The notes under the pieces were generated by a model, which was given only the letters and a program-made list of their open reading frames with translations, made no database searches and had not been told where the DNA came from. DNA of 63,008 nt, counting the filler. It is 11 parts of 11 records of this genome, joined end to end, with 100 filler letters (N's around TTAATTAATTAA, not from the genome) between each part and the next. Parts side by side here need not be neighbours in the genome. Positions count along the whole stretch, not along the records: positions 32,976 to 38,234 come from SRR7504441_10175; 10 more parts are not named here. One strand, 5' to 3'. This document shows positions 1 to 63,008 of this stretch, in pieces. How positions within the stretch are numbered: position 1 is the stretch's first letter; each line of letters begins with the position of its first letter. Position numbers and translations under genes: made by a program.

Positions 1-792
1 GAGGTCGCCAACTGCGCCAGCCCTGGCGGCGCTCCCAAGACTATTGAGGGCGCGACGCTCAAGCTGGCCACCCGGTACAACGGCAACTGGGAGTCCTCGA
101 GGAGCTTCATGAGAAGGCTTGTCTTCTACCCAGGGACTGCGCTGTCGACGGAGGTGATTCAGGCAGAGATGGCGACCTCCAAACTCGAACTCGAGGCACA
201 CAAGCTCGAGACTCAGAAGAAGGAGGAGCTGGTTCAGCTCGGCGAGGCACCTGCGGTGGTGGAGGAGCTGGCTGGGTCGATCGATCGTGTGCTTAAGGTC
301 AAACTTCCTGAGGGCCCGGAGGATAAACTTGCAGCTGAGGTGGACAGCAAGTTGGGTCTGCCAAGCAAGGCTACACAGCACGAGCAAGATGCCACCAGCG
401 ATGCACCCGAAGCAGGCAAGCTGGCTGGAGAGATCGACAAACAGCTGTGGAGCAATCACGCGCTGAGCCGGAACAAGGCAACAATGAACGACAAGCTGTC
501 GCAGCTGGAGGCGCAGGCGGCTGCTCTGAAGAAAGTGGACAAGCTGAAGAAGCAAGCCAACCCCAAGCTGAGCCCGTGCTGCCGCACTTGCTCCAAGTTG
601 AGCTCTTCGGAGACAGCCCTCCTCAAGGCGGACTGCTCCGGCTGCCCTGCGGCAGTCCAGGTGGCCCAGAAGACTCTTGAGGCCAAGGTGGTGAAATCGA
701 GCGACAAGAACCTGAGTCCTTCCTGTCAAGCTTGCAAAAGGTTGAGCTCCTCGGAGGTTAAGCTCATCAAAGCAGACTGTGGCGGCTGCTAG
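1..792 (+). CDS. 5'-truncated protein: end of a possible LamG/ConA-like domain, coiled coil, and two C-terminal CxxC-x14-CxxC repeats
   Basis: Frame 1 is open from base 1 to TAG at 790-792. 'SFMRRLVFYPGTALSTEVIQ' resembles the end of LamG-like domains. The 27-aa Cys motif is duplicated at 565-645 and 709-789. Confidence 0.6.
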   Translation, partial: EVANCASPGGAPKTIEGATLKLATRYNGNWESSRSFMRRLVFYPGTALSTEVIQAEMATSKLELEAHKLETQKKEELVQLGEAPAVVEELAGSIDRVLKVKLPEGPEDKLAAEVDSKLGLPSKATQHEQDATSDAPEAGKLAGEIDKQLWSNHALSRNKATMNDKLSQLEAQAAALKKVDKLKKQANPKLSPCCRTCSKLSSSETALLKADCSGCPAAVQVAQKTLEAKVVKSSDKNLSPSCQACKRLSSSEVKLIKADCGGC

Positions 793-1156
793 GCGGCTGT
801 CAAGCAAAGGTTAGTCAGAGTGCAGTGGTACTTATGCACTTTCAATACTACGGAGTTACTACGGAGTGTGTGATGAGCTGATGATCGCCGGCCTTCTCAT
901 TTTAGTGTCGGTTATCATGAGAATTTCATACGTATTATTTTCAGGAATGTAGCAATAAAACTTTCCCTACAATACAACATCCTAGGGCTATAGAGATCAC
1001 CATGCACATGTATCATTCATTTGGCATGTTTGCTAGCGGCGGCACTCAATCATTCTACACCGGCAAGGCCTATCTAGGCCGACTAAAAATGAGCTATACT
1101 CGAAAGTTGTTGTAAGCAGATTCTCGAGCTATCTGCTCGAAGAAGTGCGAGCTCGC

Positions 1157-2544
1157 TCACTTCTTCCTGGGGCCCCACAGCACAGCGTTGTCCCTCTCAG
1201 GCCCGGCGCTCACTCCAGTCATATCGTACACGGGGTCGCTAGAGTCGAGCGTGCCGTGTTGCTTGGAACGGAGCGGCTCAGCCCAGACCTCGGCCATGTA
1301 GTTGTCGTGCCCGTAGTACGGGTAGCCACTGGACAGCGAGATCTCGTTCACCACACATCCGGACGGATTGCCACGCGACAGGAAAATGTCCACTCGTACG
1401 TACTCGATCGCAGCGGCCTTTGCGAGCCTCTCAGCTGTATCGGCCACGCACACTAGGTACCCTTGCTCCCGGACCCACTGGACCCGCTCGGAGCCCTCGG
1501 GCGGCTGCTTGAACAGGGCACCCATCATCGAATTGTAGTCCTCGGTGGCTTGTGGCGTGTAGATCGTGGTAGAGTCAAGGTGAATCAGGTAGGTCCTGCC
1601 CCAGAGGACCTCCGCCCGCACCTCGATCAGCCCCTTGAGCATGCGGCCGCTCGCCTACCCGACCCGATCAGCCCGGCCCGCAGCCGGCTCAAGCACCTCG
1701 CCGGCGCCCTCCTTCTCACGCATTGGCGACTGCAGCAGGAAGCCTGGATCGAGTGAAGCTGTCACCAGGTCCCCCTCCTTGGCCCAGACCCGGTCCTTGT
1801 CATGCGGCCGGAAGGCCCACTTCTTCTCAATGTAGCTGGGCATTTCGCCGGAGCCCCACTCGCTATCAAAGTCCTTCTGGCTCGCGAGGAGCCGAGTACC
1901 GTACGACGAGTGCTGGGTGAGGTGGCAGGCCTTCAGGAACATCGGCCAGCCGCCCCATTTGGCAGCCGCCCCGGCGGCCTCGATCTTGCCCGGCAGTTCT
2001 TCCTTGAACTTGTCCAGATCGCGCCAGACTCCGTGCAGGGTGGGGTGCGGGATCTTGTTGTTCTTCATGAACTGGAACATGACGCAACGGTCCTTCTCGA
2101 GCATGAAGTCCCTCCGGCCGGTGGCCTGCAGTTGCTTGAGCATCGTCTTGACCCTGGCATGGATCATGTGTTTCCACGCGGTCCCCGGGGGGCCGGGCTC
2201 GGTGGCGGCCCAGTACGGATGGAGCTTGAACTCCTTTGCCGCCGCGATGAACTCAGCCTTCACCTTCTTGCTGTAGGCCGCGGCCGACGGGTTGGTGAAC
2301 GGCAACATGTGCGGGATATTGACGACCTGCCCGGGCTCGCCCCGCCCGGCGGAGCGGATGGCACCAAGTCAAAGTGCCAAGGATACTCCACGCGCATCTC
2401 GTCGATCAGCGAGTGGGCCCCGCCGAAGCCCTTGGAGTTTTCGTTGGCCAGGGTAAGCGCAATGTACACCACGAGCGACACATGGTAGCCCACGTAGGCC
2501 ACCACCGCCGCCAGCACCGGGAAGAGTACTTTGCCGATCCCCAT
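1157..2544 (-). CDS. Membrane-anchored TupA-like ATP-grasp protein (3 exons)
   Basis: N-terminal hydrophobic anchor (MGIGKVLFPVLAAVVAYVGY). GT-AG introns at 2327-2364 and 1655-1696 join the ORFs in frame. Motifs DRCVMFQFM...PTLHGVW, FLKACH and YVRVDIF...VVNEISLSSG match the ATP-grasp_TupA pattern. Confidence 0.65.
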
Positions 2545-2874
2545 CGTCCAACTGACCGCCGGAGTGCTCAATCGTTCACGCAACGTCATCATCTGGAGAC
2601 CTGGGGAGTCCCCTGCGTCGTAGCAGCTGCGAACAGCTCGTTTATGGTGGATCGGTTGGATGATTTCATGGATAGCGTCGACTCTTATCGGGTTGCACCA
2701 GACCAAGGAACACCGGGGCTCCAACCCCGTGCTAGCAGACCGCGCCCCTCCCCCTACTACCCCCCTACCTCCCCCTGAGCGCCTTAGTGTCGTGCCTGAC
2801 ATTTGCCATGCATGCGGATTTTGCGAATAATTTGCGAGGCTGCCTAGCTGCAATGAATCCGCCCTAGCCAGTAG

Positions 2875-4977
2875 ATGTCTATCGAGGACATTGCCCGGGG
2901 CCGGGTGCCGCTCTCGCGCGGCCCGTCGGTCGAGCCGCCACCCGCCCCGGCCGGCGAGCTCCGGGACACCGCTCGCGAGCTCGAGGCGCTCTTCGACGAG
3001 TTCCAGGCCCTGGCCGCCCGGGGCCGCCGGCTCACTCGGTGCGGCCAGTCCCTGCGGAACGCGATCTCTGCCGAGTCCGAGCTGCCCTCCCCGCCCCGGT
3101 CGCTCCCGCCCTCAGGTGCCCCGGCCGCCCCGGCCGTCCGCTGAGCCGCCCGCAGAGCTGCTGTCCACCCCCGCGGCAACGCGGCCCAGCAGCCTGATCT
3201 CGACTGCTGGATCTGTGGCGTCGCGGCCGGCTCCCCGCCCAGCCGAGCTGGGGCTGCGGGACCGGGAGATGGCTACAATGCGGCAGAACCAGGACTCGAT
3301 AGGCGTGCTGCTCAAAGCGCACGACGAGAAGAGCTCACGGTAAGCGGGCAGCCGGCTGCTGGGCTCAGGCGGTGTCAGGCTGGAGGGCGAGCTTAGCGAG
3401 ACCAAGGAGCAGCTGCGGCAGCAGCAGCGGCGGAACCAGGCGCGCGTGGGTGCGGCCGACGGCGGCTGAGTGGTTTGTGGCAGCAACTGAGTGAGAGCAA
3501 GGCCCTGCAGAGCCGTCAGATAGAGCAGCAGGCGAGGCAGCAGGCCAGCAACATCAAGTAGCCCGGCCCGGCTGGACTGGCCGAGCCGAGGCGGCAGGGT
3601 AGCTCGGCAGATCGAGCACGAGAAGTCGCACGCTCTGACAGCGCAGGCGCCTATACTAGAAGTGATCAACACTTTGGAGAGCGATGGCGCGGCCAAGGAG
3701 CGGAGGATCGATGGACTGGAAGACGAGATTAAGGCGGGCAGACTGCCGGGCGGGGGCGAGCGGGCTGGGGGCAGAGCCTGAAGAAGATGGTGAGAGAGAA
3801 GGATAAGGCGATTGATAAACTGTCGAGCGAGCTGGAAGATAGGAAGGTCGCGCCTGATTACGATCTGACGTCGCAGCTGCAGGCACCGGCCGGGCGGGGG
3901 AGGGCTGACGGCGGGGCAGAACGACATCCAGATGCTGCTGCACACTGTCGAGCAGCTGCAGGGGGAGAACCAGACGCTGACCAGGCTGGACAACGAGAAG
4001 TCGAGTGCGATAGCAGAACTGAACCTACAGCTGGAGGAACAGGCGGGTGGCTGTGGGGTGCCAGCTGAGCGGGGGGCAGGGGGACGAGGAGCACCGGGTC
4101 GTGCATCTGCAGAACCAGCTGCAGCACAAGGAGATGCAGCACAAGGAGATGGAGCACCAAATACACACACTCCAGCTGGTGCTCTGCGGGATCTGCTTGG
4201 GTGGCGAGCCGCGGGGCAGGCGGAGCAGCGGCGGACCAAGCAGCTGCTCAAGCAAGAGAAGGAGCAGGACCCGGCGCTGACGGCCAAGGAGTGGATGGGC
4301 GAGCGCAGGGCGCTGCAGGCGAGCCCCTGCATAGTGCCCTGTCGAGTGCAGGCACAGGGGCAAGTCAAGAAACTTTCAGAGGACAAACAGACGGCCGAGA
4401 GGAGCATAAAAGCGCAGGACGGCCGGATAGCCACGTTGCAGCGGCACTTGTCGAGTATAACGCAGGCAGTCAAGGAGTCTAGGGACAGGAGGACGCCATC
4501 GTTTGTGCCGGAGCTCGGTGCGCTAGGTGCTGGCTCGGGCTGAAACTGGGGCAGAAGGGCGGGGCAACTTGAGGGAAGAGGACGAGTACGAGGAGTACGA
4601 GGAGGATTACGAGCGGTGGGTGCCCGCGACCATGTACCATTTCCTGGAGACGGAGATCCAGGTACGGCTCGGGTCGGGCTGGTGGCTGATCAGCAAGGCA
4701 GGTAATGCGGGCCAGTCTGGAAGAGCGGGACCAGATGCTTCTAGAACGGGATGAGACCACGGAGGCGCTCGAGCGGAAGGTTGAAGTGCTGACCAAGGCC
4801 AAGGCGGCGGATAGCACCCGTGGGCAGCGTGAGATTAGCAGGCTCCAGTCGGAGCTGGACGAGACTCGCGCCTCGTACGCTAAGAGGGCGAGCCAGATCC
4901 CGAGGGCGACGCCCGGTCGGACCCCGGGGAGGTCAGTGGGCCGCCGGACCCCGGGCCGCAAGTCGACCCCGCGCTAG
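2875..4977 (+). CDS. Coiled-coil protein, about 10 short introns
   Basis: E/Q/K/L-rich heptad exons are joined in frame by 33-44 nt introns (e.g. 3116-3155, 3340-3378, 3734-3774, 3883-3919, 4043-4079). It ends in a basic TPGR repeat and TAG. Confidence 0.7.
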
Positions 4978-5179
4978 ATTGTAATCATAGAGCATCGCAA
5001 CAGTGTAAGTAGAGCGCGTATCTCGCCGGAGAGCTTCATTGACAAGTATTATTTAAAAACTGTGACACCTGCTAGACACCTGCACGAGTTACGGCGCTCC
5101 TGTGCGCGGTTGCGTCTAAATCTCGAGAATGCGAAGCAGTTCGGTGACAGGCTGGAGGCATACTAGCGGCACTTTTGCC

Positions 5180-7118
5180 TTACTTTGGCAACCGAGTCAC
5201 ATAGACGATGACGTGAACGATAGACCCCCCTCCTCCATCAGCTCCAGTGCCAATCCAATTCTGGACTACCAATGCACTTTGTGATCTGGAGCACAAATCT
5301 GCAGCAGAATTCCCCCAAATGTCAACAAAAACATAGAGCTGAGCGAAAGAAACCAAACCCAGAACCGTAATGTACAAACTTTGTGCCCTAACCGGTTTGG
5401 CAACGTTGGTTCGTGCCCGTCGCCACGTGCAGTCTCGGGATCCTCTGGGGGCTTACGGAGCAGGAAGGGATAAAAGCTAACCAGCAAGACTGTGCAAGCT
5501 AGTGTAATAAAAAACGAGGGCTGCCACTGCTGAGGCTTGGGCGATTGATACTTGGTGTACCCCATGGCGAGGCACGCAATCATCCAGCAAAAGAGGGCTC
5601 CATTTGAGAGACAAAAGACGATCGACTGGATATGCCGCGCCTTCTCCGTGAAGACTTCGCGACCTTTCTCTGTCCCCAGGCCTCCAATACAGACCCGTGT
5701 TAAGACCGAGATTGAAGCCGAAGCAACAGCAAGGCCGAAGGCCCCAGCAGTCATGATGAAGTAGTAGTAGCTCACCCACTCCTCTGGCGCAAGTGCATCG
5801 GAGAACATCATTTCGTAGCATGTGTTTCCTGCAACAAAGCCTGCGGTGACAATGTGCATGCCAATCTGCGCTTCGAATTTGGCATAGTCCTTCTCCTTCT
5901 CCCCTTCGAGAGTGTCATTCTTAAGCTCCCGTCGTCGCAATTGGAAGAAGGTAGGGCAAAGATAAACAGATGCAGCAATGATGATGGCAAGACAGCTGAT
6001 TGCAACGGGCCTCACTGAGTCGGAGACAATCTCATACTTATCTGGTGGATTGTAGGCGTTATTCTTCATGTCACCAAGCAGCAATACTGCAAACAAAATG
6101 CTGAGGACAGTGACAGCGGCTGCAACCAGCGTGAGATAGTATACAAACCACATGCGGCCCGAAAAGATGTAGCGCAAGCGGTCTGTGGGTAGCTGCGACA
6201 TCAAGCTATTGTAGGCTGAAGACCAGTAAAGCACTGCAATGCTTGCGCAGAAGCAGATCGACAGCGTGTGCATGTACCAATCGATCTTACCCTGCGTCTG
6301 CCAATCTGCAACCTTTTTGTAGAAATCGGCGGCGAAATAAGCATAGCCACCCAGGAACAGCACCTTGCATCAAAACATGTGCTCAGCATCAGGCAAGCAA
6401 CTTAGAAGAGCAAGCAGGCACTCACCCCTGCAGCCACTACATTCATGGATTCCCGGCGCTTCAATTCCCGTGTCAGAGTCAGGTCCCCATCTGGAATCTC
6501 CTCGAGAGCTGCAGCGTTCTGGGCTGCCCTTGTCGAGTCGTTGCCCTCTAGCCGCCGCAACTTGAACACCTGGTGATAGCAGCGTTGCATCCAAATCGCA
6601 ATGACACCGATAATGACAGCAGCACTACCAGTGTACCAGTACGTTGCCCAAATGTACATGTAGCGATTGGGCGTTACGGTCTGGTCCCAGACCTTGATGT
6701 GACCGTACATGCCGAACACTGCGAGCCATGCTGCAAGAGATAACTTGTAATTGAAGTCACAAAAATTTGCCATCCAGCTTACTTCAAAGGCGAAGCGCAT
6801 TCTCTTCTTCTGGTTAGGCAGCTCGTTGGCCATGACTGAAATGAAGCTATCGTAGATGATGCATGTGAGACCAGCTATCACAGAGAGCGCGTTTAGAATG
6901 ATGTAGGTGTCAAGTACAGTTTCTTTTGGCTGCATGTACATGACATCCGAGTTCATGGTCACCACATTGTAGATTCCATACCCCACAGCAAATGTAGCCA
7001 TACATGCAGAATTGTTGGTCTTCTGCATGAGGCTGGCAAACTGAGCCTGGGTTTCTTCGGGGCTTGCATTCTTGTCATACACAGTGAAGAAGGTTCGACG
7101 CAGGACCTCGTCCACCTG
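5180..7118 (-). CDS. 5'-truncated polytopic membrane protein with at least three tandem ~4-TM repeats (Orai-like fold possible)
   Basis: ORFs 6402-7115 and 5266-6363 are joined by a GT-AG intron (~6364-6425). Three internally similar units start MATFAVGYGIYNV / VLFLGGYAYFAAD / TAGFVAGNTCYEM. The 3' end is uncertain. Confidence 0.7.
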
Positions 7119-7218
7119 NNNNNNNNNNNNNNNNNNNNNNNNNNNNNNNNNNNNNNNNNNNNTTAATTAATTAANNNNNNNNNNNNNNNNNNNNNNNNNN
7201 NNNNNNNNNNNNNNNNNN
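7119..7218. other. Artificial contig spacer (44N-TTAATTAATTAA-44N)
   Basis: Identical 100-bp structure occurs ten times. TTAATTAATTAA puts stops in all six frames, and flanking genes are cut off. Confidence 0.98.
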
Positions 7219-7767
7219 GGGGGGCATGGAGCTGTCAGGGCCGAGCGAGGGGGTGGCGGCGTTCGAGCCTCCGAGTCTGGCCCGCAACGAGCCGGTGCGG
7301 GAGTCCAGCGAGCCCGAGGGATGCGACGGCGACCCACCACCAGAGAAACGGCCCCGGCTATCGCTAGGGGGTCTGGGACTGCCGCCGCCCAGCTCCTGAG
7401 AGGAGCTAAGACTGCGGTGGTCACTGGATACCCTGACTTCTCGTGGCGTTTGAAATGAGTTGAAAGATTGCAAGCTTTGTTGTGTGACAAATCAATTACA
7501 ATTGAATGGGTGTTTATATCCTTTGCAATCATGGACTTTAAAATGTACGTGTGCTTACTTTGTGCTGCCTGAAGATTACCTAATTGATTAATTAAAGGCC
7601 AATTGTGCTCAGCGAGGTCACAACGTGATGCCTGCTTACAGTAATGCCAATTGGAATTTATTTGCATTACAATGTTATGTTGCCTCGAATCAGCTCACGA
7701 TCATGCACTACATGGAAATGCAATTAACACTGAGCTTGTGTCGGATCATTTTATCACGAGATGTGCC

Positions 7768-8245
7768 TCACCAGAGCGCGGCAAACAGCACCAGCAGGCC
7801 AGCGAGCAGCCCCATCGAAGCCCTCTGTGCGCTGTTCACCGTGAATTTGATTTCGAACAAATTGCTTTCCGGTTGACTATCCTCGTAGGTCCATTCATAC
7901 TGGCCCAACCGTCAGCCCCAGCTCAGTCTAACCCAACCCAGCCGGCCATAACAGCCTAGCGTATAGCTAGATTAAGCGCACCGAGCACGAGTGGACATCC
8001 CAGTAGATAGGACAGTAAGCCTCTTTCATACCACAAGCCTTGCACCTGTCTCCATCCACATTTATCTCCAATCCAGTCGGAAAGACGGAGGCCGACGGCA
8101 AGTCGTCGCCTGAGCAAGCTACGGCCCCGGTTGGTGCGTCCTTGCAGTTGCCGTCGCTCGAGCAGTCGTCAACCTCCTCCTCGGCTATCATCTTCGACTC
8201 GAGGATACAAAGATGGACAAATATTGTGCAACATGTCGCTCTCAT
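7768..8245 (-). CDS. Small Cys-rich, probably GPI-anchored surface protein (5' end uncertain)
   Basis: Cys-rich exon, then GT-AG intron 7900-7981, then YEWTYEDSQPESNLFEIKFTVNSAQRASMGLLAGLLVLFAALW*, a typical omega-site plus hydrophobic tail. Confidence 0.5.
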
Positions 8246-10687
8246 TCCGACTAGAGAGTGCTCTGAGTTCAGTCACGGCAGAAGATGTATCCAGCCCACG
8301 ATTGAGCGACTCAGAGAGTGTTTTGATATCCGCCATGGTCGCTTTCAAGTTATCCTGCCGTACTTTACCCGTCAATGCATTGTGGTCTCCCTCTAGGCAT
8401 GTATCACCCGGACCGCTAGACCAAATTGCTTTGCCATTCTCCGGTCTCCCTTATCTGCAATTGTGGTGCAGCCCCGATTGATAAACTGGCCACAACGGAC
8501 TTGACTGTTTCTCAGCGAATCAGTACACCTGGAACCAGCCAGGTCATGCTTTAACACCGCTGGACGCACCTTTGGAGCCCAACCAGTAGCATCTCGCCGC
8601 CATTCGAGACCTCTACATCATCAAGACTTTGCCGCAGCTCCATGTTCCTGCTGTCGGCCGCCTGATACAGATGCTCAAACTCCGCAGCTTCTTCCTGCGC
8701 GGCTTTGATCTGGTTGTGCAGTGACTCCCGCGCCTCAAGCTCTCGTTGAGAGGCCTGCTCCCTCAGTATTTTGTCTGTGTGCTCCTTACTAGAAAGCCAT
8801 TGCTTAAAGCTTGGGAAGACTTCGTTCATCTGCATCCGTCTCATGCATGTTAGCATGATTCTCTTCAGGCGAGTGTTCCTTACGAACGAAAGCTTTGCTA
8901 TCCGCTCCTCTTGTCGTTTCAGCTCCTTCTGATGTGACGCCTCTTGCCTGGTGTTGCAGTGAGGATCGCAGTAAGGGCTCAGATTACCTGGCCAGCTGCT
9001 GGACTAGTTCATGATTCTGTCTCTCAGTCTCCATCAAAAGTCTGGCCAGCTCGTCTGCCTCTGCAGTGCACTGCCCTGAAACGCGCTCCTGCCTAACAGC
9101 CATGTCTCAGGGGTTGATCAGGCAGGAATGACGTACCTCCTAACTGCAGCCTTGCTAGAGACCCTGCTCTGATCGAGTTGCGACTCCAGCCACAGCCTGT
9201 GCTCTTCGGCCGCTCCCACTTGCACACCCAGCTGCGCAGCATTTTCAGCGTGACCAGCCGGGCATACAGTCAGCTTATTCCAGATCTGAACGAGCCCATC
9301 TGCCTTGGACACGCTCCAGAGCACCCTCCGTTCCAACCAAGCGGCCCTGGTTAGTATGTTCACCGGTGTGTGGTGCCCCTCTAGTTTCCTCAAGCATTGC
9401 AGAGAGCTAGGGTCTCTCAGCCAGAGAGAGCTGTCTTGACCACACGTCAGAATATGAGGCCCTAGCTGCACAATGTCACTAATTCTGCCATGCTCTCGGT
9501 CGTGCTGCTGCCTTGTGAGCGCGTGATTCTCGTGCGCTGACCATGCCCGCAGTGTCCCGTTTTCATACCCACACACAACTGCATTGCTTAGTGCTAGTGC
9601 ACAAGTGCAAGCAAACCCTGTGGACCCAGATTCCGGTACAGAGTTGCCACAGCCGTCATCCGTCGGCCTGAGCTCGTGCCGAGGTTGCTTGCAGCCTGTC
9701 ACCCATACCAGCACCAGCCCGTCTTCGGAACCACACCAGAGGTTGCCGCCCAGTGGCAGTGTCCAGAGGCACCCTGCTGTGTGCCCATGCAACTCTACGA
9801 GCATGCGGCCATCCCGTCCCCACATCACCACAGTGAAGTCCAGACCACCGCTCCAGACGACCGGCCTCTCGGGGTCTGGAGAGATGGACGTTACTCCGCC
9901 CTTGTGCCTGCGCAGTTCTTGCACTGTGGCTCCTGAAGCGGCCTTGAACACTACAATCGCCTGGCCAGCCGAGTCAACATTGCCAGCGAGTTACAGCACC
10001 CCCATCTGACTTCCAGCCCAGACGCTGTCGGGCTGATCCTGTAGGCCTACGGCGGACAGACACTTGAATCTGTACGACGCATCTTTAAACTGCCCACAGG
10101 CTCAGCCGAGACCCTTAGCGTGCTAGCACCGTGACTGTCCTTGTCACCGTTCCTTGGGAGACCTGCCGGACCCGGATACTGCCATCTTGCTCGCTCGTCC
10201 AGACCTCGGACCCGACCACGGCGGCGCACAGCACTTGCGCTTGGAAGGATGCAGCACCCACTCTGCAGGCACTGTCAGGCTATCGCGGTGTTGCAGCGTA
10301 CTCCTCCCGGTTGGTGTGGTGGCCTGAGGGTGCCGACAGCAGATCTGTGGGCCGTCGCCGCCTGGCGGACCGATGGCAGGCTGACTTGCGAGGACTGGCG
10401 GTGGCTGGCCTCCGAGGCAACAGCCTGACATGCCCCGCTTCAATGCACAGCCTGGCAGTGGATGGTCAGCGTGTCACCCCACTGCCGGGGGCTGTATGCG
10501 AAGCCGCGGTGCTGTCTGGGGTCTTAGGCCAGGGCTGACAGCGGCTCCCGTCGGGCTTGCAGCTGGCGCCAGCCACGGGCTCAGGCCAGCCCTGTGTAAG
10601 CGGGTCGGTCGCAGCATGGCAGCACTGGGGCAGGCACCCGCGAGGGCTCGGCTGCCGACCGTAGACTGCCCGCCGCCTCTCGGGCAT
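8169..10687 (-). CDS. WD40-repeat protein with C-terminal coiled coil (multi-exon, ends approximate)
   Basis: WD repeats (HKGGVTSI...WSGGLDFTVVMW; GHTAGC...CGSEDGLVLVW; GHH) in 9118-9951, with upstream VWTSEQDGSIRV exon and downstream coiled-coil exons. Confidence 0.7.
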
Positions 10688-10848
10688 TGAGGTTCCAGAA
10701 ACGGACGGAGCAGTGAGCCGGTGAACCGGTAGGGATCCCTAGGCGTCTAGAGTCTAGAATGATCTGCGTTCGCACACGTAGCAAGTCTAGTCTAAATGTA
10801 CAATAAGTCTTAGAATAAGAATTCTAATATGAATTCTTATGTAGTTTA

Positions 10849-11790
10849 CTATTCGTCGCTCTCCCAAATAGTTGCAGAATCGTCCATTAGTGCCATAATC
10901 TCATCCTTTGACGGCGCTCTGTCTCTAAACGCAAACTGATATCCAACGACCTTCAGCCTGGCCAAAATGCCAGTCTTCTCAAGGGCCAGTGCAGGAGTCA
11001 AAACCCCGCATCGTGTCGGCCCCTCCGCCAGAATCGAAAGTGCTCCTTGGATCAAGCAAACAGCCGACCCAAGATACCTGCAACCAGAGCCTTCAGAGAA
11101 AGCAACACACCACACAGCACCCGCACGCTAGCCCGGATCCTTTGGGCGCCGAGACCAGCAGGGTGACGGTCCGGTTGTGGCTGTGTGCGACGTAGAAATG
11201 CTTCAACCAGGCGTCGTTCGACTGTTGCTCAGTCGGCCCCTCACCCACCTTGGGCAGTCTGCCGAGCTGAATCAGCTTGCGCGTCATGCTGGTGTCCGGC
11301 CGTGCCACGGTGGTCATGGCCAGCATGCCTGCTGTGCTCTCATCCGGGCACACGGTCACCATCTGCACGCCCAGCGCCTGGGAGCTGCCCCTGAACCCGT
11401 CAGACCCTTCCTCTATCAGTCTGCTGTTATGCAGCCGGACCGCTCGACAGACTGGCCGTTGGAGCACGTGCGGCACCACCCACACCCCGTACGCCGGCTC
11501 CAGCACAGGGGCGGTCAGATCTGTGGATTCCGTCCAGCGATCCCCCAGCTCACAGGCGGGTCCAGGCGAGCCAGCAGCCGACAGAGGTGCCGCCCGACCG
11601 TCCCTGAGGCCCCGTACACGATCAGGTCCACCTTGCCGCCCGGCCGATCCTCGCCGTCGGATTCAAAATAGCGCCGGATCGCCGCCTGTGGCCAGCCCAC
11701 CGCCTCGGGCGGAGCCTCCAGCCCGATCAGGGCATACTCCTGCTCCAGCTCGGCGATCAGCGCGGCTGCCGCCTCCGACGCGCCAGCCAT
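10849..11790 (-). pseudogene. Saccharopine dehydrogenase-like oxidoreductase with central deletion/frameshift (pseudogene or misassembly)
   Basis: Rossmann motif DLIVYGASGTVG...WGIAGRN is followed directly by a stop. A different frame then gives C-terminal family motifs (WVVPHVLQRPVCRAVR, LPKVGEGPTEQQ, CGVLTPALAL). The central part normally present in this family is missing. Confidence 0.6.
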
Positions 11791-12104
11791 GCCCGCCAGG
11801 CCGGGGGAGTGGGCGGCTGGCACACACACTCTGGAGGAGCCCTGTCAGTAAAAGTCCGTTTGCTTCGACAGTCCAGCCACCGCTAATAATTAAGCACCGG
11901 GCGATATCGCGTATGGCCGCCATGCATGGCGGACTTACTCGTAGTGACAGATTAGGTGGTATGAGCTTTAGGGCCTCGACTTTTTAATAAATGTATTCAT
12001 AATTATGTGATTATCTAGTGACACCAAGACTCATAGGGAGTACGAAGTCCGAGTATTTGATTGCACAATCATGCATAAACCAGCATCATCAGTATAAACC
12101 AGTA

Positions 12105-13667
12105 TCAGACAACCACCTGGTGGGTGTCGCTCGCGTTGCGAGGTGGTGTCACAAACTGGTTGCCTTGTGCCCCGGACCAGTCAGGCCGCAAGAACACCAC
12201 CGGACGAGCCTCGCCATCGACCACTTCCAGGTCAAAGCAGATCGGCGGGTTGGTTGGTCTGTACTGCTCGGTGCACGTGCTCGCATTCACAAAACTGGTG
12301 GTGCCGTCCGTGCTCACACCATACCTTAGCCGTCCGTTAGTTCAGCCGGAGCCGCTCAGTCACCCCGAATGAATGTGTCCAAAGACATGAGCCACCGGCC
12401 TCACCCTGCCAGCGGTGACCCAAACTATCCGTGCCAGGCACCGGGTCTGGACCTCTGCCAGCATGTCCGCGCAGCCCACATTGCCGCCCGTGCACAGGTC
12501 CCCAAACCCTTCCACAACATTATCAATTAAATCAACTCCCCAAGCCACAGACCGAGCGGAGGCCCGTGCGTCACCAGCACGTCCGTATCGGTCGGCACTT
12601 GGCCGGCCTTGGCCCTGTCCCGGCCGGTGAGCCCGTCCGGCTCCAACGGACTTGGTGGCCGGGCCTCTCTCCAGATTGAACGCCCAGTCACAGAACTCAG
12701 GCTGGTAGGGAGAGCCCCACACTGTGACCTGATCGGCGCTCAACGGCATAGACGGACTGGGCGCACGGTGCCGTCGCCGCACGGCAGCTCGACCGCTTGA
12801 TCTTCTAAGTAGACCTATCACCGACCGTCAGAGCCTGGTGATACCGACTCTACACACAATACTCTCGTGTTCTGAAAGCACTCGCTTGGTCGCGCAGGCG
12901 TCCTCCTGCTGCCCTGGATCCCGTTAGGCTGCCGCCGCCCGGGCGAGCACCGCGGTGGAACCTGGCCGCCCCCCGGTCGCGGTAGTACTCGTTATCAAAC
13001 GTGACATCGTGGTTCCCGGCAATCACGACCTTCCAGCTGCGCGCCGCTCACGGATATAAATAGCACAGGCACCGGTGCGGGAGCTCGGCCAACCAGGCGG
13101 CCAGATCCTCCACCTGCCAACGGCTGGACCAACGGCAATCAACGGACTCGGCCTGCGCGCGCTCGCCGGTGTTGCTGAAGTCCCCCGAGTGTATGAGCAC
13201 GTCTCCCGACGGCACCGGCGCCATCTCCCGGTGTCTGCCCCCCCATCGCCCCCGCCCGGCCCCGCCCGGGCACAGGCCGTGAGTGTCCGACACACAGACG
13301 AATCGGAGCGCGTGATCAGGCTTGACGTACCTACCGCTGGCTCCGGCCGGTCGGGCAGGCGAGCCACCCGTCGGCCGGAGCCTCGAGCAGGCCGTCTGTC
13401 CGGGGGAGCAGCACTGGTCCCTCGGGCGCCAGCAGCTCGAGCAGCTCGCCTGCCGCTCGGTGTGAACCTGCTCAGAGCCTCGGTGTGAACCAGCAACATC
13501 GTCCAGCTCCCGCCCGTCATCCAGCACCTGCTGTCGGCTCTCAAGTGGCCAGGCGGGGGGCGGACCAGGTCGTAGCTGTTGCGCTCGGGGTCGGCCAGCG
13601 CCACCATCCCGGTCAGCCGCCCGCCGCCCGCCACCATACCGACCCGGCTCCCGGGCTCGAACGCCAT
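12105..13667 (-). CDS. Calcineurin-like metallophosphoesterase, MPPED1/2 (239FB)-like, multi-exon
   Basis: Motifs RFVCVSDTH, GDVLIHSGDFSN, IAGNHD, WGSPYQPEFCDWAFNL, HVFGHIHSGYG and FVNASTC are spread over short exons. Confidence 0.85.
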
Positions 13668-13789
13668 GGTGGCTGATGAGCACTTTCCAATCAAGGGAAC
13701 CTGAAGCCATGATTTAGCCCATGAAGCCAGTTGTTGTAGGCGATTGATGATGCGTATGAGGGTGTACTGAACCGACAGGCCACTTTGGG

Positions 13790-13889
13790 NNNNNNNNNNN
13801 NNNNNNNNNNNNNNNNNNNNNNNNNNNNNNNNNTTAATTAATTAANNNNNNNNNNNNNNNNNNNNNNNNNNNNNNNNNNNNNNNNNNNN
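13790..13889. other. Artificial contig spacer
   Basis: 44N-TTAATTAATTAA-44N. Confidence 0.98.
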
Positions 13890-13998
13890 CAGAAGGTCAG
13901 AGCTCAATTCCAGCCTTGTATAGTAACAGAGTCTCAAGTCACCGTCACCGAGGGCTTGGGTGGCGGAAAACGTTCCAAGGAGGTTGCGTGGCTCAAGG

Positions 13999-16377
13999 AT
14001 GCGGGGCGAGCCGCCGCCCTCGATGGGCGAGACCGAGCTGGTCGCGCTGGAGCCGCGGCCGGCCCGGCTCACCCGGCACTCGAGCCCGGGGGAGGCGCAG
14101 GGGCGAGGCTGCTGGGGCTGGCTGGGCGGCGGGCCGCACAAGTCTGTGCAGCACACGCTGGTGAACTCGGCGGTCGGGCTGGCCACCGCTGTGGGCTGGA
14201 TCCTGGTCGAAGTGCTCCACCGGCAGGATAAAGGCGTCCACTGGCAGTGTGAGCCGACCAGCCTGAACCGGTGGGAGAGGTGCCAGTTACGCGGGGGGGA
14301 GACCAGCCGCTGCCTGGGGCTGTGGGATAGAGTGGACACAGTGATGCTCGGGTGCATCAGCCTGTCCGAGCTGGTCGAGGGCTGCGCCAGCCTGGGCTGG
14401 CTGGTCTTTCTCTCGTGGGTGCTGTTCTTTGCCAGCGGGGGCCGAGAGGATCAGTCCGGAGCCGCCAGCTCTCGCGCCTTCCTGCTGACGCTCCTCTCGG
14501 CCTACTGCATGGCCAGTGCGGTAAATGACTGGTCCTCTTCGAGCTCAGGGCTGGGTGAGATCTTGATACGGATGTTCAGATTTTATCTGTACGGGTTCTG
14601 TCTTTTCATCCTGGCGACGAGGAACCCGACCCATCAGACGATCGGGCGGGCCTCGCGGCTGGCCCAGATAGTCGGGCTGCTGGTGGGCCCGATCCAGCTG
14701 CTGTTCAACCACCAGGCGGGGCTGGCCAAATCCCTGTACGGTGGCACCACCCACGGCACAATAAACCACGCAATCGTCGGGCACGCGCTGCTGACTGCCG
14801 AGCTGATCGCTCTCCTGTCCATCTTCTGGTTCAGGTCGGGCAAGCTACCCTCGGCCCCGCGCTGCTCGCACGTTGTGGCGGCGCTGGGCGGGGCGACAGC
14901 CGGGCCGGATTCCGTCAACTGGTCTTCAGGGTTTTGTACAGTGATAGTGGTCGCGCTGGCGGCGATCTCACACGTGCTGGACATCTTGGCGCTGGCTCTG
15001 CTGTCAGCGGACACACTCCGCCAACTGCCTTACAGCACGCTCTGCCAGGCGACCACACTGCTCGAATTGATCGTCCGGAGGCAAGAGTACTGTCGACAGC
15101 TGGACGATTCGCTCCTTGCAGGCCAAGGCCGGAGAGACCAGCTGTACGGCTTAAGTTGCGCGGCCGGTTGGGTTGTGTTTGCGGAGCATTTGCTGGTGGT
15201 GCCGATGCTGCTATTCGACTTGTTGATGCACCGCTATTACTGGAACATCGCGACCCGCCGGGCGGTTGCGGCTGCGTTTGGCGATCAGCCATACGGTTTG
15301 TACATAATTGACCCGGAAGAGCTGATAGAAGACGAGCTGATCGGCGCTGGGGCCGAGTCCGCCGTGTATAAAGCTTTCTCGAGCAGGCTGCGCGGTCCGG
15401 ACTCAGACGAGCAGGCGTGCGTTGCTAAGAAGCCGCACGGGGACGGCGAGAAGGGGTTGGCCAGCGTGCTGCAGGAGGCGCGAGTGCTGGCCTACATCAC
15501 CGACAAAGGGCTATCCTACGCTGGACGCACCCACATTGTGCAGTTCTACGGCTTCTGTGCCACCTTCCCTAAGGTAGCTGTGGTGCTGCAGTACTGCGCA
15601 GGCGGCGACCTACTCAAGCGGCTGCTCTCGATGTACATGAGCGCCGACGACGACCCCGCAGCCGCCCGGGCCAGCCTGACCCAGCGGATAGAGTGGGCGC
15701 TCCAAGTGGCTCGCGGGCTTGAGTACCTGCACTCGTGCCGAGTGGCGCACATGGACATTAAAGCCCAGAACGTGCTGCTGGATGACGGTGGGCTGGCCTA
15801 CCTTGCAGACTTTGGCGTGTCCGTCATTCGGGAGGAGCCGGACCGCAGCAGCTACCTCCAGGCCAACATGGGCACGGCGGCGTTCCAGGCGCCCGAGGTC
15901 AAGGCTGAGCACAGCGACTCTGTGCTCAATCCGCTGGTCAAGTACGACCCTTTCCGCGCCGACGTGTACTCGTTCGGGTTTGTTTTGTACGTCTGCCTGA
16001 CCTTCCAGTTAGAGCCTTGCCAGTGCTCGGTGGACCAAGCTACTAACATGATTGAGTACGGCACAGAGTTGTCGCGCGACGATGCGACGGGTGCGCTAAT
16101 GCTCGCGCCGGAGGAGCTTGGGCACTTGGGGCGGCTGTACGGGCCGGAAGTCTGCCAAGCTCTGTTCGGGTTGATGCGCGAGACGTGGCTGCAGAGTCCG
16201 GAGGAGAGGCCAACCGCTGTGCGCTGTGTGCAGGTGCTGGAGGAGTGGAGCCGGCGACACGGCGCTGGGCAAAAGGGGCTTGCAGTGGACGAGTTGGGTC
16301 ATGATGGACACACGCCAGGTAGCGGGCTAGTTGTAGTAGAAGAGAACCCGATCAAGGATGAAGGCCTAAGGGTGTGA
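13999..16377 (+). CDS. Multi-pass membrane protein fused to a C-terminal TKL-type protein kinase (non-RD), apparently intronless
   Basis: About 8-10 hydrophobic segments are followed by kinase motifs IGAGAESAVY, VAKK, QEARVL, HMDIKAQNVLL, DFG, GTAAFQAPE and DVYSFG. Confidence 0.85.
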   Translation: MRGEPPPSMGETELVALEPRPARLTRHSSPGEAQGRGCWGWLGGGPHKSVQHTLVNSAVGLATAVGWILVEVLHRQDKGVHWQCEPTSLNRWERCQLRGGETSRCLGLWDRVDTVMLGCISLSELVEGCASLGWLVFLSWVLFFASGGREDQSGAASSRAFLLTLLSAYCMASAVNDWSSSSSGLGEILIRMFRFYLYGFCLFILATRNPTHQTIGRASRLAQIVGLLVGPIQLLFNHQAGLAKSLYGGTTHGTINHAIVGHALLTAELIALLSIFWFRSGKLPSAPRCSHVVAALGGATAGPDSVNWSSGFCTVIVVALAAISHVLDILALALLSADTLRQLPYSTLCQATTLLELIVRRQEYCRQLDDSLLAGQGRRDQLYGLSCAAGWVVFAEHLLVVPMLLFDLLMHRYYWNIATRRAVAAAFGDQPYGLYIIDPEELIEDELIGAGAESAVYKAFSSRLRGPDSDEQACVAKKPHGDGEKGLASVLQEARVLAYITDKGLSYAGRTHIVQFYGFCATFPKVAVVLQYCAGGDLLKRLLSMYMSADDDPAAARASLTQRIEWALQVARGLEYLHSCRVAHMDIKAQNVLLDDGGLAYLADFGVSVIREEPDRSSYLQANMGTAAFQAPEVKAEHSDSVLNPLVKYDPFRADVYSFGFVLYVCLTFQLEPCQCSVDQATNMIEYGTELSRDDATGALMLAPEELGHLGRLYGPEVCQALFGLMRETWLQSPEERPTAVRCVQVLEEWSRRHGAGQKGLAVDELGHDGHTPGSGLVVVEENPIKDEGLRV

Positions 16378-16418
16378 CTCTAGCGTTACTAGCAAGTATA
16401 TTAAAGTTCTTGTTCACA

Positions 16419-17472
16419 CTACGTGTTCCGCAGCTCCGGCAGCAGTGGAACTGACGGCATCAACTCACTGACTGAGAGCCGGTGGAGATTTCCAGTCTGA
16501 TGATCGTGCACCAATACACCAACCGCGCCCCATCCGTGCTCGGCCAGGTAAGCGCGCCCGGGGGCAAACGGCGCGTGGCACAGCCCGAATTGATCGACCA
16601 TGCATATCAGATCAGGCACTTGCCCACTAGCCGCCCGCCTCGCCTGCCCGCCACGATCACGCTTGTGACTAGGTGTGCGCACCTCCATTGCGGGCGCCAG
16701 CTGGCAAATAGGGTCTAGAGAGCAGCCATACTCGAGCGCCTTCCGCTGGGCCGCGCTCGCCGTCTGGCCGGCGCTGTAAATGCAGGCTGCCCCGAATGAG
16801 ACAGGATGGAGCTCGGTCCGGTCGTCGGCTGCGGAAGCCTTGAGCGCAAGACCGAGCACCTGAGCTTCGGGCGAGCCGTCCAGCGGCGGCTGCACCCTGG
16901 CTGCGAGCTCCTTCCCCGCCGCGAGCTGATCGGGGCTCGAGCGCTGGGTGTATATCGATTGGTGTGGCCAGAGCAGCTCTAGTGTGCTCTCACTCACCCG
17001 CCCACCGGCACCCTGCATCACCACGGGTGTGCGTCTCGGGGCGTGCGCCAGCATGAACTCACGACAGAGTGCCCCCGGGCTGATTGGCTCGTCGGCGTCG
17101 CTCACCAGATAGACGCATTCCACCTCGGCGCCGTCAGGCAGCTGCAGGAAGGCCGACCGCTCGGCGCAGCACGAATTGAGCTGCCCCGACCAGTCAGGCC
17201 CGAGCCCGGGCCAGCGGGCGGACCAAGCAGCAGGCCTCGCCGTTGTGCCCCGCCAGCCACCGCCGCCGCCCACCGGGCGCGCGGAAGACCACCACGGCGC
17301 AAACACGGAACTTTGACTGTCCGGGCGGGACCCGGCCGGCCAGCAGTCGCTGGGCCAGCGCCAGCCAGCCCGACTGATCTGACGGGCAGCGCGGACCGGA
17401 CCACCACCGGAAAGCAAGCGCGCCCACCAGCCCGCCCGCGGTAGCCGCGAACGCTGCTTCGCGCCAGCGCAT
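16419..17472 (-). CDS. Two-domain cytidine deaminase-like protein
   Basis: SKFRVCAVV...GHNGE | NSCCAERSAF...ISPGALCREFM after removing a short GT-AG intron. A second degenerate domain follows (HPVSFGAA, ALEYGCSLDP, HAPFAPGRAYL). Confidence 0.75.
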
Positions 17473-17745
17473 GCCGTGTCTGCGCCCGACGATCAATTTT
17501 CTTTTTATCCTTGACAAGCTAATAAGGTCGCTGGGTCTGGCATTCGGGCTTCATTAGATCAACTTGACCTCGGGATTCATTCTAAACGATTCTAAATCGT
17601 ACATGTACGTTACTTTATACTCCTATTCTTATCATATTCTAGATAGTTTATTCAAAAGTGTTGAGCATTATTACCTGTTATTATGAGCACTAGTGACCCC
17701 CGGTCTTATCATGAGCTTGTGGCCGAGTGGCTATCCAGCCATCAA

Positions 17746-18642
17746 TCATGCCCCCGCCGCGCACTCGCTACTAATTGCCAATTGCTCGGACTGGTTGCTA
17801 TGGCTGCGAGGAGCTTCCCGGGCTGGCCAGTTCCCTGCTGGTCTGGCGAGCTTGGCCGGAGTGCGTGTGCTCAGGCTCTGCGCGGCGCTGTCGTTCGCAG
17901 CCCCTCGGACAGGCCGGGGCGGTGTCTGTGGACAGCCCCCGGGCGACTGCGGCTCCAGCCGGCGCTTGCCGCTCGTGGCTTGGCTTGAATCAAGCTGCGA
18001 AGTCTCCTCGGAGAGGCCATACTGCCGGAAAGCCGCGGCAGCCGCCTTGTACTCGGGCTCCGGGACGAAGAGCTTGAATTGGATCATGTTGAGGAAGTAG
18101 ACCTCCAGCCGGTGGAGTTCCTTCAGGCTGATCCCACCTATCTGGCTGTAGCACTCGTTTGTCAGGTGGTAGTCCTCCACAAACTTGCAAGCCACCGTGG
18201 CGGCGGTCATCAGCAGCCGGTGGACGGTCCGCGAGGTGACCCGGATCCGCGGGTGGGCCTTGAGCAGCCGGTCCATGTAGATCACCGCGGCCACCAGCAC
18301 GCCCTTGGAGCACCGGGAGTAGGTGGCGATCCGCTTGACGTAATCCATCACGCTGATCGCGGGGGCCTCCTGCGCGTGGAAGTAGGTGACCTTGTCGTCG
18401 GCCGGGAGCTTTTCATGGTTGGCCACGGTCCCGGTGAGCCAGCCGCCGATCAGCAGGGCGAGCTCGTCCTTGTCGAGCCCCTCGAGCGGGTCACCCTCGT
18501 CCGTGAGCAGCTGGGCCGGCGGGGGCAGGACGTTCCATCCCGAGCTGATCGGCTCTGGGCACTCGGAGCTGCACGGCCGGTCCCCGGTTGCCGCCTTTGT
18601 CGTCGCCTCGCGCGTCTCAGTGCTCCAAACGCGTCCGTCCAT
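17746..18642 (-). CDS. Cyclin U / PHO80-family cyclin
   Basis: FHAQEAPAISVMDYVKRI, AVIYMDRL, HRLLMTAATVACKFVED...NECYSQIGGISLKELHRLEVYFL. Confidence 0.9.
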   Translation of the reverse strand: MDGRVWSTETREATTKAATGDRPCSSECPEPISSGWNVLPPPAQLLTDEGDPLEGLDKDELALLIGGWLTGTVANHEKLPADDKVTYFHAQEAPAISVMDYVKRIATYSRCSKGVLVAAVIYMDRLLKAHPRIRVTSRTVHRLLMTAATVACKFVEDYHLTNECYSQIGGISLKELHRLEVYFLNMIQFKLFVPEPEYKAAAAAFRQYGLSEETSQLDSSQATSGKRRLEPQSPGGCPQTPPRPVRGAANDSAAQSLSTRTPAKLARPAGNWPAREAPRSHSNQSEQLAISSECAAGA

Positions 18643-18954
18643 GATGCTTCGTTCGAGGCTCTGGCTGAAGATTTGAAGTGGAGTGAGGATTTGAGAGTTG
18701 AGTGGCTTTTGGCGGGGAAGTCCGTTGCAGTTGCATCTCGCGACCAACCCTGAATCTCTCGCGGGCGATTCCACTTCGCCACTTGTAACTATTAAATTAC
18801 TTGGGACAGAGAGTGCTAAGAAGAGGGGGAAGGGCAACAATCTGATACATGTAATCAGTTATCTATAATAACAGCGGGGCGACGGCCTTTATTCGGCGCT
18901 CACTCCTTCTCAACGTTATTCTAGTCAAAAAGGGGGGCGATTTACTCCACACAA

Positions 18955-19299
18955 TCAACAATTTGGGGTATGGGGTTCAGAGCTCCAGATCTGGGTAATA
19001 ACTTCCTCAGCTTCCTCGAACATGCGCCCAGATACGACCAGATCCGCCACCTGCCAATCGGAGCCGACCATGCCATGGCACAGGCGCGCCGCATCCTCCA
19101 GCCTTGGCACTTCCCTCCTGCACAGCTCCAGAATCTGGTGCCTCAGCTGCGCTGCCTCCCCTGGCTCCACGCCCCACTCCGTCAGCATGCGATCCCAGCC
19201 AACTCCCATCATCCCTCGGTATACCATCTGCCTAGACTCCTCACCCTTGTCGCTCTCAGTTTCCCCACCGTCGCTCTCCTCTTCGGTCGCAGACTCCAA
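18955..19299 (-). other. Short isolated ORF fragment, possibly retroelement-derived debris
   Basis: A 114-codon ORF with no ATG start sits in AT-rich flanks at a contig end. It has only a vague resemblance to C-termini of non-LTR ORF2 proteins, and no RT motif is seen. Confidence 0.2.
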
Positions 19300-19436
19300 G
19301 GACTCGCGACTCTCAGCGCTGCGGTTACCCCTGAAAAATTTAAAACAAGTGCCGAAATAGGTGTTAGATTACTTAGAATAATAATCTAGGTTACCTAGAA
19401 TAGAAACACAGTATATATCGTTTATTCAAACTCGGG

Positions 19437-19536
19437 NNNNNNNNNNNNNNNNNNNNNNNNNNNNNNNNNNNNNNNNNNNNTTAATTAATTAANNNNNNNN
19501 NNNNNNNNNNNNNNNNNNNNNNNNNNNNNNNNNNNN
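19437..19536. other. Artificial contig spacer
   Basis: 44N-TTAATTAATTAA-44N. Confidence 0.98.
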
Positions 19537-19779
19537 CCCCCCCCCCCGGTGTGACGTTGGCCACTCAGCATTTTTTTCTCCAGGCCAATCTTGATCTGAA
19601 CTGAAGTTCAGGACGCTCAGGATTACTAGGGATCCCTAAGGGCCCGCCCCGGTGGTTTTCAGAACCTCAAATTATCGCGCGCATAATTGGTCGACGATCA
19701 CCTACTAATGATATCATTATTGTCTATCTGTTCTCTATCTGTTGTCTCTCATCATGATTTTGTGCGATTGCCTAAAATC

Positions 19780-21059
19780 TCAGTACTTGGCGCTTACGTT
19801 CTCACGTGTTGCTCACGTGGTTCTCACACGCATCCTTCTTTTTGGCCTTGAGCCGGGCAATCTCTGCTCGGGCGGCCTCCAGTTCCTTGGACACTTTGAG
19901 TCTCTCGATCTCCTTCTTGGCTTCCTCCAGCTCGCGCCTCATCGCCTCCATCTCGCTGCTGCTCCCGCCGTCCTGAGCCACCGCACTCACATTCTTGGCC
20001 GGCTGCACGCGGGCCGCCGGCTGGCCGCCGCTCAGCTCGTGTACCAGACCGCTCAGCGCGGCCCCCACCTGCCGGGCCGATCAACCGGCGGCAGCTGCGG
20101 GCGGTGCCTCCGACTTGCGTTCCTCAGTCTGGCCGCGCGCGTCAAGGTCCATCATGTACTTGTCCAGGTCCCGGCTGCCCGACACCAGCGCGATCGCCCC
20201 CAGTATGACGTCCACCACCGCCTGCCCGCCGTTGGACCGGACCGACCGAGCAGGCGCCTTGGGGTCATTCAGCTCAAAGATGTGCTCGCCGCCGATCACC
20301 GACTCCCACTTGGCCCGGAGGAACTGGTCGAGCTCGCTGTCAAAGAACGGCCGGTGCAGCAGGAACACGTGGAACTTTTTCCTGAGCTCAGCGAACAGCT
20401 GCTCCGAAGGGATGTTCCCGCACCCAGCATCTGCAGGGTCAATGTAGCCGGCGATGTACTCCTCGAGCACCATGGGGTAAAACCCCTCGTCCCCGGTGAA
20501 GAACAGGAACGGCTTGCCCACGTTACCATCGAACAGCATCTTGCGCGCGAAGAAGTACCCAGCCAGCTGCCCCCGGCTCGGCCCGAGCTGCGGGTTCGAG
20601 CACCTCGTACGTCTCGTGATTCTGGCCGCCGCCGCCGCCCTCCAGCCAGAGCTTGGACACCCAGCGGTCCAGCGCAGCGCCCTGGGCGAACTCGCACACC
20701 TGGAGCGGAGCCTCGTCCGAATTGGCGTCTCCGACGGCCGCAAAGCAGATGGCTGGGTCCGGGAGGTAGCCCTGGAGCATGAGCTGGCCGAAGAGCATGG
20801 GCAGCTTGTCATAGATCACTTTGCTCCAGTTGCCCATCGAGCCGGTAACGTCCAGGGCCACAACGATCGGCGACTGGTGCCGGCAGATCACCTGTCTGTT
20901 CAGCGGGTCCACGTCCGGGTGCAGCCCTTGCTGGACCAGCGCCTCGGCCGCCACCGCCGAGAACGCGTAGCCCGAGCCTTGCGGGGCCACTGCCGCCGCC
21001 GCAGTCACTGTCCGCTCCGGGACCGAGTCGTCTTCGGGCTCATAGTACCCGCCTCCCAT
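19780..21059 (-). CDS. vWA (MIDAS) domain protein with short C-terminal coiled coil
   Basis: IVVALDVTGSMG, FAAVGDA, LWLEGGGGGQNHETYE and FLFFTGDE are joined by short introns. The 3' end may instead be 19802. Confidence 0.8.
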
Positions 21060-21354
21060 TGCCGGTACGCGGTGGAAACGGACTCGCAAGGTTGTCTCTG
21101 CCAAAGATGGCCATGCACCGGATGGCGGGCGATTTTCGGGAGCATCTCGCGCCCCAAGTCGGGCCGGGGACCCCGGGGCCAGCGGGACCACGGCATCGGA
21201 TGGCCGGGGACTTCAGAATGCCTGCCCTCCCGCCACAGCCAGCTGGGCGCGCCGGCTCGACTGGGTGGGTTCCCCGGCAGTGGCCGGCCGAGCCAGGGGC
21301 AGCCGCTCAGACGGATTCAGTCCGGTCAAGTTCTCAGGGACCGGAGTCGAGCTG

Positions 21355-22119
21355 ATGGGCGTCGCGCAGCTCAAGCTCTTCAAGCGCGCGCTCGAACTCG
21401 GGGACATGCAGCGGCACGGGCTGCGGCCCTCCTCCTCCACCGACCCCAGCCGGTACCCGCCCGGGCTAGGCCGGCGCTCAGGCCCAGCGCAGCTCGTGCT
21501 TCGATGGCACCGAGGCTGGGTACAAGAATCAAGCCAGAAGGCGCCGCCACAAGCGGAAACATGCGGCCGATGGGTCGCAGCGTTTGACCTGCTGGGTGAG
21601 AGACTGCGCCCGCATGTCAGGCCTAGCGTGTTGCGCAGGGCTCGTCGGTGCCTAACGTGCAACTGGACAACTACCGCAAGCCAGGCATGCACCCCTGCGC
21701 CGTCTCCTTACTCTGCGGGTCAGATCCGTCCGAAATTCCTAGCTGGAGCACAGCGAATCGCACCACAACGAACACGGGCCCGTGCTTTGATCCGAGATAC
21801 GCCCCCACCGGGCCGGCTTCTGCTAAAGCTGTGATGAAGATGGGTGTGTATCCTGGTGCTGCCGAGCCACGCGTGCGCAACTGACTGTATCATGCTGTTC
21901 ACAGCAAAACCACAATCAATGAATCATACGGAATTCATGTGGAAGCCGCAACAGTTTCATCTCAAGAGCAAGGAGGCCCGACGGACCAAGATCGAAGATA
22001 GCATCGTGGACTACTGCGATGGGTGCTGCTTTAATAAGGTGGGCTACTACAACACCGGCGGCTACGCACACGACTACCGCCCGGATATTGCCCGTGTCTG
22101 GCCGTGGCTGACCGGATAG
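21355..22119 (+). CDS. Hypothetical multi-exon protein
   Basis: ATG divergent from the vWA gene. Short exons are bounded by GT/GC...CAG, and the last exon reads KPQSMNHTEFMWKPQ...WPWLTG*. Confidence 0.45.
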
Positions 22120-22487
22120 CATGCATATAAAGCAACTCAAGTCGTTAATTAAACGGTTAAGCTCTGTGCGTTAGGAACACCAAATTGACACACAAAATTT
22201 AAGGCCGTAGGGTCATGGCCACCTTCACAGTAGCTTAGTTTATCAAGTGCTTAAGGTCAATAATAACGATAATAATTATTATCATCCGCATCCGGCAGTG
22301 CTGGCGGGTGACTGGCGGGTGTTTCTAAGAGGCAACAGTTCTCTAAATGATAGTATCTTCATTCATTCAAACTGCAACTTTAGTGCTACTACTCTAAGTC
22401 TTGCCGGACCACTCAGTGCCAGTGAAACTTCTTGGCTACTATTAAGCAGAACTTTAGCTACATGTATGAGCTCTTGCAAAGAGTCGA

Positions 22488-25400
22488 CTACACAGCAGTA
22501 AGCGGCACTTGGAGCTCTGGATCAAAGGCCACCATTTCGGGCTGCTGCGGCACAGGAGCCTTCGGTTTCTCCATTGGCTTGTCTTTCCGCTTGAAGAACT
22601 TGCGCCCGGGGCCAATCACCATCACCCGCTCCCAGAACGCAGCGCAGATGCACGAGGAAGCTATCAGCGCCCACAGTTTCCACCGCAAGCTGGCCGACAT
22701 GGCGGGCGACTCCTCGCCTGCCCGCGCCCATACCTGATTTTCGTTTTCGGTAAAGGGCATCGACGCAATGTGGAAGGCCTCAGTCACAACGTTTGGCTCA
22801 CAGAGCAGCAGGTACGAGACTGCGCCAAAGAAGCCAGTCCACATGAGCAGCACAGGCCAGTTGGTGTATATCGGCTGGCGCCACACGTGCCCGAGCGAGT
22901 AGATCGCCCCGGCGGACATCAGCTGCAGGAACATGCAGCAGAAGATCACAGTGGCCTCCCAGTTGTCCGCCAGCCACCAGTTCTGGCCAAAGTTTTTGAT
23001 GTGCTGCACCGGCCACTTGACATAATTTGGCTGGCTAGTCACAAACAGGAGCGCGCTGACAATGAATGCGAAGAAGATGAAAAACATACCACACACCGAC
23101 ATCACAGTGGTGAGGCCGAGCAGCGACGAGGTCGGGCGAGAGTCCGGCAGTGTGGCTGCGGGCTTGGCTAGAGTCATCACGTAAGACATGATCACCACCG
23201 CAACAACGTCAATCAGGATGTAGGACATAGAGCACCTGCACACAAGCTCAACTCTGCCAGCCGCTAGCTCGCGTGTTTACATGATCACTCCGAGCGCATA
23301 AGATGCCATCTTCATGACCGAGAGCAACAAACCGTAGGTAATCAGAAACCTGCCAAACAATCGGCCGCTGCTGTCAGCCTTCTCTCACTTGTAGGTTGCG
23401 AAGTTGGTGGCCAGGGCTGCTCGGCCTTCGCGGATCAGTTCCACCACCGACTGGATCGAGCGCGAACTCGACGTGAATGGAGACACCAGCGTCGCCTCAG
23501 CCTCGGAGAGGGCCAATCCTGTCACTGCAGCTCACCCCACGCGCATACTGAGCCCGCACCTGCATGCGCACTGCGCAGCGCCCCGCAGTCGTTGCCGCCA
23601 TCGCCGCACATGCCCACGATCAGCTGATGCTTCCACAGCGCCTCGATCACAGCCACCTTGCCATCCGGCCGGAGCCTGGCAAAGATCCGGATGTGCACCA
23701 CCAGCAGGTCGAAGGCGTCCGACTGGCTGAGCAGATCGAGCGCCCGCTGGCTCACGGCCAGCTCGAGTTGCTCAAACAGCTCGCCAGGCTCCTCGCCACA
23801 GCACACAGCTTCTATCTCCTCCACCTCCTGGGCGATCTCCTGCCCGCCCGGCACGCTCCAGTGCATCATCCCGTCCACCACGTCCCCAAACACTATTGTC
23901 TTGTCCGGTCCAACCAGCCCGGCCTCGCGCGCAATGTAAGCCCCGCATTGCGCGTTGTCCCCGGTGAGCATGATGCACCGCACATCGCCTGCCTGCAGCT
24001 CGGCGATCGCCTCGGCCGTATCCGGCCGGATCTTGTTACGAAAGAGCAACAGCCCGACCAGCTCGAGCCCTGAGTAACGGATCATTTCCTAAATGGAAGG
24101 TAGCGTGCCTCTGTGCTCAAGCTGGTCCCTCGAGATTGCCTCCAGCTCCGCCGCCCCCAGCCTGCCAAGTTCGCACTTGGCGGCCCCCAGCACCTGCACC
24201 CAATCAGCAACCAGCGCTCGTACTAGCCCACGTAGCAGCCCTGGAGCGAATGCTCTTTGTGAACCTCCCCGTACCGCTCCGGCAGCCCAGAGCACAGCTC
24301 GCCCACTCGCTCCGCAGATCCCTGCCCACCAGCTTGCCCGAGCCTGCGCATCTCACACCTTGCAGTAAGCCACGCACTCGCCGGTGGTCGGATCGCGCAC
24401 GATCACTAGCATGGTCATCCGCGAGTGGTCGAATTCGAAAGTCCTGACAATCTCGTAGCGCACATGCTCAGCCCCGCCCGCCAGCATCACAGTCCGAGTG
24501 CGGCCCGAGCTCTCGTACAGGTGCGCACCCGACGCTTCAAACATCTTCTCCTGCCCGGCGCTCAGCACGGCCGGCGGCCGGCCGGGCACCTCCATCTGGC
24601 TGCCCACCAGCTGGGCGCCGAACCGCTTGAGATCGTGGCAGCTGGCGAGCAGCAGAGCCACGTCACGCTCACAGCTCGCCAGCCCGAACCGCTCGGTGCA
24701 CACTTGGCCCAGCGAGCTCGGCTGGGTGCGGAGCACCTCCTGCACCCCGAGGAAGTCGAGGCCCTCCATCGTGAGTGTGCCGGTCTTGTCGAACGCAAAC
24801 ACCTTGATCGCACCGCAGATCGCGATTCGCTTCGGGTTGATGCAGAACACATTCTTGGACCGCAGCCGGTACGCTGCCATGTTCTCGCCCACCACCAGCG
24901 CGATCGGGAGCATCGGCGAAAGCACTTGCGAGACGGTGAAGACGGCGTATGCCCAGGTATCGACCCAGAAGATAGAGGCGCCATTGTTGTTGATCAGCAC
25001 CACGGAGAGCACAAAGCAGATGGCGGCGTACACGAACAGCATGCTGAACACCACCGGCAGCTCCTCGTCGTACTTGAAGCTCATCGGGATCGGATGGAGC
25101 ACCCCAGACACCAGCTGCCCCCGGCTAGTGTTGATCCCGATCTCCAGCACCACCGCCACCACCCCAACCTGCTTGTCCACAGCCCCAGCCTGGATTGCGC
25201 GCGTGCCCGCAAACAGCAGGCTCGACTTGTGCGCGGTCCTGTCCAGCACCCGCCGGCTGTTGGGCAGGGCGGTCTTGCCCACTGGTATCGACTCACCGGT
25301 AAGCCCGGCCTCGTCGCACACGACTGTGCCCTCCAGCAGCGCCAAGTCTGCTGGGATCAGCTGGCCAGCGACCAGCCGGACGATGTCGCCCTGGACCAGC

Positions 25401-26272
25401 TCGGACGAGTCGAGCAACACCCACTGGCCGGCCCGAAGGGTCTCGGACGGGACTGAGTACTGCGCCATCTTGCCAATCCGCTGCTGCGAGAGCCAGGCCA
25501 GCACGGAGTTGACCGCAGCAGAGAAGAGCACCACAAGCAGCATCAGCAGCCCGACCAACATGTACGAGAACCAGATCCACACCGAGTACATTTGCCACTG
25601 GTATAGGTAGAACCCGGTGCAGACCTCGTCGAGCAAGCACTCGCACAGACTGGCAGGTACAAACTTGACCGTGTTCTCACCGCCGATCTCCCGCCGGTTG
25701 GTCGCTTGCTCAATGGTCAGCCCCCCGCCAGCCGCCACGGAGTGCCCGACCGAGCATTCCATGTCGCCCACCGCCGGCGGCATGATTGAGTCTTTCTCGA
25801 TCACATACCGCACATTCTCAAACTCAAAGTATTTCAGCCCAGTCCGGGCGGTCCGCTGGACGGCGCAGTCCTCGGCCAGTTCGGGCAAGCAGCCCTCGCC
25901 CAACCAGTCAAGCTTCCGGCGCAGCCACCATTTGAGCAGCGGCGAAGGGTTCGGAACCATCAACTCGGTTACGACCGGCGCCCGCACATGCACCGTTGCC
26001 GCCTGAGAGATCGGGACAGGAAGCCGGAACCTGCCCCCGAGCTTCAGAGAGTCTAGCCGGGCCGCGGACCAGTTCCGGAGCTCCCGCTTGCACCAGAGCA
26101 TGCCGCCAAGCCAGAAAGCTGAGAGCCACCACACCACAAACAGAGCCCTGCCCCCCGCTCAGACCCAGCTCAGACCGGCCGGCTGCCGAGCGTTGTTGTC
26201 GGCGTCCCCGAAGAGAGGGTACTTGCCGATCTGGCAAAGACTGCCAAGTTACCTCCAAGTGATTCAACAAGT
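22488..26272 (-). CDS. P5B-type (ATP13A-like) P-type ATPase, 5'-truncated
   Basis: LTGESIP, FDKTGTLT, FEFDHSRMTM, MLTGDN, GMCGDGGNDCGAL and RPTSSLLG, followed by C-terminal TM helices. Confidence 0.93.
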
Positions 26273-26372
26273 NNNNNNNNNNNNNNNNNNNNNNNNNNNN
26301 NNNNNNNNNNNNNNNNTTAATTAATTAANNNNNNNNNNNNNNNNNNNNNNNNNNNNNNNNNNNNNNNNNNNN
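26273..26372. other. Artificial contig spacer
   Basis: 44N-TTAATTAATTAA-44N. Confidence 0.98.
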
Positions 26373-27335
26373 AAGAGCGCCGGGAGCCCTGAGGCAACAC
26401 CACGTTCGGTACCACGATCTGCTGGCCAGCCTGCACCCGCCATCCGGCCGCCCCAGCCGGAGCGCACCGCGAGCAGCGTGTGCAGCACGCGGGGGCTATA
26501 GTGGTGCACGTCCACGTCCAGCCAGAGCACCCAGTCGACCTGCTCTCCGAGAGCTGCTACGAGCAGCCTGTTCCTCGCCCTGGCCAGGTTGGCCCGCCGG
26601 GTGAGCTGATACTCTTGCGAGTGCCTATCGCCGCCCAGCTGGCCGCCCGGCTGGCCCCGGTGCAGCTCGATCGAGTCCAGTCCAGCCAGGGCCTCCCGTC
26701 GGATCCGGCTGGCCGTCTGGTTCCATCCAAGCTCATCACTCTCGTCGAGCAAAGCCACCCCGATCCGGTCGAGCGGGTAGTCGAGCGCCTTCAGGTTGGC
26801 AAAGTACCGATCCAGGTGCCGGAGCGCGTGCTTGATCGGGGTGAGCACCAACAGCCGGGGTGCTGCTCCCCCAGGCCCGGTCCTGTTCAGCTGTGGGCAG
26901 TCGGCCCGGCAGCAGTAGCTGCGCTCCCCGCTCGGGCTTTGCTCGAGCACAGAGCCGGTCCTCAGCTGGTACCTGCCTAGCCTAGTCGGCTGCCGCGGCC
27001 GGCCTGGCCCACCGGCCCTCGCTGAGCGTCAGGCCAGTGCACGAGCGGCGCGCCCGGCAGGCGGCCGCTGCCACGTCGGCGTAGCTGAAGGTCTGGCTGC
27101 CCGGCAACTCGCCCCGCAGGAAGCCCGGGAGCGGTCCGACGCACGAGGCTGACGGCACGGCGACCGACGGGCCGGCCTCCGGGAGCGGGCTTCCTGCCAA
27201 GTTTGAGAGCCTCTTTGTGTGCCGGGGCCTGCTCGGCAGCTGAGCCGGCACAAGGATGATCGTGAGCGTGAGGCTCGTGACCAGCAGGCTACCACCCACC
27301 AGCAGCCGGGTCCGGGACGACACCCGACGCACCAT
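26373..27335 (-). CDS. Anp1/Mnn9/Van1-like (GT62) glycosyltransferase, type II membrane, 3'-truncated
   Basis: Signal anchor and small Cys-rich stem, then LLVLTPIK, LDYPLDRI, RH...QLTRRANLARARNRLL and WVLWLDVDV (DxD). Confidence 0.8.
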
Positions 27336-27504
27336 GGACAGAACGGCGCGGCACCGCCCGGCGTATCTCCGCGGCGTCCACGTCCACCGGTGGCAGTTGC
27401 CGTTCTTGCTTCGTGCGTTCGCCGCTCGCCCAGTCATTGGCGAAGCCAGCCGAGCACTTGCCCAAGACCCGGCTGTCGCGCCTCGCTTTCTCGCACGGCA
27501 GTCG

Positions 27505-27756
27505 ATGGTTGAGCCGGCTGCACGCCGGCGGCCGGTGAGCAAAGAGGAGAGGCGGGAGGCCGAGCGGCAGCTGATGCAAGACCCGGCGCTCCCGACCGAG
27601 CTGCCGGAGCAGCCCTACCGCAAGCCGCGCCGGAAGCAGCGGGTCAAGACGGGGCACCGCTGGCTGCAGTTGTACATGATCGCGATGGTTTGCACCGCGC
27701 TCTGCGTCGGGTTCTACCTCTTCATCGAGGCCAAGCAGTCGGTGGCCGTCCAGTGA
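27505..27756 (+). CDS. Small single-TM (tail-anchored-like) protein, 83 aa
   Basis: Charged N-terminus and one C-terminal hydrophobic helix, GC3-rich codons, divergent from GT62. Confidence 0.55.
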   Translation: MVEPAARRRPVSKEERREAERQLMQDPALPTELPEQPYRKPRRKQRVKTGHRWLQLYMIAMVCTALCVGFYLFIEAKQSVAVQ

Positions 27757-28513
27757 GCGACGGCGCCCAGCGGCCAGTCGCGTCCCGGGCGCCCGAACCG
27801 GTGCGCCCCTGGCCTGCATGTAGCTGCTAGCTGGCGAGGATGTGAATTAGAGCTCTTGAGGCCGCTTGGGGAGCCACAGCGGGGCCCGATGGAAGCTTGC
27901 CACTTTGACCTGAGCCGTGTACTGTAGACCTGCCCTGTTCCCTGGCCCGTAGCACAGCCGCCCGCTCAGCCGGACTATGCAGGTGCCTCGTGCCCGGAGC
28001 TGCGACGAAGCGCGTCGCGGCCGCAAATCAGCGGCCGACTAAGTAGTCTAAAGCCGCCCACACATCTGGAGCGCGGTCCACATAATGACTTATGTAATTG
28101 TTGCAATGCATATGTTAGAAGTACTTGTAAGAGTGCGAGTAGTAATAGTAGCCTCTCTTTAAGCCTAAAAGACTTCTAAGTAGCGACGTTAATCTAACTA
28201 TCAATACAACTTTCACATGTATTAGTAACACAGCCTCGACCGGCTGCAACGGCCGTGCCAGTGAAGATTCCGTGCCAGTAACATCAGCTGATGATCTCAT
28301 CATGATCATCATTCTGCGGGCCGTGTGTTGGCTTTGGTTCAGCCTTCAGCCCTTCACAGCAACTTCTTCTCGGATATTTGGTCGGGCCTCCAGATTCTGG
28401 TCCACATCCGACAAGTGACTCTCTACAATTAGGGAATCGCGGTATGAACAGCCAGACCCAACTTCAGAAGAGAGTCTTCAACTCAACAGCTGAAGTGTTC
28501 AAGCCTCGGCGCG

Positions 28514-30451
28514 ATGGCCTCGGAGCACCAGATCCGTGGGCGGATCCTGCGGAGCGAGGAGGAGGGAATGGCCCAGCTGGTCCAGGCGCTCGAGCAGCTG
28601 GTCGCCGGCCCGACCGTCAGCCCGCCCGCCCAGCTGCTCCTCGGCCTGGCCCACCTACGGGCCGGCCGGCTGGCGGAGGTCGCCAATCCTCGAGGCCGGT
28701 GCCCACCGGAGGGCAGGCGGGGCCGCTGTTCGGCAAGACGCTCCAGGCCGGGCCGGACCAACGGACCAAGTACGCCGCCCGGATCGGGATGGCCCACTGC
28801 AAGCCGGTGAACGCCGCCGGCAGCGGGGTGGCTCCTGGCCGGCCGGCCGGGGCGAGGCCTGGGCAGCGGCAGGCGGCCCGGCTGTTGGTCGGACTGGCCA
28901 CGGTGATCGGCCACCTGAGGAAACCGGACTGGGCCGCCGCGCTGGCCGCCTGCGAGGTGGGCCGGCTCGGCTTGTAACGCCGGGGGGCGCGGGCAAGCCG
29001 GACGGGCAGCGAGGACTGGCCGAGTGGCCGGAAGAGCGGCAGCTGCGCAATCTGGAGGCGCTCTGTCTGGTGGGGCTCGGTCGGGTGGGCGGCAGTCAGC
29101 GGACCGGGCGATCTGGGGCAGGCGGAGCAGGCGGCGCCCAAGCTGCAGAGGATGCTGCAGGCAGAGCCGACCGACTGGTGCGAGCTCAACAACTATGCGG
29201 TCCGGAGCGGACGGGCGGGGGCGGAGCGGGGGCAGGTGTTGCTGCTGCAGCAGCAGTTCTTCAAGCACGCGACGGACATGCTCGAGCAGCTGGTGAGCCG
29301 GTGCCCTGAGCAGTTCCTGCTCTGGAACAACCTTGCTCTCGGGTACAAGGGCTGCGGCCGAGTGGCGGAGGCCGAGGACGCGATGCTCCAGGCGAGCGAG
29401 CTGCTCGGGAGTTCGGGCGATGCGACCAGTCAGTTTGCAGTGGAGCACAACACAGCGTGCTGCTACAGCTACGGCTACTCGGCCGTAAGGGGGCGACCGC
29501 CGCGCGAGTGCTGCGACCGGTGCGCCCAGCCGCAGGCTGTGGAGGCCGAGTGCGCTCAGGCTGCAGGCGCACGGACAGCAGTTGCTCAGCGCGTGCCAGG
29601 TGCCAGCCGCCGCTGGGCGAGCACTCAGCGGGGCGCAGCAACGACCGAGCAGGACGGACGGGTGGCTCTCGCTCGGGACCGTCTGCCGCTGGCTCTCGCT
29701 GCTCGCCCAGGACCTGCGGCACAAGCAGCTGTTTAAGCAGCAGGCCCGGGTGGCGTTTGCCAAGGCGCTCGAGCTGGTTCCTAGTGAGCCGAGCGCTGCA
29801 CTCCAGCTCGGGATGCTCGCAGCCGACGACGGCGACTTTGGGACCGCCAAGCAGTGCTTGCAGAGCGCGGCGGCGGCCCGACCGGACTGGCTGGCTGGCT
29901 GGAACAACCTGGGTGCGGGCTGGTGGCTGGCGAGGCTGAGCCGTGGCAGGGGTGGTGCTCCAGCTAGCCCAGCAGCTGGATGACGCCGAGCTGGTGCTAG
30001 CCAAGGCGGCCGAGCTGGCCCCGCGCTCGCACTGCGTGTGGAACAACTTAGGCAGCTTGTACCGGCAGCAGGGCAAGCTGGTAGAGGCGCAGGAGGCGTA
30101 CGACCGCTGCCTCGAGCTCAAGCCTGACTACGCGCCGGTGAAAAGCTGGCCGGGCGGGCCGATCCGTGGCAGGCGTACAATAACCTCGGGCTGCTCTACT
30201 ACGCGCTGGGGCCGGCCTTCTACAGCAACGCTGAGTACATGTTCGAAGTGAGCACAAAGGTGCGGCCTGGCGCGGATGGCCCAGATGAGCGGAGCGGCAG
30301 ATCGACCCGACAGTCCAGTCAGCCAGGGCCAACCTGCACCAACTCAAGGCAGCCCCCAGGCCCGATCCGTCTGAGCCAGTGGTTGGCAGCTGATGCAGCG
30401 CCGCACATGAGGGATGTGCAACCAACTCTAACTCGCATCACCGGCATCTAA
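28514..30451 (+). CDS. TPR-repeat protein, many short introns
   Basis: Repeated TPR motifs: LWNNLALGY, AGWNNLG, CVWNNLGSLYRQQGKLVEAQEAYDRCLELKPDYAP, AYNNLGLLY. Confidence 0.8.
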
Positions 30452-30731
30452 GGCTTCTTGTTCGTTGTATGTTTATTGTATGTTCATTTATTTTTAAAAG
30501 TACATGACTTGTATACAAGTAATGAGACGTAGGTAAGACGTCTTACAGGAGTACATGTACTCGTAAACCAGGTGCATCGGGGGTAATCGGGGGCTAAGTG
30601 AAGAAGAACAAACAGTAGAACACTATACTCGGTATTTAGTACGATTAGGTACTGACTCGAGTATTTAGTACGTAACAGAATCCAAAAGGATTCCCCCGGT
30701 GCTTCTCTGCACGAAGCCTGTTTTGCCATGC

Positions 30732-32479
30732 TCACGATGCGATGTCGTATCCAGCAACCATTGCATCAAACTCGGCCTGCTCCGGTGTGCATTGTGGTAG
30801 GTCCTCCTGGTGGTATGAGTCGTCATACGGTTTCCCAAGTAGAAAACGGAGGGTCATGTCATAGGCGGACGCAGCTTGGTACATCGGGGTCTCATGCCCA
30901 GCATTTCGGATCACAGTGTAGCAAAAGCGGCTGTCATTCATATTCATGCACCTGCCGTACCCAACTGGCTGCTTTGCTTGGCTGCTCCGCTTCCAGGTTG
31001 TCTTGTTGTTCTGATAGAATTGTGTATGCATTCTCGCCTTCTCCAGGCCCATCTGTATGCCAGGCTCTGTGGTGAAAGGACCAAGCAACGCGTCCAAGTT
31101 GGATGAGTAGATGTTGATGTCGATCCCTTTCGGCAGCAGCTCCTTGAAGTACATTTCTGCCGTTTCTTGACAGAAGTCGCCATTTTGGACCATCGAACTA
31201 TACACCGCCTTGCGCTTATCGGACATCCATTTCTTGAGAGCAGGCCCATCCCGGTACCGATGCACTTTGTCAAAGTGCATCTGCTGTGCGTTCTGGACTA
31301 AAAAGGCATAGAAGTTGGACTGGCTGGGCTGCGCCTGGCCGTTGAGCGTGATGTCAGTCGCAGTTGATCCTGTGAACTTCTCAAACAGAAATTGATCGGA
31401 AGTGCCATCATCGTTCCACACGCTGTCCCAGAGTTTAAAAAAGGCCGGGCAATCATTTGCTCGGAGCTCAGCGCGCGCCCGCTCCATCACATCGTCAATT
31501 TGCTTCCTCTCGTCATCAAATAACAGGCCCATCGACCACAGCGCAGAGCCGTAGAACTTGGTCTGGACCGACCAGCCCAGGCACGGGTCGCCCACGCTCA
31601 GTCCTTTGAGGTTGATCTTGTCGCCCACTCCTGCTGCATCATTGTGCGCCAATACTGCCTTTGCAAACCACGGGCAGTAGTTGCCAGCGTAAGACTCTCC
31701 GGTGATCCAGAACGGGGCCGGCTGAAGCTCGGGGATCATCTGAAACAGCTGCAGCAAGATTTGGACGAGCTGCCTTGTGGCCTCCTCCGAGTTGGCCCAC
31801 TCGGTCTCCTCGAGCGGCACCACTGCCCCAGTCTTGTCCGTCTGGTAAGACAGCCCGGCCTGCACCGGACTATCCACAAACAGGCAATCGTTCTCCAGAC
31901 ACCTGCGCCCGTGGCTCGACCCAGCCAGCAGGTGCGGGCTACCAGGAGTAACAGCGCTCCTTCAACTTGCCGTCCTTGTCCGCGAAGTAGTTGCCGATCT
32001 CGTTAAACGCCGGCCCGCCAGCCCCCGATCCCGGACCCCCAGCCAGGTATTGCAGCAGGTTGGCCTCCCCGTGTACGCATCCGTTCCGGCAGGGCTGGTA
32101 CCAGAACCACAGATGATTGGTCCGATCCCCCGATTTGCTGGCGACAGATAGGAAGCCGGTGTGGCCGATCGGCCGACCGTCGATCGATGCCTCGGAAGCC
32201 TGGCGGGCTTCGGCAGCCCGGTTTGTCTCGAGCAGCTGAGTCAGCTCGCCCACCTGCGCCCCGGGGCTGGCTCAATGCCCGGCCGGCTGAGGGACTCACC
32301 GCGCCGGCGTGAGCCTCATGCCCGTCTTCAAGATTGCCCGGCCTGGTCTTATCCGCGGCCGAGGCCTGGACGAACGCATCTTCTTCGGGGACGGTGAGAT
32401 AATCAGCGCTGGTCGGGATGGCAGCGATCATGCCCGCGGCCGCGGTGAGCGCGGTCAAGATCAGCCCAGTGCGCGACAT
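30732..32479 (-). CDS. Secreted serine carboxypeptidase (peptidase S10)
   Basis: Signal peptide, LWFWY, LAGGPGS, DSPVQAGLSY, ITGESYAG (catalytic Ser) and IRNAGHETP (catalytic His). It has two short introns. Confidence 0.93.
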
Positions 32480-32875
32480 AGATCTAGAGCCTATGAAATG
32501 TTACATGAACCAACTCTAGATGGCAATGTGACGGGCAAGTCCAGTGTTTCAACCGCCACCCCTTGCTGGGTCCTGTGGCGTGTTTTAGTGTAAGTTTGGT
32601 GATAGTTTGGTGATTATGTTATGAGATCCATTGAGTTTGGCGCCGTATTCAGCGGCTCGGTATGACCGACCATCAGATTTGAACAAATTTGAACATCGGA
32701 ACATGTGAGAAATCGCGTTGGAAATCGGACATACCGGTAGTGTTGGCTCATGATCAACGCGGCAATCGTTCCCATGGGCGAACGGACAAAATTTTGCGGG
32801 CGACGATTTTATTGAACTGTGACCCCGACAGTGCAGGTGTGGGCTCCAAGGCTTGTATCCTTTATCCTACTATCC

Positions 32876-32975
32876 NNNNNNNNNNNNNNNNNNNNNNNNN
32901 NNNNNNNNNNNNNNNNNNNTTAATTAATTAANNNNNNNNNNNNNNNNNNNNNNNNNNNNNNNNNNNNNNNNNNNN
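32876..32975. other. Artificial contig spacer
   Basis: 44N-TTAATTAATTAA-44N. Confidence 0.98.
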
Positions 32976-33120
32976 GAGGCGGGTTTTATCCGTTGGGCTG
33001 GCTTACGACTGTAGTCCAGGCCAGGGCAGATTTGCAACGGCAAAAGTACAGAGAGACGGGACGCCTCATCACCAGGCGCTGGCTCCTCACCGATTGCACT
33101 GCTCAAGGGTCACACAGGTC

Positions 33121-33908
33121 ATGACGGCCTGGCCGGCGGCGGACTGGGAAGACTGGCCTGGGACGCGGGTAGGCGCCTTGGTGTTTAATCTCGTCCTGAT
33201 CCTCGCGGTGCGCTGCCAGCCGGCTGCCCCCCGCCACCAGGCCGCAGGTGCTGGCCCAGCTCTTGGCCCGACACTGGTCCGGTCCCAAGGCCCAGCCGGG
33301 CCCCGAGCCACTCTCCCGGGCCGAATTCTACCGGCATTCGTCGGCCCGAGGGCGGCGGCCAGCCCGGGGGCAGGTGGGGATTCTGGCCGTGCGGGTGGGA
33401 TGAGCTGATCCCGGCCGGGGAGGCGCTGACCGTGCACAAGAGCCGGGCGGCGCTATTCTGCTGCTGTTTCCCCTGCTGTAGGTGCCGCTCCTTCGAGCGG
33501 GCTCGACTAGACTGCCGGCTGAGGCTCGAGCGCAAGCCGTTCGAATGGGGCGAACTGCCCACGGCGCTGCTGGGGGGCTGCGTGGCCGGACTTTGGCTGC
33601 ACTTCTGGCCGTGCGTGTGGTGGACATGCGACTGGGGCCCACACGACGGCGAGGGGGTCCGTGGCGGGATCTGGTTTGGCAGCTGGGCTGTGGTGACCGG
33701 CCTCATGCTTTGCTGCCGGGCCCGAGTGGCGGTGGTGGATGGCTCGGATGTCTGGTTTGCTGTGGACGGCGAAGATGGGTTCGAGCAGGTGCGGGCCAAG
33801 CTGGAGGAATGCGGGGATCCGGAGCTCCCGGCGTTGCTGCCTGGCGTTGCGGTTAGTGTCGAGACCGAAAACATGCCAGACAGTATGCCCCTCACTACCA
33901 AACCTTGA
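33121..33908 (+). CDS. Hypothetical membrane protein (exon structure uncertain)
   Basis: Hydrophobic segments, a Cys/Trp-rich last exon, intron-like GT...CAG stretches, and an AT-rich 3' flank after TGA. Confidence 0.45.
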
Positions 33909-34169
33909 CAAGCCAAACCGTTTTTAAATTAATCAGTTACATGTATCTATATACTGCCTTCATAAAGCATGGTGAAACACTGGCATGGGTGTTCGTTGCT
34001 TGTCTGATTGTGCACGTGGCTGGTAACTAATCAAGTATACATGTACGATTTTGCTGCAAATATTTAGAACAGGGTACACTAAGGGTACACTAGGGTACAA
34101 TTGTGCGTGCATGTACAATGCATCAAATATACCGGCCTAATGCATGACCGCATGACCAATTGCAACCAT

Positions 34170-35474
34170 CTAGAACCGCACATCACGCAACTTGGGTTCG
34201 CTCAACCGCAACATCAACACACCGTCAATGTTCACGAATCCCTCGAAGGTGCCACTGTGTACCCCAAGCTCCCGGCGTGCGAACAGGTCCCTCACCAGCC
34301 TCGGCCCGGGTGGCAGGCCGACTGTAGTCCAGTTGAACCCAAGAAGCAAGTGCGTGCCACACACACTTCGGTTCCACAGCGTCACAGCCAAATCTCCGTT
34401 GGCGAGAGGACGGACCCACACGTCGTGTGCCTCGCATGAGTCCGTATTGTGGACCACCCGGCGGCCCATCTTGCCGGCTGGGTCTTGGTCCACTCCAATT
34501 ACCTCCGGCGCCAGCAGGATTGCCTTCATTTGTGGATCCAGCTGACGTAGGTCGTTACCCATCAGCAAAGGGGCCGCCATCATGCTCCACAGCGCCATCT
34601 GCGCCTTGGCCTGGTCCAGCGATAAAGCAAAGTTCCCAATTATGAGCATATCAGGATCGTTGAAATGACCCGGCCCTGACGCTTGCATCATACCATTCAA
34701 AGCTGCATTGTCGCCAACCCAGTCCACGATCCCCGTGACAGAATCCCAGCTGTCCTGAATATCATCATACATCCGCCAAATGTTGCAGGCCGCCGCCGTC
34801 ATCGCATAGTCGACAGGCTCCGACGAGTTGCCGTTGGTCCTGATGTAGTCTGGCCACGAGCACGAGTAAAGCACAGGCCTGCCTGTGCGGTTCAGAGCCG
34901 AGCCCATGTACTCATACGCCGGGTCGAGCACGGCCTTGGAGTGGATCGAGTTGCACCCATCCATCTTGAGGCTATCGATCCCCCAATCGGCGTAGGTGGC
35001 CGCGTCCTCCTGCATGTACCCGGGCAGCGTGCACTGCTCGTCTTTGCACTCGCCCGGATACTTGCCGCAGGTGGCCGTTCCCATGTCGTTGTAGGTGCCC
35101 AGTTTGAGGCCCTTGGAGTGCACATACCGGGCGAGCGCCTTCATGCCCCCAGGGAATCGGCTGGTATTGCCCACCAGCCTGCCGTCTGCCGTCCTGTCCC
35201 GGTTACTCCAGCAGTCGTCGATATTCACATACTGGTACCCAGCGGCCCGCCACTCCGGCAGGGCCAGGATGTCGGCGTGCTGCTTGACGAGACCCTCTGA
35301 GATGCAGTTGGACGGGTCGTCCGCGCACGAGGGCCCGGTGCCGGTATCGTCCGCTGTGCATCGGAAGCGCTCCCAAGTCATCCAGCCCATGGGCGGAGTG
35401 CGCGCCAGCCCGTTGTCCAGCGCCCTGACCACGTGGAGCAGCAGCACCGCAACCACCGTCACGAACGCCCGCAT
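34170..35474 (-). CDS. GH27 alpha-N-acetylgalactosaminidase / alpha-galactosidase, secreted, intronless
   Basis: LDNGLARTPPMGWMTWERF, NIDDCW, LKMDGC (nucleophile), YSCSWP, CNIWRMYDDI (acid/base), FNDPDML and AAPLLMGNDLR. Confidence 0.95.
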   Translation of the reverse strand: MRAFVTVVAVLLLHVVRALDNGLARTPPMGWMTWERFRCTADDTGTGPSCADDPSNCISEGLVKQHADILALPEWRAAGYQYVNIDDCWSNRDRTADGRLVGNTSRFPGGMKALARYVHSKGLKLGTYNDMGTATCGKYPGECKDEQCTLPGYMQEDAATYADWGIDSLKMDGCNSIHSKAVLDPAYEYMGSALNRTGRPVLYSCSWPDYIRTNGNSSEPVDYAMTAAACNIWRMYDDIQDSWDSVTGIVDWVGDNAALNGMMQASGPGHFNDPDMLIIGNFALSLDQAKAQMALWSMMAAPLLMGNDLRQLDPQMKAILLAPEVIGVDQDPAGKMGRRVVHNTDSCEAHDVWVRPLANGDLAVTLWNRSVCGTHLLLGFNWTTVGLPPGPRLVRDLFARRELGVHSGTFEGFVNIDGVLMLRLSEPKLRDVRF

Positions 35475-35753
35475 GCCGCTTCTAAGCCAGCCTTCTCTCG
35501 CCCGTGTCCGCACACCGTGAGCAAACGTGGGCGATTTGTCCGTTATAGATTCTGTTATTCCGCCCCAAGGCCTGAGGCTGCGATTCCCTGCGATTCCGTC
35601 TTATATTAATAATACTTGGTGAGGCTGCGAGCCGTGATGGATTAAATGCCCATCCTCTTCCAGTTTGTAGAATGAAGTAAGGAGGGGGGCAAGGCAGGCC
35701 CGTGTCATGTTAATCATGGGGCGCTGTTTGGCAGACGTCCTCACGCTCTATCT

Positions 35754-36689
35754 TTAATCGACCTTCTCACAAATCCCCCCGAGGTGGAGGCACCCCACCC
35801 CACCCACCCCAAACTTGGCACTGGCCAGAACCTTGCTTGGTCTACCCATCTCCAACCCTTGCGTGCACTCGAGATCGACAACCCCTTCGCCGCCAAGGGG
35901 CGAGGCGAGCTCGTGCGAAGCAAAGAGGCCGGCGAGCGCGCATGCGGCGCTCCCGGTTGCGGGGTCCTCAGAACCGTCGGGGCGAAACATCCGGCAGCGA
36001 ACCTCGAGCCGAATAGTCCGCCCTGGTCCGTCGCTTTGCGCAACCCCCTCCGAAGCATGGACGTAGTAACAAAATATCCTGGGTAGCTCGTCGGCGGCGG
36101 GGCGCCTCGAGGCGCGGGCCAACGACCCCTCGCAGCCCAAATCCACGATGCAGAACGGCATCCCGGCCGTCGCTATGACGGGGGGGTGGCGGTCCTGACG
36201 AAGCGCCCCCACGTTTAGCCCTAGCGCAGCCGCCACGGCGCTCGCGCATTGCTCGTCACGCGCCTCAAAGCGGCCCGGGGTTTTCACCCACACCTCGCTG
36301 CCCGCCACCGCCGCCTCGACATCGCCCCCGGCTGTCTCAAGCCTTAGCGAGCTGCACCCACCACGGCGGCAGAGGGCGGCAGCGGCACCAACGATGGGCA
36401 TCCCACCGAACGGTATCTCAGCTGACGGCGTAAAAATCCGTGTCCGTGATGAGGCGGCGGATCGGGTCTCCGGTATTCGTGGCTGTGAAGCCGGGGCAAC
36501 GAAGACGGTTTCTGCAAAGTTGTAGGCGGTGGCAATCTCCTGGCAACCCGCCGTATTCTCGATGTCGCCGCAAAACACCACGGCTGTCCTTGAGCCGCCG
36601 CTGCCGGCGGCGGCGCTGGCGCCCGGGAGGAAGACATCCCAGAGCTCGTGCTGGGCGCCAGGCACCGGGCCCCGGAGACGCCTGAGCAT
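35754..36689 (-). CDS. PhzF/PhzC-family isomerase/epimerase, intronless
   Basis: NFAETVFV, RIFTPSAEIPFGGMP, EDPATGSA and TQGLEMGRPS. Confidence 0.88.
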   Translation of the reverse strand: MLRRLRGPVPGAQHELWDVFLPGASAAAGSGGSRTAVVFCGDIENTAGCQEIATAYNFAETVFVAPASQPRIPETRSAASSRTRIFTPSAEIPFGGMPIVGAAAALCRRGGCSSLRLETAGGDVEAAVAGSEVWVKTPGRFEARDEQCASAVAAALGLNVGALRQDRHPPVIATAGMPFCIVDLGCEGSLARASRRPAADELPRIFCYYVHASEGVAQSDGPGRTIRLEVRCRMFRPDGSEDPATGSAACALAGLFASHELASPLGGEGVVDLECTQGLEMGRPSKVLASAKFGVGGVGCLHLGGICEKVD

Positions 36690-36880
36690 TGTGCGGGGGG
36701 CAGGGGCGGGCAGGTCGGTTTGTCCGTGCGGTTTGTCCGTTATATATTCCGTTATTCCGCCCCCAAGGCGCCCTGGCGAGCGCCCCTCTGGTGAGCCGGC
36801 TCGAGCTCGGGGTCTCGCGGTACCAGGCGGTGCCGGCGCACGAGCTGCACGAGCTCGAGGTCGGGGTCCGTCCGAGCCCG

Positions 36881-38057
36881 ATGGGCGAGCCGGGCAAATG
36901 CTCCCGGCTGTGCGAGTCCGGCTGCGGCTGGGCCAAGCGGGCGGCAGTCGGTTACATCAACGAGTTCAGGAGCGTCGACCAGGCCGACACTGACGCGCGG
37001 GTGGCGGTTGCCGGCAGCCTCACCCAGGCGATCAACACGCACCCGTGCGTGGTCTTCGTGCATCCTGGGCTGGTCTCAGACGCCTGCAACCGGGCGGTGC
37101 AAATCGCGATAGAGCGGGCTGGCCCCGAGAGCGTCAAGGCGTGGGACTGTTTCGACCAGGAGCCGCCGGTGCTCGCGGCTATTCTGGGCCTGCCGAGCGC
37201 CCGGCTGCCCGTGGTGTTCATCAGGGGGCGGCACATTGGGGGGCTCGCGCAGCTCGAGCAAAGCCTGGCCGAGCAGGAGTCGCCCTTTGATGCCCAGCCG
37301 GTCCAGCTGCCGTTGATTGACCCGAAGCAACTGACCGTTGAGCGCGAACCGCTCGCAGTGGTGCATCAGGCCGGTGGCGGCGCTTGGTGGTGCTTCCACC
37401 TGTTTGTGTACGGAAACGTGGTGCGAGCAGTCTCGTTGCTGCATGTGCTGCTCGCGCTGGCGGCGATCATATGTGCCCAGAATGACGCCTACTCGGCCGC
37501 CCAGGGACTGGCTACCGCTCTGTTCTTCGACTCTGCGCTGCTATTATGGGGCCCCTCGCCGTGGAGTCTTACGGGGCTGATCAGTACTCTGGCTGTCTGG
37601 CCTCGACGAGGTGCGGCTCTCAACGGCATGGGCCAGCCGGGACAGGGCCAGTAGTGACCATATTGCCGTATAAAGTCATCTTTCTGCTCTACGCTGTACT
37701 TCTCGGCCGGTCCCGCTAGGCTGGTGCATGGCTCACTGCGCGTGCACAGGCTAACTATGAAGACCTCGCCGTTTGGACCAAAAGGGGCATCCGAACAGTT
37801 CGATGGGACCCCGGTGCTGCGGCGGCTGCAATCTGCCAACTGATCCTCTGTGTGTATGTGCTCAGAGCGAGCTCATCACAATTGCGATCAACTCAAGCTT
37901 GCTTGCCGTGCTGAGGTTCTGACCTGGGAGCACCGCAGCGATGGTGGTATACAAGTTGGGCGAGCTGTTCCGTTACTGCTGCTGCCGATCCGCTGATGAG
38001 AACGAGTCCACGGAAACGGAGCCTTTCGGGCAAGAGCCGTGCGTTGCAAAGAGCTGA
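36881..38057 (+). CDS. Glutaredoxin-fold plus membrane-domain selenoprotein (349 aa, Sec305 encoded by TGA 37920-37922)
   Basis: Exons 36881-37610, 37646-37709, 37750-37813 and 37866-38057 (all GT-AG) join in frame. Grx motif LPVVFIRGRHIGG and several TM helices are present. The in-frame TGA lies in NSSLLAVLRF-U-PG, and a SECIS lies 53 nt after the terminal stop. Confidence 0.8.
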
Positions 38058-38110
38058 GGCGCACAGGCCACGCCAGTGGTTTGAAATGCGACGGATTGGC
38101 CGGGCCGAGT

Positions 38111-38169
38111 GGAGCATTCTTGACGTCACGCAGATAAACCGATAGGGTTCTGTGCGGCCGAAATGCTCC
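38111..38169 (+). ncRNA. Eukaryotic SECIS element, type II, UUGA-variant core
   Basis: Helix I GGAGCATT/AATGCTCC. Core TGAC (38121-4) opposite CGAA (38159-62). Helix II GTCACGCAGA/TCTGTGCGGC. Unpaired AAA (38136-8) 11 nt above the core, and apical mini-stem CC-GATA-GG. Confidence 0.85.
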
Positions 38170-38234
38170 CAAATGCTGTCTAGCCTGTATGTGATTTATC
38201 CAAGTTCCAGTGGGGGGGGGGGGGGGGGGGGGGG

Positions 38235-38334
38235 NNNNNNNNNNNNNNNNNNNNNNNNNNNNNNNNNNNNNNNNNNNNTTAATTAATTAANNNNNNNNNN
38301 NNNNNNNNNNNNNNNNNNNNNNNNNNNNNNNNNN
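38235..38334. other. Artificial contig spacer
   Basis: 44N-TTAATTAATTAA-44N, preceded by a poly-G contig end. Confidence 0.98.
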
Positions 38335-38508
38335 GGGTGCCTCCTAGACGTCCAACTGCCTACGGACGTCCATTGCAATTGTGGTGCATCCTTCAGATAG
38401 TCCGACAGCTGCCGACAATGCGTGCCGTGCAATGCGTGCATGCGTGGTTGCATCAGCAGTCCTCCATTTGCCACTGGCAATGTTTTTCGACTTGAGAGAA
38501 GGTTGCAG

Positions 38509-41338
38509 ATGGCCGACCAGCCCGGCTTCGAGCAGGCACTGGAACGGATGGTCTTCGGCTCCATCAGCGGCCAGAGGGCCAGCCAGAACCCGGCACTCTG
38601 GCCGATTGGGGCTGCGCAGGCCGCCCGGTGCGCGCCCCAGCTCAAAACGGTCTTTCGATACCTGGACAACATCGTCAAGTCGCCCGCCGAACCAAAGTAC
38701 CGCCAGGTGAACACACACAACGCCAAATTCCAGGACGTGTGTGAACTGGACGGTGGGCGGGCCGCGTTCGACACGATTGGGTTCCGCGAGCTCCCCGGTG
38801 AAGGCCGGCTGATTCTGCCCCCGGAAGTGCCAGTGGGACAACTCCAGCAGCTCCTCGTGAAGGTAACCCCGGTCCGCGCGGCTGGCTGATGGGGCGCCAG
38901 GTGAGTCAGCTGCGCCAGCATCCCCAGCTAAAGGAGTGCGAGGCCGCACAGCCTAAGCCGCTCGCCGCCACCAGCGCACGGGAGGGCGCCACGGAGGAGA
39001 GCGGGGGTGGCGGAGTAAAGCGGCAGCGGGACGAGAGTCCCGTGCCCCCGCTGCCCATGAACCCGGCAGCCGCCGCCCCCGCGGTTCCGGCAACGGGGGA
39101 TAGCGACCTCGAGAAGGCGGCTAGCGTTTGGTCTGGGCTGAGTGTGTGGGTGCAGGCGATAGCTGCGAGCCTGTTGGATTCAGCCCAGCCAGCTCAGCCA
39201 GCGGGCTCGGTGCTCGGTCAGTGCAGCAGCGACCTCAAGTCGGCGCTCCAACCGTCCAATGCCGAGGAGGCAGAGAAGCAGCTGCAAGCAGTGCTGCAGG
39301 CAAGCATGGATCCTAGCAACAACGCCTCGGCCGCTGACACGCAGGACGACGAACTCCAAAAGGCGATCGCGGTGCGGTGGCCTGGTCGGCCGCATGAAAC
39401 TTCATTGGCAGGCGAGCCTGGGCCCGCAGCCAGACATCCAAGCCGTGATGCTGCGATCTACCTTGGACGAGATAGCCAGGTGGCTGCGCCGCGGGCAGGG
39501 GCCGAGTGCAGGGCAGGGCCGAGGACGCGCAGATGACTCCGTCCCAGCGGCTGCGCGCCGAGGGCAACAGAGTTGGACTGCGGAACATCGGCAACACTTG
39601 TTATATCAACTCGATGCTTCAGACGTACTTCATGCTGCCACCCTTTCGCAGCGCGGTGCGCGCACATCTGAACCGCTGGTCGAGCGGCTGGCAGCTGCTG
39701 TCGCTCGAGTGCGGCGCGCAAGATGATCCACCAGCCCCAGCGGACGCGCAGGTGTGTGCCAGACCAGCGGCGGCTTACAGTAGGGCAGGACACGCAACTA
39801 GCCACCGCGATCGCGATCTCTCTCGGCCAACCCGCACCGGAGGCCGGAGCCTCGTCCGCTGCCCCGGTGCCCGACCTGGTCAGCCATGCGCTCATGGTGC
39901 AGTTGCAGCCGGCTGCCAACTCAGCAGACGGGGCTGACAAGCTATCGGTTTCAAGAAGTCCAAGGGTAGGTGTGACGGCAGGGCAGGTCAAGTTTGTAAG
40001 CAAGTTGCAACGGACGTTTGCGCTGCTTTTGCGGTCGGAAAGAGGGTTTATAGACCCGTCGGATACACTTCAGGCACGATGGTGGATGAGATTCGGCTTG
40101 ACGGTCGGTGCAGGCGTTGTTTGCTGCTGGCGGGGGCGGGCTGGAGCTGGGGGTGACCCAATCCGCAATGGTCGGGTCTAGCGGTGCATGCAGGTGCAAG
40201 AAGACATCACAGAGCTCAACAACATGTTCATCACGGTGTTGGAGAAGGGCCTCAAAGGGATGGTGGCCAACGCGCTCCCCGGCGCCACCCAGTTCAGCGA
40301 GCTCCTAGAGAACCTGCTCAGCTTTGAAGTTGTGGTCAAGGTGCCTCACATTGAATTAGTCCGGCTGAGCGCGCGCAGATTGAGCCGATCGAGCCGACCG
40401 AGGCGGTCCAATCCCGGCGGGTCGTTGAGCAGTGTTCGCACATCAATTTGTTTATAGAGCGGACCAACGAGCTCGACGAGTCTCTCAAGCTGCTAAAGGA
40501 GTGGGAGGACATCGAGATAAGAGGCGAGGCCGCCGACGAGGCAGGCCCGATGCTAAAAGCCCGCAGCCAGCGGATCGTCACCTCGCTCCCGCAGGCGGCT
40601 CAAGGCCTGCTGGTGGCTCACTGCGCGCCAGGTGCTGTTGCTCCCGCTCCAGCGGATCCGATACGATCGGAACTTGGGCCGAGCCGAGAAACTGCAAAGC
40701 GTCTTCCGGTGGGCGCTGCTTGGGGCGAGGGGAGCCATGCGGCAGGTTCCCGGAGAAAACGGACCTTTCGTGGTTGGTGGAGCCTCAGGAGGGCCAGGAG
40801 AGTAACGGGAAGTCGTGTGAGTATCAGCTGCTCTCCGTGCTGATGCACCGGGGCGACGCCGACTCTGGGCACTACTGGGCACTGGTCAGAGACAGCGAGC
40901 ACGCCCGCTGGCTCGAGTTCAACGACATGTCGGTGAGTACAGTCGCGCTGGAGGAGGTTCTCAGCCTAGGCGCCGGTGAAGGGGCCGACAGCAGCAACGC
41001 CTCGCTGCTGGTGTATGTGCGGTGCTCCGAGCGGCCGGGCTTTATGAGTAGCTGTGCGCAGGCAAGGGGTCGTGGGTGAGGGCCAGTCCGTGGAGGATCG
41101 GATGGCAAGGGAGCTGGTCGAGATGGTCGAGAAGGACAACCAAAAGGTAAACGAGGAGATCGAAGAGTGGAAGCGCCGGCAATTGGAGGCAGAGGCCGCG
41201 GCGACTGCTGCTGAGCAGCCGGCTGCGGAGGTGCCGGCAGCCGAGGCTGCGACGAGCGCTGTGGAGACCCCTCCAGCTTCAGCTGAGTCATCTGGCGCTA
41301 CGATGGAGTCATCTAGCATGGTGGAAGAGACTACATGA
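38509..41338 (+). CDS. Ubiquitin-specific protease (USP25/28-like) with N-terminal PUB/PUG domain and several UIMs
   Basis: PUB: YLDNIVKSPAEPKYRQVN...IGF. UIMs: DLEKAIAASL, QLQAVLQASM, DELQKAIAASL. Cys box GLRNIGNTCYINSMLQ and His box LMHRGDADSGHYW...WLEFND. Confidence 0.9.
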
Positions 41339-41860
41339 GCTCATCTGATGACAAGCTCGAGGCACTGAGTCGAGTTGCCAATACTCGTATGAGTACAAAA
41401 TGGTACGTACGACGGATACAACGAGCTATTAAGAACGGTGTCTGCCAGCATACGAGTACTGCTACTCGTAGACGCCGTGATGAATCGGCATGATCAACTA
41501 CATGTACCGGTACACTAATTAAAGTGTAGTTTAAAAATCACTGCATCTTAATCTGCATGTATTCATAAATGAATGTATTCACGTCGCGATCAGTGCCGTG
41601 ACTGTGGTATACTCAGTACCGGTGATACTCGCGAGTAGGCGTATTCTCTTTACAAATAATTATCAATCTTAGTGGAACTCGTAAATTACTCGCAGATGAG
41701 TACTTACGGAAAGAATGACACCTCAAGCGTGAGTGTTTGTTTGCAACCATTTCCAAATCGTGGAAAAAGCCACACCTCAAAAGCGGACTGACCGGTAAGT
41801 GCGTGCACTACCCGGCGCTCAATTTTGAAATAAATCCTGAAGAGAATATGCACCCACGCC

Positions 41861-42099
41861 TTACTCCCTGCTGATATCTTTGTATAAGATGACAGCATGC
41901 GGAGGCTCGATCCGCTTGTAGTAGTCCTGCACCTGCCCAGCCGTCGGCTAGTGTCCGTTGGACTTAGCCACCTCGGCGCCAACTTGGAACCCGAACCTGG
42001 AGTAGAAGTTGATCGCGTCGTCGTTCCCCTGCTGCACGTGTAGATAGATCTGCTGAATGTTCTTAGTGCTTTGCGACTGGTCTATTATCTGCTGGAGCA
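41861..42099 (-). CDS. NAA50: N-alpha-acetyltransferase 50 (NatE), 3' fragment; not in the ORF track
   Basis: IYLHVQQGNDDAINFYSRFGFQVGAE | VQDYYKRIEPPHAVILYKDI* across a 39-nt GT-AG intron. Confidence 0.85.
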
Positions 42100-42199
42100 N
42101 NNNNNNNNNNNNNNNNNNNNNNNNNNNNNNNNNNNNNNNNNNNTTAATTAATTAANNNNNNNNNNNNNNNNNNNNNNNNNNNNNNNNNNNNNNNNNNNN
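42100..42199. other. Artificial contig spacer
   Basis: 44N-TTAATTAATTAA-44N. Confidence 0.98.
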
Positions 42200-42445
42200 C
42201 CCTGACGATGGCCCTCGTTGCGGCCGTCGGCGACTTGGCGGTGCAACCCGATTACAACCCGATAGCACCATAGCTCCGTGTAGCTCCAGTAATTTAGCTT
42301 ATAATCATGTAGATTCAGAATTCACAAGGCACAGGGATGTCAATAACTCGTATTAGGTACGAGTTGCACTGTATGTCTGTGCATGATATACGAGAATGCA
42401 CGATACGAGTTCGTATATAAGCTTATGAAACCTGTCCAGACATCC

Positions 42446-43783
42446 TCACCAATCGAGCAGCTCATCGTCGCCCCATTGAAAGGAGCTCTCAGAGTAAAAC
42501 TGTTTGAGCCACTTGTCAAAGTTGGTCCACTTGTAGTCGTGCTTGGCCGCATTCCGGTGCGGGAAGTGCGTCCGATGCTCCCAGACCTCCCGGTCCTGGT
42601 TGATCGTTCGCATAATGCTCTGGCTCACTGCCCAGGCGAGCCACTGTGGCCACTTCCAATCAGTGAAACTCCACAGCTCGACGTGAGTCTCGAACGGCCC
42701 GTCGGGCGTCATAGTCACGATCCCGTAGTAAGTTCCAAAGACGGGCAGTGTCATGCTGACCGAGCCGAGCATCGGACCGCTGAACCTGACCTGCACTTGC
42801 ATCAGCTTGTCCACCAGCACCTGAGGGGCCTTGACACCAAGCAGCCGGAGGCTCTTCATCTGCTGGTCCGTTATCAGCACGTCCGGCGCCGTAATCGGCT
42901 GCCCATCATCGTCGTTTGAGCCCTGCTGCTGGCAGCGGGCTGGCGGGGACCAGATCTCCGGCTGAATCAGCCGCGGCCAGCGAGACTGCCAGTGCTGCCC
43001 GAGCGTGCTGTGCACTGTCAGGAAATGGTACCAGTCGCAGCTGTTGTGCGCCGGCTCCATAACGTGCATGTGAAAGTCGCCCACCACCGTACGGCAAGCG
43101 AACTTGAGACCTTGCTCCTCCGGCCGGCGTGCTATCCACAGCTTGAACGGTTCGGCCTCATCGGCGTGCATCCACGCAAAAATCATACCCCCTGCGGTCT
43201 CTACAGTGGGGTAGCGGCGCATCTGGTTAGTCTCGCGGTTGGCGTATCGGGGGAAGGCGGTCGGGTCGACCTGCACCTCCGGGATTCGGACTAGGCTTCC
43301 CTCGACATCGAACGACCACTCGTGGTACGGGCAGACCACCGCGCACTCGTGCACGTACCCGCCGTGCCCGATGTGGGTGCCCATGTGCGGACAGTACGCG
43401 TCGAGCACGCCGGCCTTGCCGTCCTCCCCCCGGAATACAATCAGCTCGCGGCCCCACAGCTTGAGCGGCAGCAGCTGCTTGGTGCCGCACTTGTCTGATG
43501 GGCACACGAACATCCAGCCGTTCGGATACGGCGCGGGGAAGTTCCGGAAGCCCCGGCGCCTCTCATTCTTCCTGCGCACCGTCGACGGCCGGAAGATGTC
43601 TGGCCGCTGGTTGTCAGCGCCTCGCACCAGCGGCCACCGACAGCGGGTCGAGGCCAGCCGGCGCATCAGGCAGCGGTAGACAGCGTACCCGGCCAACAGC
43701 CCGGCCAACGGCTTGTGGCGACTGATGTACCGCACCAGCGCCCGGGCCAGTGCCAGTAGCCCCGCCGCAGCCGGCCTCATCAT
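42446..43783 (-). CDS. Rieske sterol oxygenase, Neverland/DAF-36 (cholesterol 7-desaturase)-like, intronless
   Basis: N-terminal TM, PAPYPNGW, DAYCPHMG and CPYHEWSF (Rieske), EPAHNSCDWYHFLTVH (mononuclear Fe), DREVWEHR and WLKQFYSESS. Confidence 0.85.
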   Translation of the reverse strand: MMRPAAAGLLALARALVRYISRHKPLAGLLAGYAVYRCLMRRLASTRCRWPLVRGADNQRPDIFRPSTVRRKNERRRGFRNFPAPYPNGWMFVCPSDKCGTKQLLPLKLWGRELIVFRGEDGKAGVLDAYCPHMGTHIGHGGYVHECAVVCPYHEWSFDVEGSLVRIPEVQVDPTAFPRYANRETNQMRRYPTVETAGGMIFAWMHADEAEPFKLWIARRPEEQGLKFACRTVVGDFHMHVMEPAHNSCDWYHFLTVHSTLGQHWQSRWPRLIQPEIWSPPARCQQQGSNDDDGQPITAPDVLITDQQMKSLRLLGVKAPQVLVDKLMQVQVRFSGPMLGSVSMTLPVFGTYYGIVTMTPDGPFETHVELWSFTDWKWPQWLAWAVSQSIMRTINQDREVWEHRTHFPHRNAAKHDYKWTNFDKWLKQFYSESSFQWGDDELLDW

Positions 43784-43875
43784 TCGGCCAAACGGCAACG
43801 GACATTTTTTGGAGATTCGGCCAGTGGCGGACGCTCTCGACCAAGCTTGAGGGGGGCGGACGCTCTGCGGGCCGG

Positions 43876-44695
43876 ATGGAGGTGGAGCCGCTGGAGGAGA
43901 GCGGGAGCGAACGGCTGCTGCCAAAGCGGAAGTCGCGCCCGGGCATCTTCTTCGGGGCGGCGGGCTACCTGTCGGAGGGGATGCCGGTGATCCTGTCCGA
44001 GTTTCTGCTGGACGAGCAAGACCCGATGTTCGCCAGGATGGCCGGCGAGATCATCAAGCAGGGCGGCAAGCCGGAGATCGAGGCCCACTGCCAGTACGGC
44101 AACCGGATGTACTTCAACCAGGCGCACGGGGTGCTCATCGTGGCCATGGTGCGGGAGGTGGAGCAATTCCCAGAGTCCCGGGTAGTCGCCTACCTGCACG
44201 CCGTCCGGGAGGCGTTCGTGGTAGCCGGCGGCCGCGCTGCTGGCTGAGCCCGCCTGGCAGGCCGCGTTTGGGCAAGGCCACCCGCAGTCTTTCGACACGT
44301 TTGAGGCGGAGGCGTTTAGCGAGACTCTCGAGGAGCAAGCGGTGCCTGGCCGGTGGGGGGCGCGGCGAGCCGGGGGGCAGGCGATCTTCTCAGACATGAA
44401 CAAGCCGCTTGGGACGAGCCAGTCCAAGTATGATGAGAAGATTGAAATGCTCAAAGACCAGGCTCTCGAGACTCTGAGGAAGCAGATGGAGAGGGAAATC
44501 AAGCTAGACGATGTGCTCAAGAACGCCGAGGAGCTGGCCGTCACATCCAGGGAGTTCAAAGACAGCTCGGTGGCGGTGCACAAAAAGTTTTGGTGGAAGA
44601 ACTTTTGGTTCTGGATGGCGATATGCGGGGGGGTGGTGCTCGTGCTCCTGATCATACTTATGATCGTGTGCAAGCCTACCTTCAAAGAGTGCTAG
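43876..44695 (+). CDS. VAMP7: Longin-domain R-SNARE (VAMP7-like)
   Basis: Longin domain, SNARE motif with R layer (QMERE), KKFWWKN and C-terminal TM, with two short introns. Confidence 0.75.
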
Positions 44696-44886
44696 TCAGG
44701 CACGTGCACCAGCACAACCTTACATATAAATCTATACTCATGTATGATTGTTTGCCCCCCATTACCGACCCTACTAATGCCCTACTAGTCAATACTAATG
44801 TCCTCATAGGGCGACAGCGTACGTACCAGTATCCACGTTTGAAGGTGAGAAAGTCCGTTGCTTGTGCTCGGGTTCGAGGCGCCGGC

Positions 44887-46271
44887 ATGTCAGAATCGCC
44901 GCATGTGCCGCGGAGCCGCTCCCGCTCCCCGGAGGAGCCACGGGCCCGCTCCCGCTCCCCGTCGAACGGCAAGTGGGAGGAGATTGCGATCGGCGAAGAG
45001 GACGCGGCCTTCATCTACGGCAGGGTGCGCGCGCTGCCCTCCGCCGGCTGAGCCCGGTCCGGCAGGGCGGCTCAACCAAGCGGAAGCTGGAGCGGGTGTC
45101 CGGGGCCAGGATTGAGCTGTGCCAGAGCGACCTCAAGCTCGAGGTGTACGGCACGGACGACGAGCGGCGCAAGGCCCGAGACTACTGCAAGTTCGTGATG
45201 GCCCAGCGAGCCGGGCCGGTGTTTATCGACTTCGGCGAGAAGCGGGACGACATGAGCTGCGTGACAGTGCCGGACAACTGCGTGGCGTACGTGATGGGCC
45301 GCGGCGGCCAGGTGCTGCGCTCGTTCGAGGAAGAGTGGGGCACGTTGATGTTCTTCGCCAAGTGGGAGGGCGGGGCTAAGGACGGGGAGGAGCGGCTGGC
45401 CATCTTCGGCTCGCGGAAGGGCCGGCGGGGCGCCGAGCTGAAGGTGATGTCGGCTGTCGAGCACAAAGTGCAGGGCCACTTTGTGTCGCGAGAAGACGAC
45501 AAGCTAAAGATCGAGTTGGACCAGCCGGGAGACAGCGACGCAGAGGACGAGGGCTGGGGCGCCACCATAGAGCCGCTCGGCTCGGACGACTTCTCGTACG
45601 CGCTGGGTGCCCGGGGATCCACACGCAAAAAGCTGGCGGCTGCCTCTGGCTGCATCATTGAGTACATAGGTCACCTGGCGATCATGGCGGGCACGCGTGG
45701 CGAGCGGCGGCGGGGGCAAGACTATCTAAGCTGGCTGATCAAGCAGCGCACGGGCCCGGTCTCGGTCTCAGTCGAGGGACGGGACGATGTGACCTGCATG
45801 GAAGTGCCTCGAGAGAGTGTAGGGTTCATCACTGGGTACAAGGGCGAGTCTCTTCGAGCCATCGAGAAGGAGACCGACACGTTCTGCTTCGCGGACGGCG
45901 AGAAGGGCGACGCCCGGCGCGATACCGAGCACGAGATTCTGATGATATTCGGGCACGATGAAGAGAACCGTCGCCGGGCTAAACGGATGGTTGAGGAAAA
46001 GATAAGGACACACAAAGATGTGGAGGCCGACAGAGGCCGCCGCCGATCCCGCTCAAGAGACCGCCGAGGCCGGTCGCGGTCGCCGCCGAGGCGGCGCTAC
46101 TCTCGGTCTCCCCGTCGAGACAGAGGCCATGAGAGGGGCCGTGATAGGGACACCAGGGACAGGGGCCGCGACCGGGACAGAGACAGGGACAGAGACAGGG
46201 ACAGGGACCGCGATAGGAACCGCGATAGGGACAGAGACAGGGATCGCGACAGGGACCGCGGCCGCCGTTGA
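44887..46271 (+). CDS. Multi-KH-domain RNA-binding protein with RS/RD tail
   Basis: GxxG KH motifs (FIYGRGG, YVMGRGGQ, ALGARGST, FITGYKGE), one 41-nt intron, and a C-terminal RS/RD repeat. Confidence 0.85.
46140..46265 (+). repeat. Coding low-complexity hexamer repeat (Arg-Asp dipeptide)
   Basis: Degenerate GACAGG/GACAGA/GATAGG units encoding RDRDRD. Confidence 0.85.
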
Positions 46272-46645
46272 ATATGTGGATTTAGCAACTGATCCGCGGT
46301 GGTAAGTACGTAGATTACAATTGAAACCTGGTGTCACAATCATCATTGCGTCGATCAGCCGATTACTAATAGTCGTCTTCTTAAATATCGCCTTTTAAAA
46401 AACCTTTGTTTTGATCTGCATACGAGTACCAGGTATGATCGAAGCTTAATACTTACGTAGTACACAATTACAGATCTATAACACAATGTCGTTCTACTCC
46501 GTAACTACGTATAAAATCTACAAAGCTTATCAAAGTACAAAGGCCTTCATGTGTACTCATCCAGAGTTCACTTCTAGTCCACTTCACACGGTCCGAGTTC
46601 ATGAAATCAACATTTCTCGAGCAAGCCAAGTCTGCTACAAGTCTG

Positions 46646-47959
46646 CTACGCATCAGCGGCCAGTGCATGATGTACCAGCGCGTGGAACTGGGCCACAGAC
46701 CTCTCAGTGCCCCACCCGTCCGCGGGGTCGATCACGAACTTGCCCTGCGAGTACCCACGCGAGTGCAGCCCTTGCTGGATACTCTCACACAGCTTGGTGT
46801 CCTCCTCGAGCAACACTTCATTCAGGTAGGCCACTGCCGCCTCCCGGGCCTTCTTCCCGTCCACGGTCTCCTCGCGTGCCTCGCTAGTCGGCTTGGCGAA
46901 GAAACGGAAAGCCCTCCGAAGCGTGGTCTCTGCTGACTGAGGAATGAATTGTAAAATCGACATGTTGGGATTCCCAGGACCAGCGTATATCACCGTATTA
47001 GGCCACAACCAATATGTATCAAATGCCTTGCACGGCGCGTCCGGAGCAAAGCTATACGCGCTGTTCTCGGGCCGGCATGGTGAGTAGTTGCGCACGTGTC
47101 GCCTGGAGCATTACTCAGAATCAGCGCCAAGTCATCCCAGGCGGCGACCTGTGTACGAATGTCTTGTAATTTTGCATATCCACCATATCCACGAAATCCT
47201 TGTGCGCAACGTCGCAGTGATAGCACTCCAGGAAGTTATCCACCATCGCTTTCCAGTTGGCGTGCACCGTCTTCTCCACCACCGCCTCGAGCTGCATGTC
47301 ACACATCTGCGGAATCGTAGCTTCAATCTCCTCACCGAGCCCTCCTGCTTCAAGCGAACTGAACAGCTCAGCGGCCTGGCTGTCCAGGTTCCCGAATATT
47401 AGTCCGTTGAACACTTGGACACGGATCTGGCTCAGCCCGAACTCGACTGGATCGAACTCCTCGGCCGGCGCGCCACGGGCTTTGTGCAGGCTCCCGTCAA
47501 GCTTGTAGCTCCATCCGTGATTCGGGCAGAGCAAGACCGGTCTGGTGCCGCTGCTCCCGGGCTCGACCATCCTGTGCGCCCGGTGTGCGCACACGTTGTA
47601 AAACCCTCGCACCTGGCCCTGCCGCCCTGTCAGCGTTGGCCCAAACAGCGCACCTTTTTGTCCCGGGCTAGCAGAATTTCTTCGCCAGCCAAGTTAGCCG
47701 TGACGTAGGAGCCGGGCTTGGGCAGGTTCACCAGGTGGTCCAGGTAGCCCCAGCTCCGCCCAAAGATGCTCGACTGCTCCTCTGCAAAGATTTTATCATC
47801 TGTGTAAGCCGCGGCGGCCAAGGTGTATGCCGGCGAGCCGCTGGCTTCGACCACCCCACTGGTAGGACAGCGCGCTCGCGGGGCCTGCAGGTGGGCCATC
47901 GCTGCAGCGTAGCTCGAGAGCCCGCGGCGCAGGAGGCGGCTCGTCGCCGCAAGAGGCAT
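46646..47959 (-). CDS. Rieske non-heme oxygenase alpha subunit (choline/carnitine monooxygenase-like) with putative mitochondrial presequence
   Basis: FYNVCAHRAH, CPNHGWSY, NWKAMVDNFLECYHCDVAH and EDTKLCESIQQGLHSRGY. N-terminus MPLAATSRLLRRGLSS, with two short introns. Confidence 0.88.
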
Positions 47960-48032
47960 CAGCTGATCGAAGCTTCCGTTGCCGTTGGCCGGCCGCATCA
48001 GCGCTGCAGTGGGGGTGGGCGGCGCTGTCAGC

Positions 48033-48132
48033 NNNNNNNNNNNNNNNNNNNNNNNNNNNNNNNNNNNNNNNNNNNNTTAATTAATTAANNNNNNNNNNNN
48101 NNNNNNNNNNNNNNNNNNNNNNNNNNNNNNNN
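48033..48132. other. Artificial contig spacer
   Basis: 44N-TTAATTAATTAA-44N. Confidence 0.98.
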
Positions 48133-48307
48133 GAGGAGCGCACACGGGTTGGAGCTCAGATTAAAACCTTGAGGAGGCTTAGGATCGAGCGGGGAATTTC
48201 AGTGCTTTAAAAACTTTGGAAATAGCAATACACGAAACAAACAAAGCTCGGTAGTGTTATGTGGTGGGGCCGACCCACTTGACTTTAATAAATGTAATCA
48301 CACGAGT

Positions 48308-50901
48308 TCAAACAAAGCTCGGCTTTATGGTAGACCAGTTAGCGTCTAGCCAGGCAATCCATCTTGGGTCTACCGGTCCATCATCCAAAGCCACCGAGGG
48401 CACGTAATCTTGAAGCTTGTCCCGGTCAATCATGTAAATTCTCTCGAGCAACTTGGACTTCTCCCCGAGCAACGGCTTGGCCATCCTCAGCGCAGCTCGG
48501 AACAGCAGCGGTGCCCCAATCACATACACAGCGCCTAGCCGAGCCGGGAATGCCCCTTGGACCATCGCGATACCTGAGCAAAAGATAAGGCCAATTGTTT
48601 AACGGCTGATTTGGTTGCTCTAAAGCTTGACGGACCTCTTTTGATGTCGTTGATGCCGAGTTTGCTCAGCGGCAGCTTCATCTCGGTAAAGTCCTGTCGA
48701 GACGGTCAGTGGTCGACCAAAAGAGCTAAACGACCAGAATCAGCCCCAACCCGAACAGCTGAGGCCTCTCTTGCGCCATCAGCGCGTGGAGCAGCAGATA
48801 CGCCGAGGCTTGATACGACCTGCCGCCGAGATCAGCCTCTGCATGGGGTGCCGACCCACTCGATCGAGACTCCAGCGAGATCCAAGTCCATCAGCCGAGG
48901 CGAGCACAGCACCATCGACCGGCCTGCAATATCTGGTTCTGCCAGTAACTGATGCGCCCCTAGCCCGGAGAGTAAAGCATGGTCTGGCGCGGGCTGCACC
49001 TGACTTGAGCTCTGTGCTGACTTGGGACGGCTCTAGCAAGTCCCAGCCTAGTCCGGCCTGGAAACTAGAGTATCCTTGCGCCACTTTGACCGCAGCGTCC
49101 AGATCCCACTTCTTGCTCCTTAAAAACGCCACAGCAAGCTGCTCGCTGCCAGCCAGATGCTTGGTGGTCGAATGTGCCTGCACCGGTTCAGCAGCAGGCT
49201 AGCTGGCGGGCACCCCGAGCGCTTGCTGCATCTGCTCCACACGAGCGCTCCTGACTAGATCGTCACGCTCACAAGTGTCCATCAACTCTAGTTTTGCCAG
49301 GTCTCGCGCATTCAACCCAGCGTATTTAATCCCCCACCAGTGCTCGCCACGCTTGCCCTCATACTGCACCCGCCCCGGTTGGCTGTTGGCCCGTCCTACT
49401 GAAGGAGACTCTAGAGGCTCCACCTTGCCCTGTGGCTCACTCTGTCGGGTCAATTCTTCCAACTCTTCCATGGCCTGATCGCCGACGACAGAGCGCCCCG
49501 GCGGCACCAAGGCCGCCTCCTGACGCTTGGTATCGGACTCTTGCTGCGCTGACCACCAACCAGCGAGAAGCACCAGAGAGCTCGCGAGCAACACAAGACA
49601 CGCACTCTGAAACACCAGACTGAGCACAACAACAGCCGCCCAGCCCAACTGGCTCGACCCGCCCAGCGCCGCAGTCACTGTCCGGATCAGGCAACTCCTG
49701 TCTACCGCCCGGGCACTCTTTGGGCTCGAAGCAAGATCGTGCTGCACCTCTGAGTGTGACCAGATTGTTTCAGCCTGTGTCTCCGGTCCAAACAGCTGAC
49801 TCACCGCTTCGCGCAGCTCGGTGTGCTCGGCCAGCACTCGCTCGATCTCGCCTTCCGGGACCGGACCGGCCGCCCCCGCCAGCAAGAACTCCTTGTGAAG
49901 AGCAGGCGGGCTTTTAAGCCGCTTCATCCGGGTAGCGGCACTCTCGTGCACCGTGAATCGGTAGAAGAGGTGTCGATCCGCAAACGGGTGATCGTCGCAC
50001 ACGTGGTGCAGCTGATCGTGTATAACCAACTCCTGGCACATCTCCACCGCCTCACCCCTGGACGACGCCAGCCCGGCCACAACCAAAGCGTCCACAAGCT
50101 CTACCGCAATCACACAATTTTCGTATCTGAGCATGTGGTGCCACCGGTTGTCCAAAAGCTGGGCGGTTTCCACCACCTTCAGCACCTCCGTCAAGGTCGC
50201 CTCAGCAAATTCAGGCAAATCTCGCCTGGCCAAACCAGTCAGGTGCCAAAGGGGCGGATCGGGCACCGGTGGTGGAACGGAGCGGGGAGCCACTTTCGGT
50301 TGGCCTGCTTGGCCAGGGGGATATCCGCGGTGAACCTGTAAAACAGGTATCCGTCTTCGAATGGGTGTTCATCACAGACGTGGTGCAGCTGGTCCTGTCG
50401 CACAAGCTGCTGGCACATCTCCACCGCCTCCTCCCTGCTGCCCGCTCTCTTTTCCCCGACCAGCGCAGCAACTAGCGCCTCCGCCACCACGCAGTCCTCA
50501 TACCGCTGCAGGTGGTACCATCGGCTATCCACGAGCTCCATCCGGTGCGCCAGCGCGTACACGCCTTCCGGCGCCGCCGCCAGCTTCCGGCACGCCGCGC
50601 TCAGCGCTTCCACCCACCGGCTGCGGAGCACTATGCTCGGGGCCCGGAGCTGGATCACTCCCTCGGTCGGACGCTCCGAGTCGGCCGCGCCGCGGAGCTC
50701 GAACTCGCGCGCTGCAGGGTCCGGGGTGTGGCACTGAGTGTGCCCGAACAGCATGATCCGGCCCGGACAGCTGCCCGCGTACCGGAGGGTGGAGGCCCGG
50801 AGCGACCACTCGTCCGGCTCTGACCACTCGTCGAACCGGACGTGGTGCCGGGTGCCCCGCTCCAGCCGGCCCGAGAGCAAGACTGGCTCACCACTCTCCA
50901 T
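48308..50901 (-). CDS. PH-DEP-DEP-TM-CRAL/TRIO (Sec14-like) protein
   Basis: PH (…RSRWVEALS), two DEP copies ([11 protein letters not shown]...[29 protein letters not shown]...[18 protein letters not shown]), a hydrophobic segment, then [13 protein letters not shown] and [17 protein letters not shown]. Confidence 0.75.
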
Positions 50902-50940
50902 GGGACGCGTTCCGTTATTTTGCCCAAGCTCGAGGTGCGT

Positions 50941-52977
50941 ATGTCGAGTATGCGCCAGAGAGCAGCTGTAGCGGTATGCGCCGTCGGGTGGGCGGTGGGC
51001 GCGCTGGGCTCGTACAATGCGAGCTGGGCCTCGCTGTCGCGGCACGGCACGCCTGGCTGGTTCGGCCGCGCCAAGTTCGGGATCTACGCCCATTGGGGGG
51101 TAACTGTGGGCAGCAACTGTGCAGTAACCCCGGGGGCGTGAAGGTGTACTCGGTGCCTGCGTACGCCGCCCGGCGGTCCGAGATCCACGCCCGGTGCCCT
51201 GCCAGCCCAACCCCGTCGAGCTGCGGCCCGTGCCAAGGCCCGGACCGATGCACGTGCCCGGCCGGACAGTACTGCGCTGGGGGTGCTCCTGTGGCGGCGC
51301 GTCCGCTGACCGGGCGGGGTAGAATGGTACCCGCACTGTATGTACGTCGCGGGCAGCCCCACCTACGCGCACCACGCCCAGCGATACGGGGGTCACTTTG
51401 GATACAAGGAGTTGGTGCCACTGTTCACCGCGTCCGAGTTCGACCCGTCCGGCTGGGCCAAGCTGTGGCGCCGGGCTGGCGCGCAGTATGGTGTGCGCGG
51501 CACATGATGGGCTGACCGTTGGGCCAGCTGGGCCGGTGGCGGAGCACAGCGACGGGTTTGCCATGTTCAACACAACGCTCTCAGAGTGGAACGCTGCTCT
51601 CAAAGGCCCGAAGCGCGACATTGTGGCTGAGCTGGCAAAGGCGGTCCGGGGAGAGGGCCTGCGCGTGGTGGCGACGTTTCATAATCATTTCCTGTGGGGC
51701 TGGTACCCCACCTGGAACCGATCGTCCTATGCCGATGACGCGGCTAATTCCTCCTATCAGCTCACCGACACCCAAGGTGGACTGTACGGCCCAGCGCTGC
51801 CCAACGCTTCGTGCGGCGGGATCGCATCGAGCCAGGTGCCGCCGCTCGGGCCGCTAGATCTGGGTTGTAGCGGTTCATGAACTATACCATGGGCAAGCCG
51901 ACCGAGCTGGTTCGGCTGATCTCGCCAGACTTGGGTAAGACCCAATGAGATGTGTGTGTGAGGCATAACGGCAGTTTATTTCGACGGGCAGTTGACGCGA
52001 CGTGTGGACACGGCACACATCACAGGCTGGCTCGGAGCGCGGTGTGGCGTGTGATGGCCGGCGGCAGCGTTCCTGGCATACTACTACAACAAAGCCGAGG
52101 AGCAGGAGCAGGAGGTAGTTACCACCAACAAGGACGCTTTCCCAATCGGTGAGCACCTACTTTTGGCTCTAGCGGGCTCAGCGCGGCCCAGGCGCATCAG
52201 TCAAGGACATTGAGCGTGGCGGGGCACTGGACATTCTGCCGTTTTCGTGGCAGACTGACGACTCTATGGATCCAGACACCTGGGGCTGGGCTGAGCCTCC
52301 GGTGATTAAAAACTCTACAGAACTGGTCAGCTCTGGGCTCGTGGCCTGGACCTTAGCCCGGGCAGGTCGGGGAGCTGGCAGATATCGTCTCCAAGGTCGC
52401 ATATTCCCTTTTTTATTTATTGTTTCTCTGAGGTTGGGCTGTGCAGAATGGTAATTTGCTCTTGAACTGCCCGCCCAAGGCTGACGGCTCCTGGGACTTG
52501 AGGGTGGTCAACACGTTAACCGAGATGGGCAGTTGGCTGGCTACAAACGGCGTTGCTATCTACGGCACTCAGCCGTGGATCCAGTGCTGCGAGCATCAGC
52601 CTGGCCGGAAGGACATGGGCGTGGCGCAAGAGCCTCACCTAGGCTGGCCCATCTACCAGCCCGGCGACTACAGGTTCACCACGGCTCCGGGCGCACTGTT
52701 TGTGATCAGCTTCGGTTGGGCCGAAAGCTTGCTCATCCGGTCGCTCAACGCGTCCTTGCCTGTCGCCAAATCAATCACCGACGTGAGCATCGTTGGGTCG
52801 AGCTCGCCAGTGCAGTGGGATTGCCGCCCCGACGGGATGGCCTTGCAGCTGGCCCCGGATCGGCCACCCGAGATCTCGCACCATGCGTGGGTCTTGCGTA
52901 TGCACTTGGATGGCGCCACGGCCCAAGAAATCGATGCACCCACGGCGGAGCTGCGGGCGGCAATTCTTGCCGAGTGA
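50941..52977 (+). CDS. GH29 alpha-L-fucosidase, secreted, multi-exon
   Basis: WASLSRH...[40 protein letters not shown] (nucleophile), [14 protein letters not shown] and [11 protein letters not shown]. Confidence 0.92.
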
Positions 52978-53357
52978 AATACATGTCAACTTAGATATCA
53001 ATAGAGCTCGTAGCGCGGATTTAATAGCGCCGTTGTTCTTATGTGTCCAAGAAGCTCACTCATTTGTACGAGTACGAGTACATCGATATGAAATGATGAG
53101 AGGATTGAGCAAGGTGAACAGTACCCCAACCGTACGCAATAAACCGAGCTTCCTTCTTATTGAAAAGAAAAGCTAATGTTAATGTCCGAATGGGCGTCGT
53201 TCGATGCACAATGCCACAATCATCAGGACACCAACATTCAAGGTGTGGGTCAAGGTGGGCGTGCCCTTTTTTGGCCTGAATGAAAAACGATGAAAGATGA
53301 GTGAAACCGGTTTTTTCATTCCGGCGGCGCTCTGGATTCTCGAGCCGAGAGCGAGCC

Positions 53358-53460
53358 ATGGTGGCAAAGCTCCAGTGGCTGTGCCTGCTGCTGGCAATGA
53401 GCTCCGTCTACGCCGACGTGTACATGCACTACCCGCGCGGCTCCAACGACCGGAACTGCG
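53358..53460 (+). CDS. Secreted DD3-3-like protein, N-terminal fragment
   Basis: Signal peptide followed by DVYMHYPRGSNDR, matching the conserved DD3-3 N-terminus (D-YMH-PRGSN-R). It is cut by the spacer. Confidence 0.7.
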
Positions 53461-53560
53461 NNNNNNNNNNNNNNNNNNNNNNNNNNNNNNNNNNNNNNNN
53501 NNNNTTAATTAATTAANNNNNNNNNNNNNNNNNNNNNNNNNNNNNNNNNNNNNNNNNNNN
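53461..53560. other. Artificial contig spacer
   Basis: 44N-TTAATTAATTAA-44N. Confidence 0.98.
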
Positions 53561-53841
53561 GATTATAACATCCCTTCGGGAGCTATTCAAAGTCCGTTAC
53601 GAGCTGTCAGAGCCTCAGAGGAAGCTTCCAGAATTCTGGAGCGACGGATTTCCTCCGCTCGTTTGTGGCGTCCCTTCGAACTCCGAGGAGATCGATGGAG
53701 CTCGCCAGCGCCGGCTGCCAGCCCCCCGCCCGGGGCAAGGCCGGGCAGACACAGGCGCCCGATACGCCCGACAGGATGTCCAACAACTCAATGCACGGAT
53801 TCGCTCGCCCGGCAGCCTCCCCGCTTCCGCCCGCGGCCTCT

Positions 53842-55324
53842 ATGGAACCATCCACCGTGGCCGCCGTTCCCGGACTGGTGGCCGGGCTCCGCCGGTCATT
53901 TGACACCGGCCGGACCGTGCCGTTGGCGGCTCGGGCAGAGCAGCTCAGCGCGCTCAAGGCGCTCATACAGCAGAACGCCGACCGGCTGGCCGCCGCGGTG
54001 CAGAGCGACATGGCCCGGCACCCAAAGCTGACCAAGCAGACCCTGGCCGGCTGCCTGGCCTCGTGCGACGATTGCCTGACCAACATGGCCGACTGGGCCG
54101 CCCCCCGACCGGTGGGCTCGGCCGGGCCGCCCGCCGGGCCGGGGAACCGCTGCGAGCTCCGGTACCGGCCGCGGGGGACTGTGCTCATCGTCGGCACCTG
54201 GAACTTTCCAAATCCGTTGGTGTGGAAGCCGTTGGCCTCGGCGATTGCGGCCGGCAACTGCGTGCTGATCAAATTATCCGAGGTGGCCCTGCAGGGTTAT
54301 TTTGGTCATTCATGCCGGAGGGCAGGTGTGCACAGCTTGCTCGAAGCTGATGGCTGAGCTGATTGCCCAGTATATGAGCCCGGACTGGGTTGTCGCCGTG
54401 CAGGGCGGAGTGCCAGTGGCCACGGCGGTGCTCGCCCAGCGGTTTGATATGATCTTTTATACTGGGAACACGGCGGTCGGTAAGATTGTGATGAAGGCGG
54501 CCTCGGAGCACCTGACCCCGTGTGTGCTCGAACTCGGCGGGAAGAATCCAGTGGTAGTGGACCGGGACGCCGATCTGCGTCTGGCCGCCCGGAAGATCAT
54601 GGATGGCCGGATGAAGAACACGGGACAGTTTTGTGTCGCACCGGACTACGTTTTAGTCCATGCAGAGGTGAGGCCACAGCTGGTCGACGAGCTGGTTATT
54701 GCAGCCAAGGAGTTTTTCGGGGAGGATCCGCGGCGGAGCGACTCGTTCGGGCGGATTGTGAGCAGTCGGCACGCTGAGAGGATTGGCTCCCTGCTGCAGG
54801 AGGACCACGGCGGTCATATACCTTTGGGTGGCTCTTTTGACATCGATGCTGCATATGTGGCGCCAACAGTGGTGGTGAATCCGAGAAAAGACTCCAAGCT
54901 CATGCAGGTCCTGCCACGCTCTGGATTCATGACAGCGCGTGCAGGATGAAGTGTTTGGCCCTGTATTGGTGGTGTGCGATGTGGAGGACACTGCTGCAGC
55001 CATCCGACATATCAACCAGCAGCATACTCCGCTCGCACTGTACGTGTTCTCCTCGAGCCAAGCGACTGTCGACCAGGCGGCCTGTACATTTGTATCATAG
55101 TCAACGGGGGGCAGGTGATAGACAGTACCAATTCAGGTGGCGCCTGTGCGAATGACGTGATTGTTCACATGCTCAATGACGTTCTTCCATTCGGCGGATG
55201 CGGCAATTCGGGGTTCGGTAGCTATCACGGGCAGTGGGGGTTCAAGGCCTTCTCGCATGAGAAGGGCGTCATGCTCGTGGATGCGAGTGATGATGGCGCC
55301 AAGCGGTTCCCACCGTATGTGTGA
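53842..55324 (+). CDS. Aldehyde dehydrogenase, family 3
   Basis: GTVLIVGTWNFP, FYTGNTAVGK, LELGGKNP, GQFCVAPDY (catalytic Cys), DEVFGP and PFGGCGNSGFGSYHG. There are three introns, and upstream in-frame ATGs exist. Confidence 0.93.
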
Positions 55325-55600
55325 TGCGAGAGGCCTGATGGCCTCTTTATAGCTTATAGCATGCGCAACAAAAGCTGTTGCATTTTGTAGATATTGTGTA
55401 GATGGAACAAATCGAAAATATGTCTAAATTAGATCTCTGTAATTATAGCAAGTAGACTTCAAAACAATGTTCTTCATCCGTGTTAAAGCACTTAACGGCG
55501 GCACCAATTGGAGGTCATAATTTCTCAATCAAGGACTCAGGCTCACAAGCTCAACACCCTAGACTTCCGTCTACAGGAGCATTACTCGGAGGTTGTACGG

Positions 55601-56569
55601 TCAAACTGGGTGGAACACCACCGATTCAAAAGGAGTAGCAAACGCTTGTGCTGATCTTCCGTCTACTGAGGAGCGCTGCAACCGCAAAACCTGTGCACAC
55701 CCGGGTCCACATAGTCACTCACATTAATAGCACGAGGAAAAGGCTGACCCATTCTTTGAGTTTTTCAACCTCGCTGTGAAGCCGCAACACATTGTCTTCT
55801 AGCTTGTTGCTCCGCTGCTCCACAAATCCATTCTCTAATATCGTTTCTGCATTTTGCTTTGATAGCTCCGAGTTCTTTGCAGACAGCCATGGCACCTAGA
55901 CCAGGTTGAGCGTTCAAACGCGCCTGGCACTAGCGTTAGTAGCTCTGACCTGGGCCTCTAGCACAGCTGTCAGTGCTTCAAGCCTCTGATTGGTGTTGTT
56001 GAGAGCCAAATTTGTGGCATGAAGCTGGGTATTGGAAGACGACAGCTCAGCGTTGTTGTGCTCATACTGGTTGCTAGTGAGCTCGAGAAACTGATGCTTG
56101 TCCTCCAAAGCAGCCAGCTCCTCCTGCAGTGCCTGCAAACCAGGATTGAACAGAGAAAGCAGGCCTGAATCGTGCCTGTATAGTGGTGGTCTGCTGGGAA
56201 GTTTGGGTCTCGAGGTTGTTGCTCCGACGGTTGAGCTCGTCCTAAAACACCAGCCAGGATGAGCATGATTAGGATCGGGCCTGCGCAAGGTCAGGTCGTG
56301 CACAAGGCCGTGCGGATACTCCGACGGGCCCGCCGTGCATTCATTGGGGCAAGCGAAGTTGATTGAGCAATCATCGGCAAAGTAAGCATATTCGCACATG
56401 CACTTGCCACTTAAGAGACAGGTACCACCGCCATTGCATGTGGGATGTGGGCAAGCTTCATAAGAGCAGTCGAAATTGGAGAACTTGGAGTCGCACATGC
56501 AATGCCCAGTGTTGTAGTCGCAAGTACCATGCGATTCCTCTGAGCACGAGCGGCATACTTTCTTTTGCA
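55601..56569 (-). CDS. 5'-truncated protein with tenascin-type EGF repeats followed by coiled coil
   Basis: HGTCDYNTGHCMCDSKFSNFDCS and CNGGGTCLLSGKCMCEYAYFADDCS, then heptad-rich exons. The 3' end is inferred. Confidence 0.55.
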
Positions 56570-56669
56570 NNNNNNNNNNNNNNNNNNNNNNNNNNNNNNN
56601 NNNNNNNNNNNNNTTAATTAATTAANNNNNNNNNNNNNNNNNNNNNNNNNNNNNNNNNNNNNNNNNNNN
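56570..56669. other. Artificial contig spacer
   Basis: 44N-TTAATTAATTAA-44N. Confidence 0.98.
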
Positions 56670-57282
56670 CCCCCCCAGCGTCAGCCCGCGCTTGGTGTCG
56701 GCCACTGCCCCCGGCTGAGCCGCCCCCGGGTTGAGGGTCACCTTTCTTGATCAGCCAGGCCGCTGCGAAGGTGCTGTCGTCCACTTCCCAAAAGTAGGCC
56801 GACGAGACCCCCGTCTCGAAGTACAGCTCCCGGTAGATCGAGAGCACCTCGTTCGCCTTGACCTGCCCTCCCCTCGCCCCCCTGCTGTCGCGCCCGCCAC
56901 CTCGTACTCCCGCATCTGGGCCGACGGCATCGAGCCGTCCGGCATGGCCGGGTCGTACACGTTCGACCAGGGCGACCTGCACCGCCCGCTCGCCGGGGCC
57001 CGGCCGGGGCGGCACCGGTACGAGTCGCCGTCGCGGTTGTAGTCGCAGACTAGGTAGGGCGCGCCGTTCACCGGGTCTTTGGCCACCCGGAGCGGCGCGT
57101 CCACAGCCCCGAGGAACGCATCCGCCCACTGCCCACAACCTCAGCCCGGCCCGGCCCGGCCTACCGGCCTCGGCCTCGTCGCCGGCGATGTCCAGGACGT
57201 CGTTGATCGAATCGCTGGTCCGGCCCGGGGGCAGCCGCCGCATCAGGTCGTGCGCGCTGGTGAGCGGGTCGGCTGCAGCCAT
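56670..57282 (-). CDS. CAPZB: F-actin capping protein beta subunit, 3'-truncated
   Basis: [32 protein letters not shown] and [16 protein letters not shown] across four short introns. Confidence 0.95.
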
Positions 57283-57544
57283 CCTTCCAGGCCGTGTGTC
57301 GGGGCGCGCACTGCAGGCGCACTGCACTGGACTGCCGATTCCGTTACCGAGTAACGGTAAGAATATCGTCACTCGTACGCACACCTCGCGCCAAAGCACG
57401 ACTCGCTCCTCGCCAGACAGTCAGCCGCCCTCCCTTCAGCAAGCCTCGTGAACTTGTTGAAGCAGCTCACCCTCACCCGGTGCCCGGCTGCGGCCGGCCC
57501 AGCTCACCGGGCCGGCCCAGGAAACAAAGGACTCAGCAAGCACA

Positions 57545-60500
57545 ATGACCGAAGTAGTCGCGAACGGACCGCCCACCCAGCAGCCGGACACAGCCGATGG
57601 CCGCAAAGACCGCAAGCCGCGCGAGCGCAAACCGCGCGAGCGCAAGCCGATCCCCGAGTTCGAGGACCCGCAGGCCGCTTTGGAAGAGGCGCGCGGCTGG
57701 GGCCGGGCCGGGGCGAGCGCCGGGCGGCAGGCGCTCGCGGCGCTGGGCCAGCGGCCGGATCGGACCGGGCTGGAGGCCAAGATCGCTGGGCTCCAGGACG
57801 GAATCGACTCGAACAAGCGCCGGTGGGCCGGCCGGCTGGGCCAGGGCCGAGTGGCGGGGCAGCCAGGATGACCTCACCCGGAGCATCGAGGCCGCCAAGA
57901 GCCAACAGTCGGCCCAGCGGTGGGCCGGGCGGGCGGGCGGGCGGTGAGAGGGGGGTGCAGCCAGAAGGGCCACTCCGCGATGGAAGGCGTGCGCGAGCAG
58001 CTCCGTGCGATCAAGGCAACTGTTGTCGGGCTGTTCCAGGAGCGCAAGACCATCCAAGCCCAGCTGAGCGAGGTGGCCGGCCCGGCCGGGGCGGGATGAC
58101 CGGGGGCGGCAGGTGAGCTCTAACCGGTCCGAGCAGTCGGCTGCGATCAAAAAGCAGCAAGGCATGTGTGGGCGGTTCAAGTCCGAGGATCAGATCGACG
58201 ACGCCATCAGGTGCGAGCGCGGCTAGGCCGGGGGGCGAGCGGTGCGCAGCGAGATGGAGAACAAGATGATGCACAGCAGCATGAGCATCAAGGAGGAGAA
58301 GGCCATGCTCCGCCAGGTGAGGAGCCGGCCCACAGAGCGGCTGAGCCGCTGAGGCAGATCAAAGACCTGAACGGGCAGCGGGACGAGGTGAAGAAGCTGC
58401 AGAAGCTGCTCTCCCTCAAGGGGGCCACCGCGGACGGGGTGTCGATCGACGAGATGAAGGCCAAGCGGAGCGAGATCGACGGGCAGCTCGACACAGTCAG
58501 GGCGCAGGAGAAGGAGCTCGTGTCGCAGCTCGAAGCTCTCAGGGCACAGTACGTGCCCAAGGAGGGCGGGAGCAACAAGATCGGTACGCCCCACCCCTCC
58601 CCGCGCCCGCGACCGAGCTATGATTAATTAGCACCGCTGAGCTGAACCATGCGGAGCTCTAGTGTTGGTATCTACATGTATGAGCTACTCGAGCCCGTGG
58701 CCGGCCGGCCGGCGGGCGGGCTGGTGTCTGAGCGGAGGGCAGGCGAGATGCTCGACCAGCGTAAGGCGCTCAAGGAGTCGGTGGCGGGGAGCATCAAGGC
58801 GATCAAGGCAATGCGCGACGCGCACTTCAAAGAGGAGGACGCGTGGTATGACCAGGATCGGCTGGTCAAAGGGATCAAGTATCAGGTAGCTGCCCCTCCT
58901 AGACCGGCTGGCTCCGCGGGATGAGGACTAAGATTCACTGCGTTCTTCATGATCCTCTATATAGTACCGAAAGGGAAACGGAACTGATTAGTGTGATTCT
59001 GCAATGCTGACTGCCCTAGCTCAGCTCGGCCTCCCCCTGATGGCTGGCGGGCTGTGTGAGCCGGCGGCTGGCAGATCAAGCAAGCCAACCTCAAGAAGCG
59101 CCAGGAGAGGATGGCTGAGGCTGCAGCAGCAGGCGAGGAGCTCGAGGAGAACGACGAGGACAAGGAAGACATGGACTGGGAGGTTGGTGTTGTTATGATT
59201 ATCATTATTCACTTATGATCAGGTGGCCGATCGGATCGCGCTGTGCGAGCAGCTGATGGCCTACCTGTCCAAGTACGTGCCCAAGGAGGCGCCCAAGGAG
59301 GAGGAGGCCGCTGCACCGGTCGAGCACCCGGAGGACGCGGGCGTGGCGCACAACAAGCAGGACGCTGCAGTCCAGTTTGACGACGACCTCGGGCTGTCGA
59401 TGTTCTACAACGAGAACCCGACCAACAAGAAGCGCGACAAGAAGAAGGACAAGCGCAAGGCCAAGCACGCAGCCAAGCTCGTCCCGACTGAGGAGTACGG
59501 CCCGGTGGCCATCCCGCTGCTGCTCGACACGCTGGAGCAATTCCGGAAGCTGTCGCTGAACGCGCCGACCACCAGCGCGGATGTGGGCGGGGCGATCAAG
59601 GCTTTGACGGAGAAGGCGGCCTACTTCAAGGAGCTTGGAATGCAGGGCAAAACGCTCAAGGACATCCAGAAGATGGAGAAGGCAGCGCGCAAGAAGCCGG
59701 ATAAGAAGCCCGCCAAGGAGGACAAGAAGCCCGCCGAGGAGGACAAGCAGGAGGACATCGAGGATCCTCCCGAGGAGGAGGAGGAGGAACCCGAGGAGGA
59801 GCCTGAGCCGGAGAAGGTGGATGCGGCTGCAGCCAAGGCCAAAGCGGCCCAGGAGGCGACCGCTCAGGAGGCAGCCGAGCTGGAGGCGGAGGCGCTGTCT
59901 GACGGCGAAAGCAAGACGGCGATGCACGTGTTCGAGATGCTGGACAAGGACAAGAGCGACTCGGTCGAGAGCGATGAACTTGTGCTGCTGCACTCAGAGG
60001 CTAACAGGAAGCGGTTCATGGAGTGGGTCGACGCCAACAGCGACGGGCACATCTCGCAGCAAGAATGGCTCACCCACCTGGCCAAGCGCAAGGAGGAGCT
60101 CGGGGCTGAGAGCTTTGGGCTGCACCTGGCGCAGCTTGAGGTAGCGCTCGCCGAGCAGAGCAGCGGGTCCGGACTCAAGAACCAGGCGTTCGTGTTCATC
60201 AAGCCACACGCAGTGACCGATCAGGTCAAGGCCTTGGTCAGCGCCGGGCTGGCCGAGCACAAGATCACCGTGCTGAGCGAGGGCTCGATCGCGTCGGAGC
60301 AGATCGACGAGAAGAAGTTGATTGACCAGCACTACTTTGCGATCGCGTCCAAGGCGACCATCCTGCAGCCGCACCAGCTGAACGTGCCGGAGGACAAGTT
60401 CGAGGAGAAGTTTGGGCTGAGCTGGCACCAGGCGCTCGACGAGAAGCAGGTGTACAACGCGATGGACGGCTGCATGAAGCTCGCGATCGACGCCGACGAG

Positions 60501-61412
60501 ATGGACCGGCTGTGGGCAGTTAGCAAGAAGGCAGGCAGCATGATCAAGTTTGGCGGTGGCTTCTACTGCGGGCTGGTCGAGGCCGAGGGCAAGCCGCCGA
60601 TCTATGTGTTCAACGGGTTTTTCATGAGCATGCGCTCAAAGTTCACTGCGCCTGGGCTCTCGATCTACTACTACAGCGTCGAGTGGGACGCTGGCAGCCT
60701 CTCCTGGTCGGACTTCCGGTGTGCCGCCATCTCATATCAGCGCTGAGCTTGTGTGTGCAGGGGCAAGGTGCTAGGCCCCACCGACCCAGCCGAGGCGCCC
60801 GCCGACAGCCTGCGCGGCAAGGTGCTCGCGGACTGGCAGGCTCTTGGACTGGAGGCCGAGCCGAACGTGGGCGACAACGGGGTGCACGCGTCGGCCTCGC
60901 CGTTTGAGGGGCTGGCCGAGCGTTGCAACTGGATCGGAGCCTCGCTGGCAGAGGACGGATTCGGGCAGCGACTGCTCTCCGCGGGCATCTCCGAGAAGTG
61001 GCTGGTGGACGGGTGTGTCGACCCGCAGGTGCCGGACGAGGACGGCAACACCGGCAGCCTGTTTGACGCGCTCGAGGACATGGACGCTGAGCAGTGCGCC
61101 AGCAAGCTGGAGGCGCTCTTCGCATGCGCCCCGGCGGAGGAGGAGCAGCCGGAGACGCAGCCGGCGCCCGTCAAGGAGGAGGCGCCAGTGGCTGACCTCG
61201 GGGATGATGACATTGCCCGGATGCGCGCCGAGGCCAAGGCCAAGGCGGCCGAATTTGCAGCCTCGCTCACCCCGGAGGAGGCAGCCATCTACGGTGCCAA
61301 GGTGCACGTGGCGGCGTCCGCGGTCCGGGAGTCCTCCGACGAGGACGAGGAAGGCGAGGCCGACTTCTGCATGGGCGGCGAGAACGACGCGGCGCTGTTA
61401 GGCGACTACTGA
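57545..61412 (+). CDS. Bfr1/PPI1-like coiled-coil protein fused to an EF-hand pair and a nucleoside-diphosphate-kinase domain
   Basis: FKSEDQIDDAISEME...SIKEEKAMLRQIKDL and FRKLSLNAPTTSADV...ALTEK (Bfr1/PPI1-like). EF hands DKDKSDSVESDE and DANSDGHISQQE. NDK motifs AFVFIKPHA, FRGKVLGPTDP and NGVHASAS. Confidence 0.8.
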
Positions 61413-61617
61413 GCGCTGGTTGAGCAAAGCCTGGACATGATGCATAACTAGTCGAGATCGCGAAGTGCGCAACGTATTAATTTTAGACCCAGCACTAATT
61501 TAACTACAATAACTAAATCGCATTCATTCATTGGATTCATTCATTCAATCTAATATCAGTATACTGTAATATTTCGCTGTGGATTGCACACCTCCTTCAT
61601 TAAATCCTACTTTTGTG

Positions 61618-63008
61618 TTAGTAAGATATGCTAGTGTCCTTTTCAAGCAGAAGGTGATGGAATCTTGCGCCTTCACGGTATTGCGGCAGCGGGCTGTTCT
61701 GATGTGAGTAAAGAATCTCGCTCTGGTTCCCAATCCCGCATGCACTGAGCGTCTGGTCATCGCGGTCCAAAGCTGGTGGACCGGCACCTCCGCTGAAGAA
61801 TAGCCCGAAGAAGGTGTATGGCCAACCTTGGTCCTCCACCAGTCGCTCTTTCAGAGTCTGAACGGTGTCGCCCGGGTGGAGATCGTCAACGTACACTGTT
61901 GGACCAGCACCGAAAGCAGGCTTCACCGACACACTGAACGCCGCTGCTGCTGTGGCGGCTGTGGAGGAAGAGTCACCACCCCTGGGTGCCGCAGCACTGC
62001 CGCCGTCACGGAGACGAAGCACAAGGTGCAGCGTGGCGCCGTCGTGGACGCCAATGCTGTCAAGAAGGTCTGAATCGCGGGGCTGCATCCCATTCCAAAT
62101 TAGCCTTTGCTGATCAACAGGACATGAGCCGCCCTCGAAAGATTTGTCCGCAATCTTATACTTCACATCCATAACAGTATCTGATCCTTGGACGGCCAGC
62201 GTCACAACAACTCCCGATAATGCCCGGACGTAGATTTGTCCAGCCCACCCAGCTGGCTGCGACCCACTCCTCGCAAGCTGGTCTTGGCGGATCCGTTCGG
62301 CAGCAGACAAAGTGCGCTGCATTGCTGCGGTGGGCAGTCCTCGGTGTGGCAGTACCGGTACTTCTAATAACGGCAACTGAAATCTCCAGAAGCTCCTGGC
62401 CGCCTACCGACGGATACAGCAGCGTGGAAGATGCCACAGAGCCGACAAGAAGCGAGGCAGGTTGGCCTCCTCTCCCGGAGGGAGAGGAGAGAGAGAGCCG
62501 CTCGCAACGCCCGAATTGGCATGCTTGTGGACTACCATCTACACCGAGCGATACTCGTCCGGGTCGAGGCCAGTCCTCGAGAACTCATTGCCGACGTCTG
62601 CGCCAGTCTCAGCCCCGTCTGCCGCGTCAGGCCCCAAGTCGTCCGTGCGCGGATCGCCCGGCAGGTCGCCGAGGGCCGCCTGGGCCAGTCGCCCGACGGC
62701 TCGATGGTGAGGGACCAAGCGGGGTGTGGCAATCCCCTAGCTGAGCTCCGCTGGCAGAGAATACTCGCAGAGCGCCAAGAGTGCGCAGATCAGGCCGGTG
62801 CGGATGGCGTGCCACCAATGGGGCCGCTGGAGGCCGCCAGCCCTGTCATCGACCGTCCGCCTGCATGGTGGACTTATCCAGATGGCGGGGCATTGGACGA
62901 TCCCAGACCCTCAAACTATACACAAGAACAGACCGTCCCCGGACTTCTCGCGGGGTTGGACGACCATGTGCTCGGTGTATGCGTCCGCTGGCTGCCGGTG
63001 CACCCCAG
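61618..63008 (-). CDS. Protein with two C-terminal ubiquitin-like domains; upstream exons unresolved
   Basis: QIYVRALSG...DQQRLIWNG...TLHLVLRLRDGG, plus a second Ubl (DTVQTLKERL...DDQTLSACGI) in ORF 61618-62376. Confidence 0.65.

Follow-up and report, generated by a model that had tools for sequence, protein, structure and literature searches.

The gene described here is located on the plus strand of a 63,008-base window, by which we mean the whole stretch of DNA that was analysed. With a probability of about 0.87, it belongs to the nuclear genome of a marine microbial eukaryote, has four exons and codes for a membrane selenoprotein some 358 residues long. The evidence indicates a genuine hidden selenoprotein gene, which would probably add a new member to the known membrane selenoprotein (MSP) family, with a function that we infer. 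The original prediction of a hidden selenoprotein is supported by coding-type conservation past an in-frame UGA in an independent homologue and by a SECIS-type hairpin in the 3′ UTRs of both genes.

The window is a chain of contigs, each roughly 3–7 kb, which are joined by spacers consisting of 44 N, TTAATTAATTAA and a further 44 N. The contig bearing the gene occupies positions 32976–38234 and has a run of G at its end. Pfam analysis of ten other long ORFs of the window revealed protein kinase, P-type ATPase, alpha-galactosidase, DEP, KH and Rieske domain proteins; therefore the host is a eukaryote. Parts of the window sequence were found in marine metagenomes and metatranscriptomes from 18 studies, with small shares in each. 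A tRNA scan of the 63-kb window found no tRNA genes, and an Rfam search of the whole window found no family at the gathering score. TGA terminates 13 of the 18 long ORFs of the window, which argues against a general reassignment of this codon to sense in the host.

Gene structure and transcripts

The closest database relative of the encoded protein, P0001 (315 aa, E 9e-59), starts at the equivalent methionine and ends with ...LLTVLRF, directly before the position of the window TGA. Its DNA was found on a 1376-nt contig of the JGI metagenome collection (referred to as L001), the single locus obtained from a metagenome scan with alignment A1. Clade alignments searched against viral contigs and against genome contigs found no relative.

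The four exons of the window gene, all on the plus strand, are located at 36881–37610, 37646–37709, 37750–37813 and 37866–38057, and sum to 1050 nt, or 350 codons. An in-frame TGA is found at 37920–37922, directly after ...IAINSSLLAVLRF. Exon 1 begins with the start codon at 36881, which aligns with M-x-x-PG-KCSR of L001. It encodes an N-terminal Cys-rich helix (KCSRLCESGC), a glutaredoxin-fold domain (about 37037–37270, with SDAC at the active-site position) and the first membrane helices of a DUF4395-like domain. Exons 2 and 3 are each 64 nt in length. The coding part of exon 4, which extends over 37866–38084 with a stop codon at 38082–38084 if two selenocysteine (Sec) residues are read, carries the last membrane helix, both UGA codons, an amphipathic helix, a CCC motif, an acidic linker and the tail GAQATPVV.

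The three introns, of 35 nt (37611–37645), 40 nt (37710–37749) and 52 nt (37814–37865), all have GT..AG boundaries. A 151-nt metatranscriptome contig, X6 record 5, joins position 37708 to 37749 across intron 2 and covers exons 2 and 3. One of its loose ends matches the end of exon 1 across intron 1, and the other, AGCGAGCTC, is the start of exon 4 across intron 3. When rebuilt from the reported pieces, this contig matches the spliced model letter for letter over its whole length and contains all three junctions. L001 is intron-less and is colinear with the window gene across the same three junctions, exon 2 included. The coordinates, exons and GT-AG introns put forward in the original prediction are confirmed by the spliced RNA and the intron-less homologue, and the SDAC and LPVVFIRGRHIGG sequences that it named are present.

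Further RNA contigs cover exon 1 (36826–37096, 37281–37464 and 37331–37563). Another contig, X6 record 6, covers 37965–38115, which means that the transcript reaches the start of the 3′-UTR hairpin described below. A check of splicing and 3′ reach in RNA had been proposed, and it was found that the junctions of the model are used and that the transcript extends to 38115. One contig from a polyA library, X4 record 3, covers 37747–38013 with intron 3 kept and the TGA unchanged; it derives either from unspliced RNA or from DNA carry-over.

The in-frame UGA codons and the 3′-UTR hairpin

From the first TGA onwards, the window reads RF-TGA-PGSTAAMVVYKLGELFRYCCCR...VAKS-TGA-GAQATPVV-TGA and L001 reads RF-TGA-PGSTAAMAVYKILELFRFCCCRGCC...NTGG-TGA-GSQAVPPSV-TAG. 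Global alignment of the two proteins found 156 of 297 aligned residues (53%) to be identical before the first TGA, as against 19 of the first 23 aligned residues (83%) after it. Eleven of these 19 identical residues use different codons, including AGC versus TCA for serine, and the nucleotide identity just after the first UGA is 70%. The presence of TGA in both genes is weak evidence alone, since TGA is the commonest terminator in the window. The higher identity with synonymous codon changes, in contrast, argues firmly that the peptide after UGA 37920 is translated and constrained. It had been proposed to compare homologues at this position, and L001 also has TGA there and is conserved beyond it.

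A profile of window exon 1, P0001 and P0002 was searched against 1.84 billion cluster representatives, and 165 of these were matched at E ≤ 1e-3. Among the best 150 of the 165, 94 end exactly at the motif NSxxLxxxR[FLWV], 87 of them at RF, and the remaining 56 are fragments or other glutaredoxin proteins. A further 41 relatives were also analysed, of which 37 end exactly at the motif. In all, 131 of the 191 relatives examined end at the motif, on the residue before the UGA position, and the motif followed by any residue was found in none of the 191. That gene callers would stop the protein at RF had been foreseen, and these termini are as expected. The codon after RF is known from DNA for two genes, the window gene and L001, and inferred for the other relatives. 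Because they stop before the UGA, the truncated relatives are without the active site, the amphipathic helix, the poly-Cys motif and, probably, the second Sec.

The same termini, together with the common use of TGA as a stop in the window, would be expected if UGA 37920 were a real stop, with the protein ending at RF and the rest untranslated. The probability of such a stop is nevertheless close to negligible: the frame is open past the UGA in both genes, identity rises after the UGA largely via synonymous codon changes, and canonical DUF4395 proteins run through this position with F-C-x-G-C.

The 3′ UTR of the window gene contains a SECIS-type hairpin at 38111–38169 on the plus strand, which was detected by a SECISearch-style scan and by folding. 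Its lower helix consists of 8 bp (38111–38118 paired with 38162–38169), followed by a core in which UUGA (38120–38123) lies opposite GA (38160–38161). The upper helix is paired at 9 of 12 positions, and the apical part consists of an unpaired AAA (38136–38138) and a small apical stem. The predicted fold energy of the hairpin is −25.2 kcal/mol. The primary pattern published for SECISearch (PMC2375036) is NTGA, 10–13 nt, AA, 15–39 nt and GA, with an energy below −12.6 kcal/mol; the hairpin fits it as NTGA-12 nt-AA-22 nt-GA.

For the scan we applied this published pattern (PMC2375036), with helix requirements added, to both strands of the window. The hairpin was the sole match on both strands of the 63 kb, compared with an average of 0.5 matches per window after mononucleotide shuffling (20 shuffles). 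The same scan gave one match in L001, at 1262, located in the 3′ UTR at the matching place. The L001 hairpin (1252–1310, −20.7 kcal/mol) has the same shape with a canonical AUGA, and the distance from UGA to AAA is 12 nt in both hairpins.

The hairpin thus shares with eukaryotic SECIS elements the quartet, the 12 + 22 nt spacing, the AAA, the two helices, an energy under the published limit and a place in the 3′ UTR. It differs from them in three respects. The base before the UGA of the quartet is an unusual U, rather than A or G; the lower internal loop is very small; and Rfam matches no SECIS family at E ≤ 10, either in window 37600–38234 or in L001. In addition, simple folding of the 81-nt stretch gives a z-score of no more than −2.06, and 7 of 200 shuffled sequences fold equally well. 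The hairpin, which had been called a textbook SECIS, would be a non-canonical one, with U before the quartet, which is missed by the Rfam models.

Conservation past the UGA tells us that the codon is translated but not which residue is inserted, and UGA 37920 might be read as an ordinary amino acid by a near-cognate or suppressor tRNA, without selenium; the lack of an Rfam SECIS match is in keeping with this. Such ordinary read-through is very unlikely, however, given that each of the two 3′ UTRs has a SECIS-type hairpin with equal core spacing, with no other in the window, and given that the UGA is kept in two genes differing at 44% of nucleotides. Moreover, the UGA falls on the conserved Cys of a CxxC motif, a classical Sec/Cys pairing. 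We conclude, on the indirect evidence of conservation and RNA structure, that UGA 37920–37922 (residue 305), which lies on the first Cys of the DUF4395 motif F-C-x-G-C, is decoded as selenocysteine, assisted by the SECIS hairpin in the 3′ UTR.

The second in-frame UGA (38055–38057, residue 350) is also found in both the window and L001 and was earlier taken as the stop of a 349-residue protein. After it, the window continues with GAQAT-PVV and L001 with GSQAVPPSV, that is, 8–9 codons followed by a stop in both. With one gap, the two tails are identical at 5 of 8 residues, 2 of these 5 being encoded by different codons, and have in common the motif G-x-Q-A-x-P...V, which is drawn from two sequences only. 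No similarity was seen by eye between the window and L001 after the tail stops. Because the UGA is present in both genes and is followed by the conserved G-x-Q-A-x-P tail, the protein probably contains two Sec residues in 358 residues.

The tail around the second Sec is of low confidence and is rich in Gly and Ser, with GG-U-G in L001 and KS-U-G in the window. The GG-U-G context of L001 resembles the Sec-bearing C-terminal tails of other selenoproteins: in thioredoxin reductase (GCUG), SelK and SelS, Sec is located in a short flexible C-terminal tail. The probable second Sec is likewise near the C-terminus, 9–10 residues away from it, and this likeness to the three proteins is one of position only.

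It could be argued that UGA 38055 is a true stop, that the protein has a single Sec and 349 residues, and that the downstream likeness is due to chance or to UTR conservation. The tail is short and known from two sequences, 5 of 8 residues being identical with one gap; TGA is the usual stop, as in 13 of 18 long ORFs of the window; and this UGA lies only about 65 nt ahead of the SECIS core. Against a single Sec are the UGA in both genes with a frame open for 8–9 codons to another stop, the G-x-Q-A-x-P...V common to both tails with third-position differences, and the loss of similarity by eye beyond the tail stops. Published MSP, furthermore, has two Sec residues (PMC2375036). Taken together, these data make a single Sec unlikely. 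UGA 38055 is probably a second Sec codon, giving a protein with U305 and U350, the latter in a flexible tail, as judged from the two sequences. The stop at 38055 would therefore be replaced by one further downstream, and the ORF would end at 38084.

Domain composition and proposed mechanism

Of 52 family members, 39 matched Pfam Glutaredoxin (PF00462) at E ≤ 0.01, the strongest at 9.4e-13, and Pfam gave no match at E ≤ 1 for window exon 1, the last exon of the window gene or the full L001 protein. An AlphaFold model of the L001 protein (mean pLDDT 82.3, pTM 0.73) contains a thioredoxin-type domain. In a Foldseek search of the PDB, the top matches of this model were glutaredoxins, with human Grx2 first (rmsd 2.4 Å over about 108 columns), and TM-scores for the glutaredoxin matches were 0.73–0.81 of target. 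The proposed glutaredoxin fold is thus upheld by the Pfam matches of the family and by the L001 model, without a Pfam match for window exon 1 itself. At the glutaredoxin (Grx) active site, the window has S-D-A-C and L001 has S-A-E-C, whereas the family as a whole has C-G-F-C as its consensus, each of the two Cys columns reaching at least 90%. The window clade (SxxC) has lost the first, nucleophilic Cys of the CxxC that most of the family keeps.

Distant matches of the profile search, including P0119, P0131, P0138 and P0147, were found to consist of Glutaredoxin plus DUF4395, and two of the distant matches also carry a SLAC1/TehA-type channel domain. Their DUF4395 domains end with ...F-C-L-G-C... 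or ...Y-C-V-A-C.... The Pfam HMM of DUF4395 (PF14340) matched none of the 52 family members at E ≤ 0.01, and neither the window protein nor the L001 protein at E ≤ 1. Profile-profile comparison by hhalign of the family, with its two read-through tails, against Grx-DUF4395 proteins gave a probability of 99.5% (E 4.4e-23) over 253 columns, and the alignment ends with LRF-C(U)-PG on LDF-C-LG. Sec would therefore occupy the first Cys of a conserved CxxC-type motif. A profile of our own, built from three canonical Grx-DUF4395 proteins, also matched the window model (E 7e-9, residues 107–243). The motif of the window protein is U-P-G-S; the first Cys of F-C-x-G-C is Sec and the second is Ser. The DUF4395-like domain, with F-U-P-G placed on F-C-x-G, had been part of the original prediction, and it is backed by hhalign though not by the Pfam HMM.

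Compared with canonical eukaryotic Grx-DUF4395 fusions, the window family has the same domain order and is homologous at the profile level over the 253 columns, from Grx to F-C-x-G. It differs in having Sec-Pro-Gly-Ser in place of Cys-x-x-Cys, and none of the 52 members compared matches the Pfam DUF4395 HMM, which the canonical fusions do match. The canonical proteins have no SECIS requirement, and some carry a SLAC1/TehA-type anion-channel domain which is absent in the window protein.

An ESM Atlas search with P0001 gave a lead only (score 0.75), a diatom ‘nucleoredoxin-like’ cluster with a thioredoxin-type domain and DUF4395, and the same search with P0027 gave no usable match. This diatom lead fits the idea of DUF4395 working with a thioredoxin-fold partner.

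Hydrophobic 19-residue windows in the L001 protein were located at 189–213, 224–250 and 256–279, plus a helix at 297–312. The AlphaFold model has helices in the membrane part at 189–211, 215–232, 241–253, 261–280 and 297–312, and a tail that is disordered from residue 338. From the N- to the C-terminus, the predicted architecture would consist of a Cys-rich helical N-terminus, a glutaredoxin-fold domain and a diverged DUF4395-type membrane helix bundle, followed by F-U-P-G, an amphipathic helix with the CCC motif and an acidic tail. Because there are four hydrophobic segments, with the positive loops PRRG and RF-U...K..R, hydropathy and the positive-inside rule would place the Sec on the cytosolic face, where the last membrane helix ends and where the Grx domain also lies.

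The Sec may serve as a redox centre at the membrane interface, in the role that the CxxC would have in DUF4395. In most family members, the fused CGFC glutaredoxin would re-reduce the Sec with glutathione, so that a redox relay from Grx to Sec may operate in a single chain. In the window clade, which has Ser in place of the first Grx Cys, this role may fall to the conserved N-terminal KCSRxCxSGC cluster or to the Sec-bearing C-terminal tail. The CCC motif that follows the amphipathic helix might be lipidated or bind metal, and the fusion of Cys relatives to channels hints that the substrate may be an anion.

Relation to MSP and significance

Lobanov et al. (2007, PMC2375036) reported MSP, a selenoprotein predicted to reside in the membrane, from Ostreococcus, Chlamydomonas, Volvox and Dictyostelium, and gave it two Sec residues. 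A later study counts it with the families that almost always carry Sec (Jiang et al. 2020, PMC7539508). Like MSP, the window protein is predicted to be an integral membrane protein, comes from a protist and would have Sec that depends on a eukaryotic SECIS. Its one firm and one probable Sec compare with the two of MSP, and none of the 191 relatives examined has a residue replacing the UGA, which is known at the DNA level for two genes, in line with an almost exclusively Sec-containing family. On the other hand, the passages of these two papers on MSP mention no glutaredoxin or DUF4395 domain.

The family is probably the published MSP, matched on its description: the predicted membrane location and the almost exclusive Sec form fit, and so would two Sec residues, of which one is firm and one probable, but no database match bears the name. 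The family might instead be distinct from MSP, as an uncatalogued Sec form of the Grx-DUF4395 fusion. None of the database matches is named ‘membrane selenoprotein’, the names being ‘glutaredoxin’, ‘glutaredoxin-related protein’ and, in one case, ‘magnesium-transporting ATPase’; and a full-text literature search on DUF4395 found, by title and abstract, no link to MSP or to any selenoprotein. This is rather unlikely, however, as the published account of MSP, a predicted membrane protein with two Sec residues in green algae and Dictyostelium (PMC2375036) that almost always contains Sec (PMC7539508), suits the family here. By eye, moreover, the family spans amoeba-like AT-rich sequences (P0027 and P0051) and GC-rich sequences (the P0003 group).

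Whichever name applies, public protein sets consistently contain truncated versions of this family, in which 131 of the 191 relatives examined stop one residue ahead of the likely catalytic selenocysteine. That it is an undescribed selenoprotein family other than MSP, the Sec form of the DUF4395 membrane module, is quite unlikely; if true, it would offer the first functional reading of DUF4395. DUF4395 would then act at the membrane interface as a selenol/thiol redox centre that a fused thioredoxin-fold domain services, the second Sec on its flexible tail would be a mobile shuttle, and the SLAC1/TehA-type fusions of the Cys-type relatives would point to redox-active anion handling. If, as is probable, the family is MSP, a new domain reading of this uncharacterised selenoprotein would follow, in which a glutaredoxin is joined to a membrane domain of DUF4395 type and Sec occupies the first Cys position of the CxxC of DUF4395. 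This domain reading of MSP was not found in the literature passages and full-text searches on MSP and DUF4395, and it offers testable ideas for both MSP and DUF4395.

Composition of the window

The window is made up of eleven contigs and is not a single molecule. The contigs are separated by spacers at 7119-7218, 13790-13889, 19437-19536, 26273-26372, 32876-32975, 38235-38334, 42100-42199, 48033-48132, 53461-53560 and 56570-56669, each appearing in the window as N44-TTAATTAATTAA-N44; gene neighbourhood across spacers is therefore meaningless. The long ORFs of the whole window end mostly in TGA (13 of 18), followed by TAG (four) and TAA (one). No tRNA genes were found in the 63 kb, nor were any Rfam families at gathering score.

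The selenoprotein contig

Upstream of the four-exon selenoprotein gene (start codon at 36881, plus strand) lie an alpha-galactosidase gene (34170-35600) and a PhzF-family gene (35757-36690; Pfam PhzC-PhzF, E 9e-27), both on the minus strand. The PhzF-family gene is divergent from the selenoprotein gene, with about 190 nt separating its likely start from the start of the selenoprotein; both genes may therefore be served by one bidirectional promoter. At the other end, the contig closes with a run of about 30 G (38203-38234) directly past the SECIS-type hairpin (38111-38169). This run probably arose as an artefact of sequencing or assembly, which would place the gene's real 3′ end outside the window.

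A contig from a polyA-library metatranscriptome (X4 record 3) covers 37747-38013 and differs from the window at 37851 and 37910; it comes from a related strain. Intron 3 (37814-37865) is kept in this contig, either because the transcript retained it or because the library contained DNA.

Cysteine-rich motifs and database relatives

Comparison of two sequences, the window protein and its intron-less homologue on the metagenome contig L001, revealed two Cys-rich motifs common to both: an N-terminal KCSR(L/I)C(E/S)SGC (window 36896-36931; L001 113-151), and a CCC motif 20 residues past the first Sec (window 37980-37988; L001 1101-1109), which is extended to CCCRGCC in L001.

Among the database proteins, the selenoprotein family member P0078 carries the source name 'magnesium-transporting ATPase (P-type)', which looks like a misannotation; other family members are named 'glutaredoxin' or 'glutaredoxin-related protein'. 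The Cys-type relatives P0119 and P0138 are three-domain fusions of glutaredoxin, DUF4395 and a SLAC1/TehA-type anion channel, an architecture that may offer a clue to the role of DUF4395.
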